From: Sphyrna mokarran
Taxonomy: Eukaryota
Assembly (NCBI GenBank): GCA_024679065.1
Contig: JAGIQG010000009.1
Span: 107,260,001 to 107,324,000, forward strand
Direction: 5' to 3'
DNA length: 64,000 bases
The notes below the pieces were generated by a model, which ran no database searches, was not told the DNA's origin, and was given only the letters and a program-made list of their open reading frames with translations. A program made the position numbers and the translations under genes. This document shows, in pieces, positions 1 through 64,000 of this stretch (position 1 is the first letter of the stretch; every line of letters starts with the position of its first letter).

Positions 1-202
1 TTGCCTTGTGGTTATACATGTCTGTGTAAGAATATACGTGTGTGACACACACACATACATTCTCAAACAGACAATCCCACATAAATATATGTGTCTGAAC
101 CTGTGAGAGTTTATCTGTAACTCTGTATCACAGTGTGAGTATGTGTGCGTGACTGTATCTCTGTAAGAGTGTGTATCTGTGTGCGTTTGCATTGGAGTGT
201 CT

Positions 203-985
203 ATATAGAAACAGAAAATGGAAGCAGCAGTAAGCCATTCGGCCCGTCGAGCCTCCTCCACCATTCATTTTGATTATGGCTGATCATCAAATTCAATGTC
301 ACGATTGCTCCCTTCCCCATATCCCGTTAGCCCCTAGAACTATATCTAATTTCTTCTTGAAATCAGGCAATGTTTTAGCCTCTGCTTTTTTCTGTGGTAG
401 TAAACTACACACATTCACTACTCTCTGGGTGAAGAAATATGTCCTCACCTCAGTCCCAAGACGTTTACCCTCTTATCCTCAAATTATGACCCTTACTATT
501 TTTATTGTTCATTCATGGGACACAGACGTCACTGGCCGTCCGGCATTTCTTTATTCCCCATCCCGACTTGTCCTTGAAACTATTTGCTCGGCCATTTCAG
601 AGGGCAGTTGGGGGTCAACAACATTGCTGTGGCTCTGGAGTCACATGTAGGCCAGACCAAGAAAGGACGGCAGATATCCTTTCCTAAATGACATTAATGA
701 ACCAGATGTGTTTTTCCAACAATTGAGAATGGTTTCAAGTCATTCTGGGCTCCCCCACCACCAGGAACATTCTGAATTTACACTGTCTTATCCTGTTAGA
801 ATTTTATATGTTTCTATGAGATCCCCTCTCAATCTTTTGAACTCCAATGAGTATAATCCTAACCAAATTAGTCTCTTCTCATATGACAGACCTGCCTTCC
901 CAGGAATCAACCTTTGCTGCACTTCTTTGAGGACCTCTTTTCCAGATAAGGAGATCAAAACTGCACATAATACTTCAGGTCTGGC
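203..985 (-). mobile_element. CR1-type LINE 3' fragment interrupted by a Deu-SINE fragment (about 500-735)
   Basis: Typical CR1 3' end in antisense (gagcctcctccaccattca, ttcactactctctgggtgaagaa). Confidence 0.7.
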
Positions 986-1407
986 CTCACAAGCAACCTA
1001 TACAAAGCTTATGAGAGCAAGTGCGTATGTCTGCATGAGAATGTGTGTGTATGTGTGCCTGTATGGGACTGTTTGTACGTATGTCTGTGTCAATCGGATA
1101 TGTATATATATCTCTGGGACTATGCGTATGCCTCTTGGTGATAATATGTTTGCCTCACTACCTCAGAGTGTGACAGCCAAAATATGTCAGTAGATACGTG
1201 TCTATGAGTGTGCACGCCTGCCTGTCACTGTTTGTGTGTGTCTGTGAATGTTGCAGGCAATGTGCATGCATGCACCAAGGGGGACTGTTGCTGAGACCGC
1301 CATCACTTAATGTGAAACAACCCTATTTAATATTAACGGAAAAAAATCACTATTCTTTTGTTGAGGTGCCAATGCTTGTCTAACTTATCTTCCCACTATC
1401 ATTTTAG

Positions 1408-1530
1408 GTGTTACATCAAAAACAAAATGCTCGATTAATGATGTGCTTCTTGGAGTATTGGCTACAGTGATAGGATTGCTTTGTATTTTACTAACTATAG
1501 TGTCACTGCTTCTCCACCAGAGAAAAAAAG
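1408..1530 (+). CDS. Gene A stalk+transmembrane exon of a type I membrane receptor, probable paralog of gene B (NCR3-like family); upstream exons lie outside the window
   Basis: Acceptor ctatcattttag and donor AAAG|gtattt flank a 123-nt phase 1-1 exon, (G)VTSKTKCSINDVLLGVLATVIGLLCILLTIVSLLLHQRKK. It has a ~24-aa uncharged hydrophobic run followed by a basic stop-transfer. Confidence 0.85.
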
Positions 1531-1629
1531 GTATTTTTATGCATTTAATCGATTACTATTATTGCTATTAGTGTGATGGTGACCCTATTGTCCCACTTAC
1601 ACTCCTTTCTTGTTCCTTATTGTTATTCT

Positions 1630-1952
1630 TTATTCACTTTACGAGATGGGAGCGTCGGTGGCCGTCTAGCGTTTATTACCCACATCCCTAACATTGGAGA
1701 GTCAATCATGTTACTATGGAGTGCCATGTCGGCCAAGTCAAGGACAATAGATTTCCTTCCCTAAAAGACATTTCTGAACCAAATGACTTTTTACAAGAAT
1801 CTACAATAGTTTCATGGTCATTCATCGATTTTTAATTCCAGATTTTTATTAAACTTAAATTTTACCATCTGCTGTGGCGAGATTTGAACCTGGATCCCTA
1901 GATCTTGCCCTGGGTTTCGAGTCCAGTGACAATACTACTATGCCACTGCCTC
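1630..1952 (-). mobile_element. SacSINE1-like Deu-domain SINE
   Basis: Shares tRNA-like head, central domain and L2-like tail with copies at about 4590-4930, 12728-13042, 13436-13712, 23858-24180, 33270-33602, 34810-35182 and 42563-42868. Confidence 0.65.
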
Positions 1953-2384
1953 ACGTTTTTTTCTATAGGTTTCTACTTAAATTTTGTAGAATTCCAAATC
2001 CTATCTCAGATTTTTTTGAAATATAACCGCTATTTAAATATTTACGCTATCATTCTCGCATTCACATTGACGAGGAGGAACAAGAATTGATATTGTTTTG
2101 CCGATGATATACACATCCAGTACCGCTGAGGTTATTCATGAAGGTTCTGCTTTCTCAACCTCGCATTAGATGTGATGATCCTCAGGTTAAATCACCACCA
2201 GTCAACTCTCCCCTTCAAAGGGAGAGCAGCCTGGTCATCTGGGACCATGGCGACCGTACCTTTAACACTGCCCCAACGATAGACAAAAATAATTTTTTAC
2301 ACTAAAGCGTCAGGCTTTCTTTTCATGAATTAAAGCAACAATAATTAAAAATATTTCCAATCATGTTTAAGAATACAACTATAT

Positions 2385-2975
2385 GTTTCATGAATCAGGG
2401 AATGTGGATATCACTGGCTAGGCCACATTTGCTGCCCATATCGAATTACCGCTGAGAAGGTGGTGGTGAGCTGCCATCTTGAACCATTATAGCCCATAGC
2501 TACATCCGCTGTTAGTGAAGCAGCTCCAGGATTCTGACTCAGCCGCAGTGAAGGAGCAATGATCTATTTCCAAGTTAGGACATTGAGTGACTTGGAGGGG
2601 AACCTGCAGCTGGTAGTTTTTTCAGATATTTGTTGCCTAGGATCCTCTAGATGGTAGTGGTCCTAGGTTTGTAAGGTGCAGCCTAAGGAATCTGGGTGAG
2701 TTGCTGCAGTGCATCTTGTAGATGGTACACACTGCTGTCATTCTGCGCTGGTGGTGGAGGAAATGAATTTTGTGGATGGGGTACCAACCAAATGGGCTAC
2801 CTTGCCTTGGGTAGTACCAAGCATCTTAAGTGCTGTTGGAGCTGTACTCACCCAGTCAAGTGGAGAGTATTCCATCACACTTCTGACTTGTGCCTTGTAA
2901 GTGATGGATAGGTTTTGGGGAGACAGGAGATGAGTTATTCACTAGAGGATTCCTCGCCTTTGATCTGCTCTTAAT
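2385..2975 (-). mobile_element. L2-type LINE 3' relic
   Basis: Antisense L2 3' sequence (gagaaggtggtggtgagctgcc...gtgctgttggagctgtactcacccag), sharing its tail with the Deu-SINEs. Confidence 0.6.
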
Positions 2976-4107
2976 GTACTAACAGATTATTATTCTGTTA
3001 AGGCCCATAGTAGAAACTCCAGGGTGTTTTATGAAGTTAACCTAGACCCAAATGTTTATATTTGATTTTGGCATTAGGGTGGGCACAAAGTGTTTCACTG
3101 CAGGTATGATTCAAGTGATCCACTGGGAAGTTTTTATCAAAACAAATTTTATTTAGGAACAGTGATGTAATATAACAAAAAAAGCATAACCTTTAGTAAT
3201 TAAAATACTTAGACATGACAAAGTTTAATCTTTAACAGCTAGCTATCTCTATTGTTCCAATTTAAAGCATGGACATATACCCATCTTTGGAATTAGTTAG
3301 CACAACAAACAAATATGCTCACGTGATTCTGAATTTTCAGCTTTTAACACTTCTGGACAAAGATGCAGACAAGTTTCCAAAAGAGCAACTCTCAGAGAAA
3401 AATCCTACAGCAGACTCCCCAAGACAGAAACTTATCTCTGCCAGATTCCAGTCTTTAACTTTGGAGAGAGAGAAAGACACTCCTCTCCTTCAATTCCAAA
3501 ACATCACCTAAGTTTGAATATTCTGTGTATTCTAGCTACCCTGTCACCTGCCCACCGCCCACCAAAGGTCCCAATCAATCCCCATTCTTCAATGGAGAAC
3601 AGGAGACTAGCATTAGTTCAGATTAAAACCAGCATTAGAAGTAGTTATGCTGTTACAGTAACAATACCGAATATTAGTAGACAGAGTGACTCCAAGTGTA
3701 TAAAAACTGCTATGCCATATCTTGCACAAGCAGGTGGCTGAAATACATTTTTAAAGACAGACGATTCTCAAACATGTTTAAGAATTAGGAATTTTTTATA
3801 TTCATTACCAATTCCAGGTAGTAGCTGAAAAGTCAAAGGAACATTAAAAAAGGGGAAGGCGTGGTGTGATCATTCAGTTACAGAGTCATGAAGTTCAACT
3901 TATAATTTGTTCATTAAATTGAGCCACATTTGCTCAAGAGTCAGTATGTAGCAAAGTTATATGTTTGCCTGGACATGACATGTTCATATATATTGCTGAT
4001 TACTCAGTTGCACATAGATATTATTGATTTGGTTTGAAATTGTAAATGAAATATTCAGATTTAATTTAATCAGTTTATGATTGAATGTGTTTTGTTCTTT
4101 TTTGCAG

Positions 4108-4126
4108 TTTGTATTGCCCTCCAGAG
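4108..4126 (+). CDS. Gene A cytoplasmic micro-exon 1 (19 nt)
   Basis: Strong acceptor ttttgttcttttttgcag and donor GAG|gtaagt. Phase 1-2, reads (V)CIALQ(R) in frame with the TM exon. Same size and phase as the post-TM exon of gene B. Confidence 0.8.
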
Positions 4127-4147
4127 GTAAGTTCATATATTACTTTG

Positions 4148-4482
4148 AGAATCATAGAATCCCTATAGCGCAGACCATTCGGCCCAAGAATTCTGCATTG
4201 ATACTCTGATAGACCTGACCCTCCCACCCTGGCCCTATCCACGTATCCACAAATACTGACCTCATTAATCTCTCTAAGTCCACATTTTAGGACATTAAGG
4301 AGCAATTTAGCATGGTCTATCACACTTTGGAGTGTGGGAACAAATCGGAGCACCGGGAGGAAACCCACGCAGACAAGGGGAGAAAATGGAAACTACACAT
4401 AGATAGTTACCCAGAACCAGAATTGAACGTGTGGATTTGAGTCACTGGTGCTGTGAGGCAGCAGTGTTAACCACTGCATCAC
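4148..4482 (-). mobile_element. HE1-type tRNA-derived SINE
   Basis: Antisense of the head gtggttaacactgctgcctcacagc, with a body and ttctatga tail shared with many other copies. Confidence 0.8.
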
Positions 4483-5560
4483 TCTATGTGTAACTTAGCT
4501 TTCTGCTTCCTCCTGAACTGTAGTTGGCCCATCTCACTCAATTTCCACTAAGTTCTTTTTCATTCCTTTATGCTTTGATGTAGTATAAGTGTTGCTGGCA
4601 AGGCCAGCATTTGTTGCCCACTCGTAAATGCCCTTGAACTCAATGGCTTATCATTACGTCATTCCATAGAGCATGTAATACTCAAGCTCATTGCTATGGA
4701 TCTGGTGTCACATATAGGCCAGTCTGAGTAAGGATGAGAAATTTCCATCATGAAAGATTATCAGAGAATGCAACAACTGATGAGAGTTTCATGGTCACCA
4801 TGGCAGAAGCACCCTTTATTTCCATGTTTAAATAAAACTTTTAAATTAAATGCCACGTTGCAATTTGAATTTAGGGATATCTAACTTGGCCACTGGATTA
4901 CCAGCCCAGTAACATTACCACTAAACCACACTCTGCACCACAACTCCTCTGCTGATTCTTAGCTGCACTGGAATGAAAAGCTGTCACGAATGTTCTCGAC
5001 GGTGAGGGAATCCAGGACGCCAATCTTAGTTTGAAGATAAGGGATAAACCACTTAGAACTGGTTTGAGGGGAAATTTCGTACCTAGAAATTAGTGAATGT
5101 ATGAAATTCACTACCACAGAAAGTAGTTGAGGCCAAAACGCTGAGTGATTTTTAAGAAGCTAAAGACCAAAGATGTGCGGGTTAGGTTGATGAGCCATGC
5201 TAAAAATTTCCCTTAGTATCCTGAGATGCGTAGGTTAGACAGATTAGTGGGTAAATATGTAGGAATATGGGGGTAGGGGCTGGGTGGGATTGTGGTCGGT
5301 ACAGACTCAATGGGCTGAATGGCCGCTTTCTGTACTGCATGATTTCTATGCTTTCTGTGATTTCTCTGAAGAAAGTAGACATAGCTCTTGAGGCTGAAGA
5401 GATCAAGGGATATGGGGGAGAGGTAGGATCAGGATATTGAATTTGATGATCAGCTGTGATCAAAATGAATGGTAGAGTTTGCTTGAAGGTATGAATGGCG
5501 TACTTCTGCTTCTAGTTTCTATGGTTCCATGTTTCTAACCATGTGCTTTCATCTCCATAG

Positions 5561-5595
5561 GCAGTTTGTGGCATACATCACAGAGAAGTCAACAG
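5561..5595 (+). CDS. Gene A cytoplasmic micro-exon 2 (35 nt)
   Basis: Acceptor gctttcatctccatag and donor CAG|gtaact. Phase 2-1, reads (R)QFVAYITEKST. Confidence 0.75.
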
Positions 5596-5787
5596 GTAAC
5601 TGATTTCTAACTTGTAGAAGGGAATTCAGACAATCACACGTGGATTTGAATGAGAAGTTCCTTTATCCCATTCTAACTCATGATTTGAAACAGTTTCTCT
5701 GCTGCATCTGTACTTCACTCCCTCTCAGAAAACTGATATGTTCCTTCTTTTCCTCTTTTTTTTTACCATTACCTTTTGCACGCAAAA

Positions 5788-6140
5788 ATTCATAGAATCC
5801 CTGCAGTGCAGAAGCGGGCCGTTCAGCCCATCAACTCTGCACTGATTCTCCCACCCAAACCCTACCCAAACAGCATCCCGCCCAAACCCTACCCATGTAT
5901 CCCCACATTTTGGCCCCGCTAATGCCTCCAACCTACACATTTTGGGACACTAAGGGGAATTCAGCATGGCCAATCTACCTAATCTGCATATGTTTGAACT
6001 GCGGGAGGAAACCAGAGCACTCATAGGAAACCCACATAGATAGGGAGAACATGCAAACTTCACGCAGTTACCCAAGGCCAGTATTGAACTTGGGTCCCTG
6101 GAGCTGTGAGGCAGTAGTGCTAACCAATGATCCACCATCA
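5788..6140 (-). mobile_element. HE1-type SINE
   Basis: Same head, body and tail as the other copies. Confidence 0.8.
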
Positions 6141-6322
6141 TATTAACATATCAGTGCAAAGAATCTATGGCATAGTACGAATTGAACACAAATGGCACTT
6201 ATCTCTAAGTTCCTGATAATAAATATTGTTCTGAGAATTTACTTTCTCACTGTCAGCAATGTAAGAATGATTAATTTTAGCTACACGTTGAAACAATTAG
6301 CCAGGCAGACTAACATCAACTG

Positions 6323-7223
6323 AAGCAAATTACAGTGGATGCTGGAATTTGAAACCAAAAAGAAAATGCTGGAAAATCTCAGTAGGTCTGGCAGCATCTG
6401 TAAGGAAAGAACATAAGTGAAGTTTCAAGTCCAGATGATCCTTTGTCAAAGCTAAAAGCATTGAAAGTGGGAGATATTTATACTGCAGGGTGAGGGAATG
6501 AAAGGTGAATCATAGCTACAGAAACTAGGGGAAAAGGTTGCTAGTGGCAGAGAGAATAAAGGGTGCGAATGACCAAACGGCAGACAACCTGAAATCAGAG
6601 GGTAAACTGTGACAGATGAAAATGTGGGGGGAGGAGAGGGGCAGAGAAAAAGATAGGAGAGAGGTAAAAGTTAGAAAAAGGGGGTTCTAGGTTAAACAGT
6701 GTTACACTTGCACTCTTTCAATTTGGTCCACTGCACCCACTGTTCCTAATGTGGTGTCCTCCACATCAGAGAGACCAAATATAGATTAGGTGATCACTTT
6801 GCTGATCTTTTTTGGCCTGTGCATAGTCAGGACCCTGACCTCTGGGTTGCTTTGCCATTTTAACACACAATCCTGCTCCCATACCCACGTATCTGTCCTT
6901 GGCCTGCTGCAATGTTCCAGTGAAGCTCAACGCAAACTGGAGGAATAGTACCTCATCTTCCAGGTAGTCACTTTACAGCCTTGCACTATCAATGTCGAAT
7001 TCAGCGACTTCAGGTGATTAGCTCTGCCCCACCTCGGCCCCTTTGTTTTCATTTTATTTAACTTTTGACTGTTCCCCACCTTTTACTTCTTTATTACTTT
7101 CTTCGTTTTTCTTTGCCCCATTCTTTCCCCCTACTTTATTCCCTTTTCCTTAGCTTTTCTCTCCCTTTGCTTCCCGATTTTTCTAACTTTTATCTCTTTC
7201 CCATCCATTCCTCACACCCCCTC

Positions 7224-7273
<50 letters not shown>

Positions 7274-7543
7274 TCTTCATCTGTCACAGTTTACCTTCTG
7301 ATTTCACTTTCTCTGCCGTTTCGCCATTCATCCTTTATTCTCTGCACGGGCTGCCATTAGCAGCCTTTTCCCTTGTTTATGTGGCTGTGACTCATCTTCC
7401 ATTCTTTTATCCTGTGGTATAAATATCTTCCACTTCCTATGCCTTTTAGCTTTGATAAAGGGTCATCTGGACTGGAAACGTCAGCTCTTTTCTCTCCTTA
7501 CAGATACTGCCAGACCTGCTGAGATTTTCATTTTGGTTTCAGA
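6323..7543 (+). mobile_element. Penelope-like element relic with inverted terminal arms and decayed GIY-YIG endonuclease
   Basis: 6323-6683 is an inverted copy of about 7150-7543. 6700-7010 translates with defects as NLVHCTHCS*CGVLHIRETKYRLGDHFA...CSSEAQRKLEE*YLIF, the PLE endonuclease C-terminus. Confidence 0.72.
7228..7268. repeat. (CA)n microsatellite
   Basis: About 20 uninterrupted CA units. Confidence 0.95.
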
Positions 7544-7664
7544 CTAACATTAAATGTTAATTACAACAATGGATAGATTGTCGTATTTATGATGTTCTGA
7601 ATTTTTAATTTCTCGTGAAATTTGATTTTTTTTTGCCAAACAAAATGTTATTTATTTCCAATAG

Positions 7665-7699
7665 AAACTCTCCCATTAAAGACCAAAGGGCGTCATAAG
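7665..7699 (+). CDS. Gene A cytoplasmic micro-exon 3 (35 nt)
   Basis: Acceptor ttatttatttccaatag and donor AAG|gtaagc. Phase 1-0, reads (E)TLPLKTKGRHK, keeping the frame open across all four exons. Confidence 0.75.
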
Positions 7700-8877
7700 G
7701 TAAGCTGAACCTTGATAGAATTTTCTACCGTTCATATATCCATTGAATTGTTGACTTGAGTCTCAGCAGCGCAGTAGTTAATACTTTCAGAAAACAATAG
7801 ATGTATTTCAGTATTGTTTTAGATTATTCATGCGAGAAAGTGTACAATTGATTCAGATGTCCCTAAATTTGACAGCATTAAAGGATTGGGCATTTTAAAA
7901 TGTGCATGCATTCGGACCTCATTCAATGCAACTTAGAGTTAATGTTAGATTTTATTTTTGCTTGAAGATGTTCATTAGAGGTTAACGTGCAGTTTTTAAG
8001 GATAACTGATTTTAATGTGAAAGAGCGGCTGCCCCATATGCTGATGTCCAAGAAATGTGATAATATCTTGGTAGGAATTCGGGGAATAGAACGGGCCCCT
8101 TATGCGAATGTTTCAATGAGTGTGTTGGACCCAATGAAAGTGAAACTATATAATGCGGCACAAGATCTACACAACGCTTATGACAACAGAGAAGCTTAAT
8201 ACATAGTGGTTGCATTACTGATGAATTGGCGACTGGATTTTAATATAGGGTATTCGCAATGGAAACCAGTTATTTACTTTGAACTATTTGAAACAGGCGT
8301 CACTAGCAATTAATAGTAAATGACCTTTCAGATTCTGCACACTGACAACAAGTAGAAAAGGATGCAGAAGATTGCACTGCATATAACTTTGGACCAGACA
8401 AAGTTGGGTTTAGTGAAGTTGGAGTTTGGAGTGACTAATATGAGATTGACTGGAGTTGATGTTTTGGTAGATTGTAAATCTCTGGAAGAAGACTTTCTCT
8501 TTGACGTTCTATATAATAAGAGCTCTGTCATTTCTTAAAATGTCATAACTAAAGACTCTTGGCAAATAGTTTGAAGCAACATGCAGGAAGAAAATGTATA
8601 CAGCATTTGTTATGACCTGAAATGTACTCTCCGAAAGGCTAACTACAGCAGCCTGAAATACAACGTTGCAGTGTTAATGTAGGTCTAATGATTAAACTTG
8701 AAATATAGTCCAATTCCCCCCTTCATGTGAAGTCTAATCAGATATCAACCTATTCCTTATTAGGTCTCATTGCAGCTTTACAAAATCTAGCGGGGAGTAA
8801 ATTATTGGCGTTAAACAATACAAGCAAGCAAATAATGGGTAGTTCTTACAATCAATTTCCTATCCTTTCTAGCTATA

Positions 8878-9705
8878 TTAGAACAAAGAACAGTACAGCA
8901 CAGGAACAGACCATTCGACCCACAAAGCCTGCGTCAATACATGACGCCTTTCTAAACTAAAGAACTTTTGACACTATACAGTCCGTATTCCTCTACTTCC
9001 TGCCTATTCTGTCTGTCAAGATGACTCTTAAACATTGCTATTCTATGTGCTTCTATACCTTCTTTGTCAACGCATTCCAGGCAGTTGTAACCTTCTGAGT
9101 AAAAAAACCATGCCTCTCACATCTTCTTTAAACTGCATTCCCCCACTTTTACCTTAAGCCTATGTCGCCTAGTAATTCATATTCCCATCCCAGGGAAAGA
9201 AGACTCCGATTACCCTTTCTATCCTCTCATAATTTTGCAAACTTCTATCAGGTCGCCCCTCAGCCTCAGGTAGTCAAATGGGAACAAAGTTTGCCCAATC
9301 TCTTCTCATGACTCGTATCCTCCAAACCAGAAAACATCCTGATAAACTTTTCTGTGCCCTGTCCAAAATCTCCACATCCTTCAGGTAGTGTGGCGACCAG
9401 ACCTGTATGCACTGTTCCAATCATGTCCTAACTAAAGTTCTGTACAGTTGCAAAATAACTTGCCAATTTTTATACTCTATTCATCGACTGCTGAAAGCAA
9501 GAATTCCTTGACCATCTTATCCACTTGTGCTGCAACTTTTAGGAAACTGGCTGTATACCTAGATCCCTTTGTAAGTTAATGCTTCTAAGATTCTGCGATT
9601 TACTATATACTTCCCTTCTGCATTAGACCTTCCAAAATGCATCACCTCAAATTATCTGGCTTTAAATTCCATCTGCCATTTCTCCACCCAAGTATCCAAC
9701 CTATA
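8878..9705 (-). mobile_element. CR1 LINE 3' fragment
   Basis: Antisense RT C-terminus (gtggcgaccagacctgtatgcactgttccaa = LEQCIQVWSP). Confidence 0.75.
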
Positions 9706-9839
9706 TTTGGGCGACTGGTCGATTGAAGAATTGTCAATATTGTCCAATTAGTTAAAAAGGGAGAAGCCGTTCGACACATTTAATGTAGACCGTTATCAGA
9801 ACCTCGTTGGTAGACAAGTTATTGCAAACTGTTTGCATT

Positions 9840-10195
9840 GTAAGGAGAAGTTGGATAGGGTGGAACTTTTTTCACTGTAGCATATGAGGATAAGGGTAAC
9901 CTGATGGAGATTTATAATATTATGAGAGTATAGATAAGGTGAATAATCTGGATCTTTTCTCCAGGGTAGGGGAGTTCAGAAGTGGAGGGCATAGATTTAA
10001 GGTGAGAGGGGAATGATTAAAAAGGGACATGAGGGACAGCTTTTTCACACAGAGGGTAATATGTGCATGGAATAAGCTGCTAGAGGAGTGGTAGAGGCAG
10101 GTACAATTATAGCATTTTAAAGACAATTGGGCAGTTACATGGATAGGAAAGGTTTAGAGATATATGGGTCAAACAAAACCAATGGAACTAGTTCA
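9840..10195 (+). mobile_element. CR1 LINE 3' fragment
   Basis: Decayed RLDRVELFSL...FFTQRV...WNKL motifs. Confidence 0.75.
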
Positions 10196-10973
10196 TTTCA
10201 TTGCAGTGTGAATGCAAGACTACCTGTGACTAATAAATAAAGTTTAACTTTAACTTAGTTAAGTTTAAGAAACAACTGATTATACTGTGCAACGAATATA
10301 ATTTTTACATCACTGAAAGCAACATATGAATTTATATTGTATTCTTGAACATAATTATCTGATAAATGAAAGGTGAGACCAATTTCCTTTATCCTGTTAC
10401 GGTTCGTTTGCAAATACCGCTTAGAAGTGTCTGGTAAGTAACCATGGTTACTGTGGTTATGAGACGACTTGAACGTTGCAAATAATTCATTCCCTTGCTC
10501 TTAAGTTGAACAAATAATCCTAGTATAAGTTCTTCGCGAGTTGCATTGCCTATTACTGTGTACATAGTTCATCTCTGGAGGCGGGCGAGGCTCCTAGAAC
10601 GGTATTTTCCGTTGGCCTGGGGGTGGGGGAAGGGGTAACTAGCTTCGCCCGAGCAAGACCGTCAAATAGCCTCTATCTATTAACTTATTGGTCTTTGTAT
10701 CTACCCCCGTGTCTTTCTGATTTATTTGGGAGATGTTCTTTAGGCCTCCTGCAGTTTCTAGGCGGCGGGAGGCGGCCCACCCTTAACCAGCGGCGGGAAC
10801 GTCTCTTCCCGTCGCTGTCAAGGGAACTTCTAATTGAATCCACCCCGTGCCGTCGGCAAATTCCGGGCGCGCCGTCGGCGGGAACGGAAAATCCGGCTGG
10901 TGAACAATGCACCTAAATGATTGAGACTGCCCAGGAGGACGCTGAAGGTTCACTGCATTCTTTGTTTTCAAAG

Positions 10974-11102
10974 CGCCGAGAGGACAGTGCTTCGAGCTCC
11001 GGCCAGGAAGGGAAGAAGAAGAAGAAGAAAAGGAAGGTGAAAGAGCTTCCCACCTCCCCGGATTACGTCCATGACGGCCGCCCCCAGGGAGCAAGACCCT
11101 AA
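10974..11102 (+). CDS. Gene A probable terminal coding exon (polybasic cytoplasmic tail)
   Basis: Acceptor cattctttgttttcaaag in phase 0 matches the preceding donor. Reads RREDSASSSGQEGKKKKKKRKVKELPTSPDYVHDGRPQGARP* in non-repeat sequence. Confidence 0.6.
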   Translation, partial: RREDSASSSGQEGKKKKKKRKVKELPTSPDYVHDGRPQGARP

Positions 11103-11877
11103 TCTCAAGAACACAGAACTCCTCACAGGAACACTTATTTAAGCTTCCCAGTCATTCCCACGTATTTGCGAGAGGGTAGAAATTATTTCTTTTTTTTATA
11201 TTGTTTCAATACTTTACACATGTAGTCATGTAAATCCTGAACAGGGGAGTTACTCATTAGACGCGGAACAGAATTCCATCATCTTTTTCACTTGTATTCT
11301 TATTTGCACAAATCACGCAAGAATGAGAAGTAAAATGGTTGCAAATTGAAATGTAATAAGCTATTTCATTTCGAACAGTAAATCGCCAGACACGAGACTA
11401 ACCGCTGGTTCTACAATTTCCGGTCTCATACCGACGCTGCTGCAGACCAGAACGGAGAATTTGATTTGGGTCATGCTTTGCCTCTCACTCTCCCCGCTGC
11501 TGTTGCAGTAGCCTCTCGCTATTTGTGCAACACCAGGCACCCTTATCGCCCCAGCCTTTCTCATCAAAATTTGATGGAAACTCTGACGCGCTGGCTACTG
11601 CGGATATTTGGTTTATTTTAAGCCGGGCACGTGGCCAGAGGAACAAAAGCCACTTGCCCATCTTAACCGCCCTGCAATGTTGTGAAAGGTCCAACGAGCG
11701 AGCGGAATGTGTTGTGGATGTGTGAGAGAGGGTTTTTGTCCGACATTCCTCGCTCCACATCCACCCGATGACGCTTTTACAATACCCCTGATCAGAATTC
11801 CTCATTGCTCAAACGCAACCACAGTCAGATCAACACATGAAGATCAAAACAGAATTATTCACCAGCATTTAACAAGT

Positions 11878-12270
11878 GTAAGACCATAAGATAATAAGAC
11901 ATAGGAGGAGAATTAGGCTACTCGGTCCATTGAGTCTGCTCCTCAATTCAGTCATGGCTGATATTTTTCTCATCCCCGTTCTCCTGCCTTTTTCCCATAA
12001 CCATTGACCTCCTTATTAATCAAGAACCTATCTATCTCTGTCTTAAAGACACTCAATGATCTGGCCTCCACATCCTCCTGCAGCAAAGAGTTCCACAGAT
12101 TCATCAATAATCTCTGTTTTATTCCTTCTCATCTCTCTTTTAAAAGATCGTCCCTTTAGCCTGAAGTTCTATTTTTTCCCCCAGTGAAAACATCTTTTCC
12201 ACGCCCCCCTATTCAGGTACCGCAATATCCTGTAAGTTTCAATAAGCTCCCCCCTCATCCTTCTAAACTT
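11878..12270 (-). mobile_element. CR1 LINE 3' fragment
   Basis: Antisense FRRMRGELIETY (ORF 12169-12366) plus short tandem tail. Confidence 0.7.
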
Positions 12271-14872
12271 AGCTGCCTTTATACTGGGTGGGAAAATGTG
12301 TGGGCCACATTTGAAGGAACTCCGAGCAAAATGGGCAGTCTTTTGCGTATCAGTTAAAAATGACAAATAAACACACGACCATGACTATTAATTGTTGCCT
12401 TTCATTATATGTTCCACTTTTGCCATCATACCCCACAATTTTGAAGAAACAAAATTTGCTGGGTAGATCCATCCTTCCGGGAACTGAGCTAAAACAAAGT
12501 GTGTACACTTTGAGAAATACAACGCCCCACTATGTGGTGTAAACCCAGTTTAAAAAGAAAGAGATAGGGTATCAAATCAGGAGCCTCCTCCAGGAACTGT
12601 GCGACCATGATCACTGGAAGAGAGCAATTAATAGGGACAATAGTAGACAAACTTGGGGCAACTTGAAACTCTCTCCCTCCATAATACATCTAACCAGATC
12701 GGATTCCCCGCTGGGGTCACATCCTATTTTGTTATCCATTCGTGGAACATGGGGTCGCTGTCTGGCCAGCAGTTATTACCAAGCGTAGTTGCCCTTGGAG
12801 GGCAGCTGAGAGTCACTGCTATGGCTCTGACAAGATAAGGTCGACATTTCCTTCCTTAAATGATATTAGTGGAACAAATGTTTTTTTCCCCGACAATGGC
12901 CATCAGTAGATTCTTAATTCCAGATTTTTTAATATTAAGTTCAAATTCCACGATCTGCCCTGATTGGTTTCGAACCCGAGTCCCCAGAATATTAACTGAA
13001 TTTCCTGATTAATAGTCTTGCCATAATATCACGAGGCCATCAGCATTCCCCGCTCTATTTTACACATCCATTAAATGATTGATCGGAGGGGAGAGTGATC
13101 CAGTGAAACTCCCGCTCGGCTGGTGAGCTAAACGTTGCTCCTGCCTTTCATTCTGAAATTAGGATACTCAATTCTCCTGCTTTGTTTTTATTTGTTGTTG
13201 GTGACCGATTTGCGTAGCGGATGGATAGTCGTGGGCGTAACATCCCAAGCACTGCTGGCAGAGAGAACTTGGGGATCACTGCTGTTAGACTGGACATTAG
13301 TGAGGCAGGGACAGCAATGTTTACTTTTGTCAATAAAAGAGAGCGTGGACAAATGTGTGTGTGTGTTGGGGAGGGGGGGTGAAGGTGGTGGGGACAAGTT
13401 GGCGGGATTTGGAGAGAAAGTTTTTTTAAAAAAAATCATTCACGGGCGTCACTTGGTGGCCAGCATTTATTGCCCATCTCTCATGGTTTGAGGGCAGTTG
13501 AGAGTCAACCACATTACTGTGGCTCTGGAGTCACATATAGTCCAGTTCAGGACGACGGTTCCTTCCCTAAAGTGCACCAGTTGGGTTTCTCGACAATGGT
13601 CGTTAGTAGATTCTTCCAGATATTTTTATTGCCGTGGCGAAATTCGAACCTGGGTCTCCAGAACATTAGCTGAGTTTCTGGATCAATAGTCTACTGATCT
13701 TACTAGACCATCTCCTCTCCCCATTTTATCCTCTCCCCCCATTGAAGTGATTGTCGGCGAGGGGGAAGAGGTGGGTTAGGATAGAGTGTAAACCAACGAT
13801 CAGCTGGTGACCTTAACGCTGCTCCTGCAACTCATCCTAAAAATAGGATATCCAATTTTTCTGTATATTTTTCCCTACTTGGTGCTGGCGACTGGCGGTC
13901 GTAAGGATAGGTGTGCGCAAAACTCCCCAAACGCTTCTGGCGGAGATATCTTGGGGATCACTGGTGTAACACTGGACATTAGTGAGGCAGTGCTCAATAA
14001 GGACATTAGTGAGGCAGTGCGTCAATAAGAGTGAGTGGTCGACCGTGAGATGATTAGGTGGGTGGGTAGGAGGGGGTGGGGATTCTAAGAGAAAGGCCGA
14101 TAGAGTAGGCGAGAAAGGAGAGAAAGAGACCGAGTGAGGGTGAAAGTAAAGTCGAATAGGTGAAGGAAATGAAAAAAAAATCTTCAGGAAGGACGAGGGG
14201 GAGAGAAATTTGGAGGAATGCGTGAGCCTGAGAGAATTAAACAACCAAATACGACCAACAACTCATTTCTGTCCCTCACCACAACGCTTTGTTCCTCCAA
14301 ACCCCTGGGCTTGCAAGGTAATTGCAATGAATTGTTTATTCAGTTTGACCAATAGTGTGGGTTGTTTATGCAGTTTGATGAATAGTATTAGCTGTGCTCA
14401 CCAATGACCTGTTTGTGGGTGGCGGCGGTGCAGCTAAGCGTGACTTTGCAACCAACTGACTGCTATTACACTGAAGGCAATGCGGAATTAACGGGGGGAG
14501 GGCGCAGAGAGTGAGTCTGAAATGATAGATACGTCTTTACAGTAGAGAATGCAAATCCTTGATCTCCCCGAGCAGAAAGTGCTGTTAGTCGGCTCATATT
14601 TCCCTAGTTTCCGATTGCCGGCTTTGCTAGTATTACTTCATTTACAAACAGTGTGAACACCCGCACAGAGTGCGTAACTATGGGCGGAGGAGGTCAATAA
14701 TAATCGTGCTTTTAAGTACTCCCTATTTTTATTTGTCTGATATTGACTGTACAACCACCATAGCTACACAGCTTTACCATCTACTAATTTCAAAGCTCGG
14801 CTCCAAAGCTTTGTGACCACAAATCCTGGATACCTCTTTAACTGCTTTGTAATGTCAAAATCGGGGACTCCT

Positions 14873-15232
14873 GGGTGGCACCGTGACTCAGTGGTTAGCG
14901 CTGCTCCCTCACAGCGGTAGGAAGCCGAGTTCCTTGGGTGACTGTGCGGATTCTACACGTTCTCCCCTGTATAGATTTCCTTCCACAGTCCCATGTGAAC
15001 TTTAGATGGATTAGCCGTGTTAAATTGCCCCCTGGTGTTTATAGACGTGGAGGTTAGGTTAATTGACTGTGGTAAATTGCCTTTTAGTGTTCGAACAGCT
15101 GGATTAGTCACGCTTAAATGCAGGTGGGGTGACGGGGGCGAGCAGAAGGCCTGGCTGCTACGCGCTTTCAGAGAGTAGGTGCAGATTCGATGGGCCAAAT
15201 GGCCTTTTCTGCACGATAACTATTCTATTCTA
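14873..15232 (+). mobile_element. HE1-type SINE
   Basis: gggtggcaccgtgactcagtggttagcgctgctccctcacagc head with A/B-box-like sequence. Confidence 0.75.
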
Positions 15233-16436
15233 TATACTCGGGATCATGTTGACAATTTTGCTAAGCAGATCGAGCAAAGTTAACTGAATAGAAATAGAAA
15301 GTTCTGGAAACTCTCAACATGCGCTGCAAAACGTGTATGAGAGAGAGAGCGTTCGGAACTACGGAGAAATCGGAGTCGTTCAGCCCTTCGAATATGTTCC
15401 ATCATTCAATTCTATCAAGGGTGTTCTGCGCCTTGACTCCATTTAGCCAGCTGACTCCCATATCTTTCAATCGTTGGATCATAGAATTGGGCAGCGTAGG
15501 AGGAAATCCCAGAGAAGTTCAGGGGGCTGAAATTTACGAGAGGTGGGAGGGGTGGGGTGGGGAGTCTGAACCCTAAAATGAGGCTGAAGAACAGCTCCCA
15601 AATTGGCCCTTGTCGGCACTGGCGCCACAGTTTTACCAGTGACGTCCCCCGCCCCCCTCATTGGCTGCCTGACGTCCAATGAAGAATGATGAACAGGCTG
15701 CCAACCCAATCAGAGGGCCAGCAAGCACTGACATCATCCCCGCGTCATCGGATTACGTTGATGAATGCCAGAGAACTGGAGCCACAGCAATTAATTGAAA
15801 ACTAAAGAATAAGAAAAGTTTAAGGTGAGAGGAGAAAGATTTAAAACAGACCTGAGGAGCAATTTCTTCACGCCTAGGGAGGTACATATGTGGAATGAAC
15901 TGCCAGAGGAAGTGTTTCAGGCAGGTACAATGGCAAAGTGTAAGAAGTATTTGCATAAGTACATGAGAAAGGATTAGGGAGAAGTGGGGCAAACAGGAGA
16001 AACTGGGGTAACTGGGAGGGCACCTTGATTGGCATGAGCTGGTCGAGCCTGTCTCCACGCTCTATGATTCTAAAATATCCTTTATTCAATAACAGAGGGG
16101 AAACTCCTCATGGCGAATTTTTGGGATTCTCTTTTATCTCTAACTTCTTACTTCTCTCCGGAGGTGGGAGAGGCTGACTCCTTTTAACTTCCTTCGAATA
16201 GGTAATTTGACCTGTGAACATTATTTTACCCCTTTCCAGTACTGCTTGCAACCTTATTGGAATATGATCGTCATTACTTAGTTGCCCACATCCAACATCA
16301 TTTCATTGAACTAGATTCAACACCACTCATTCTTGGTTGGGGTGGGAAAATTACTAATGGAAGAGGTTTTCCTGTACCAATTTAAATGTTTTTTCATCCT
16401 TCTTCCCTCAGCTATTAGATAGTGTATCGAAGATCG

Positions 16437-16762
16437 GGGCACGGTGACACAGTGGTTAGACCTGCTGCCTCACAGCTGCAGGGACGTGGGTTCGATGCTC
16501 GTCTTGGGTCACTGTCTGTGTGGCGTTTGCACGTTCTTCTCGTGCCTGCATGAGTACTCTGGTTTCCTCCCATAGTCCAATGATATGCAGGTTAGGTGCA
16601 CTGGTCATGCAAAATTACTCGTTTGTGTCCCGGCATGCGTAGGTAAGAGGGATATAGCGGGGTAAATATGTAGGATTACAAGGAAACAGCCTCGGTGGGA
16701 TTGTTGTCAGTGCTGAGTTGATGGGCTGAATGGCCTCCTTCTGCGTTTCTATGGTTTCTATT
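16437..16762 (+). mobile_element. HE1-type SINE
   Basis: Full head, body and tttctatg tail. Confidence 0.8.
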
Positions 16763-18579
16763 GTGAACCAACAATTCTGAGGCTTGAACTACGGCCAATG
16801 CAACAGCTGATCAAATATCATCAAAGTATCTGGGGAATCTGAATTCAGTTAATTAAGTTAATAAAAAAGAATAAAAACAATGATGACAATGGAAGATCGG
16901 GATTGACATGGAAATCCATTTGGTTTATTAAGATGCATAATGGTAAAAATCTTCCCAGCCTTGCCCTGTATGATCTATCATGTGACTTCTAGCCTACATT
17001 AATGTAGTGGATGTTGACTCATAATTCCCCATTGAAATGGTGCAGCATCAAAGCTCCACAAGGAACATTTGGACTGGCCATCTCACATCAGCCCAGGCAC
17101 TGCTCATGTCAAAGGCACAGCCGGCTTAGCCGGCAATGTTAGTCAGTTACATCTGGAGCATGGTGTTGAAATTGTGAGAGATCAGTTCCACAGCAAAGAC
17201 AAGCAACAGTCCGTCATAGCTATACTCACAGATTCAAAAATCTACCCAAGCTCCCAGGTTGCTCTGTCACCACCTCTGGCAGAATTCTGTCCCACAAGTA
17301 GGAAAAGTGGACAAGAAGTATGAATCTGTGGAACAAATATAGACAGGGAAGATGGGACTATATGAGGTCTGAAATCAATGTTGAATGCAGATGTAGACAG
17401 AGAGGATATATGCTTTGGAGCTCCCAATATTGTCTTTGGACCCCATGTAATCCGATGGTTTCAGCTCAAATATGAGGAAGAAAACTCCTCTGTTTATTGT
17501 GCTCCCTTAGCCAATAGTCAGTACCCTTCCATGTTGAACATCACTTGGTAGATGTGACGAGGGTTGCAAGGGAAGAGAATTACTCCAGGCGACGTCTTCA
17601 ACATTACAACACTACTCCTTACTGAGTTGGCTGAGCCCTGAAGAACATATCTGCTAATGATTGGTGGTGAGAGACCCAAGCTGAGGTAAAAAAAAACTTA
17701 ATGGCTGCTAGTAACACCATTCTGAGCCACAATCATCACCATTTACATTCTCTTTGTTTTTTTTTGTCTATGTTATGTTAGTTAATCCCATTCCCTCTTC
17801 ACCCTAACACTATAAATATTCTATTTTCTATTGGCTTCAGCTCTGACAAAGGACCATGCAACCATGTCTCTCTTTTCTCTCCACAGATGCTGCCAGACCT
17901 GTGAAATTTTCCAGCATTTTGTGTGTTTGTTTCAGATTCCAGCATCTGTAGTAACTTAAGTTCATTAAAATGAAACTATTTAACCAGGTGCAACCTTTTG
18001 CAAATCTATCTATTCTTAACAGAAAAGCCCACCACAAAGCCCTTGAGGATATAAAGTCCTGGCTGGGAAATGAAACAGGTGATGTTGCATGGCACCGCCA
18101 ACCAATGTGCTAAACCGGACTGGTATGGGATAGATCTAAACGTACAGTTTGGCAACCATGAGTTACCAAGGCAATCAGCAGCTGTATTTCGGCACTTTCT
18201 TACACTCTAACGTAACCACAAAGCAACCAAACTTGGCCACTAAGGAGTGTAGGAAAGCATGACAGGGACTGTCCCAGGCAAAAGTGGAAATGAATTGTCG
18301 CTGCAGTTACAGTGCAGGAATGCAAACTGGTTATAATCAAAGCTAAGCAACCAGTTAATCAGATCTAATAAAATTGCCGTCCAGTCTTATCCAGTCATGA
18401 ATGGGATTTTGATCTATTCAACATCAAATGGGAGTTGCAGGGTCCATTGATGACCCCATCCTGAATGATGGCATGGATAAGCACAAAAGTGGTGCAGAGA
18501 AGGCTGAGCTATTTTTAACTATTTTCAACCCGAAGTGAATAATGGATTGTTCATTTAAGTCTATTCTGGCGATATCCTA

Positions 18580-19400
18580 TGATATCACAGTAGATGACAT
18601 GAGCACAATCTTAATTGTAATAGAAAATGCACTGGTTGTAGAAAGGGAGGAATTGAGAACCATCATCGTCAGTAGGGAAAAGGTACTGAGCAAAATATTG
18701 GGATTGAAGGCAGGCAAGTTCCCAGTGCTTGATGGCCTAGATCCTATAGTCTTAAGACAAATGGTGTTCGAGATAGTAGATCTATTGGTTACATTATTCC
18801 AAAATTCTCTGGCTGCAGGAATGGTCCTCGTAGATTGAAAAGATGCTAATATTCAAAAAGGGTGAAAAAAGGAAAGGACAGGCCAATTAGTTTAACATCC
18901 ATCGTTGTGAAATTGTTAGAATCTATTAGCAAAGAAGTATTAACAGAAAATCAAAATGCAGTTCATCAGAGCCAGCGTGGTTTTATGAAGGGTAAGTCAT
19001 GTTTGACTAATTTGCTTGAGTTATTCGAAGTTGCAACAAGCAAGGTGGATAATGGTGATTTTGTAGATCTGGACTTCCAGAAGACACTTGAGATGATGCC
19101 ACACAAAAGCTAAATGCACATGGATAATTCAATGGGGTTAGGAGTAATTTATAAGCTTGGATAGAAAATTGGCTAACCAGCAGAAAACAGAGAGTCAAGG
19201 TAAATGGATTTTTTTTTGTTTGGAAATATGCAACTAGTGGGGTGCCACAGGGTTTGTTCCTCGGGCCCCGTTCACGTACAATCTATTGTATTAATCACCT
19301 TGAAGTGGGTACCATAGCCAATCTGCAGATGGCACTAAAGTAGGTAGGATAGCAGGTTGCTATAATGAAACAAGAAATGTGCAAATGGATATGGATAGAT
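18580..19400 (+). mobile_element. CR1 LINE RT fragment
   Basis: RPISLTSIVVKLLESI, QRGFMKGKSCLTNLLE, DFQK motifs with stops and frameshifts. Confidence 0.85.
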
Positions 19401-19866
19401 TGCCCTTCAGAAAGTCATGGTGAACTGCTTTCTTGAAACGATGAATGTTTCCAAGGCTCAGCATACATCCACTGTCCATCAATGGCAACCCCCGTTTCAA
19501 GATATCTGAAGCTGGTATTTTTGCTGACTGCACAATATTCATTGTATCATGGAATCGCTACAATGCAGAAGAGACCATTTGGCCCAGCAAGTCTGCACCA
19601 ACTCTCCAACAAGCTCTCTCCTCCGTCCTAAACCCACAACCTACATGTAATCCACTTAATCTGCTCATCTTCGAACAATGATGGGCAATTTAGCATGGCC
19701 AATTCACCTAAAGTGCATATCTTTGGAGTGTGGGAGGAAACGGGAGCACCCAAAGGAAACCCATGCAGGCACGGGGAGAATGTGCAAACTCCAAGGCCAG
19801 AATCGAAAACAGATTTCTGATGCTATGAGGGAACAGTGTTAACCACCGTGCCTCCCCACTTTCATG

Positions 19867-21366
19867 GAACATAGAACATAGAACACTACAGCACAAACAG
19901 GCCCTTCAGCTCACAAGTTGCGCTGATCATATCCATACCTAGAAGGCCTATCTATAACCTCCAATCCCATTAAATCCCATGTACTCATCCAGAAGTCTCT
20001 TAAAAGACACCAACGAGTTCGCTTCCACCACCACCGACGGAAGCCGATTCCACTTGCCTACCACCCTCTGAGTGAAAAACTTGCCCCTGACATCCCCTCT
20101 GTACCTACTCCCCAGCAGCTGTGTCCTCTCGAAGCGACCATTTCAGCCCTAGGAAATAACCTCTGAGAATCCACCCGATCTATACCTCTCAACAACTTAT
20201 AAACCTCTAACAGGTTACCTCTCAGCCTTCCTCTCTTCAGGGAGAAAAGACCGAGCTCCCTCAACCTATCCTCGTAAGGCATGCCACCCAATCCAGGCAA
20301 CATCCTTGCAAATCTCCTCTGCACCCTTTCAATAGCTTCCCCATCCTTTGTAATGAGGCGACCAGAACTGCGCACAGTAGGGACTAACAAGAGTCTTATA
20401 AAGCTGCAGCATTACCTCCCAACTCCTAAACTCAATTCCTTGATTAATGAAGGCTAGTACACCATACGTCTTCTTGACCACATTCTCCACCTGAGAGGCC
20501 GATTTAAGAGTCCTATGGACACGGACCCCAAAGTCCTTCTGATCCTGTGCACTGCTAAGAGTCCTACCCTTGATATTATACTCCTTCATCAATTGGACCT
20601 GCCAAAATGGACCACTACATATTTATCCGTGTTGAAGTCTATCTGTCTCTTCTCCGCCCAGTATTGCATCCTATCTATGTCTCGCTGCAACGTCTAACAT
20701 CCCTCCAGACTATCCACAACACCACCAACCTCCGTATCATCGGCCAACTTATTAACCCATCCCTCCACTTCCTCATCCTGGTCCTTTATGAAAATGACAA
20801 ACAGCAACGGTCCTAGAACAGATCCCTGGGGCACCCTACTGGTGACCAACCTTCATGCAGAAAAAGACCGACCCACAACCACTTTCTGTCTTCTGCAGGC
20901 AAGCCAGTTCTGGATCCACAAGGCAGCAGCCTCTTGAATCCCATGCCCTCTCACTTTCTCAAGAAGTTTTGCATGGGGGACCTTATCGAACGCCTTGCTG
21001 AGTCCGTATAAACCACATCCACCGCTCTTCCTTCGTCAATGTGTTCAGTCATATTTTCAAGGAACTCAATTAGGCTCGTAAGGCACGACCTGCCCTTGAC
21101 AAAGCCGTGCTGATTACTTTTGATCATACTAAACTTCTGTAAATGTTCATAAATCCTGTCTCTCGGGATCCTGCCCATCAACTTACCAACCACTGAGGTC
21201 AGACTCACCAGTCGGTAATTTCCTGGGCTATCCCTGTTCCCTTTCTTGAAAATAGGAAGCACATCCGCAATCCTCCAATTCTCCGGAACCTCTCCCGTCT
21301 CCACCTACGACGCAAAGATCATCGCCAGAGGCTCTGCAATCTCTTCCCTCGCCTCCCACAGTAACC
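19867..21366 (-). mobile_element. 5'-truncated CR1 LINE (RT and 3' end)
   Basis: ORFs 20951-21304, 20329-20592 and 20058-20390 give GEVPENWRIADVLPIFKKG...QHGFVKGRSCLTSL...CAQFWSPH...ERVQRRFARM, with a (ttctatg)n tail. Confidence 0.92.
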
Positions 21367-21852
21367 TTTTTTAAACTCCTAAACTAATAATGTTGTCAGT
21401 ACAGCAAAAACAAGGATGATACTCAGGCTTGGGTTGATACATGGCAAGTATCGTTCATACCAGATGCCAGGTGCTACTCCAACAAGAGCCTGACCAGCTC
21501 CACTTCATAGTCAGTGGCATTGCTTTCATCATGTCCTTTACTATTAACCTGCTGGTGGAACTGTTATTGAAAATACATTCACTGGGCTGTCCATATCAGT
21601 GCAATGGCTAGAGGGTAGATTAGTTGCTGGGAATTCTGCAGAGAGTAAATCCACAAAGTCTTCCCTCTATCTACAGGTTATAAAGTGTGATCCTGTTCTT
21701 ACATGAAGAAACGTGACTCAAGGAAAAGCAGCGCCCTTTATCGACCATCCACCACCTTAACCATTCATGCCCCTCACCACCAGCGTATAGAGAGAGTGCA
21801 TTGTGCACTATCTGTAAACTGCACTACAGGAACTCGCCGGGGCAATCTCAGC

Positions 21853-22125
21853 AGGCACTGTGGCACAATGCTGCCTCACAGCGCCAGAAACCCAGGTTCG
21901 ATTCCCGGCTTGAGTCAACCTTTGTATTGAGTTTGTGCATTCTCCTTGTGTTTGTCTGGGTTTCCTCCGATTTCCTCCCAGACTCCAAAGATGGGCGGAT
22001 TAGATGGTTGGCCATGCTAAATTGCTCCTTAGTGTCAGGGGACTATGCATGGGGTTAGTTGGATCGGGACTGGATGCAAACTCGATGGGGAGAATGGCCT
22101 ACTTCTGCATTGTAGGATTCTATGA
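21853..22125 (+). mobile_element. HE1-type SINE
   Basis: Head and tail as in other copies, with internal deletions. Confidence 0.75.
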
Positions 22126-22638
22126 GTAGCATCTGCCAAACCTACGACCGCTAGCAGTTAGCAGATGAAGGAAACAGACACATAGGAACACGATTTCTAA
22201 CAAGTTTCCTCCGAGTCCATACCCTGATTTGGAATTAATTGCTATTCCTTTATTATCATCGGGTCAAGTGATCCGATTCTCTTAATCTTCAACACATTGA
22301 CTACGAACTTGAAAAAAACAACTGGCTATCATCCTCCAAAGGGCAATTAGGGATCAGTAATACTCAAAGCCCTTGAAAAAAATTTTTAAAAATCAAGTCC
22401 CTGTAATAGTTTCCTTTCTTTTTACAAATTTCTGAATTTTGATTACAAATTTTCTTTTGAAATGTTAATCGACATCCCGAGTAAAATTATCAGGTTCAAG
22501 TAAAGTCTGGTGCTCGCCAGAAGTGCCTCGTTTCCCTTTAACTTTATCCCGTTTCCAGCAGACTACATGTGGATGCAACCAATCGCTCTGTTTTGGACTT
22601 TTTATTCTACCTTGTCGTTTTCGTCCGCGCTGCAACTG

Positions 22639-22652
22639 GCGCCATCTAGTGG
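22639..22652 (-). promoter_or_regulatory. CTCF core motif
   Basis: Minus strand CCACTAGATGGCGC matches the CTCF core CCASYAGRKGGCRS. It sits in a CpG-retaining, non-repeat patch. Confidence 0.65.
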
Positions 22653-22709
22653 CGGTCGAAAGAAGTTTCAATGGTACAGTGTGCTCCTTCCATGTCGGTA
22701 TGTAAAGCC

Positions 22710-22982
22710 AGTAAGAAGTCTCAGAACACCGGGTTAAAGTCCAACAGGTTTATTTGTATTAAAAGCCACTAGCTTTCAGAGCGCTGCCCCTTCGTCAGGT
22801 GAGTGGGAATTCTATTCACAAACTATTCCATTTTTGAATAGAACTCCCACTCACCTGACGAAGGGACAATGCTCCGAAAGCTAGTGACTTTTGCTACCAA
22901 ATAAACTTGTTGGTTTTTAACCTGGTGTTGTGAGACTTCTTACTATATTTACCCCAGTCCAACGCCGGCATCTCCACATCAT
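22710..22982. mobile_element. Short fold-back element (Penelope-terminus-like inverted repeat)
   Basis: 22710-22818 is an inverted copy of about 22835-22944. Related copies occur at 26272-26475 and as a single arm at about 58560-58660. Confidence 0.7.
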
Positions 22983-24199
22983 GGTAAGTAAAGCGTCAAC
23001 CAGAAGCTAATTTTATGGGATACTCACAGCAAGGATAGCAATAGCTACTTGTTTTCACAGATAGGCTAAATCCCGTACCCTGGTAAATTTGAAAGGGATC
23101 TTTCTCCCATTATTGCTAGCTAAATGATTAATCTAATTTTCTATTGACTTAAAGTCCAGCTCAATGCATTAAAATCGATGCAATAGATTTACTGCAATAA
23201 ACGAAGCGAAACATAAAGTAATGCGATGGCTAAAGGTTTAAGTTGACATGGTTTGCCTTTTTTTGTGTCACAAAACAAGGGAGGCGGGAGCTGGGGTGGG
23301 GCAGGCTGGTGAGGGGTGGGTAGAAGTTCCTGTAAGTACATAGATGGTATCACACCGCTTTTAAATTTAGAAATGTTTTTAATTGCAGGTCCCTCTTTTC
23401 TGGTGCATAATTGCCAACTTATTTTGAGAACTTAAAACTCTCTGTAGTCATGAATGGTCTTACTTTGGGACGTTAATTATGACGGAGAGTTTCATTTAAG
23501 AGAAAAATTGTGACTAATCAATTGGAACAATGCTGCATTTCAAACACTTATTCCAATAGCGAATGTAGAGGGATGATGGATAGATAATTATTCCCAGAAC
23601 ATCCTTTTATAAAATTAATAGAAATAAGAAATTCGCGCGAAATAATTAAGAAAAAACTCATCACCCAATGAGGATAGGTTGCTCAACCCATGGCATTGAG
23701 TTGAAAGTATCTCATTAACTAGCAAGCAAGCTAGCTGAACTATATAGAAGCTACCTCTACAAAGTCTTCCTAGCTGTTAAGTCAGCTAATAGACGGGGTC
23801 TGAGTAAGGGTGAAATCGAAGTCACTGTTACAGGGCATGCGCGTGAATACACGTGAGAGGCGATTACTGTCACTGGATTGTCAATGCAGAAACCCAAGTA
23901 ATGCTCTGGGGACCTCACAAGGGCGGACGATGCAATTTCAATAAAAAGTAAAGAAATATCTGTAAATAAAAGTCTAATGATGATCATTGTTGTTTGACAT
24001 AAAAACCCACTTGGCGCCCTTCTAGTCGGGCGTACATTCGATCCAGATTCACAGCAACGTGATTGACTCTGGAATGCCGTCTGAAATGGCCCAATGGTAC
24101 ACACATTGCGATGATAATTATGAATGGGCAATAAATGTTTATCCATTAAATGATGCCCACAATCCATGAATGAATAAAAAATTAAGATGGGTGAATACG

Positions 24200-25470
24200 G
24201 GAACCTGGAATTACGAGGTTGTGGTTTTAAAAGGGACCTGGTTCAAGCAGGACAATTTTGGGTGCTGAATGTTCGTGAATGTATTTTATGAACCACCAGC
24301 AAGTTGGAAAAATATAGAGGGATAAATCAGCAAGGGTGTGGTGCAAAAATTATAGAATAGGTGCAATTAATTATCTGAACGCCGATTTGGATAGCGGTAG
24401 TGCAAAGGATAGAGAGAGGTAAGAGAACATAGAATTCCCGATAGCAGTATGCGTTCATTCTAACGAGAAAGGAGACATTGCTGGACCAGATTATTGGGAG
24501 TAAGGTGGGCCTTGTAGGTCAGGTATCATTGGGAGGATATTTAGGAGCAATGATAATTGCATAATGAGGTTTAGAAAAGGTTTGGAAAATAACAATAATC
24601 AATCCAGAATAAGAATAATTAACTGGGTGAAGGCCAACTTGAATGGGATAAGAATGAATCTGGACCAAATAAAGTGAAGCCAATGGTTGGTAGGAAAAGT
24701 TACTTTCATAGAAAAGATGCTTCTGGCACGATCAAGGCACGTTCCCTCAAAAGGAAAATGTGGAATAAACAAATATAGAATCATAGAACTTTGGGGCCAC
24801 ATGGGGCCATCCTGAGCGCCAGGTGAAAAACGGGCCATCCAGCCTGATCCCACTCTCCAGCATTCGGCCCATAGCTCAGAAGCTAACCGCGCTTGGGATG
24901 AATATTCAGTCACGCTTTAAATTTGATGAAGATTTTTTCCTCTACTATCCTTTCAGGCAGTGAGTTAAAGCCACCTATTATCCCCAGGTTGAAGAATTGT
25001 TCCTCAACGCCTCTCTAGCCTCTCAATCAGCCACTTTTATGCCTCGTGCTTGCTGATCTACCTGCTAAGATCAGGCGTCTCCCAACCACTCTTTCCGAGC
25101 CCCTCACCACTTTCTACATCCAAATCAAGTCTCCCCACCCTCCTCTATTCCAGTGCGAACAATTCCAGTATAGCTAATCTTTCCTCACAATTGCAATCTT
25201 CCAGCCCTGACAACATCTACAGAAACCTTTTCTGTAAACCCTTCAATGCTAACAAAGGAAATGATTTCCCTTGCCTTAATAACAACCTTATTGGCCTTTC
25301 TTGTTACCTTCAGAAATCTGCAACATTCATTCACTTCCTTAATATTCGCCAATTTATTGTGCAGTTCTTTGCTTTGCTTGATTTGCTCAGGTAAATCACC
25401 TCATTCTTCTCCAGGTAGAATATTCCATTTGCCACTTTTGTTCCCAATTACCTGTCCAATAATATCTTCA
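24200..25470. mobile_element. Decayed CR1 fragments (sense endonuclease-side piece, then antisense 3' piece)
   Basis: Degenerate similarity to the better preserved CR1 copies in this window. Confidence 0.55.
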
Positions 25471-27177
25471 ATGGTCAAGTCTGTAGTTACCAGAGACATG
25501 GATGAGACTGGACAGCAGTTGAATTTGACCGAAGCTCCAAGGGATGGCTCCAAGGAGAGATTGAATACATTTAGTTTATGTTCCTTGGATTGTAGAAGTT
25601 CATGAATTGATTTGGATGTGCTTCTTTAATTATTTTAACAGGATTTATTTAGTGTGGTTAGAGAGAAAATGTTCACTCTGCTGAAGATATGTAAGAAAAA
25701 GGGAAGTAACTTTTAAAACAGATACAGGTCATTCAGAGGGGATGCTGCGAAACACTTCATGCAATAACTGGTGTAGTAAGACCATAATGATGGAGGATGT
25801 AGGATGTAGATATAGGCTATTCAGCCTATTTAGTCCACTCCACCATTAATTGAAATCATGATATTATAACACTTCTGCTCCAAAGATAGTTATTGTATTT
25901 ATCATCCACTCCCTTTCCCCTTAATTATTTGGTATTTTTGGATTACTATTACTGTCTTCCATCGTGAAGACTGACTCAATACTGAAATAACTCCGTGGCA
26001 ATTTCCCCATGATCATTTCCCCAGTTTCATTCTCCAGCGAGACTATGTTCACTTTTGACTTCTCCATTCTTTTTTATGCAATTAAATAAGCTTTATTCTC
26101 TGTGTTTTATGTTAGTTGCTAATTGATTCTCATAGTTTACCTTCTCTCTCTGCATTGTATTGCTGGTCACTCTTTGTTAGTTTTAAAAGTGTTCTCAATT
26201 CCCTGTTTTAGTACTAAGCATTGTACTGTTTTTTTTCCCCAGTTAACGCTATCCTTAATTCCTTTCATTAACCATGATGTGGAAATGCCGGCGTTGGACT
26301 GGGGTGGGCACAGTAAGAAATCTCACAACAGCAGTTTAAAGTCCAACATTTGGAATCATGAGCTTTCAGAGCGCTGCTCCTTCTTCAGGGGAGTCACTCA
26401 CCTTCTGGATGAGCAGCACTCTGAAAGCTGGTGATTCCAAATAAGCCTTTAATCTGGTGCTGTGAGACTTCTTGTTGTGTTCATTAACCATGGCTGATTT
26501 ATCCTCTTCCGAGACTCCATATTCCTGACCGTTGTATTAAGTACAATCTGAGATGGACTGATGTTTTGAATACCTCTGGATATTAAGGGGTATGGAGCTA
26601 TTCAGGTCCATATAGTGAAACTGCAGATTATTGAAATGATAACATAAAAAGACCGTATTAATCCATAGGATATATTCGAAAGTTTGAAATACTTACTATC
26701 TATTACTTTCTATCTACTTTATATTTTTCCCTGTGACAAGTTATAGAAAACTATTTATTCCAAATGACACTGAGCCCTACCATGCATGACTCGGGACACT
26801 GAATCTGAGAAAATGTCAAGCACAGAATTGCAGGGTTTATTGCAAATTTTATAGAATACTATGATCTGCAACAGAGATTTAAGATGATCAAGTATTTTAA
26901 TTTTTATTGGAAACTGAAAGCCATTAACTATAACTCACGCATTTATATTTTGGGATTGTGCTTGGATTATTATTACTTGTCAATAATACAATCAAATTGC
27001 GAAGATTACTTGAATCAAATACCAAGGGAGATAGCAAATGATCTTTCTCGTGAATTTAGCAGAAATATTCACGTAATGACATTTTCATTTATTGATTTAC
27101 ACTTTTTCTGCAAGTAGCGACCCTGTAGATCTCCTTTCCCACATTCTTCTGTTTCCCAATGTTGGTACAATACACAA

Positions 27178-27183
27178 TTTATT
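27178..27183 (-). terminator. Candidate polyadenylation signal of gene B
   Basis: AATAAA on the minus strand about 260 nt after the stop. Further AATAAA copies occur near 27090, 26905 and 26838, so the used site is unknown. Confidence 0.3.
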
Positions 27184-27439
27184 CATGAGAATGAAGGCCT
27201 GATCATAAGTTCTTGAGGAGGCGCAACGCCTCTTCAAGTTGAATAATTTCAAAGTTGGCGTATTCAGCAATTCAGAAATAATTGCATATTCACACATATT
27301 CATAGTTAACTCTGAACAAGTTTAATTATTAGCACTGTAATAGAGAACAAGGCAATCAGTGTGCCAGATACGGCTCAGTGCGAGGCAGGGTTTATGGAGG
27401 ATCGACATATTGCAGTATTTCAAGTTTCGTCCCACAGCT

Positions 27440-27559
27440 TCAGCGGATGGTGGCGTATTCGGTATGATTTGGGTCATTGATCATTTTCCTTGCCTTCTCA
27501 TGTTGCTTGATTTTCACTTTGGCGTTATGTTGAGAAATACTACCTCGATTAGAGTGAAC
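27440..27559 (-). CDS. Gene B terminal coding exon with ITSM
   Basis: T-rich acceptor ending gattattag, phase 0. Reads VHSNRGSISQHNAKVKIKQHEKARKMINDPNHTEYATIR*; TEYATI fits the ITSM consensus TxYxx(V/I). Confidence 0.82.
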   Translation of the reverse strand, partial: VHSNRGSISQHNAKVKIKQHEKARKMINDPNHTEYATIR

Positions 27560-30500
27560 CTAATAATCATCGCAATAAAATAAAAAAAATACGTTTCACC
27601 CGCAGTGCGCAGAGTTGCAGCCACGTCATTTCACGCGTTTGCACATCCTTAAGTTAGAAACAAGTGTCAAAGGACTCAGAGTAATGTGTAATCAGGAAAA
27701 GAAAAGATGCAGTATTAAGACGCGGAAAGAATTTTGCATCGCAAGTAGTGGCCCAGGTTGGTGCAGATGAGTTGAGACAAGTAAATACTTTGTAAATGTC
27801 GCCATAGTCCCAAAGAGCCATAGATTACTCTCCCTCTTGAGAGTTGACTAGTGACGTTTTGTCTACAACACAGACAGATCTACTTGTCTTATCGTGTCCT
27901 GTCCAATCTACAAGAACAACTCAACCAATAACAGTCCCGCACCGTTTGCTGTTGCTCTGCAAATATATCCTCTTTAGAAAAATTTCCAATCTCTATTTGT
28001 ATTAATTCTTATTGGTTCTAACTCTTGGGCAGCACGGTTAGTACAATGGTTAGCACTGCTGCCTCACAGCGCCAGGGTTCAATTATTGCCTTGGGTCTCT
28101 GTCTGCGTGGAGTCTGCACATTAAACCCTGTCTGCGTGAGTTTCCTTCTGGTACTCCGGTTTCCTCCCAGTGTAAAAGATGTGCTGGTTTGGTGCATTAG
28201 CCAAGCTGAATTGCGTCTCAGTGTACCTGAAGACACTGGACTGTGGCGACTAGGGGATTTTCACAGTAATTCCATTGCAATGTTAATGGAAGCCCAGTTG
28301 TGACATTAATAAATAAGTTTAACTTAAACTGAAACTCTGTTGATTGAATGTATTCTCCGGAAGTGAGGCCACACATCGTAGAATGGGAAACAGGGGGAAT
28401 AGTCATGTAAGAAATTAACCATTCTCCCTGGCATTATGCCTCCAAAATACAACATAAAAACTGGGGACGAGAAGCATGAACATATGCTGGCTAGCCACTC
28501 TGGAAAAAGAATTTTACCGAAAACAATTGGACAAAAGAGAAGTTAGGAAGGAAAATGTTTCACCTGTGAGACATATGTTCAAGAGAACCAATAGGCTGGG
28601 TAGACGTGATTAACGACAATCTGCCCACAAAACATATTGTGCCACTCCCTCGTGATAAATGAGGCTGAAACTTATATGTGTGGAATCAATGTAACTGCTA
28701 GACTACAGTTCAAAGTGCGCCTAGGGGAAACGTACCTTAGTAGAAAAAGGTTTTCTGTGTCCTAGGACTCTGATGAAAATGTGGAGCCTCGAAGCTGTTA
28801 TATTGAACATTTTGATTGTTTTTCGTAGGCAAACAAAATAGTTGAAGATATTTTCGTGGCTCACTTCCATTAGCGTAATTGCGGGCAACCTGAGAATCCA
28901 GATTTCAGCAAAATTGATCTGCTTGCTTCTGCCGATTCTGACACATAAAGGCTTCTTCCAATATCGAAGATGACCATTTGGCATAGATTAGTTCCTGCAT
29001 CATTTCAAATAGCAACAGATCAGATCCTGAATGGACTGAGCGTTGCTTAAATCTGAACTTCTCACGCACTTTGATCCTCAGTTAGCTTGCAATGCATCTC
29101 CGTATTGTTCAGGAGTAGTGATCCCTCACAACTTGCCAACACCCATTGCTTTTGCTTCTTGAACTCTGAGAAAATCCGAAAGTAACCCTTCCCAGATTGA
29201 AAAGGAAGCATTAGGAATCATTTTTGGAGTAAAGAAATTCCATCAATTCTTGTACAACAGGAAGTTCGCATTGTTAACGGACCATTGTGAATTAACTACT
29301 TTTTTTGGACCACACATGGGAATTCTGTCAGTTGTAACAAGTAGAATGAAAAGAGAGGCATTGCTTTTATCTGAACTACTTACATTATTGTGTCAACAAT
29401 CAAGTCTACATGGTAATGGAGATGGACTTTTAAGATTACCACTGCCAGCAATTCATCAAACTGCTCAACTGGGAATACTTTCTACATTGATCAAGCAGAA
29501 AACATATCAGTCACTTCCAAACAAGGGAGGCGGCACACTAGGAGTGATCCAATATATTTCAGAAGTGATGGATATGGTATTATGTGGAAAGACCTCAGAG
29601 TTAGAATAAAGCAGAAATCCTACTGCTCTGGGAAATTGGAATCAGTGTATGTTGACTGGGGGCTCAGAGAAGTTATTCCGCCTCCATCGAGGAAACAGGT
29701 ATTAGAAAAGCTATATGAGGATCATTATGGAGTGGTACACATAGAGGAAATACATGGGAATGGGTTGTAGAGGCGTAGTGATACATGCATGTGGATTTTG
29801 CAGAACCTTCTGAAGGATGTGAAATGTAGTTATTAGTCACAATTGGCTTACATTAACACTGCAATTAAGATACTGAGAAAGTCCTCTCTCTGGCACGTGT
29901 TCGGGTACGCTGAGAGAGATTCACCATGCCAACCATGTAAGCAGACTGTGGGAGGAAAGCGGAGCAACCAGAGAGAAAGTGCAGACTCTACAGACAGTGA
30001 CTTAAGCCAGGAATTGAACCTGAATCTCAGGCACCGTGAGGCAGCAGTGCTAACCACTGTGCCACCATGCCGTCAATATATTCTTGGTGTCGGTCGATAC
30101 TTACACAAGGTCAGAGATCGCTGTGATGATATCTATTTCACCGCAGAAAATGATTGAGAAGCTAGGAGAACTGTTTCATCATGTTACTTTCCCTGAACAA
30201 GTTATAAGTGGGTACGGATCTCAATTTGCTCTGAAAGAATTCAGAAGTTTCTTCCGAGAGAATGGTATCCAACTTATTAAATCCAGACTGTATCATCCTC
30301 TGACAAATGGGCATCACGGAATGTTTCACCCAAGCTATGAAACTTACGTTGAGAGCTACTAGAGAACAAGGTTATCTGATCAAATGACTTAACAAATTCC
30401 TATTGATGTACAGGAATACCGCACACTCCACGATCAAGACGCTTCTTGCCTTCTACACTCAATCTTTTGAAAGCTCTGAAAACTAAAGATATCGTCCAAC

Positions 30501-33500
30501 AGCAACACAGTAAGGACAAATGGACGAGCAGGAAAAGAAAGCTAAGCATAGAGTGTTTCACCCAGGGCAAGGATTTTCTTCTTGAAATTATTCTACAGGA
30601 GAAAAATTAGTTCCTGCGACAATGCTTGCAGAATAATGGTGAAGAGATGAGAATGGGGATCTCATGAATGAAATGAAGTTGCGGGGAATTGGGCAGGGCC
30701 TAACCTGAGGCTAGATTTCAGGGAAACGATGGAGACAGTATGATGGAAGATTTGACTTAGTTGATAAGAGGAAAATGGAAGGAAAGGTAGCACAGTGGTT
30801 AGCACTGCTACTTCATAGCGTCAGGAACTTGTGTTCAATTCGGGCCTCGGGTCACTGTTTTTGTGGCGTCTACACATTCTCTCCGTGTTTGCCTGTGTTT
30901 CCACTAGATGCTGCGGTTTTCTCCCACAGTCCAAAGATATGCTGGTTAGGTGGATTGGCCGTGCTAAATTGCTTCTTAATGTCAGGGGGGTCTTTAGGGT
31001 AAATGCATGGGATTATGGGGATAAGGCCGGAGTGGAATTATGGTCTGTGCAGTCTTGATGAGCCAAATGGCTTCCTTCTGCGCTGTAAGGATCCAATGAA
31101 TTCTAGGAATCTGACAACTGAAGAATTGGCCTCTATCATCGGAGAAAAAGCCTGAGGGTTCTTTCATTTGTTCCTGGAAATGGGACTGTAGGTAATGGGG
31201 GAAGTGATTTAAACTCGTAAAGAAAAGAAGAGGGCAGTTGTTGTTATCTTCCAGAATGATCCTGGAGTGGTTTCTGCTGGAGGGAAGTGAAGCTTTTGAA
31301 AATTTAATGTGGGAAGTCATATCTGGCAAATAATTAATCCGGTTGCTCCCACGTGACCACTTAAAAGTCATGCAAGTTGGCACCACGCCATAGGGAAAAA
31401 CGACAATGAGAAATTGTTAAGTTTATATTGTTTAGAAATATAAATAAATTTTTAAAAATTTTTTTTTAAAAAGTAGTTATTCATGGAGTTAGAATATTTG
31501 AAAACACCTAAAGTAGTATCACTTAAATTGTGTGTAATAAGAAGAGAAAAGACACCACAATGAAATGAGGTATGTTTGAGTATAGCACCACAAATGGTTA
31601 ATGTATGTTTGTGTTTATTCGGATGACAATCAGCAATGCAGCCTAATAGAACTCGTTGTTGCAACCTCGGTATGTACCACGGTGCAATACTTCCGGATCT
31701 GCTATAGTCCAGAAGGTGAATTTGCCTCTACTCTACTTGATCAACATCCTGACGCAGGAAACTTGGAAAGACCCTTATTTGCATACGTCTGCTTATCTCA
31801 TTTCGGACTTGCGACCTTTGAGACTGAGATTCAATATTTTACTGTATATGGTTTACGGTTGATTTAATTTGGTAGTAATATATAAACATTTTTCTCCCAT
31901 ATTGATGTAACAGATTCAAACCTTCACAAGCATATTTAGGTATTGAAAGCCGGGATAGAATAGAGCTAGAGATAAAATACAGCGAATTCGTAGAAAACTA
32001 TTGCTTATCTCAATGTTCTTACCTGTGTCGCTGACTGAAGATCGGCTGATGCTGTGGAAATAGCATTGAGAGATGGGTCAGAGCTAAACAGTGCCACAAA
32101 CATAGAGACACACATAGACACACGTAGCAACGGAGATTGACTTTCTTCGACTGAAACTATTTGTAAATGTATTTTTTGTTTTAGATTTGTTTTCAATTAG
32201 CCACGAATAGTAATTAATGCAGAATACATAGAAGTCACATACCAAGTACCGTATCAATTTCATCGTGCTGTCTGTAAGAAGCAAAATATTGTTTAAATTT
32301 AAAGTTCTGCACATTATGTTCTAAGTAATCACCAATTTGATAAAATTCGGTATTTTTTTACCTTCTTAGTCTCCGGATAACTGAAAGAAAAATAATGTTT
32401 ACGTTAATGTAGTCGTTTGAATCTGCTTCTTATTAAAACATAAAATTGATCTTTAACACGGATATAGAGAAACTGACTGTGATACATATGCATGGATGAA
32501 TGCATGGAGGTGGTGCTGCCTCACAGTGCCAGAGACCCAGTTCGATTCCAGCCTCATGTGACTGTTCATGTGGAGTTACATAGAACACAGAACATAGAAT
32601 CCAACAGTGCAGAAACAGGTCCTTCGGCCCATCAAGTCTGCACCGACCACAATCCCACCCAGACCTTATCCCCACTCCCCGTACACATTTACCCACTAAT
32701 CCCTCTAACCTATAGATCCCAAGACACTAAGAGGCAATTTTAGCATGGCCAATCAACCTAAACCGCACATCTTTGGACTGTGGGAGGAAACCGGAGCATC
32801 CGGAGGAAACCCACGCAGACATGAGGAGAATGTGCAAACTCCACACAGACAGTGACCCGAGACGGGGATCGAACCCAGGTCCCTGGAGCTGTGAAACAGC
32901 AGTGCTAACCACTGTGCTACCGTGCCGCCCAGAAGATTCACTGCATGTCTCGATTCAGCAAAATTGACACATTCTTCCTATGTCTGCGTGGAATTTCTCC
33001 GGATGCTTCTATTTCCTCCCAAATCCAAAATGTGCAAGCCGGGGAGGGGGAGGGGGTGAGGTGGCGGCGGGGGGGGGGGGTAGCAGTGGTGTTGGGGGGG
33101 CGGAATTGGCTATGTTAAATTTCCTCTTAGTGACCCAGGATATGTAGGTGAGGGTGATTGGCGTAGTAAATATGTAATGTTCTGTGGTGTGGAAAATTTC
33201 GAAGAGAGTTAGTATGAACTCGATAGGCTGAATAGCCTTCTTTTGCACTGTAGGGATTCCTTCTTTATGCATTCGTGGGACATGGGCTGACTGGTTAGCA
33301 TTTATTGCCTATCCCTAGTTACTCGAGGCAGTAGGGAGTCAACCACATTGCTGTGGCTCTAGAATCCCATGTAAGCCAGACCAAGCAGCAACGGCAGACT
33401 TCCTTCCCTAAAGGACATCAATAAACCAGATGGGTTTTTTTCTGACAACCGTTTTTATGGTCATCAGTAGATTCTCAATTCCAGATATATTTTATTGAAT

Positions 33501-36500
33501 TCAAATTTCACCATCTGCTGTAGCGGGATTCAAACCTGGGTCCCCAGAACATTAGCTGAGTTTCTAGATTATTAACCTATCGGCAATATCACTAGGCCAC
33601 CGTCTTGTCTGGGTCCCTGATGGTATTTCCTTCTTCATTGAACTAAGGCATTTCACATCGATCAAGAAAGGTGGACTTTTGTCTTTAGAGACAAAAGGCT
33701 GTGATGAGATTTTTCATTTATTCAAATTCTCCAGGGGACTGGCAAGAGTAAATATTGTCAATAGTACGTTTAGTGAGAGGACCTAGATCCAGAGAGCACA
33801 GATTTAAATGACTGGCAAATTTAAGTGATTTAGCTGAAAAGCGATGGCGACAGAAGGAAAATATTTTATCACACGATTAGTTAGGATCTGGAATGCACTG
33901 CCTGAGATTATGAATGAATCAGATTTACTCGAGGTTTCCAAAACTGATTTGGATTATTACCTGTAAATGTGGAGAAGGCCAGCAAGTGACAGTAGATCAA
34001 TTGTTCTTACGTGGATCCACCACAGACACGACGGGCCGAATGGCGCCTTTCTGAATTGGAACAATTCTATAATTCTGAAGGGAATACCTAAGCGTGTTTT
34101 AAAATAATTGCTCATACTAATTGGGTTTCCGATCACACTAGAAAAAGTAACAAATTTGTTGGAAGCATTAACCATGGTTCTCATAGCAACCAGAGCAATT
34201 GCCCATACTATAGCGAAAACATATTAGTTAATAAGGTTGACAGGGCCACATACCTTTGTTTTGCCAGAACAGTCCACATATAAGGACAATAACGGTTACA
34301 CTCAGAAAAACTGAAACACCTCCCAGTCCAAATATCGCATCAGGACCCCTGCTAATTTCCTTCGCAGTCTTGCCTGAAAATTTGATCGGAAGATGTTGTT
34401 TGCATTATGGAAAAGGCACGACTGTAAACATATATGTATAAACGAAGACATATATTTCTATAGCGCCTTGCACGACCTCAGTACATCCTAATTCACTTTG
34501 CAGCTGGCCGAGTACTCTGGAGGTGCGGCCACTTTTGCCATGTAGGAAGAACAACCGATTTGCCTACCGTAAGCTCACACAAATAGTCTTGCGAAACCGA
34601 GCAGAAATTTGTTTTTGTTTTATGATATTGATTGAAGGGCAAATATTGGCCAAGACATGGGGGATATCTGCCTTGAAATTCCTCGAAATAAGGTCAAGGG
34701 ACTTTTGCATTCACTTGGTTTAACGTTACCTGCAATAGTTGACACCTTGAACATGCAGCACAACCTCCGTAAGGCACTGAAGAGCCAAACAGGATTTTTA
34801 AATTTTTTATATGCATTTGTGGGACATGGGTGTTGCCGGCTGGCCAGCATTTATTGCTCATCCCTAGTCGCTCTTGAACTGAATGGCTTGCCAAGCCATT
34901 CCAGAGGACAGTGGAGAGTCAACCACATTGCTGTGCCTCTGAAGCCGGCCAGATCAGGCAAGAATGGTAGACTTCCTTCCCTAAAGGGCATTCGTAAACC
35001 AGGTAGGTTTTGCTGACAACAGACAATGGTTTCATGGACATCAGTAGATTCCTAATTTCAGTTTTCTTCTTTGAGTTCAAATTCCACCATCTGACGTGGC
35101 AAGATTTGAATTCAGGTCCCCAGAATATGAGCTGAGTTTCTGGATTAATAGTCTAGCGATAATACCATTAGGCCATCACCTCCCCTTTGTCATACATATG
35201 ATTCTCTAACCTAGACTGCAAAAACTACAAAAGGTTGTGAACTTAGCCTCGTCCACCACGCAAAACAATCTCCCATTGACTGCACCTACATTTCCTGCTG
35301 TCTCGGGAACATAATCAAGAACTCCATTCACACCGGACATACGCCTTCAATCCACTTCCATCCGAAAAAAGATACAAAATTCTGAGAACAATCGACCGAA
35401 AAATAGCATCTTTCCTGCTGACATTTTGAATTGTCCTATCATAGTTTGGCTGAATGGAGTTTTAACTTTAATATGCTGAAAGCTCTTCAATCAAGCAAAC
35501 TTGAGCTTTGGGCTAAAGTTATTTCTTTCATTGGATTCCAGGCCAGAGGCCTGGAATTTGTCAAAGGACATAAGGTGTCAGATTCAACAGCTTATCGTTG
35601 GCAGGGATCAGTTGTAAACAGGGTCCTGTTTCTTAGCTGAGCATTCTAATATGAACAATATCCATTTTGATGATGAGGCCTGAAGTGAACAACGATTCTA
35701 TAGTTAGATTTGTTTGGCCTTTTCGAACGATGCAATTGGGGTCCTCATCACCAAGGAACATTTGGAGTTTTAACTCTGCTAACACAAGAGCTTGTTCAGG
35801 AAGGCAGAGTGAGGAACTTTGGAACAAAGCTCACAAGAAAAGACAACATCTGGAAGGAGAAGAGAACAGAGAACTGGCTCCATGTTACAACAAAATCCTG
35901 GCCAGGTTTTAATTGCAAGTGAAATGAACTTTAAGTAATGTAGCAGATAATGAGTTATGCATTGTAAGTATTGTTTAAGTAACTATAGAATAAAGGAAAT
36001 CGTGGTTAAATATTTAAAGTCAACTTTGTGTCTTTATTCGCTATAGAGGTCAAACACATAGGTTTGGGCAACAATATATTTAGCCGCTCTTTCTCTACTT
36101 CCTAGCTATTACTGTAACACTATATTCTTCACTGTCTCTTTCCTTTCTCCCATATGTACTCTATGAATGGTATGTTTTGTTTGTATAGCACGCAAAGAAA
36201 ATACTTTTCACTGTACCCAAATACATGTGAGAAAAACAAATCGAATTCAATCATGTGTCCTAGGCTGAGATTATAACGATCAAAATCAAAATGGAAGCTG
36301 GATAATTGCGATTGTAGTGTGCTTCTAGTAGCGATTCAGTGAAAGGGCGATGTCTTGATGCTTACTGCTACCTCTATACGTTTCTGTAGGCTCTCCCTAC
36401 ATTGGGCTTGATGGTCTGTATTGCTGCCTCCCAGCGCCAGGGACCCAGGTTCGATTCCCAGTTTGGGTCACCGTGTGTGTGGAGTTAGCACGTCCTCCAT

Positions 36501-39172
36501 GTCTGCATGGATTTCCTCTGGATGCTCTGGTTTCCTCTCAAAGATGTGCGGCTGAAGTGGATTGGTCATGCTAAATTGCCCCTTAGTGTCATGGGGACCA
36601 GCAGAATAAATATGTGGGCTTCTGAGGGTAGGACTTGGGTGGGATTGTTGTCGATGCAGGCTCCATTAACCAAATGGGCCCCCTCTGCAGTGTAGGGATT
36701 CTTAGATTCTATGACCCAGCTCTCTCTGTATTGACTCAGCTATCCCTGTATTGATGCTTCCATCCGTGTACTTCCGCCCTCCTCCCTGCATTGACTATTC
36801 GAGAGTTATGGTGTCATTTGGTAATTCTCAAATGGAGAATGCTCAACACTGAGCCCGATAGATCTAAAGGTCGGCTGCTTGATTCTAAGCCACGCCACAT
36901 CCCAACTCAACCTGGTCAGCATTGGACACAGAATTAGGTCTTATTGCATCCGAAACCAGTTCTCCATTGCGCTCCATTTTAGGTTCGAATGACGTTTACT
37001 CCATTGCACTGGCTTCAATACAATGGAATGCCCGCCATCTTGTATAACGGGCTGGAATTCCTCTACAATATGTTTGGCGTCAGCTCCTGCGCTGCACCCT
37101 TCTCAACTCCAGGCACAACTGCAGACACATTTTACTATAACCCGAAGATCTATTTTGAACGATTTGCGGGTTCGTGGTGCCCAGATTCCTGTATTGCAAT
37201 GAGGTCAGTAGAAAATTAAAGCAAAACGGATTCTGGGCCGGGGTGGTGGAATCACTGTGTGAAATAAGAGAAGTTTTTAAAGATCACTTCTTTCCACTCA
37301 TTACTTACGCTTCACTTTCAAATGGGTACCGCTTCCATTCCTCGCTCTTTCTCCCATTAAGGATACATGACAATAATATGTATCTGAATCTTCCTCAATC
37401 AACCTGGAGATATGAATATATATTACGTTGTTGGCAAATGATTCGCTCTCCGATCTGTTCAGCCGATCTTTATAAAATGGACTCTTGTCCAGTCTGTAGT
37501 CATTTTGTTCACCTCGTGTCCAATAAGTTGCTCCGATTAGGATTAGGTTTGCTTCAAATTTCAAGGTACAGTTCAGTGTCACCGACTCCCCCTCTGTTGC
37601 CGTTATAGAAGGAGGGAATTGATAAACTGCGAAATTCGTCTTCCCATCTGTTGGGAAAAACAATTCGACTGTAAACGGGATAATTCCCAAACGCTAGGTG
37701 CTACCAGCAATCTGAGTGGCTAAGTGTAATAAGTAACTCATAGAGATGGGAAGAAAATGAATCGAACAGCGCATTCTGGAAGGTCAAGTATACACCGAAA
37801 AAGAGTTTGAAATGTGTAAGAAACCAGCCAGTCTACAACAGAATGGCAGGTTGTTGTTGGATTGTGTGAATAGGTTAATGTTAGATTGGTTGTCATGTTA
37901 ATGCGGGTTAGATTATCAAGGTAACGTTGGGCTGAATTATTAGGTCAATGTGTTTTTTCTTAGCTGCTTATTGTTGTGTTGAGTTCGCAGATTAATGTTG
38001 TATTGTCAGGATAACGTTGGGTTGCGCAGGCAAATTAATTTTGTGTCATGTGGGCAGATTAATGTTGGGTAGAGTGGACAGGTTAATATTACATTATATA
38101 GATAGTTAATGTTGTGTTATCAGGTTAACATTTGGTTGTGTTATCAGGTTAATGTTGGGTTGTATGGGCAGGTTAATATTGGGTTGTGTCATCAGGTTAG
38201 CTTTGGTTGTGTTGTCAGGTTAATGTTAGGTTGTGTGACCAGGTTAATATTGAGTTGTGTGGACAAATTAATATTGAGTTGTGTGCCCAGGTTCATATTG
38301 GGTTGTTTGGGCAGGTAAACGTTGGGTTATGTGGGCAGATTAATTTTGGGTTGTGTAAGCAGATTAATGTTAGGTCGTGTAAGCAGGTTAATGTTGAGTA
38401 CTGTGGGCAGATTAATGTTGAGTTGTGTGGGCAGATTAATTTTGAGTTGTAATAGCAGGTAAACCTTTGTTTGCGCCATTCTGCCTCACTGAAGACTTGA
38501 ATAACACCAAAACTTGGGCTGAGAATTCGCGCCGTTACCCAAAAGCCATTGTAGGATACATCCCAGAAATGAAATAAAACAACGATTAGAAAATAATGAC
38601 CATGCTTAAACGATGACTAAAAAGAGGTGAATTTATAGAGCTCTCCATCCCACTGTCGAATAGAGAAACATGCTTCAGAATGACATATTTTGCACTGATC
38701 TCCGGAAATAATTACAGCCGTCACGAATTGTCCCTCAACCAGCTCACAGCCAGTAAAAAGTATATCCTAGAATTTCTTCAACGGGTTGCATCTACCTCCT
38801 GTTGCAGCTTCAGAGGGAAAATCGATCAACAGAAAGTGGATCGGGGTTCCCGAGAACCTTTGGAAAATTCTAACCCTTTGTCCGCTCAGCTCCGGAAAAC
38901 AATAGTAATCTTGCCGATAGGAGCGTGTTCTAATTCTAAACACAATGTCAATACTATCTTGTAACGGATGCAGCAACCCTCTGTAAACTATAGGGATGAC
39001 GGGAAAGTCGGAGTATTTTGCAAATCAGTTTCTGCAAAATTTGCGATTAAAATTAGCACGTCACTCAAGACTGTCGGTGTCATCCACAAGCAGTAAAAAC
39101 TAGAATTAACTCACCGGCGCGCGTCGCAAAGACAATGAACTGCAGGAGAGTGAGCTGTTGACTTAATGTCAT
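27440..39172 (-). CDS. NCR3: Gene B (spliced span): NKp30/NCR3-like single VJ-type Ig receptor with uncharged TM and C-terminal ITSM
   Basis: Leader, V, TM and 19-nt exons join in frame with canonical GT-AG sites, and the terminal exon ends in TEYATIR*. The family call rests on by-eye similarity of the V domain to NKp30; it is not a claim of one-to-one orthology. Confidence 0.72.
28027..28328 (+). mobile_element. HE1-related SINE variant with alternative 3' tail
   Basis: Same tRNA head, with tail cattgcaatgttaatg...aataaataa shared with 29830-30072(-), 45460-45756(-) and 48627-48908(+). Confidence 0.75.
28540..30640 (+). mobile_element. Decayed Ty3/Gypsy LTR retrotransposon pol (RT, RNase H, integrase) inside a gene B intron
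   Basis: THKGFFQYRR*PFGI (RT), [32 protein letters not shown] (RNase H), KQVLEKLYEDHYGVV and FPEQVISGYGSQF...YHPLTNG (integrase). Many disablements, with a SINE inserted at 29830-30072. Confidence 0.85.
30785..31100 (+). mobile_element. HE1-type SINE
   Basis: Full-length copy. Confidence 0.8.
32023..32150 (-). CDS. Gene B cytoplasmic exon(s), internal structure unresolved (likely two micro-exons, about 32124-32150 and 32023-32051)
   Basis: Acceptor atagtttcag at 32151 and strong donor CAG|gtaaga at 32022. An internal donor AC|gtgtgt and acceptor ctatttccacag define a possible 72-nt intron, giving SRRKSISVAT/ISRSSVSDT; the second part reads SADLQSATQ in another phase. Confidence 0.55.
32362..32380 (-). 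CDS. Gene B exon 4, 19-nt cytoplasmic micro-exon
   Basis: Acceptor ttatttttctttcag and donor AAG|gtaaaa. Phase 1-2, reads (V)IRRLR(S). Confidence 0.75.
32579..32930 (-). mobile_element. Well-preserved HE1-type SINE nested in an older sense copy (32505-32578 plus 32968-33262)
   Basis: Intact head gggcggcacggtagcacagtggttagcactgctg and tail. The flanking sense fragments are consecutive parts of one SINE. Confidence 0.85.
34254..34373 (-). CDS. Gene B exon 3, stalk+transmembrane
   Basis: Acceptor caaattttcag and donor AAAG|gtatgt, 120 nt, phase 1-1. Reads (R)KTAKEISRGPDAIFGLGGVSVFLSVTVIVLICGLFWQNK with no charged residue in the hydrophobic core. Confidence 0.88.
36408..36714 (+). mobile_element. 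HE1-type SINE
   Basis: Body and tail match the family. Confidence 0.78.
37309..37647 (-). CDS. NCR3: Gene B exon 2, germline-joined VJ-type Ig V-set domain, NKp30/NCR3-like
   Basis: Acceptor tttttcccaacag and donor AAGC|gtaagt, 339 nt, phase 1-1. Carries B-strand Cys (VTLNC), C-strand Trp (IGATYW), EDSDTYYC and J-like NGSGTHLKV. The pattern Q.PP.I...EG.S..L.C, IG...W.R, RL, HI and V..G....G.GT.L.V parallels NKp30. Confidence 0.92.
37846..38462. repeat. 24-bp minisatellite in gene B intron 1
   Basis: About 25 diverged units of consensus gcaggttaatgttgggttgtgtgg. It explains the 8-aa periodic ORFs (CGQVNVGL). Confidence 0.9.
39115..39172 (-). CDS. Gene B exon 1, signal peptide
   Basis: ATG at 39172, reads MTLSQQLTLLQFIVFATRA, then phase-1 donor CCG|gtgagt. 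58 nt, typical IgSF leader exon. Confidence 0.88.
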
Positions 39173-39204
39173 CTTTTGTGAGTGTGTGAAGAAGTCACAA
39201 GGTG

Positions 39205-39290
39205 ATCGAAAGTGAGCAGATAATATAACAGGAACCCACTTCAAGCCGACGAATGGAATTAGTTGTGGTTAGCACCTCGATAACACAGTT
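39205..39290 (-). promoter_or_regulatory. Candidate proximal promoter of gene B with RUNX, ETS and GATA motifs
   Basis: TGTGGTT (39264-39270), CAGGAA (39229-39234) and AGATAA (39218-39223) lie within 100 bp upstream of the ATG. Confidence 0.4.
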
Positions 39291-40152
39291 ACATCAGACC
39301 GTTGGACAAAATGAAGAACTCTTCGCTTTTGAAATAGTGTTTTCAAATTAATGCTGGGTTGCCATACGATGCATTGTCGCTGTTGCTTGAGCAGTAAGTT
39401 ACACAGGAAACACAATGATAAATTCGTAATTTGTCTATATTGTCAAACGTTTTATGTTTAGTCTGTGAAGAGCCTCTTCCCTCCCACCCCCCACCTCCCC
39501 ACCGCACCCCTCTTCCACCCATCCTGCCTCCGCACGCTTCAGTTTTCTCCATGACGACGGTGTTGAAGATGGCGAGAGGGGAGGGAAAAGGGGATGGAAG
39601 GTCTGATTGCAAACGTGACCAAGAGTTTCCATTCAGCTCATTGCGTGTCTGTCATTCAGGCAGCCATAGCCATATTACCCAGGTAAAGTTCAGGGTTATA
39701 AACTGCTGCCACGTGTCCGGCATAAATGTCTAACCAGCGTGCCTGTTCATGTTCAAGTTTGCACCGCGTTCTCACATTGTACAGGACATCACTAAAATTA
39801 AAAATTAATTAATTTTATTAATTAATAAACTAACTAAATTTTATTAATTAACAGGCTAATTAAAATTAGCAAATGAAGATTTTCATATATATATTTTATG
39901 GCGTATTTGAGAATTGCGAAGAGCAAAATCATCGCTTTTTGTCACTGGCTTGATTAGAAAGGAATGAAAGGAGATACAATAGCGTGTCTGACTGAGTGCA
40001 AAGATGTTACGCCAGGATAATACTCTCAATTATCCGCCGCATGTACAAGGCCTAGCATGATTAATACAGGTGGGACCAGCAAGAATATTGCTATGGATAG
40101 TTTAACATAAAGGAACAATAATTGGCGGTCACATTGAAAAACAACAGTACAG

Positions 40153-40250
40153 TGGTGTGCGTGTGTGTGTGTGTATGTGTGTGTGTGTGGGCGGGGGGGG
40201 GGGTGCGGCGCGGGGGGGGGGGGGGGGGGGGGGAAGTGTGGGGGGGGCGG
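40153..40250. repeat. (GT)n tract followed by long G homopolymers
   Basis: Directly visible in the sequence. Confidence 0.9.
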
Positions 40251-40695
40251 AGGGGAGCAGCTGGGTGGAATTGTTGGGGGACATTGGGGAGAAGTATTGG
40301 GAACACCTTTACCCCGCCACCCGGCCTCCCGGTATGCATTACCCTGTTGTGTTCAACAAATTATCACCAACGATTTGCCGCTAGTTTTTCTAATCGTTAG
40401 TCGCGGATCAGTGGAGAATAGTTGACCTTTCCTTTCCAAATAGAAACATAGGAATATAGAATCCCTACAGTGCAGAAGGAAGCCAATCGACCCATCGAGC
40501 CTGCACCGACAACAATTCCACCCAGGACCTATCCCCGTAACTCCACATACTTATTCTGCTAATCCCTCTATTTTACACATCTTGGGACTCTAAGGGACAA
40601 TTTAACATGGCCAATCAACTTCACCTGCACATCATTGTTACGAGAGAGAGGGAGAATTGTGGGCAAATTGCCCGCTATATCTGCAAACAAAATGC

Positions 40696-42135
40696 TATAA
40701 GACATAGGAAGAGGGGGCCGTAGGCAGTTCTGCCCCTCTAACTTGTCCCACTTTAAATAAGGTCATAGCTGAGCCGATATTCCTCATGTCCATTTTCCTG
40801 CCCTTTCCCCTTAACCTTTGTTTCCCTTACTGATCAAACAGCTACTTATCTCAGACTTCAATTTACGCAAGTGCTGTTTGTGACAAGGAGTTCGAAAAGC
40901 TTACAACACTCCGAGAGAAGAGATTCCTCCATGTCTCAGTACTAAATTGGCGCCCTTTATTCCGAGACTCTGCTCTCTGACTCTAGACCTCCTACCAGGG
41001 GAAACGCCCTCTCAAAATTTACCTTATCAAGAAAGAATCCTATATGTTTCAATGAGATCACCTCTCATTCTTTAAATTCAATGAGTCCCAAATTTTTAAC
41101 CTTTCTTTGTAAGCCATTCCCTAATACTTTTTCTCTAGTGATGATGATGGGCTTAGTGTCATAGAATCAAAGACTCAGATATGTTTACAGCATAGAAATA
41201 GGCCCCTCGGTCCAACTTGTCCATGTCATCCTTTTTTAAGCCCCTAAGCTAGTCCCAATTGCTCACATTTAGCCCAGATCCCTCTATACCCATCTTACTC
41301 ATACAACTTAATTCCTCCTTTCTATTCTTTCGTATTAGTGGGGTGATCAAATTAACTTCCAGCATAAAGATTGATGCAAATAAATGTTTAACTGTTTTGC
41401 CATTTCTTTCTTCCCCTCAACTATTGGCCCAGATTCATTTTCTAAGGGACCTATGTTCATTTTGACCTCTCTCTTCCGTTTTATATATTTAAAAAAAACT
41501 CTTATTGTCTTTTTTTTTATATTCCTCGCCAGTTTATTCTCGTAGTTTATTGCCTCTCCCTTCCTTATCTTTCTTAGTTCTCCTTTGCTGGATTCTGAAA
41601 TGATCCCAGCTTTCAGCGCTATCACTGATTTTCGTCCACCTTACATGCGTTTTCTTTAAACTCAATACTCTTCTTAGCTTCCTTGGTTAACGAAGGTAAG
41701 TTTATTCCTCTTAGAATTTTTCCTCCACCTGGGAATGCTTTTCGTTGAGTCATGAATTATCTCCTTAAATGTCTGCTATTGTTTATTGAATATATTTTCT
41801 ACTAACCTATCTGTGCAGTCCACTTAAGGCAATTCTATCCTCATTTCATTGTAATTCCCTTTATTTAAGTTGAACACATTTTGTTCCAGACCAAACTTTT
41901 TCTCTCTCAGCTGGAATATTGAATTCTATCATGTGATCACTACTTCCTAGGGGATCTTTTATTCTGAGCTCGTTCATTAAACGTGCCTCGTTATTAATTA
42001 CCAGATTCAAGGTAGCCTGTTTTGGCTTCCTAACATTTTGCTTTTAGAAACTATACCTAATGCAGTCTGTGAATTCGTTTTTGTAGATATCCTTTCTAAC
42101 TTGATTATTCCAATCAACACTAAGATTAATGCTAC
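40696..42135 (-). mobile_element. Composite of antisense CR1 fragments
   Basis: 3' end at 40696-41120 and an internal part, NYENKLARNIK...FFKYIKRKR...IGPLENESG (ORF 41347-41625). Confidence 0.75.
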
Positions 42136-42562
42136 TTTATATTTATCATTTTCAGAGCGCGGTTAAGAATGAACGACCCTGTTGACATTTTAACCAGACT
42201 GGTCAAATTTCATTCCCTAAAGAACTTGCCCACTTTCGACAATGAGAAGGCATCGATAGAAAGTGACTGGTAAACATCCTAACCAACACAACACGACTGG
42301 TAAACAACCTAAACAATCTCTTTGCACAGCGAGTTTGAGGATGTGGATGAGAATATGGTGAAAACAGATTGAATCATGATTTTCAAAAGGAAATTGATCA
42401 TTTATTTGAAGAGAAACAAGCATAGCTATACTCCTGGGAATGCTGACTGGGTGGACCTAGTTGAATTGACACCTACACGATGGGCAGAATAGCCGTCTAA
42501 TGAGCTGTAACCTTTCTATAAAGCACTTTAGTAAAACAAATAGCTCGTATAGAATGAAGAGA

Positions 42563-42868
42563 GGCAGTGGCGGCGGGGTACTTTCGCTGGACAAGTAATC
42601 CACAAATACAGCGTAAGTTTCTGTGGGCCAGAGTTCAACGGTGAAATTTGAATGCAAAAAAGAAATTTGGAATAAAAAAGTCGAAGGATGACATTGAATT
42701 GACTAGCGTAAAGAAAACACCTGATTCAGTAATATCTCTCACTTGGTCTGGCCTACAAGTGATTCCAGGCCCATAACAACATAATTGACTATTAAATGGC
42801 CATTGGGGATGGGCAATAAATGCTGGCCCAGCCAGGGACGCCCACATCCCAAGGACGAATAAAAAAGA
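42563..42868 (+). mobile_element. SacSINE1-like Deu-domain SINE
   Basis: tggtctggcctacaagtgattccag core and gggcaataaatgctggcc...cccacatccc tail. Confidence 0.7.
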
Positions 42869-43017
42869 ATTTGTAGCTTCGTCGTCATGATGTTCGTTCA
42901 GATGTAGATAGGTTAGGCCCAGTATTGAATGTTTATTCGATCTCTCTCTGATCATTAGCAGAGGCCGTTTCCTCTCAGGCCAAGTTGCATCAGACTGCTG
43001 CTTCGCAACTTGTGATC

Positions 43018-43320
43018 TTATAGAATCCCACAGTTTAGGAGTAGGCCATTCGGTCCATCGAGTCCGCACCCACCAGATTCCCACCCAGGGCTTATCCCCA
43101 TAACCTTATGTATTTACCGTAACTAATCCCCCTAACACTAAGAGGGAAATTGATATGACCAATTGATCTAGCCGCATATATTTGCGCAGTTGGAGGAAAC
43201 TGGAGCACTCGGAGGAAACCAACGCAGACACGAGGAGAATGTGCAACCTCCGCACAGGCAGTGACCCAAGCCGGAAATCGAACCAACGTCCCTGGTGCAG
43301 TGAGGTCACCGTGCCGCCCT
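43018..43320 (-). mobile_element. HE1-type SINE
   Basis: Family match. Additional copies lie at about 19550-19855, 40455-40632, 43660-43920, 44832-45000, 47810-47887, 52955-53230 and 60726-61040. Confidence 0.8.
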
Positions 43321-46303
43321 TGATGATGTTTCCCGACCTATTAAAACAAGTAAAGACTGGAGAGAATGACGGACACTTAAAGAAACAGGTTGAGTTTCTA
43401 CATTTGAACACAATGTAATTGGAAAGATAGAAATCAACACTTCGTTTTAGCTGCACTAAGTTTAACTGTCAAAAAGTGGGGATGGCATTTTGCCAACTGG
43501 CATCTTGGCCAATAATATGATACTTCTTTCAGGCCAGGGAACAGGTTACTTTTCAGAGAGAGGATGTCAGCGTCATTAATGTTATCTGCGATTCCACAAT
43601 TAAATTTGAAGTTATTAATAATTTTCATATTAGGCTAAAATATATCTTCATTGCAAGTATGATTTCGATTCGGGCCTTGGGTGACTGTGCGGAGTTTGTA
43701 CATTCTCCCCGTGTATTTGTGGGTTTCCTCAGGGTACTCCGGTTCCCTCTCACAGTCCGAAGACGTGTGAGTTAGGTTGATTGGCCATGGTAAATTGCCC
43801 CATCGCGTTCGAGGTTGGCAGAATAAATATGTGAGGTTCAGGCAAAGGGCCTGGGTGGGATTGTGGTTGCTGCAGATTCAATGGGCCGAATTGTCTCCTT
43901 CTGCACTTTAGAGATTCTATAATGAAGAATGAATCTAGGTACTTATGTTCAATTGTTTCTGCCGTGGGATGCCAAATGAAACTCTTCACTATGTTGTGAG
44001 CAAAGATTACATCCGTTGGTGGAATCACAACATTATAAGGTAATGAAAGCTTAAATAAGAGTTTACATGACATTTAACCTATACTACATTCAATTGATAA
44101 CCTGATACACCATACCGTCAGTTCACTGAAGATGGATATTTCAACGTCTTCGCCACTGACTGGAAACATTGCTTCTGCTCAGAGTCCCATTTCACACGAC
44201 AGTCATTCACATCTGCACGCCTCGTATTGTGACCTCTCTTCATGTGGCTAGTTTGTTTCTTGCGTCTCTGCATTCAGCACAACGCCCACCTTGTTCCGTC
44301 TGTGTACCGTAGAAGATGTTATTTTAGAATCCATGCCGCTATTTATAATATACTTCAATGTGTCTGCAAAGAGTGTTTGCTCTCATTTATCGAACTGACA
44401 GGAAATATTGAGCAGTGAGAGCTATGCAGTTGTTTACCATGAATTACCCGCATTAGAAAACATATATTTTTGGTATGTTAATACCGCATTAAATGTCCAA
44501 CACTGCTTGTCTTGTGATGGTGGTACTTGTTTTTCTGCAATATAGTAAGTAGTTCGATGCAACTGAATAATTGGTTGGCTACTCTTGCGTCCAGTTAAAC
44601 GTCAACCTTGTTCTACTGGTTTTGGAGTTAATCAAAAATCAGGTCAGGTAAACAATGCTTCTGTTTAGGACATTAAAGCGCATTATGGAATGGTTTAGCT
44701 CAGGTGGCTGGGCAACTGGTTCCTGATGCAATTTGAGGGCAATGATGCGTGTTCAATTTCTATACTTGCTGAGGCTGTTTATGAAGACCCAGTTCCCATA
44801 ACCCCAATATTTGCACTGCTAATCCTAGGGTCAACTGGCCAATCAACCTAACCCTCACATCTTTGGACTGTGGGAGGAAACCGGAGCACCCCCGGGAGAA
44901 TGTGCAAACTCCAACAGTCAGTGACCCAAGGCCGGATTGATCCGGGAATCCCTGGCTCTTTGAAGCTGCAGTATTGACCACTGTGTCACCGTGCTGCCCA
45001 CCATAGTACTGGAATGTTGCTGTTTGTCTACCTAAAGCTTTACGCAACCTTGGACCAATTCCCTCCTGCGCAGCAGCAGATCCAGTTGTAATATTTTTTC
45101 AGATATTGAATGTCATAATGTTATGGATGTCGAGTATCCCAGGTAACTAATTAACAAGCTAACTCCCTGCATCTTTATAAAGAGTATGCCTCAGACCATC
45201 TTTCCGACAATGCGCGCTTGAATAGTAGTTGTTTAAGAATTGCAAAAGTTGCAGGATGTAAAAGTAGGTTTATCAAATACTATCCAATTGATGGAGGAGA
45301 TCTACGATCAGCTTTCCTCTAGAAACGTAGAACATAGAAAATGAATATAGCAATGAATATCATGAGTATTCAGGGCCTAAACAGGTTTTGTTTTACATTA
45401 TAACAATAAGACCAACTGAAGATTGTGGTTTCAGCAATTAAAATTTTAATGTAAAATTTGTTTATTAGTCACAGGTAAGCTTACATTAACACTGCAATGA
45501 AGTTACCGTGAAAATTCCCAAGTCTCCATACTCCGACTCGTGTTTGGATACACTGAGGGAGAATTTAGCATGGCCAAAGCACCTAACCAGCACATCTTTC
45601 GGACTGTGGGGAGAAATCAAAGTACCCGGAGGAAACACATGCAGGCACAGGGAGAATGTGCAGACTCCAGACAGGGAGTGACCTGAGGCTGGGGTTCAAC
45701 CCAGGCTCCCGGTGCTGTGAGATAGCAGTGCTAACCATTGTGCCACCATGCCGCCCTTTTTAAGTTCCTATTTTACAGTAGAAAATGACCAAATTCTGGT
45801 GGCACTGACATTATAATGTATCATCAGTGGCTTTAGATCGAATGACTTGGGATTTTTACAAATCCTTCACAGGTTATTAAAAGTAAGGGCAGCTAATATA
45901 GTGGGCGCTTTATATAATTTGTTATATTTTAGTTTATATATATTGTAATTTATATATTTTATTTTGAAGACAATGATATCTTAATTGAAACTCATCAGGG
46001 TCCCAAAAGCACAAGCCGAGATACATTTCCTGAGTCCATATTGTACTAAACTCAAGTAATAGATCACTGTTTTGGTAAAAAGCAAAATTTACGACTCTGT
46101 AATAGGTAATGAAAGATTTTGCAAAGATCAGGACCGTAGCAGAATGCGAAATTCAACTCACCACCGGTTCAGTCCTTCCCAGTACCCTGGATAGAATTGG
46201 AAAACCAACGCAAATGTTAAATGGATCGAATCGATATGAGCAAGCACAATAGGCTGCCATTACAAATCTGTAAATTTTGTTGTTACAATTCGAATATATA
46301 TAT

Positions 46304-47109
46304 GATTTATCCACTTTGTTAAGAATAATGGTAGTAAGGACTACTATTTAAATGGAGAAAAGCTGCAGCATCCGACGATGCAGAGGGACCTAGGGGTCCT
46401 TGTGCACGAATCGCAAAAGCACAGTATGCAGGTGCAGCAGGTGATTAAGAAGGCGAATGCAATGTTGGCCTTTATAGCGAGGGGGATAGAATATAAAAGT
46501 AGGGAGGTTCTGTTGCAGCTGAAAAGAGTGCTGGTAAGGCCGCAGCTGGAGTACTGTGTGCAGTTTTGGTCGCCACACTCGAGGAAGGATATATTGGCCT
46601 TGGGGGTACGGGGGGAGGGGTGCAGAGAAGGTTTACTAGGCTGATACCGGAGATTGGATTATGAGAAGAGACTGAATAGGCTAGGTGTGAACTCTTTGGA
46701 GTTTAGAAGGCTGAGAGGGGATCTTATAGAAAGTAAGATTAGTATAAGATAATGAAGGGGATGGATAAGGTAGAGGTTGAGAGACTGTTCCCGCTTAACA
46801 AAGGTAGCAGGACTAGAGGACACAGCCTCAAGATTAGGGCGGTTCAGATCGGAGTTGCGGAGGGGTTTCTTCACGCAGAGGGTGGTGAATCTTTGGAATT
46901 CCCTGCCTGATGAGGTGGTGGAGGCTTCCTCACTGAATATGTTCAAGTCAAGAGTGGATAGGTTTTTAATTGACAAGGGAATTAAGAGTTACGGGGAGAA
47001 AGCGAGAAAGTGATACTGAACCATTACAGATCAGCCATGATCTTATTGAATGGCGGAGCAGGCTCGAGGGGCTGTAAGGCCTGCTCCTGCTCCCATTTCT
47101 TATGTTCTT
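46304..47109 (+). mobile_element. 5'-truncated CR1 LINE, relatively young
   Basis: QRDLGVLVHES...KKANAMLAFIARGIEYKS...LVRPQLEYCVQFWSP...FFTQRVVNLWNSLP with an intact 3' UTR. Confidence 0.92.
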
Positions 47110-50100
47110 TTCCCTGTTACTTGTTCTGTGTGTTTGAATTGCCAAGAACTGTCCAATGAAGCAGTTTGTCATTGATATCTAGGCATAAGTGGGTTATAAA
47201 TTCCGAGATTTTTGAATAACTTAAAATAATTTTATGAAAAAGTTAGTGAATGGTTATATCTTCATCCAGTCTTTTAATGTTTCGAAGCTTTTGAGATCTT
47301 CCTGCTGACAATAAACCGGAAGGATAGCAAAATTCATAAGTCTGTAATCCATCAATTGCACCCCTGATGAATATCAGTATCGACAAATGGCTGCACTAAA
47401 TAAAGGTATTTTGTAATTATAACGAGAGAGTGTTTATGATTATTATTTCCTGTGGCAACTCATTCGCCTTCCCCATAAATCGCGGTATGAGAAATGTTCG
47501 ACTGAACTCTCCTTCACTCTTTTGGTGAGAATTTTATTACTTTGTTATCGTTTCACGGGATGTTTGCATCGCTGGCCAAGCCAATATGTTTTGTCCATTT
47601 CGAGTCTTGAGAAGGTGGCAATTAGCTATCCTCTTGAACCTCAACAATCTATGTTGTGTAGATACGTCCTCAGTGCTGTTACTGAGGAAGTTCCAGGATT
47701 TTGACCCAGCGGCAGTGAAAGAACAATAGTATATTTCTAAGCCAGGATAATATGTCATTTCCAGGGACATATGTAGGTGGTAGAGTTCCCATGCACTTGC
47801 TACTTGTTCAGCCCCAAGCCGGGAATCCAACCCAGGTCTCTGGTGCTGTGAAGCAGCAGTGCCAACCACTGTGCTACCGTGCTGCCCATTGAGTTTCTCG
47901 ATGAGAGCTCTGATTCACCACCATCCGAGTAGAGAAGTGAACAAAAACCTTGTATGTGAGAACACGACCAGCAGGCAGTCTGGGAAATCAAACGCAGAGT
48001 GAGGCAACCTCCCAGACGCTAAAACAAAAACTGGAGATCAAGATTTCACAGCAAGTTTTTACGTTATTAAATATTGTGATTTATTAGTTATGCATTATCT
48101 GTTAGTTCATTCAGCAAAAATTGCATCAACATCTACTGCTATTTCTTACAGACTATTCGAATTCTCCAATCTCCACTCTACAGCCGGGTTATGTCAAATG
48201 TTTTGTAAGAACTTGAGTATTATGAAACTAAGGAAGTATCACTTACTGCTAAATTTTACCCATGCTGAGTAACATTTCCTGCTTTAAGACCAAATGTTCA
48301 ATTGTGGCACCCCTTGGCTCAGTTTGTGATTTCTGGTCAGAATTTCAACCCAACTTTAATGTTGCCTGTTTTGGGGCCGTCACGATGCATTTGTTGTCGT
48401 AGTTAAAACTGTCCTCCCCCCCCCGTGGCAAGACAGATTGGTTCAAGATGATTTATTGACTATAGCACTACAGACTTCGACGAAAGCATTCAGACTAGCC
48501 AGAGTGCAGGATTCAGAAATAGTCAAGCAATTTGAAATTCGATTAGCATGGACTGATCGAAGTGAAGAACTTACCTATATCCACTCATAAATATTGAGTA
48601 AGGTTACATCATGCATACATAAGGATAGGGCAGTATGATAGTACAATGGTTGGCACTGCTGCCTCAGTGCACCAGGGACCCTGGTTGGATTCCCAACTTG
48701 GGTCACTGTTGGTGTTAAATTTACATGTTCCCCCGTGTTTGCGTGTGTTTCTCTGGGTGGTCCAGTTTCCTCCCACGTTCTGAAAGATGCACTCGTCAAA
48801 TTCATTGATCCGAAGAGGCGCTGGATTGTGGCATCTGGGGGAATTTCACAGTAACTTCATTGCAGTGTTAATGTAAACTTACTTGTGACTAATAAATAAA
48901 CTTTACTTTGTTTTATAGTTGTCCAATGATAACTTGTGGATATTATACCATCAAGTAATGATGGTTATATATCTGACCAATGGTAGATCAACTTTCCTTT
49001 CCATTGTTTCTTGTTCTAATGTGCTACAAATGCACATCGTTCAATTAATTGATCATGCTTCTCATCTGGGTTTGCATTAACAAAAATCTTTGGTTTTCAC
49101 ATAATCTTACCGTATGGCTGAGATACTGCTTGCAGCTTATGTGATTTGTAAACTTTTGTAATTGTTAACCCTTTCATTGCCAAAGCTAATTTACCATTGG
49201 ATTGTAAGATCGTTGAGCCTCAAATTTGGATGAATGTCAAAATATGCAATCTCCAAAAGCCTCGCTCTGCTAACATCTGTTAACAAGGGGAAAAACTGTA
49301 AGGATAGATTCACCTTGTTAGGTATTTAGCTTCTGCGCAATTATCTATATCACAGTCAGGCGTCCATGATAGAGGTGGCTTAGATTTCTGTACAACCATA
49401 TTCAAATACTTTCAAATACATTTAGATTTGCTGAAGTTATGTTAAACAGGAGTAGGTACAAAACCTTAAGCTTTAATGCGCTAAGTCACGTAGCAGGCTA
49501 ATTGCTGACACGTACAATACAAAGGTCTATTTCTAACACTTCCGGGTATAGTTAAGGTAAGAGCAGATCTGAGACATAAACACATCTGCAACATGTCAAA
49601 TCAATAAATTTCCCGTTGAATGTTACTGATGGATTCATTGCCCTTAACACATATAATTAATCAGCCATTGAATCTGTCTACACTTCCAGTTGCCTCCGCA
49701 AAGCAGCCAGCATAATTAAGACCTCATGCACACCGGGCATTTTCTCTTCCACCTTCTTCCTTCGGGAAAAATATACAAAAGCATGAAGTCACGTACCAAC
49801 TGACTCAAGAACAGCTTCTTCCCTGCTACTATCAGACTTTGAAGGAACTTATCTTACATTAAGTTGATCTTTCTCTATACCCGAGCTATGACTGCAACAC
49901 CACATTCTCACTCTCTCATTTCGTTCTCCATGAACGGTGTGGTTTGTCTGTACAGCGCAAGAAGCAATACCTTTCAGTATATGATAATTCATGTGACAAT
50001 AATAAATCAAATCAAAAACAATTGTATATGCTTTCACGGGAATGCTGATACGTTTTGGACAGAGTGATTCAGAAGGATTTTCTTGCTTTAATTATTTATC

Positions 50101-51239
50101 TTTTAAATTCTTATACACACGATTGCGTTCTATGAAGGCATTGAATATTTTAATCTCCGGGCTATGTAGATTTCAGTTTTACCACCTGGAAGGTCATCTG
50201 ACAGGCACCATAATCCCTTCCCCCACTTTAAGGAGCAGATCTGATTTTAATTGCACGAATTGAATTGGACGAGGATCAGGCGACAGCTACAAAGGAGAAG
50301 CAGAGTCGACTATATTAAACAAACATTTTCTCTTCCAAATGTTGGATATTGGGTGCGTCCATTGTTGGCACCGCGTCTAAATTGGTTTTGATCAATGGGG
50401 TCCATTTTATACCACTTCCAGAGAAAATTCTAATTGACGTATATAAAAGAGGTTACGAATCCGATATTTTAGGCTTTCACTATAGCCACCGGCTGAATAT
50501 TTTGGGCTGACTCTATCAACTGTGATAACATTACTCATTCGTGTGAGAAGATAATGGGTCTCGATGCTATCTGATTTGGGGGAATGGAGTGGAAATCTGC
50601 CTGTTTTGCGCCATTCATCATCTGTGCATACCGATTGCCCCATGCATGCTTTCATTCCCTGCAGCTGACCTACGCAGCTAAGGACATTAAACTGAAAATG
50701 CAGCTATTGAAAGGACATAGAAAGGAGCAATCAGAATGAGCGAGGAGCTGGAAGGATTGAGTAACGCAGAGCGAATGGAAGTTGAAAAAAACAAACATTT
50801 ACAGGGGATATGATTGTTGCTTTTGTGATTCAAAAGGGGCTAAACAACATGGCTGACGAGAGGCTAGTTAAACCGAACGTCCGTAATGAAGAATTATTAA
50901 AGGTAATAGAATAGAAAGACAAAATGAATTGATATTTGGACAAGATGAATAGTAGAATGAAAAGATATGATCTGTAATTAAATTGAGTAATCAGCAAAAA
51001 ATAAAATACCTGGGTAAATATGTGGTTAATCTATGAAAAAACTACTTAACGGCTGTTAAAAACAATTACATTTGGTTCATGGAAGTGCACATTGGATCGT
51101 TCTTTTTTAGAAGGCTATTTCTAAATCGGCCATTTGAGTGACTCAGGGGACAGAGTGTGGTTAGTGCAACATAATAGGCAATAGAAGCTTGAGGTTCAGC
51201 CTCTGGAACGAAGTCTGGCAGCAAAACGTTCCTCTCGCC

Positions 51240-52248
51240 TCATGTCAGGGTAAACTGGAGGCCAGTTGCTAGCAATATATCGCAGGGATCAGTGCTGGGT
51301 CCTCTGTTATTTGTGATTTTTATCAATGACTTGGAAGAGGAAGCTAAAGGGTGAGTTAGTAAATTTGCTGATGACACCAAAATTGGTGGAGTAGTGGATA
51401 AGTTGGAGGGCTCCTGTAAGCTGCAAAAAGACATTGGTAGGATCTAGAGCTGGGCAGAAAAGTGGCAGATGGAGTTTAACCCTGATAAGTGCGAGGTGAT
51501 TCATTTTGGTAGGATAAACTTGAATGTGGATTACAGGGTCAATGGCAGGGTTCTGAACACAGAGATCATGAGGTTCATATCCACAGGGCTCTGAAGGTTT
51601 CCACTCAAGTGGATAGAGTTGTGAAGAAGGCTCATAGTCTGTTGGTGTTTATTAATAGAGGTTTGAGTTTAAGAACCGTGGGGTTATGCTGTAACGATAC
51701 AGCACCTTAGTAAGATCACATTTGGAATATTGTGTGCAGTTCTGGTCACCTCACTCTAAGAAGGATGTTGAAGCATTGGCGAGAGTGCAGAGAAGATTTA
51801 CTAGGATGCTGCCTGGTTTGGAGGCTGTGTCTTATGGGGAAAGTTTGAGAAAGCTGGGGCTTTTCTCTTTAGAGTGGAGAAGGATGAGGGGCGACTTAAT
51901 AGAGGTTTATAAAATGATGAAGGGGATAGATAGAGTGGACATGAGATTATTTCCTCAGGTGGATGTTGCTGTTACTAGGTGGCATAACTTTCAGGTTCAT
52001 GGTGGGAGATATAGGAGGGATGTCCGAGATAAATTCTTTACTCAAAGAGTGGTTGGGGTGTGGAATGGATTGCCTGCTGTGATAGTGGAGTCTGACACTT
52101 CGGGAACTTTCAAGCGATTATAGGATAGGCACATGGAGCACAATAGATTGATAGGTAATGGGATAGTTTGATCTTGGGTTTAGATATAGCGCAGCACAAC
52201 ATTAAGAGCTGAAGGGCCTATACTATGCTGTACTGTTCAATGTTCTAT
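51240..52248 (+). mobile_element. 5'-truncated CR1 LINE
   Basis: [27 protein letters not shown] and FFTQRVVGVWN motifs. Confidence 0.92.
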
Positions 52249-53702
52249 AAATGGATAGAAACGGATTGTTGTGATTGGTCAGAACTCTATTGTCATTGCG
52301 TCATGCAGTAACAAGTCTGGCAGAAAGCAGGTAGCAGTCCACATCCTTGTATTCTATATCTCAGAATTCCAGACTTCTGAAGTGTTATTGTATTATCCGA
52401 AACAAATAGACCCTTTGCCATTATGACTGATAAATATGCTCTTCCTCAATGTGTCACCGAAAAGGATAGATATCGAACTTGAGATTCTCTGTAAATAGAA
52501 ATCAAAATACTGCAGGTGCTGCAATTCTGAAATGGAAATAGCAAATGTTGTAAAACTTCTGAAGGTCCGGCAGAAGTAGTGGAGAGAGAAGCAGAATTAA
52601 AGCTTCGAGTCCAATATGACTGTTCTTCAGAATCTACATACTGGATTCGAAAGGTTAATTCAGTTAATCAACAGATGCGACTGGATCTTCTGACTGTTTC
52701 CAGAACCTTCTGCTTATATTCCCTGGGAATCATCATTCTCCATTAAAAGGTGTCCCTTAAACGGGCACAAATGAAACATAGCATGTGTTCTCTGTTGTTA
52801 CTTCAACACTTTAAGTTCTAACAGCTCTAATCAAACAAGGCATAGAATGCAGTGCTTAGAGTCTAAGAGGGAACTTTTTTTGTTGTTAATAAAGTAAGTG
52901 CGACACCCTGTGTCCTTATCCAAGAATAACACATTGTAATAAACCTCGGTGTGATCACAGAATCTTAGTGTGCGGAAGGAGGCCATTCGACTCATTGAGT
53001 CTGCACTGACCACAATCCCTCCCAGGCCATAATCCCATATCACTAGCTAGCCACAAAAAGAGCAGTTTAAAATGGCCAATCCACCTAACCCGCACATCTG
53101 GGAGGAAACCAGAGCACCGGGAGGCAACCCATGCAGACACGGGGAGAATGTGCAAAATCTACACAGACAGTGTCACAATCCGGCAATTGAACCCAGGCCC
53201 AATGCTAGCCACTGTGCTACCGTGCCGCCCGTGATCTGAAGATTCGTAAGTGTATTGCTATTTTAGCTGAAAAATGCAATTCAATTCACATTTAAAATGT
53301 AAGTTAATTATGCATTCTTCTATTCTCCATTGTTTGTTCGGAACTTAGTCACTACTGGTTAGTGCCATTCCGACAGTGCCCAGCAGCTTCTAAAACTTCA
53401 GTGTCTGTTTTATAAGCATGTAGAGAATAAATTGTTGATAGGCGTCGTATCCTGCACGATCTAACTCTAAATTTGCTGGATACCATTTCCTGTGCAGTTT
53501 TAAAGCGACTTGTTAAATAATAACCATTACAATGAACGCAAATTATTCACTTCATTTTCAGCGACAGTCCAATCTGCGCAACTTCTTCATCAGTGCAAAG
53601 CCCCAAAAATAATGTCATCGCTGTAGTCAACCATCAAGGCATTGACAGCATTTGTCTTCAACTTCATTGCATGTAATCTTTACTATAGTGGATTCGTCGG
53701 CG

Positions 53703-53760
53703 ATGGATCCCTTTCTGCAAGTTAGTCGGATACAGCTGATTCTCCTTGTTCTAAGTACTG
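53703..53760 (+). CDS. Gene C probable signal-peptide exon
   Basis: gcgATGG context, reads MDPFLQVSRIQLILLVLST, phase-1 donor CTG|gttagt. 58 nt, the same length and phase as the gene B leader. Confidence 0.6.
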
Positions 53761-54603
53761 GTTAGTTACCTTATATTGTTTGCATGTTATTATTGTATAT
53801 TTTATTGTATATTTTCATTGGAAAGTAATTAACATGTAAATTGAAAAAAAGACGCCTCAAATTTAAAAAAATTATAGGCATTGCACAGTCACAAAAACAG
53901 TTGAGGAACAATGTAATCGTAATATAGGACATTCTTCTGTAAAATCCTAACTTCAGGATGGTCTCGATCTTGAGTCTGCATGTCTTTCTATTCCTGCAGC
54001 TCCATTCAAATAATCCCATTAACTCATATTTTCTCTCACATTGTTCCAGGCAAAATTGAGAGACTTCATATTTATCTACATTGTAGTGTATTTGCAAAAT
54101 GTATATTTTCATCAGTCTGAATTTATCCTGAAATGTCTTACTATCCTCTTCATTGTTTTCTACAATTTAGGGTTTCAAGTGTTCTACAAATTATATTTGA
54201 AACTTACTCGAATATAATGAAATCAAAGCTAACACTACAACTTTATTCCTATGGGTTTTCTCAATGTTACCATGATAACCTGTGACCCTTTCTCAGATGT
54301 CATTTATACTTCCATATGCACAACATGATCTACAAAAAGAAAAGGAACTTCGGAAGGGAGCTTTAACTTTGGATACCATCCTTTTCCCATTCATAGCAAA
54401 GATTTACTCTGCACTTGAACCATCTCTTCATTGACAGTTCACACAATTGAATTATTGTTTTGCCTACCAATGTTTGTATTTAATGCATGCAGGCTAGATT
54501 CTTTAATAACTCACTGAAAATAGCCATCATCTAGTTAAACATTTTTTTCTGCGAAATTGTTCCTTGCACTTTTCCATAACTATGTTAAATCAGATTGCAT
54601 TGT

Positions 54604-56505
54604 GATCACTGTGACCCAAATGAGCCCACACTGAACTGTTGTCTGCAAACCAACCACATTCTAGTCGAGTAAACCCAGTACTGATTCCTTGGGCTTTGGC
54701 AGATAAGACAAAGGAGAATCCATAGAGCTTGTACAAATACATAAAGAGCAAAAGAGTAACTAGGGATAGAATGGGGCCTCTTATGGATCAACAAGGCCAT
54801 ATATGTGTGGATCCACAAGAAATGGATGAGATTCTGAATGATTATTTCTCATCAGTATTTAAAGTTGAGAATGGCACAGATGCTAGGAATTTGGGGAAGT
54901 AAATAGTGATGTCTTGAGGAGTGTACATGTTACACAGAAGGAGATGCTGGAAGTCTTAAAGAGCATCAAGGTAGATAAATCCCCGGGACCTGATGAAGTG
55001 ATACCCACGACGTTTGGGAGGCTAAGGAGAAAATTGCGCGTCCCTTCGCAGAGATATTTGATTCATGGTGATCCACAAATGTGATGCCTGAAGATCGGAG
55101 GGTGGAAAATGTTGTGGCTTTGTTTAAGATAGGGTGCAGGGAAAAGCCGGGGAACTGCAGGCCAGTGAGCCTAACGTCTGTAGTGAGTACGTTGTTACAT
55201 TGTATTCTGAGAGACAGGATCTACAAGCATTGAAAGACAGGGATTGATTAGAGACAGTCAGCATAGCTTTGTGAGTGGAAAACCATGTCTCACGAATTTG
55301 ATTAAGTTTTTTTGAAAGGATAATCAAAGAGGTATATGAGAGCAGTGCAGTCAACGTTGTCTACCTGGACTTTACGGCCTTTGACAAGGTACCACAAAGT
55401 AGGTTATTGTGTAAAGTTAATCTCAGGGGATCCAGGATGAGGTAACTAATTGGATTTAAAATTGGCTAGATGACAGAAAACAGACTGGTTGAAGAGGGTT
55501 GTCTTTTAAACTGGAGGCCTGTGACCAGTGATGTGTTTCAGGGATCGGTGCTAGGTCCAATGTTATTTATTATTTATATTAATGATTTGGATGAGAATTT
55601 AGGAGGCATAGTTAGTACGTTTGCAGATGTATCAACATTGATGGCATAGTGGGGCATAAAGGATGTTATCCAGGATTGCAACGGAATCTTGATCAGTTGG
55701 GCCAATAGGTTGATGAATGGCAATGGAGTTTAATTTACAAAAATTGCGAGGTGATCCTTTTTGATGAGTCGAACAATGGCAGAACTTACTTAAGTAATGG
55801 TAGGCCGCTGGGGAGAGTTATAGAACAAAGAGATAAGTGGAATAGGTTCATAGATCCTTGAAAGTGGAGTCATAGGTGAACTGGGAGGTGAAGAAGGCTT
55901 TCAGCATGGTTGGTTTCATTGTCACAACACTGAATATAGGAGTTCAACCTCTTGTTGAAATTGTATTAGACATTAGTGGCGCCACACTTGGAATACTCGG
56001 AATACTATAATCATCCTATATTAGAAAGAATATTATTAAATTAGAAAGAATGCAGAAAAGAATTACTAAGATGCTACCAGGACTTGACAGATTGAGTTAT
56101 AAGGAGAGGCTGGATAGACTGATACTTTTTTCTCTGAAGCGTAGGAGGCTTAGAGATGATCTTTTAGAGGTCAATAAAATAATGAGGGGCTTAGATTAGC
56201 TATGCAGGCAAAATCACTTCTCAAGGGAGTCTAAAATTGGAGGGCAGAGGTTTAAAGCGATAGGGGTGAGATACAAAAGATCCAGACAGGCGTTTTTTTA
56301 CACAGGGTGGTGAGTGTCTGGACTGAGCCGCCAGAGGTAGTAGTAGAGGCAATTAGACAGTTACACGGGTAAGATTGGTCCAGAGAAATATGGGCCAAAC
56401 GCGGTCACTTTGGCTTGGATTAATGGTAAAAACTGGGTAGCATGGTTAAGTTGGGCCAGAGGGCCTGTTTCAATGCTGCAAACCTCCATGACTCTATGAA
56501 TCTAT
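54604..56505 (+). mobile_element. Decayed CR1 LINE (RT to 3' end)
   Basis: KSPGPD, RPVSLTSVV, QGSVLGP and FAD motifs with many disablements, and a ctatga tail. Confidence 0.88.
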
Positions 56506-56624
56506 GGCTGGTTGGATAATAAAACACCGTATTGTCATGACTCGGTCTTTCCCGCAGCTTTTCTCAGTTTAGCTGTAAAACAACTTATTTGGTTCCATAT
56601 ACGCAGCTAGTGATTTATTCACAG

Positions 56625-58385
56625 ATTTCAGCGAATTGTTAGAGCGCAAAAGGAGGCTATTTGGCTCATTGTGTCTGCATCGACTCTCTGTATATTTCAC
56701 CCTGTGTCATTATCCTGTTTGCTCTCCATAATCCTATAGATAGTTTCTTTTGAAATAACCATCTAATTCACTCTTGATTGGCGCAATTGAACTGACTCCA
56801 CCACATTCTCAAGCAGAGAATTCCAGACACTAAGCGCAATATTGTTTGAAAACGTTGCTCAGCCGCCTACTCTATCAATATCTCTTTGAAACTACCTTAT
56901 GCCCACTTCACAACTTACTTCTCTACCTATCATTGTATCATTAGCAAATTCATCAGCTGCACCATCCATCCCTTTATCCAAGCCACACATATAAATTCTA
57001 GAAAGTTGAAGTTTCGGCACTGATCCCTGTAGTGCATCACTCTTTACGTCTTGCCAATCAGAAAATGACCACTTATATCATCATTAGTCTTTTAGTAAGT
57101 ATTAGGTCCATAAGAAATTCAATCTTCTACCCACGTGAACATGTTGTCTGCTACACAACGACCTTTTGTTTTCTGCAATAGCCATTGATGTGGTACTTTA
57201 TTAAATCTGTTTTAGGAATCTAACACAGTACGTCTATCTGCTTCCCTTCGTACTCAACATATGTATGTTCAGTAAATTTGTTGAACAAATTTCACAAAAC
57301 CATATTGATTCTGCCTGTTTGCCCTACTAGAACATATTGAATAATTGTTTCTCCAAATTTCCAATAACAGATGTAACATCTGTCACCCTCCCCTTTTGAA
57401 TAAAGGAGTTGCATTCATTGTTTTCTAATGGAGCCTTTCTCGAACTTAGAGAATTTGGGCAAAAAGAAAACAAGCACACCGACCTAATCACTAGTCCCTT
57501 TATTTCTGACGCTGTGATGCAATCACCCAGGATCAATGAACTTGTTAAACCAGAGCTTCAATAGCTTGCTCAGAACTGCATCCCTGGTTTTGTAATTTTA
57601 TGAGTTCCTCCCTTCCATTTCCTGATTTTCAGCTATTCCTGGAATCTTACTTGTACCGTACGGAATGAGTACAGTTGTCATGTATCTGAATAATTCGCAT
57701 GCCATCTCATTATTTTCCACGAAAAATCCTCAGCTTTACTTTCTATAGGACACATGATTTTTAGTTCTTTCCTTTTTCAATATCTATAGAAACTTACATT
57801 AACGTGTTTTTAAAAATATTTCCAGCGATATTTTTCTCGTTAATGAACGTATCACCACGTAGCCATTCTCTGTTTTTTTATATTCTTTCCAATCTTCAGA
57901 CGTCAAATTTCATTGTGCAATTATATGATTTTTAAAATGCTTGATGTCATCTAACTGTTTCGTTAACCTCGGATGGTGGATTCTCCTTTAGCTTGTTTTC
58001 TTCTTGTTGGAATACATCTATTCTGTGCTTTTAAATATCCTTATAAATGTCTGCTCCGTCATCTCTATTGAAGTATCCCATAACTAATTTTGCTAGTTCA
58101 CTTTACATAGATCTAATTTCATGTCCTCATAACTACTCTTATGTATGTTTAAAATACTAGTTTAAACTCCATTCTTCTTTCCTTCAGACTGAATGTTAAA
58201 TTCAATCACGTTTAATTGCTGCTACCAAGTGCAGCCTTCACTCTGAGATCATTAATTAATCCTACTGTGATGCACAATACCAGGCCTCGTATAGTCTGCC
58301 CTCAGCTTCACATGCTGTTGTAAAATTCTGTTCCCAAAACATTACATGAATTACATTGCCATGAAGTCTTTGTCCATCTGATTGT
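56625..58385 (-). mobile_element. Old antisense CR1 relic
   Basis: Antisense QGSVP (ggcactgatccctg) and further degenerate CR1 sequence. Confidence 0.65.
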
Positions 58386-59720
58386 CTCAAGCCAAAACAG
58401 TTAGTAAGCTTTTGCAAGACCAGGCCAAATGGTGGGGGTTACACGTAATGTAACATAAACCCAAGATCTTGGTTGAGGTCGGTCTCATGCGTGTGGAACT
58501 TGGCTATCAAGTTTTGTTCAATGGTTCTAACTGTCCTGGCTTTGTCTATATATACCTTGTATATGAAACCTATCTCTCCACTCAGCTGATGAAGGAGCAG
58601 CGCTCCAAAAGCTCGTGATTACAAATAAACGTCTTGTACTTTAACCTGGTGTTGTGAGACTTTAAATTGTTGTCAATAAATGTAGGTCCTTAAGTAACCG
58701 GGTAGAGCGATTTCATGCGTAATTGAAGTCCGTTGTCAACCCACAGAAAGGTTTCTTCGATAGCTCCAATTAGATTTTTTGCTACTTGATAGTTATATGT
58801 ACAACCATCTTAACATTACTACTTTGACTCACAAGTTAATGTAGCTAAAGAGGTGTCTCAGATGGCCATAAGCTGTTCTCTCATTTGACGGGGAGAGGTG
58901 ACTGGTGTTGATTTAACTTCAGGATCATCACACCTCAGGCGAGGAGCAAGGTTGAGAAGGTTAATCAATAACCTCAATTGGTACAAGAATTGACCACACG
59001 CTGTTTTCATCTCTCTGTATCACCAACCAGCTGTCCATATATTTATGCTAGTGAGTGTTTGAATATTGAAACATTTTTCTCCCGCCTTCTCACATTTTCC
59101 GTCAGGTCTACACTTTATGAATAAGATAATACATTAAAAGCCTTTGCAACTACCTGTTTTACTGAAGAGTGTATAGCGTGTAAGGAACAAGATTTTCACT
59201 GTATGTTAATACATGTGACAAATAATAATTCAAATCAAATCAAGGCTATGTGCGATTCTGCACACGATGGGACAAAACCCTCGTTTCATTGGCTGATACT
59301 CGAAGACAGTTGACTGGGACTTCTAAGGTGGCAATGAGAGATCTAAATCACTGTAACTGTTGCAACGATTCAAAGGCGGAATTTTGAGACCTAATTGAAA
59401 TCTAAATTACAAAACTAAAATCCAACAACAAATCACATCTTGATTATAGACATGTTTGTTGTTTCCAAAGTGCTACTGTCCTTGTCTTGACTTCACAAAT
59501 ACAAGTAACTATGTCCTGTCAAACGTCGATCATTAACATATGAGCTCAGATGTCTGTGAGAAGGAAATGCAAATTAATGTCTGTTCCAAATATGTTTTCA
59601 CCCTGCTGTATATCCGAAGCGTTACTAATTTTATTCTACAATTTGTATTGAACAGCTATTTTTGTTCCTTAACATCAACCTGACCAAAGAAACAGAAATA
59701 GTGTCTTTTTATCATTTCAG

Positions 59721-59855
59721 AGAAGATAAAGGATTCAGATTGTCCGGCCACTTTCGTATCTGCACTGTGGAGAACAATAATCTTGCTAGTTGTTATACTA
59801 ATTTTCTTGCTACCTACGATAATAGTAGCAAGCAAACTGAAATGGAAATGTAAAG
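59721..59855 (+). CDS. Gene C stalk+transmembrane exon with Arg near the TM N-terminus (activating NKp30 type)
   Basis: Acceptor gtctttttatcatttcag and donor AAAG|gtatgt, 135 nt, phase 1-1. Reads (E)KIKDSDCPATFVSALWRTIILLVVILIFLLPTIIVASKLKWKCK. Confidence 0.82.
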
Positions 59856-61375
59856 GTATGTATTGTTGTAAACCGGTAATGCATGTGTCGTGGTTCCTTT
59901 GAATCATTGTTATATGCATCGTCCACACATGTCCTTGGCAATACTGTGTAGTCGTTTCCTCATCAAAAATGTTCGACTGGCTGACATATTTTGAATAAAT
60001 CTATTCTTCGCCACTGGGTTTTAAGACAGAGAGCAGCACCTAGCTGCGGGAGTCTTCACTCAGCACAATCGAACCTGCTTCGCCATTCATTCAGATATTC
60101 AGAAGGTGGTCTCAACTCTGCCTTCCCACCTGCCTCCCATTACCCAGTATTCCCTTGTCTATCAAAAATCTATCTAACTCAACTTCGCCTAATTTCAATG
60201 ATCCTGGTTTCTGGAAAAGAGAATTCCACACGTTAACGGCCTTCTGAGCTGAAAATCAATCCCTCATTATCCCTTTGTAATTGGGAGACCTCTTAATCTT
60301 AAATTATGTCCCCTATTTCTTCAGTCCACAACACCAGTAAACATGTTTTGCATTGATCCCATCATGTCTGCTTAGTGTACAGGCTCAATCTGTTTGACCT
60401 TTCTTCATAAGATATACTGTTACTCTCAGGAATGCTTCCAGTTTCTAATGCAATTTTTTTTTACTGAAACGGAGTCCAAAATAGAACAAAATACTCCAGA
60501 TGTAGTTTCACCAAGGTGCTGCAGGTGCAAACGATATCTAGTTTTACATCGCATTCCCTTCTAGTAAACGTCAACATTTACAATCCTCCATGCTTTAAGA
60601 ATTATTTTGATGCCACAAAATATTACAAGCAGAGTAACTTGACTTCCATTTTGATATTTGCAAAGATTGCCAACTTACGACACATTGAGCACAAGGCTAT
60701 CAATGGTTGATCTAGCACGTGGCATGGGGCGGCATGGTGGCACAATAGTTAGCACTGCTGCCTCACAACGCCTGGACCTGGGTTCGATTCTCGGCTGGGT
60801 CACTGCCTGGGTGGATTTTGCAAGTTCTCCCTGCTTGCGTGGGTTTCCTCCCAGTACTCCCCTGGTTTTCTCTCACAGTCCAAAGTGCGGGTCAGGTTGA
60901 TTGCCATGCTAAATTACTCCTTTCTTTCAGGCGGACTAGCTACAGTAAATACACCGGGTTAGGGGAATAGAGTCTGGGTGGGATTCTGTTCGGTGCAGAC
61001 TTGTTGGGCCGAATAGCCTCTTTCTAATCTTTATGATTCTACAAGCTAATAATCAGGTTATCAGTTCATGAAAGATCCGTTTTTATCTATCAGTGGGACA
61101 GTTAAGTACTTTTATTGTTGGGATTAAATTTCCTCCTTGAGAAATGCTGTTGGTATTTTTTGCAATTAACAGTCAGAAATTTGTAAAATGGAGAGGTACG
61201 TGTATAGAAAGATAAATGGGCAGAGAGATAATATTTTTGGTGTATTGATAGAAAGGTAGAGTGATGACACTTCATATAACCGGAAAACATATCAAGTAGA
61301 TAGACATATGACATCACAGAACTCTAAATAAATTCTTTGGGAGTTTAATTATTCAAGTTTATTACTTCACTACAG

Positions 61376-61422
61376 ATTCCTCATAGAATAAAAGTGGCAC
61401 TCGAGTGGATTCCACAAACACG
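61376..61422 (+). CDS. Gene C candidate cytoplasmic exon containing an early TAG
   Basis: Acceptor attacttcactacag and donor ACG|gtaaag. Phase 1 reads (D)SS*NKSGTRVDSTNT with the stop at 61384-61386. Confidence 0.45.
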
Positions 61423-61499
61423 GTAAAGCTAATTTCCGGAGCTTCCTGAGTCTATTTTTGAGTCTACTCTTCCTGAGTCTCAGAGTCTACCTCTGAGTG

Positions 61500-61729
61500 G
61501 ATATCAGAGGTAGGTTCTTTATCCAAAGGTGGTTCGGGAGTGGAATGCCCTGCCTGCGGCAGTTGTAGATGCGCCAAGTTTGGTGGCGTTTAAGAGGTTA
61601 GTTGATAAGTATATGGAAGAGAAGGGAATGGTTTAGTTTGGAGGGGCATTGCTTTTTATATTGGTCGGCGCAACATCGAAGGCCGAAGGGCCTGTTCTGT
61701 GCTGTAATGTTCTATGTTCTATGTTCTAT
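61500..61729 (+). mobile_element. CR1 3' end with (ttctatg)n tail
   Basis: QRWFGSGMP-like/WNALP 3' end followed by tandem tail. Confidence 0.75.
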
Positions 61730-62904
61730 TTAAACAAGTCTTTGTTAACCAAAGTCTCAATACTTAGATTTTTTTCAATTTAAAAAGGATTTGGAAATGG
61801 AAGATGCGAACAATGACAGCGATTTACACAGGTATGAGATTGCACCATTGTGTAAGCAATCAAAGATGTATTAAAAAAACAGGGAAAAAGGAGTGCTTAT
61901 TAGTTCAGAAGTCGACTCCGATTGGCCAAAACGTTGTCATGGAGAAAACAACGCGAATAGAGGCGACGGAAGCTCGTCGGTATCCAAAATAAATGTACCA
62001 GGCTCAATATCTTCAGTTTCTTTTGCAGAGAATGAGTTCCTATTTATGAATGTGTGGCACTTGCAATAAGCTTAACTGAGCCATGCTAGGAGCTCGATTG
62101 GTTATCCTTACTCGTAATGTTTATTTGAAATGATGTACATTCGTATATAGGGAGCACTCTCAGTAAAGAGGGAGTTTAATTGCTCACTTGTCACCTCCAT
62201 GATCGCACCGCAATTTTTCTGTAGAGGGGGCAAGTCCTGGCCTCGTTTTAATTGAGGTCCTTCGTTAATCAATTGAGCCTTTTCCTACCGTGCCTCATTT
62301 TTCTGTGCCTCCTGATCCGGGAGCGTCATTCGGTGTCTCTCATTCTGATCCAAGATGAAGGCGTCTCTTTGGATTTGTTACCACAAATTATTGGAACCAA
62401 CTGATGGCGAATGGGTATGTTGCAGACAATTCACTTTAAGGTAAACAGGGGGAATCACTTACAAATGAGTAACCTGAACAGCATTAAAGATGGAACAATA
62501 AAACCCCTGCTGACTGAAAAGAGTACACTGTTAGAGAACGGGTAGGCATTGGGGGCAAAAAATATGCTCTTGATAATGACCAATTGAGTACTCAAGTTTG
62601 GATTTACAAGAGCAAGACGAGTAAAGCAAATTAACTTAAACACGGAACAATGATGCACAAGAACCAAAAAGCTCTCATTTTCATTGTGGCCAATGCCCCC
62701 GATATGAAAGGAAGCATTTTGCTTCATACCTTGACCGGTTTACTTTTTTTGCTTCTAACAAACTCAGTACTGATGGTGACTTGGCACTGTTTCGGTTGTT
62801 GCTGCTTCAATGTTGCTACATGGAGACTGAAGATTCTGCGTTATATTCCCGTGCGCACTTCTCTGCTGCAATGATCCGTTTCTCTACCACTGATGTAACT
62901 TGGG

Positions 62905-63398
62905 TTAACATCCCAGGAATGAAGGGTTTGTCGTATGAGGAGAGGTTAAGGGGCATCGGTCTGTACCCGATTGAGTTTAGAAAGATGAGGGGGGATCTAA
63001 TTGAAATTTACAGAATACCGAGAGAGTGGACTTGGATAGGATGCCTCACTCTGATCTAAGACGAAGGCGTCTCTTTGAATTTGTTACCACAAATTAGGAG
63101 AGTAGGAGAGACTAGAACTCGAGGGCACAACCTCAGAGTGAAGGGATGCTCCTTTAAAACTGAGATGAGGAGGAATTTCTTCAGCCAGAAGGTGCTGTGA
63201 AACTCATTGCTATAGAGGAGGCCAGGTCCTTGAGTGCCTTTAAGACAGAAATAGAGGGGATCTTGATCAATAAGGGGATTAAGAGTTACGGGTGAAAGCA
63301 GGAGAATGGGGCTGAGAATCATATTAGCCATGGTTGAATGGTAGAGCAGACTCAATGGGCTGAATGATCTAATCCTGTTCCTCTACCTTATGATCTTA
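62905..63398 (+). mobile_element. CR1 3' fragment
   Basis: IPGMKGLSYEERLR...FRKMRGDLIE and a typical 3' UTR. Confidence 0.85.
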
Positions 63399-64000
63399 TT
63401 ACAGACATAAATTATGAACAACGAGGAGCAAAGGGACAAGTTCAATAATGAACAGTGTTCAGGACTCTGGCAGGAAAGTGATACGGTGGAGGCCTCCATT
63501 AGCAGCATCCTCTTAACAACAAGCGTCTGCCCTGCCTCCCGAATTATGTTTGCCCCCTGCAGGTCCTCCCCATCTCCTGCATCCCATTCTCCTACCGTCT
63601 TTCCACTGACAACCTAGCCCACCTCAAGATAAACCCTCCCATCCCGAAAATCGCGTCCCAGGTCTGAAATATAAAAAAGAATGACTAACCTTCAATACTA
63701 CTTACGGAAGTTGCCACGGAAATAATCACATTTTTACTTTTCCTTTCCTAACAGGAAATAGGATATTTGCTGCTTCCTCTAACAGCTACTGACGTGTTGG
63801 GAACATAGCAGTACATAGATCCATAGCTGACCAATCAAGATTGAGTAAGAAGTCTCACAGAGCCAGTCAATAATCTTTACATGCACAGAATGTTTCTACA
63901 AGCTAACATAAAGGCTATTTTGATGGAGTGACCAATTATAATTTTTCCTTCTTTAAATATAAAATGTATTGGGGTCGCTATGCATAAAAGCAAAATACTG

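What the first reader, a model, noticed from the sequence alone, without database searches (positions are those of the whole stretch)
27440..39172. NKp30-type Ig domain wired to a PD-1-identical ITSM (TEYATI)
Seen: leader, VJ domain, uncharged TM, and a last exon ending NHTEYATIR*. Established: TEYATI is the PD-1 ITSM that recruits SHP-2, whereas mammalian NKp30 is activating via a TM Arg; both NKp30 and PD-1 bind B7-family ligands. The V domain looks more like NKp30 than PD-1, and I found no upstream PD-1-type ITIM. Inference: an inhibitory or switchable NKp30-family checkpoint receptor with no known mammalian NCR3 counterpart, relevant to the origin of CD28/PD-1/NKp30 receptors.
Basis: partly seen in the sequence, partly recalled or inferred. 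Interest (0 to 1): 0.8.

Follow-up and report, generated by a model that had tools for sequence, protein, structure and literature searches.

The report
Shark inhibitory-type NKp30 family receptor
This is an intact shark immune-receptor gene of the NKp30 (NCR3) family, of a subtype already deposited from nurse shark, whose tail likely sends a braking signal; its exact match to the human PD-1 motif is not conserved among sharks and the real PD-1 gene lies elsewhere in the genome, so it is a fairly ordinary member of a known family.

Summary
The gene is real: 7 exons on the minus strand, all GT-AG and in frame, giving 237 aa (leader, joined VJ domain, uncharged TM, tail ending HTEYATIR). It lies in a cluster of joined-VJ exons on the contig that holds all 53 MHC class I hits. 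It groups (99/98) with nurse shark QTT61901.1, deposited as NCR3 (129/234 identical, tail HVEYATIY). True PD-1 is on another contig and reads SYYATI. The PD-1 identity hangs on one variable residue: across 9 tails of this subtype, pY-2 is Thr in 2, Val in 4, and Ile, Ala or Asp in one each. Six of 9 carry a second tyrosine 23 residues upstream, a bis-tyrosine module like that of SIRP-alpha or PD-1; this copy has Asn there. Best reading: a likely inhibitory NCR3 subtype recruiting SHP-1/SHP-2, probably weakened in this copy; a SAP switch is unlikely. Side finding: a neighbour with a 72% identical V exon has an Arg-bearing TM exon, a candidate activating partner. Kinlein 2021, the key paper, could not be read.

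The parts
39115..39172 (-). Exon 1, leader (19 codons, phase-1 donor)
   Evidence: 15 of 19 identical to Mustelus P0001
37309..37647 (-). Exon 2, single-exon joined VJ-type Ig domain with G-x-G in the G strand
   Evidence: V-set, 43.5 bits; tree
34254..34373 (-). Exon 3, short stalk and uncharged transmembrane helix
   Evidence: 25 of 40 identical to P0001
32362..32380 (-). Exon 4, 19-nt cytoplasmic micro-exon
   Evidence: kept in the paralogue and in P0001
32243..32271 (-). Exon 5, 29-nt micro-exon; carries a Tyr in 5 other sharks, not here
32023..32051 (-). Exon 6, 29-nt micro-exon, phase-0 donor
27440..27559 (-). Exon 7, coding part: tail with the lost and the kept tyrosine motif, then stop
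   Evidence: RNA-like contigs of a related species stop at 27560-27561 (weak hint)
27515..27532 (-). Degenerate upstream ITIM, QHNAKV (Asn210 where 6 of 9 tails have Tyr)
   Evidence: 27526 reads T>A in 4 of 4 runs of two other organisms
27446..27463 (-). TEYATI motif (Thr231, Tyr233), one residue before the stop
   Evidence: 27463 reads T>C in 4 of 4 runs
27178..27183 (-). Candidate polyadenylation signal AATAAA, about 260 nt after the stop
   Evidence: use not tested

Best explanation
The gene encodes a single-VJ-domain, uncharged-TM receptor of the MHC-chromosome NCR3/NKp30 family, of the same subtype as nurse shark NCR3 QTT61901.1, that likely works as an inhibitory receptor on NK-like or T cells. 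Inferred steps: ligand binding (ligand unknown, possibly a B7-H6-type molecule) would cluster the receptor; a Src-family kinase would phosphorylate Tyr233; the pY-A-T-I core would bind an SH2 domain of SHP-2 or SHP-1, which would dampen ITAM signals from Arg/Lys-TM NCR3 neighbours or the TCR. The ancestral tail has two tyrosines 23 residues apart, predicted to engage both SH2 domains; this copy has lost the first and ends at pY+4, so it is predicted to bind the phosphatase with one SH2 domain and more weakly. The Thr that makes it an 'ITSM' is a lineage-specific substitution in an ITIM, not PD-1 ancestry.
For: Shown: exon structure and open frame; gapless match to the Mustelus model; clade of 8 rows with nurse shark NCR3 at 99/98; 129 of 234 identical to it over the full length; 53 of 53 MHC class I hits on the same contig, nearest 11.4 Mb away; 19 V-type exons in the local cluster and 16 beside the class I genes; NKp30 is the top solved-structure match for the cluster profile (95 bits, SIRP 75) and for the fold of the Mustelus orthologue (ranks 1-4); PD-1 found separately on contig C882; motif variation. 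From papers: activating NCRs need a TM Arg or Lys to pair with ITAM adaptors (PMC6514059, passages); Ala at pY+1 and Ile at pY+3 suit the SHP-2 C-SH2 domain, Phe at pY+5 adds binding, Glu at pY-1 disfavours SAP (PMC12151841, passages and section 21).
Against: No binding, phosphorylation or cell assay exists here. The single V exon alone does not pick NKp30: shark VNARs score as high (34.9 vs 33.9 bits), and this subtype is among the more divergent (33% to the NKp30-like exon L010), so B7-H6 binding is open. pY-2 is Asp or Ala in 2 of 9 tails, outside the ITIM consensus, and one catshark model (P0002) stops just before the tyrosine, so selection on a canonical motif is loose. The gene is 11.4 Mb from the nearest class I gene: same contig, not tight linkage. 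No RNA of this species was found. Window, paralogue, Arg-TM neighbour and Mustelus V exons are unresolved in the tree, so one-to-one orthology is not shown.
Confidence: 0.72

Rival explanations
1. It is a weakened or near-silent decoy: the copy has lost two of the three tail tyrosines found in other sharks, so it would mainly compete for ligand or use the remaining Y-x-x-I for endocytosis.
For: Only one Tyr in the tail against two to four in the Mustelus, bamboo, horn and catshark proteins; protein ends at pY+4; catshark models include TM-less and Tyr-less forms.
Against: The last motif is intact in 9 of 9 tails that reach it, including all 3 that lost the upstream Tyr; splice sites and frame are perfect.
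Confidence: 0.17
2. It is a true switch receptor: the Thr lets SAP/EAT-2 compete with SHP-2 and turn the signal positive, as in SLAM receptors.
For: TEYATI fits the TxYxx(V/I) definition; Thr also occurs in bamboo shark.
Against: Thr in only 2 of 9 tails; Glu at pY-1 is argued to make such a switch unlikely for the same PD-1 motif (PMC12151841 section 21).
Confidence: 0.07
3. It is PD-1 or a PD-1 duplicate, or its tail was inherited from a PD-1-like ancestor.
For: EYATI core shared with bony-vertebrate PD-1; two tyrosines 23 apart against 25 in human PD-1.
Against: PD-1 V, TM and last exons are on C882; its V domain is the only 1 of 36 rows with no BLASTP hit to the window V at E<=10; shark PD-1 reads SYYATI; similar paired motifs occur in SIRP-alpha and other unrelated receptors.
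Confidence: 0.02

Closest known systems
Nurse shark NCR3, QTT61901.1 (P0003)
   Same: Same subtype: 238 vs 237 aa, 129 of 234 identical, uncharged TM, Asn in place of the upstream Tyr, C-terminal EYATI one residue before the stop.
   Different: Val at pY-2 (canonical ITIM) and an extra Tyr in the micro-exon region; this species has a duplicated gene.
Human NKp30 (NCR3)
   Same: Single joined VJ domain, best structural match, MHC chromosome.
   Different: Human NKp30 has a TM Arg and no signalling motif of its own (PMC6514059); this one has an uncharged TM, three micro-exons and a tyrosine motif.
PD-1 (PDCD1)
   Same: IgV-TM-tail layout; EYATI core; Y-Y spacing 23 (ancestral tail) vs 25.
   Different: Separate gene on C882; no detectable V similarity; no (I/V)(D/E)YG(E/V)L(D/E)F ITIM; no Phe at pY+5; short stalk.
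SIRP-alpha bis-tyrosine module
   Same: ITYADL ... NHTEYASI with tyrosines 24 apart (PMC5589908 methods passage) against LHYAKV ... EYATI 23 apart; SIRP V is the second-best family by profile and fold.
   Different: One Ig domain, one tyrosine pair, MHC chromosome; the resemblance was judged by eye, not by an alignment tool.
ITIM-tailed NCR3-like models of lungfish (XP_043938374.1) and bichir (XP_039626090.1)
   Same: VJ domain, uncharged TM, paired motifs 22 residues apart.
   Different: They fall in another clade of the V tree; the names are automatic or absent, and nothing functional is known to me.

Membership tests
NCR3/NKp30 family | Single non-rearranging VJ-type V domain in one exon, followed by TM | tested here: met
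NCR3/NKp30 family | MHC linkage | tested here: met
   53 of 53 class I hits on the same contig, nearest 11.4 Mb away; class II search rang nowhere and is uninformative
NCR3/NKp30 family | Groups with deposited shark NCR3 sequences | tested here: met
   99/98 clade with QTT61901.1; human NKp30 was not in the tree
NCR3/NKp30 family | V domain closest to human NKp30 among solved structures | tested here: met
   profile of 15 cluster sequences and fold of the Mustelus orthologue; the single exon alone is inconclusive
Mammalian activating NKp30 | Arg in the TM for ITAM adaptor pairing | tested here: not met
   neighbours L003 (Arg) and L004 (Lys) do have a charged TM
NCR3/NKp30 family | Binds B7-H6 | not tested
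   no shark B7-H6 sequence was obtained, no complex was folded
PD-1 | PD-1 genomic locus and V-domain similarity | tested here: not met
   PD-1 on C882; no BLASTP hit between the V domains
PD-1 | ITIM (I/V)(D/E)YG(E/V)L(D/E)F plus (T/V)EYATIx(F/Y) | tested here: not met
   no first motif, no pY+5 residue (consensus from PMC12151841)
ITSM switch receptors (SLAM type) | Conserved TxYxx(V/I) with hydrophobic pY-1 for SAP binding | tested here: not met
   Thr in 2 of 9 tails, Glu at pY-1
ITIM-bearing inhibitory receptors | Phosphotyrosine-dependent SHP-1/SHP-2 recruitment and inhibition | not testable with these tools
   motif only
Paired receptors | Linked genes with similar ectodomains and opposite signalling modules, both expressed | tested here: inconclusive
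   72% identical V exon with an in-phase Arg-TM exon 1.5 kb downstream; no convincing leader or tail exon and no homologous protein found

The most novel reading that the evidence does not exclude
Sharks keep a paired NKp30 system on the MHC chromosome: this subtype is the inhibitory arm, with an ancestral SIRP-alpha/PD-1-like bis-tyrosine module (Y-x22-Y) conserved from hexanchiform and saw sharks to carcharhiniforms and eroded more than once, while a neighbour uses a near-copy of its V exon on an Arg-bearing TM as the activating arm for the same ligand. With the ITIM-tailed NCR3-like models of lungfish and bichir, inhibitory NKp30 would be an ancestral jawed-vertebrate state that mammals lost.
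Probability: 0.3. Interest if true: 0.5.

Novelty: new member of a known kind. Interest (0 to 1): 0.25.

Why it matters
Modestly. It adds a species to a deposited shark NCR3 subtype and shows that the PD-1 match is an accident of one residue. The useful part is the natural series of tails (two tyrosines or one; Val, Ile, Thr, Ala or Asp at pY-2) and a candidate activating twin, which make the question of inhibitory NK receptors in sharks testable with simple chimeras. It gives no new evidence on the origin of PD-1.

Tried and rejected
Kinlein et al. 2021 (shark NCR3 family) was not held under DOI, PMC id or PubMed id; Flajnik 2012 and Ohta and Flajnik 2015 were not held either. So I cannot say whether the tyrosine motifs of this subtype are already discussed in print; five searches of the held library listed no paper devoted to ITIM-bearing shark NCR3, which is weak because the key papers lie outside it. 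No RNA holder listed for this species. The exon 6 to exon 7 joint was not seen directly: only 27000-28200 was laid. The pattern for (T/V)EYATIx(F/Y) gave 10 genome matches against 5 in the control and did not find PD-1; a pattern from the catshark tail did (1 of 2 matches). MHC class II beta search rang nowhere. Search for short proteins with the Arg-TM neighbour's V gave 1 hit among 5 candidates, a TM-less catshark isoform; its TM exon hit no stored protein. Splice models B and D break the frame and were rejected; model C (shorter exon 5, exon 6 skipped) keeps it but lacks support, since P0001 has both exons. Earlier scan findings: none. No complex with B7-H6 or PD-L1 was folded.

Full report
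Observation. The gene lies on the minus strand. Seven exons with GT-AG introns give an open 237-aa protein: leader 39172-39115, VJ exon 37647-37309, stalk and TM 34373-34254, micro-exons of 19, 29 and 29 nt at 32380-32023, and last exon 27559-27440 ending NHTEYATIR-stop. The V exon is a Pfam V-set domain (43.5 bits). The TM has no charged residue. An NCBI model from Mustelus asterias (P0001) has the same length and aligns without gaps at 175 of 237 residues, micro-exons included. Contigs from three runs of one study, guessed to be RNA and from another species, cover the last exon and stop at 27560-27561 with 75 to 227 letters lying elsewhere, while a DNA-like run goes on into the intron. That is a weak hint of splicing at the predicted acceptor, from one study; two of the runs look like the same data. 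No RNA of this species was listed.

Family. A search of the own genome with the V exon gave 29 matches, 9 of them within 450 kb. A second query raised this to 19 V-type exons at 107.26-107.70 Mb and 16 at 96.26-96.87 Mb of the same contig, 35 of 62 matches, a lower bound as 150 of 305 candidates were scored. All 53 MHC class I matches lie on this contig at 85.8-95.8 Mb, the nearest 11.4 Mb away. Papers place NKp30/NCR3 among the joined-VJ genes of the MHC (PMC10751288 and PMC12227049, passages). A profile of 15 cluster sequences ranks human NKp30 first among solved structures (95 bits; SIRP 75). The predicted fold of the Mustelus orthologue (mean pLDDT 73.6, mostly above 90 in the V domain) has NKp30 at ranks 1-4, then SIRP-alpha, with no PD-1 in the rows shown. 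Against over-reading: the single exon scores VNARs as high as NKp30.

Subtype. The profile search found 13 shark proteins. One is nurse shark QTT61901.1, deposited as natural cytotoxicity triggering receptor 3: 238 aa, 129 of 234 identical to the window model, uncharged TM, tail HVEYATIY. In a tree of 36 V domains the window gene, two neighbours, and the Mustelus, catshark, horn, nurse and bamboo shark proteins form one clade (99/98; P0019, P0045 and P0067 failed the domain cut and were left out; P0020 and P0169 were not included). Eight nurse shark NCR3 accessions, MT914154-914161, are cited in PMC12227049. That QTT61901.1 is one of them, from Kinlein et al. 2021, is my inference; I saw only that paper's citation. 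That it reports eight MHC-linked subtypes, and that Xenopus has MHC-linked XMIV genes with ITIMs, is recall and was not confirmed (one search found no held paper with the term).

Not PD-1. A short pattern from the catshark PD-1 tail (supplement of PMC12151841, passages) found a last exon on contig C882 that matches that tail almost residue for residue by eye, with MDYAVL and SYYATIVF; its V and TM exons lie upstream. This V domain is the only 1 of 36 rows with no BLASTP hit to the window V at E<=10. Shark PD-1 was already described (PMC12151841, part 2 of 8, section 21, passages; PMC11599192, parts 1-3 of 6, passages), and both papers say that the ITSM threonine is absent or divergent in fish.

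The motif. Nine tails of the subtype reach the last tyrosine: window, own paralogue at 107.38-107.39 Mb, Mustelus, catshark, nurse, bamboo, horn, Heptranchias (P0169) and Pristiophorus (P0020; the last two assigned by sequence score and tail likeness, not by tree). Dropped: P0002 and P0007 (stop just before the Tyr), P0017 and P0019 (other last exon), and repeat isoforms (horn P0014-P0016, catshark P0006). EYA[TS]I is in 9 of 9. pY-2 is Val in 4, Thr in 2 (window, bamboo), Ile, Ala and Asp in 1 each. In 4 of 4 runs from two other organisms the first base of the Thr codon differs, so it is not Thr there either. Six of 9 have a second tyrosine 23 residues upstream (YAKV, YVQV or YAQL; a canonical ITIM in 4 of the 6); the window, its paralogue and nurse shark have Asn. 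The first base of that Asn codon reads as for Tyr in 4 of 4 runs (the table was cut, so the other two bases are not certain). The ancestral tail is thus a bis-tyrosine module, spaced like SIRP-alpha (24; PMC5589908, passage) and PD-1 (25). SIRP-alpha's NHTEYASI matches this tail at 7 of 8 residues, more than human PD-1 does (6 of the same 8). A different receptor-like tail on C871 also carries TEYATI. The core is therefore a recurrent SH2 ligand, and the Thr is a local substitution.

Mechanism. Shown: uncharged TM, one conserved tyrosine motif, loss of the upstream tyrosine in this copy. Inferred from known families: activating NCRs need a TM Arg or Lys (PMC6514059, passages), so this one should not pair with ITAM adaptors; pY-A-T-I suits the C-terminal SH2 domain of SHP-2, Phe at pY+5 adds binding, and both PD-1 tyrosines act together (PMC12151841). 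I expect ligand-driven phosphorylation of Tyr233, recruitment of SHP-2 or SHP-1 and damping of nearby ITAM signals (0.72), probably weaker here than in two-tyrosine orthologues. A decoy role is the main rival (0.17). A SAP switch is unlikely given Glu at pY-1 (0.07). The ligand is unknown.

Neighbours. The paralogue is an inverted whole-gene duplicate, 70-80% identical across introns, with all 7 exons in frame and IEYATI. A third gene at 107.357 Mb shares only the V exon and about 220 nt of upstream intron (72% aa, 79% DNA) and has, 1.5 kb downstream and in phase, a TM exon with LLR near its start. The gene at 107.68 Mb has a TM Lys. This looks like a paired-receptor layout, but I found no convincing leader or tail exon for the Arg-TM gene and no homologous protein, so it may be a pseudogene. 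Lungfish and bichir models with VJ domain, uncharged TM and paired motifs 22 apart suggest that ITIM-tailed NCR3-like receptors are not confined to sharks; their names are automatic or absent.

Verdict. Interest 0.25. The unread Kinlein paper and its supplements may already cover the tail motifs.

Noticed in passing
window 1408-1530, about 5545-5600, 7665-7700 and 10970-11100 (+); V exon in L013/L029 just upstream of the window: A second NCR3-cluster gene, matching catshark LOC119976033 (P0013): uncharged TM, micro-exons, lysine run and a single DYVH tyrosine in the tail.
   Followed up: partly
L003 / L026, G000:C1548:107357654-107358001 and 107355966-107356100 (-): V exon 72% identical to the window gene followed by an Arg-bearing TM exon; a broken copy of the same V exon lies 0.5 kb upstream. 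Candidate activating partner or pseudogene.
   Followed up: partly
L023-L024, G000:C1548:107381872-107393205 (+): Inverted duplicate of the whole gene; canonical ITIM IEYATI; TGC in place of the stop adds 17 residues from the Cys on, and a catshark model (P0018) is extended too.
   Followed up: yes
L004 / L033, G000:C1548:107679923-107682742 (+): Sister subtype with a Lys in the TM, kept in Scyliorhinus torazame (P0011) and in an unnamed protein (P0044).
   Followed up: partly
L054-L056, G000:C882:24261813-24276400 (+): The PD-1 gene of this genome: V, TM and last exon with MDYAVL and SYYATIVF.
   Followed up: yes
L048, G000:C871:26807363 (-): Last exon of another receptor-like gene with several tyrosine motifs (VYAVV, HYAEV, TEYATISF) and a C-terminal GTLV; not identified.
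   Followed up: no
G000:C1548:107456000-107644000 (-), L059-L062: A run of about 11 further joined-VJ exons, several closely alike, inside the cluster; TM and tails not modelled.
   Followed up: no
window 29163-30360 (+), inside intron 6: Broken reading frames that resemble the RNase H and integrase of an LTR retrotransposon (label from recall, no search run).
   Followed up: no
window about 37970-38460, intron 1: Minisatellite-like array of imperfect repeats of about 24 nt, partly shared with the paralogue's intron 1.
   Followed up: no
proteins P0006, P0007, P0002 (catshark): Database isoforms that skip the TM exon (would be secreted) or stop just before the last tyrosine.
   Followed up: no
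proteins P0092 (lungfish), P0077 (bichir), P0168 (turtle): VJ receptors with paired tyrosine motifs in the tail in bony vertebrates; the turtle tail ends in HTEYASV.
   Followed up: partly
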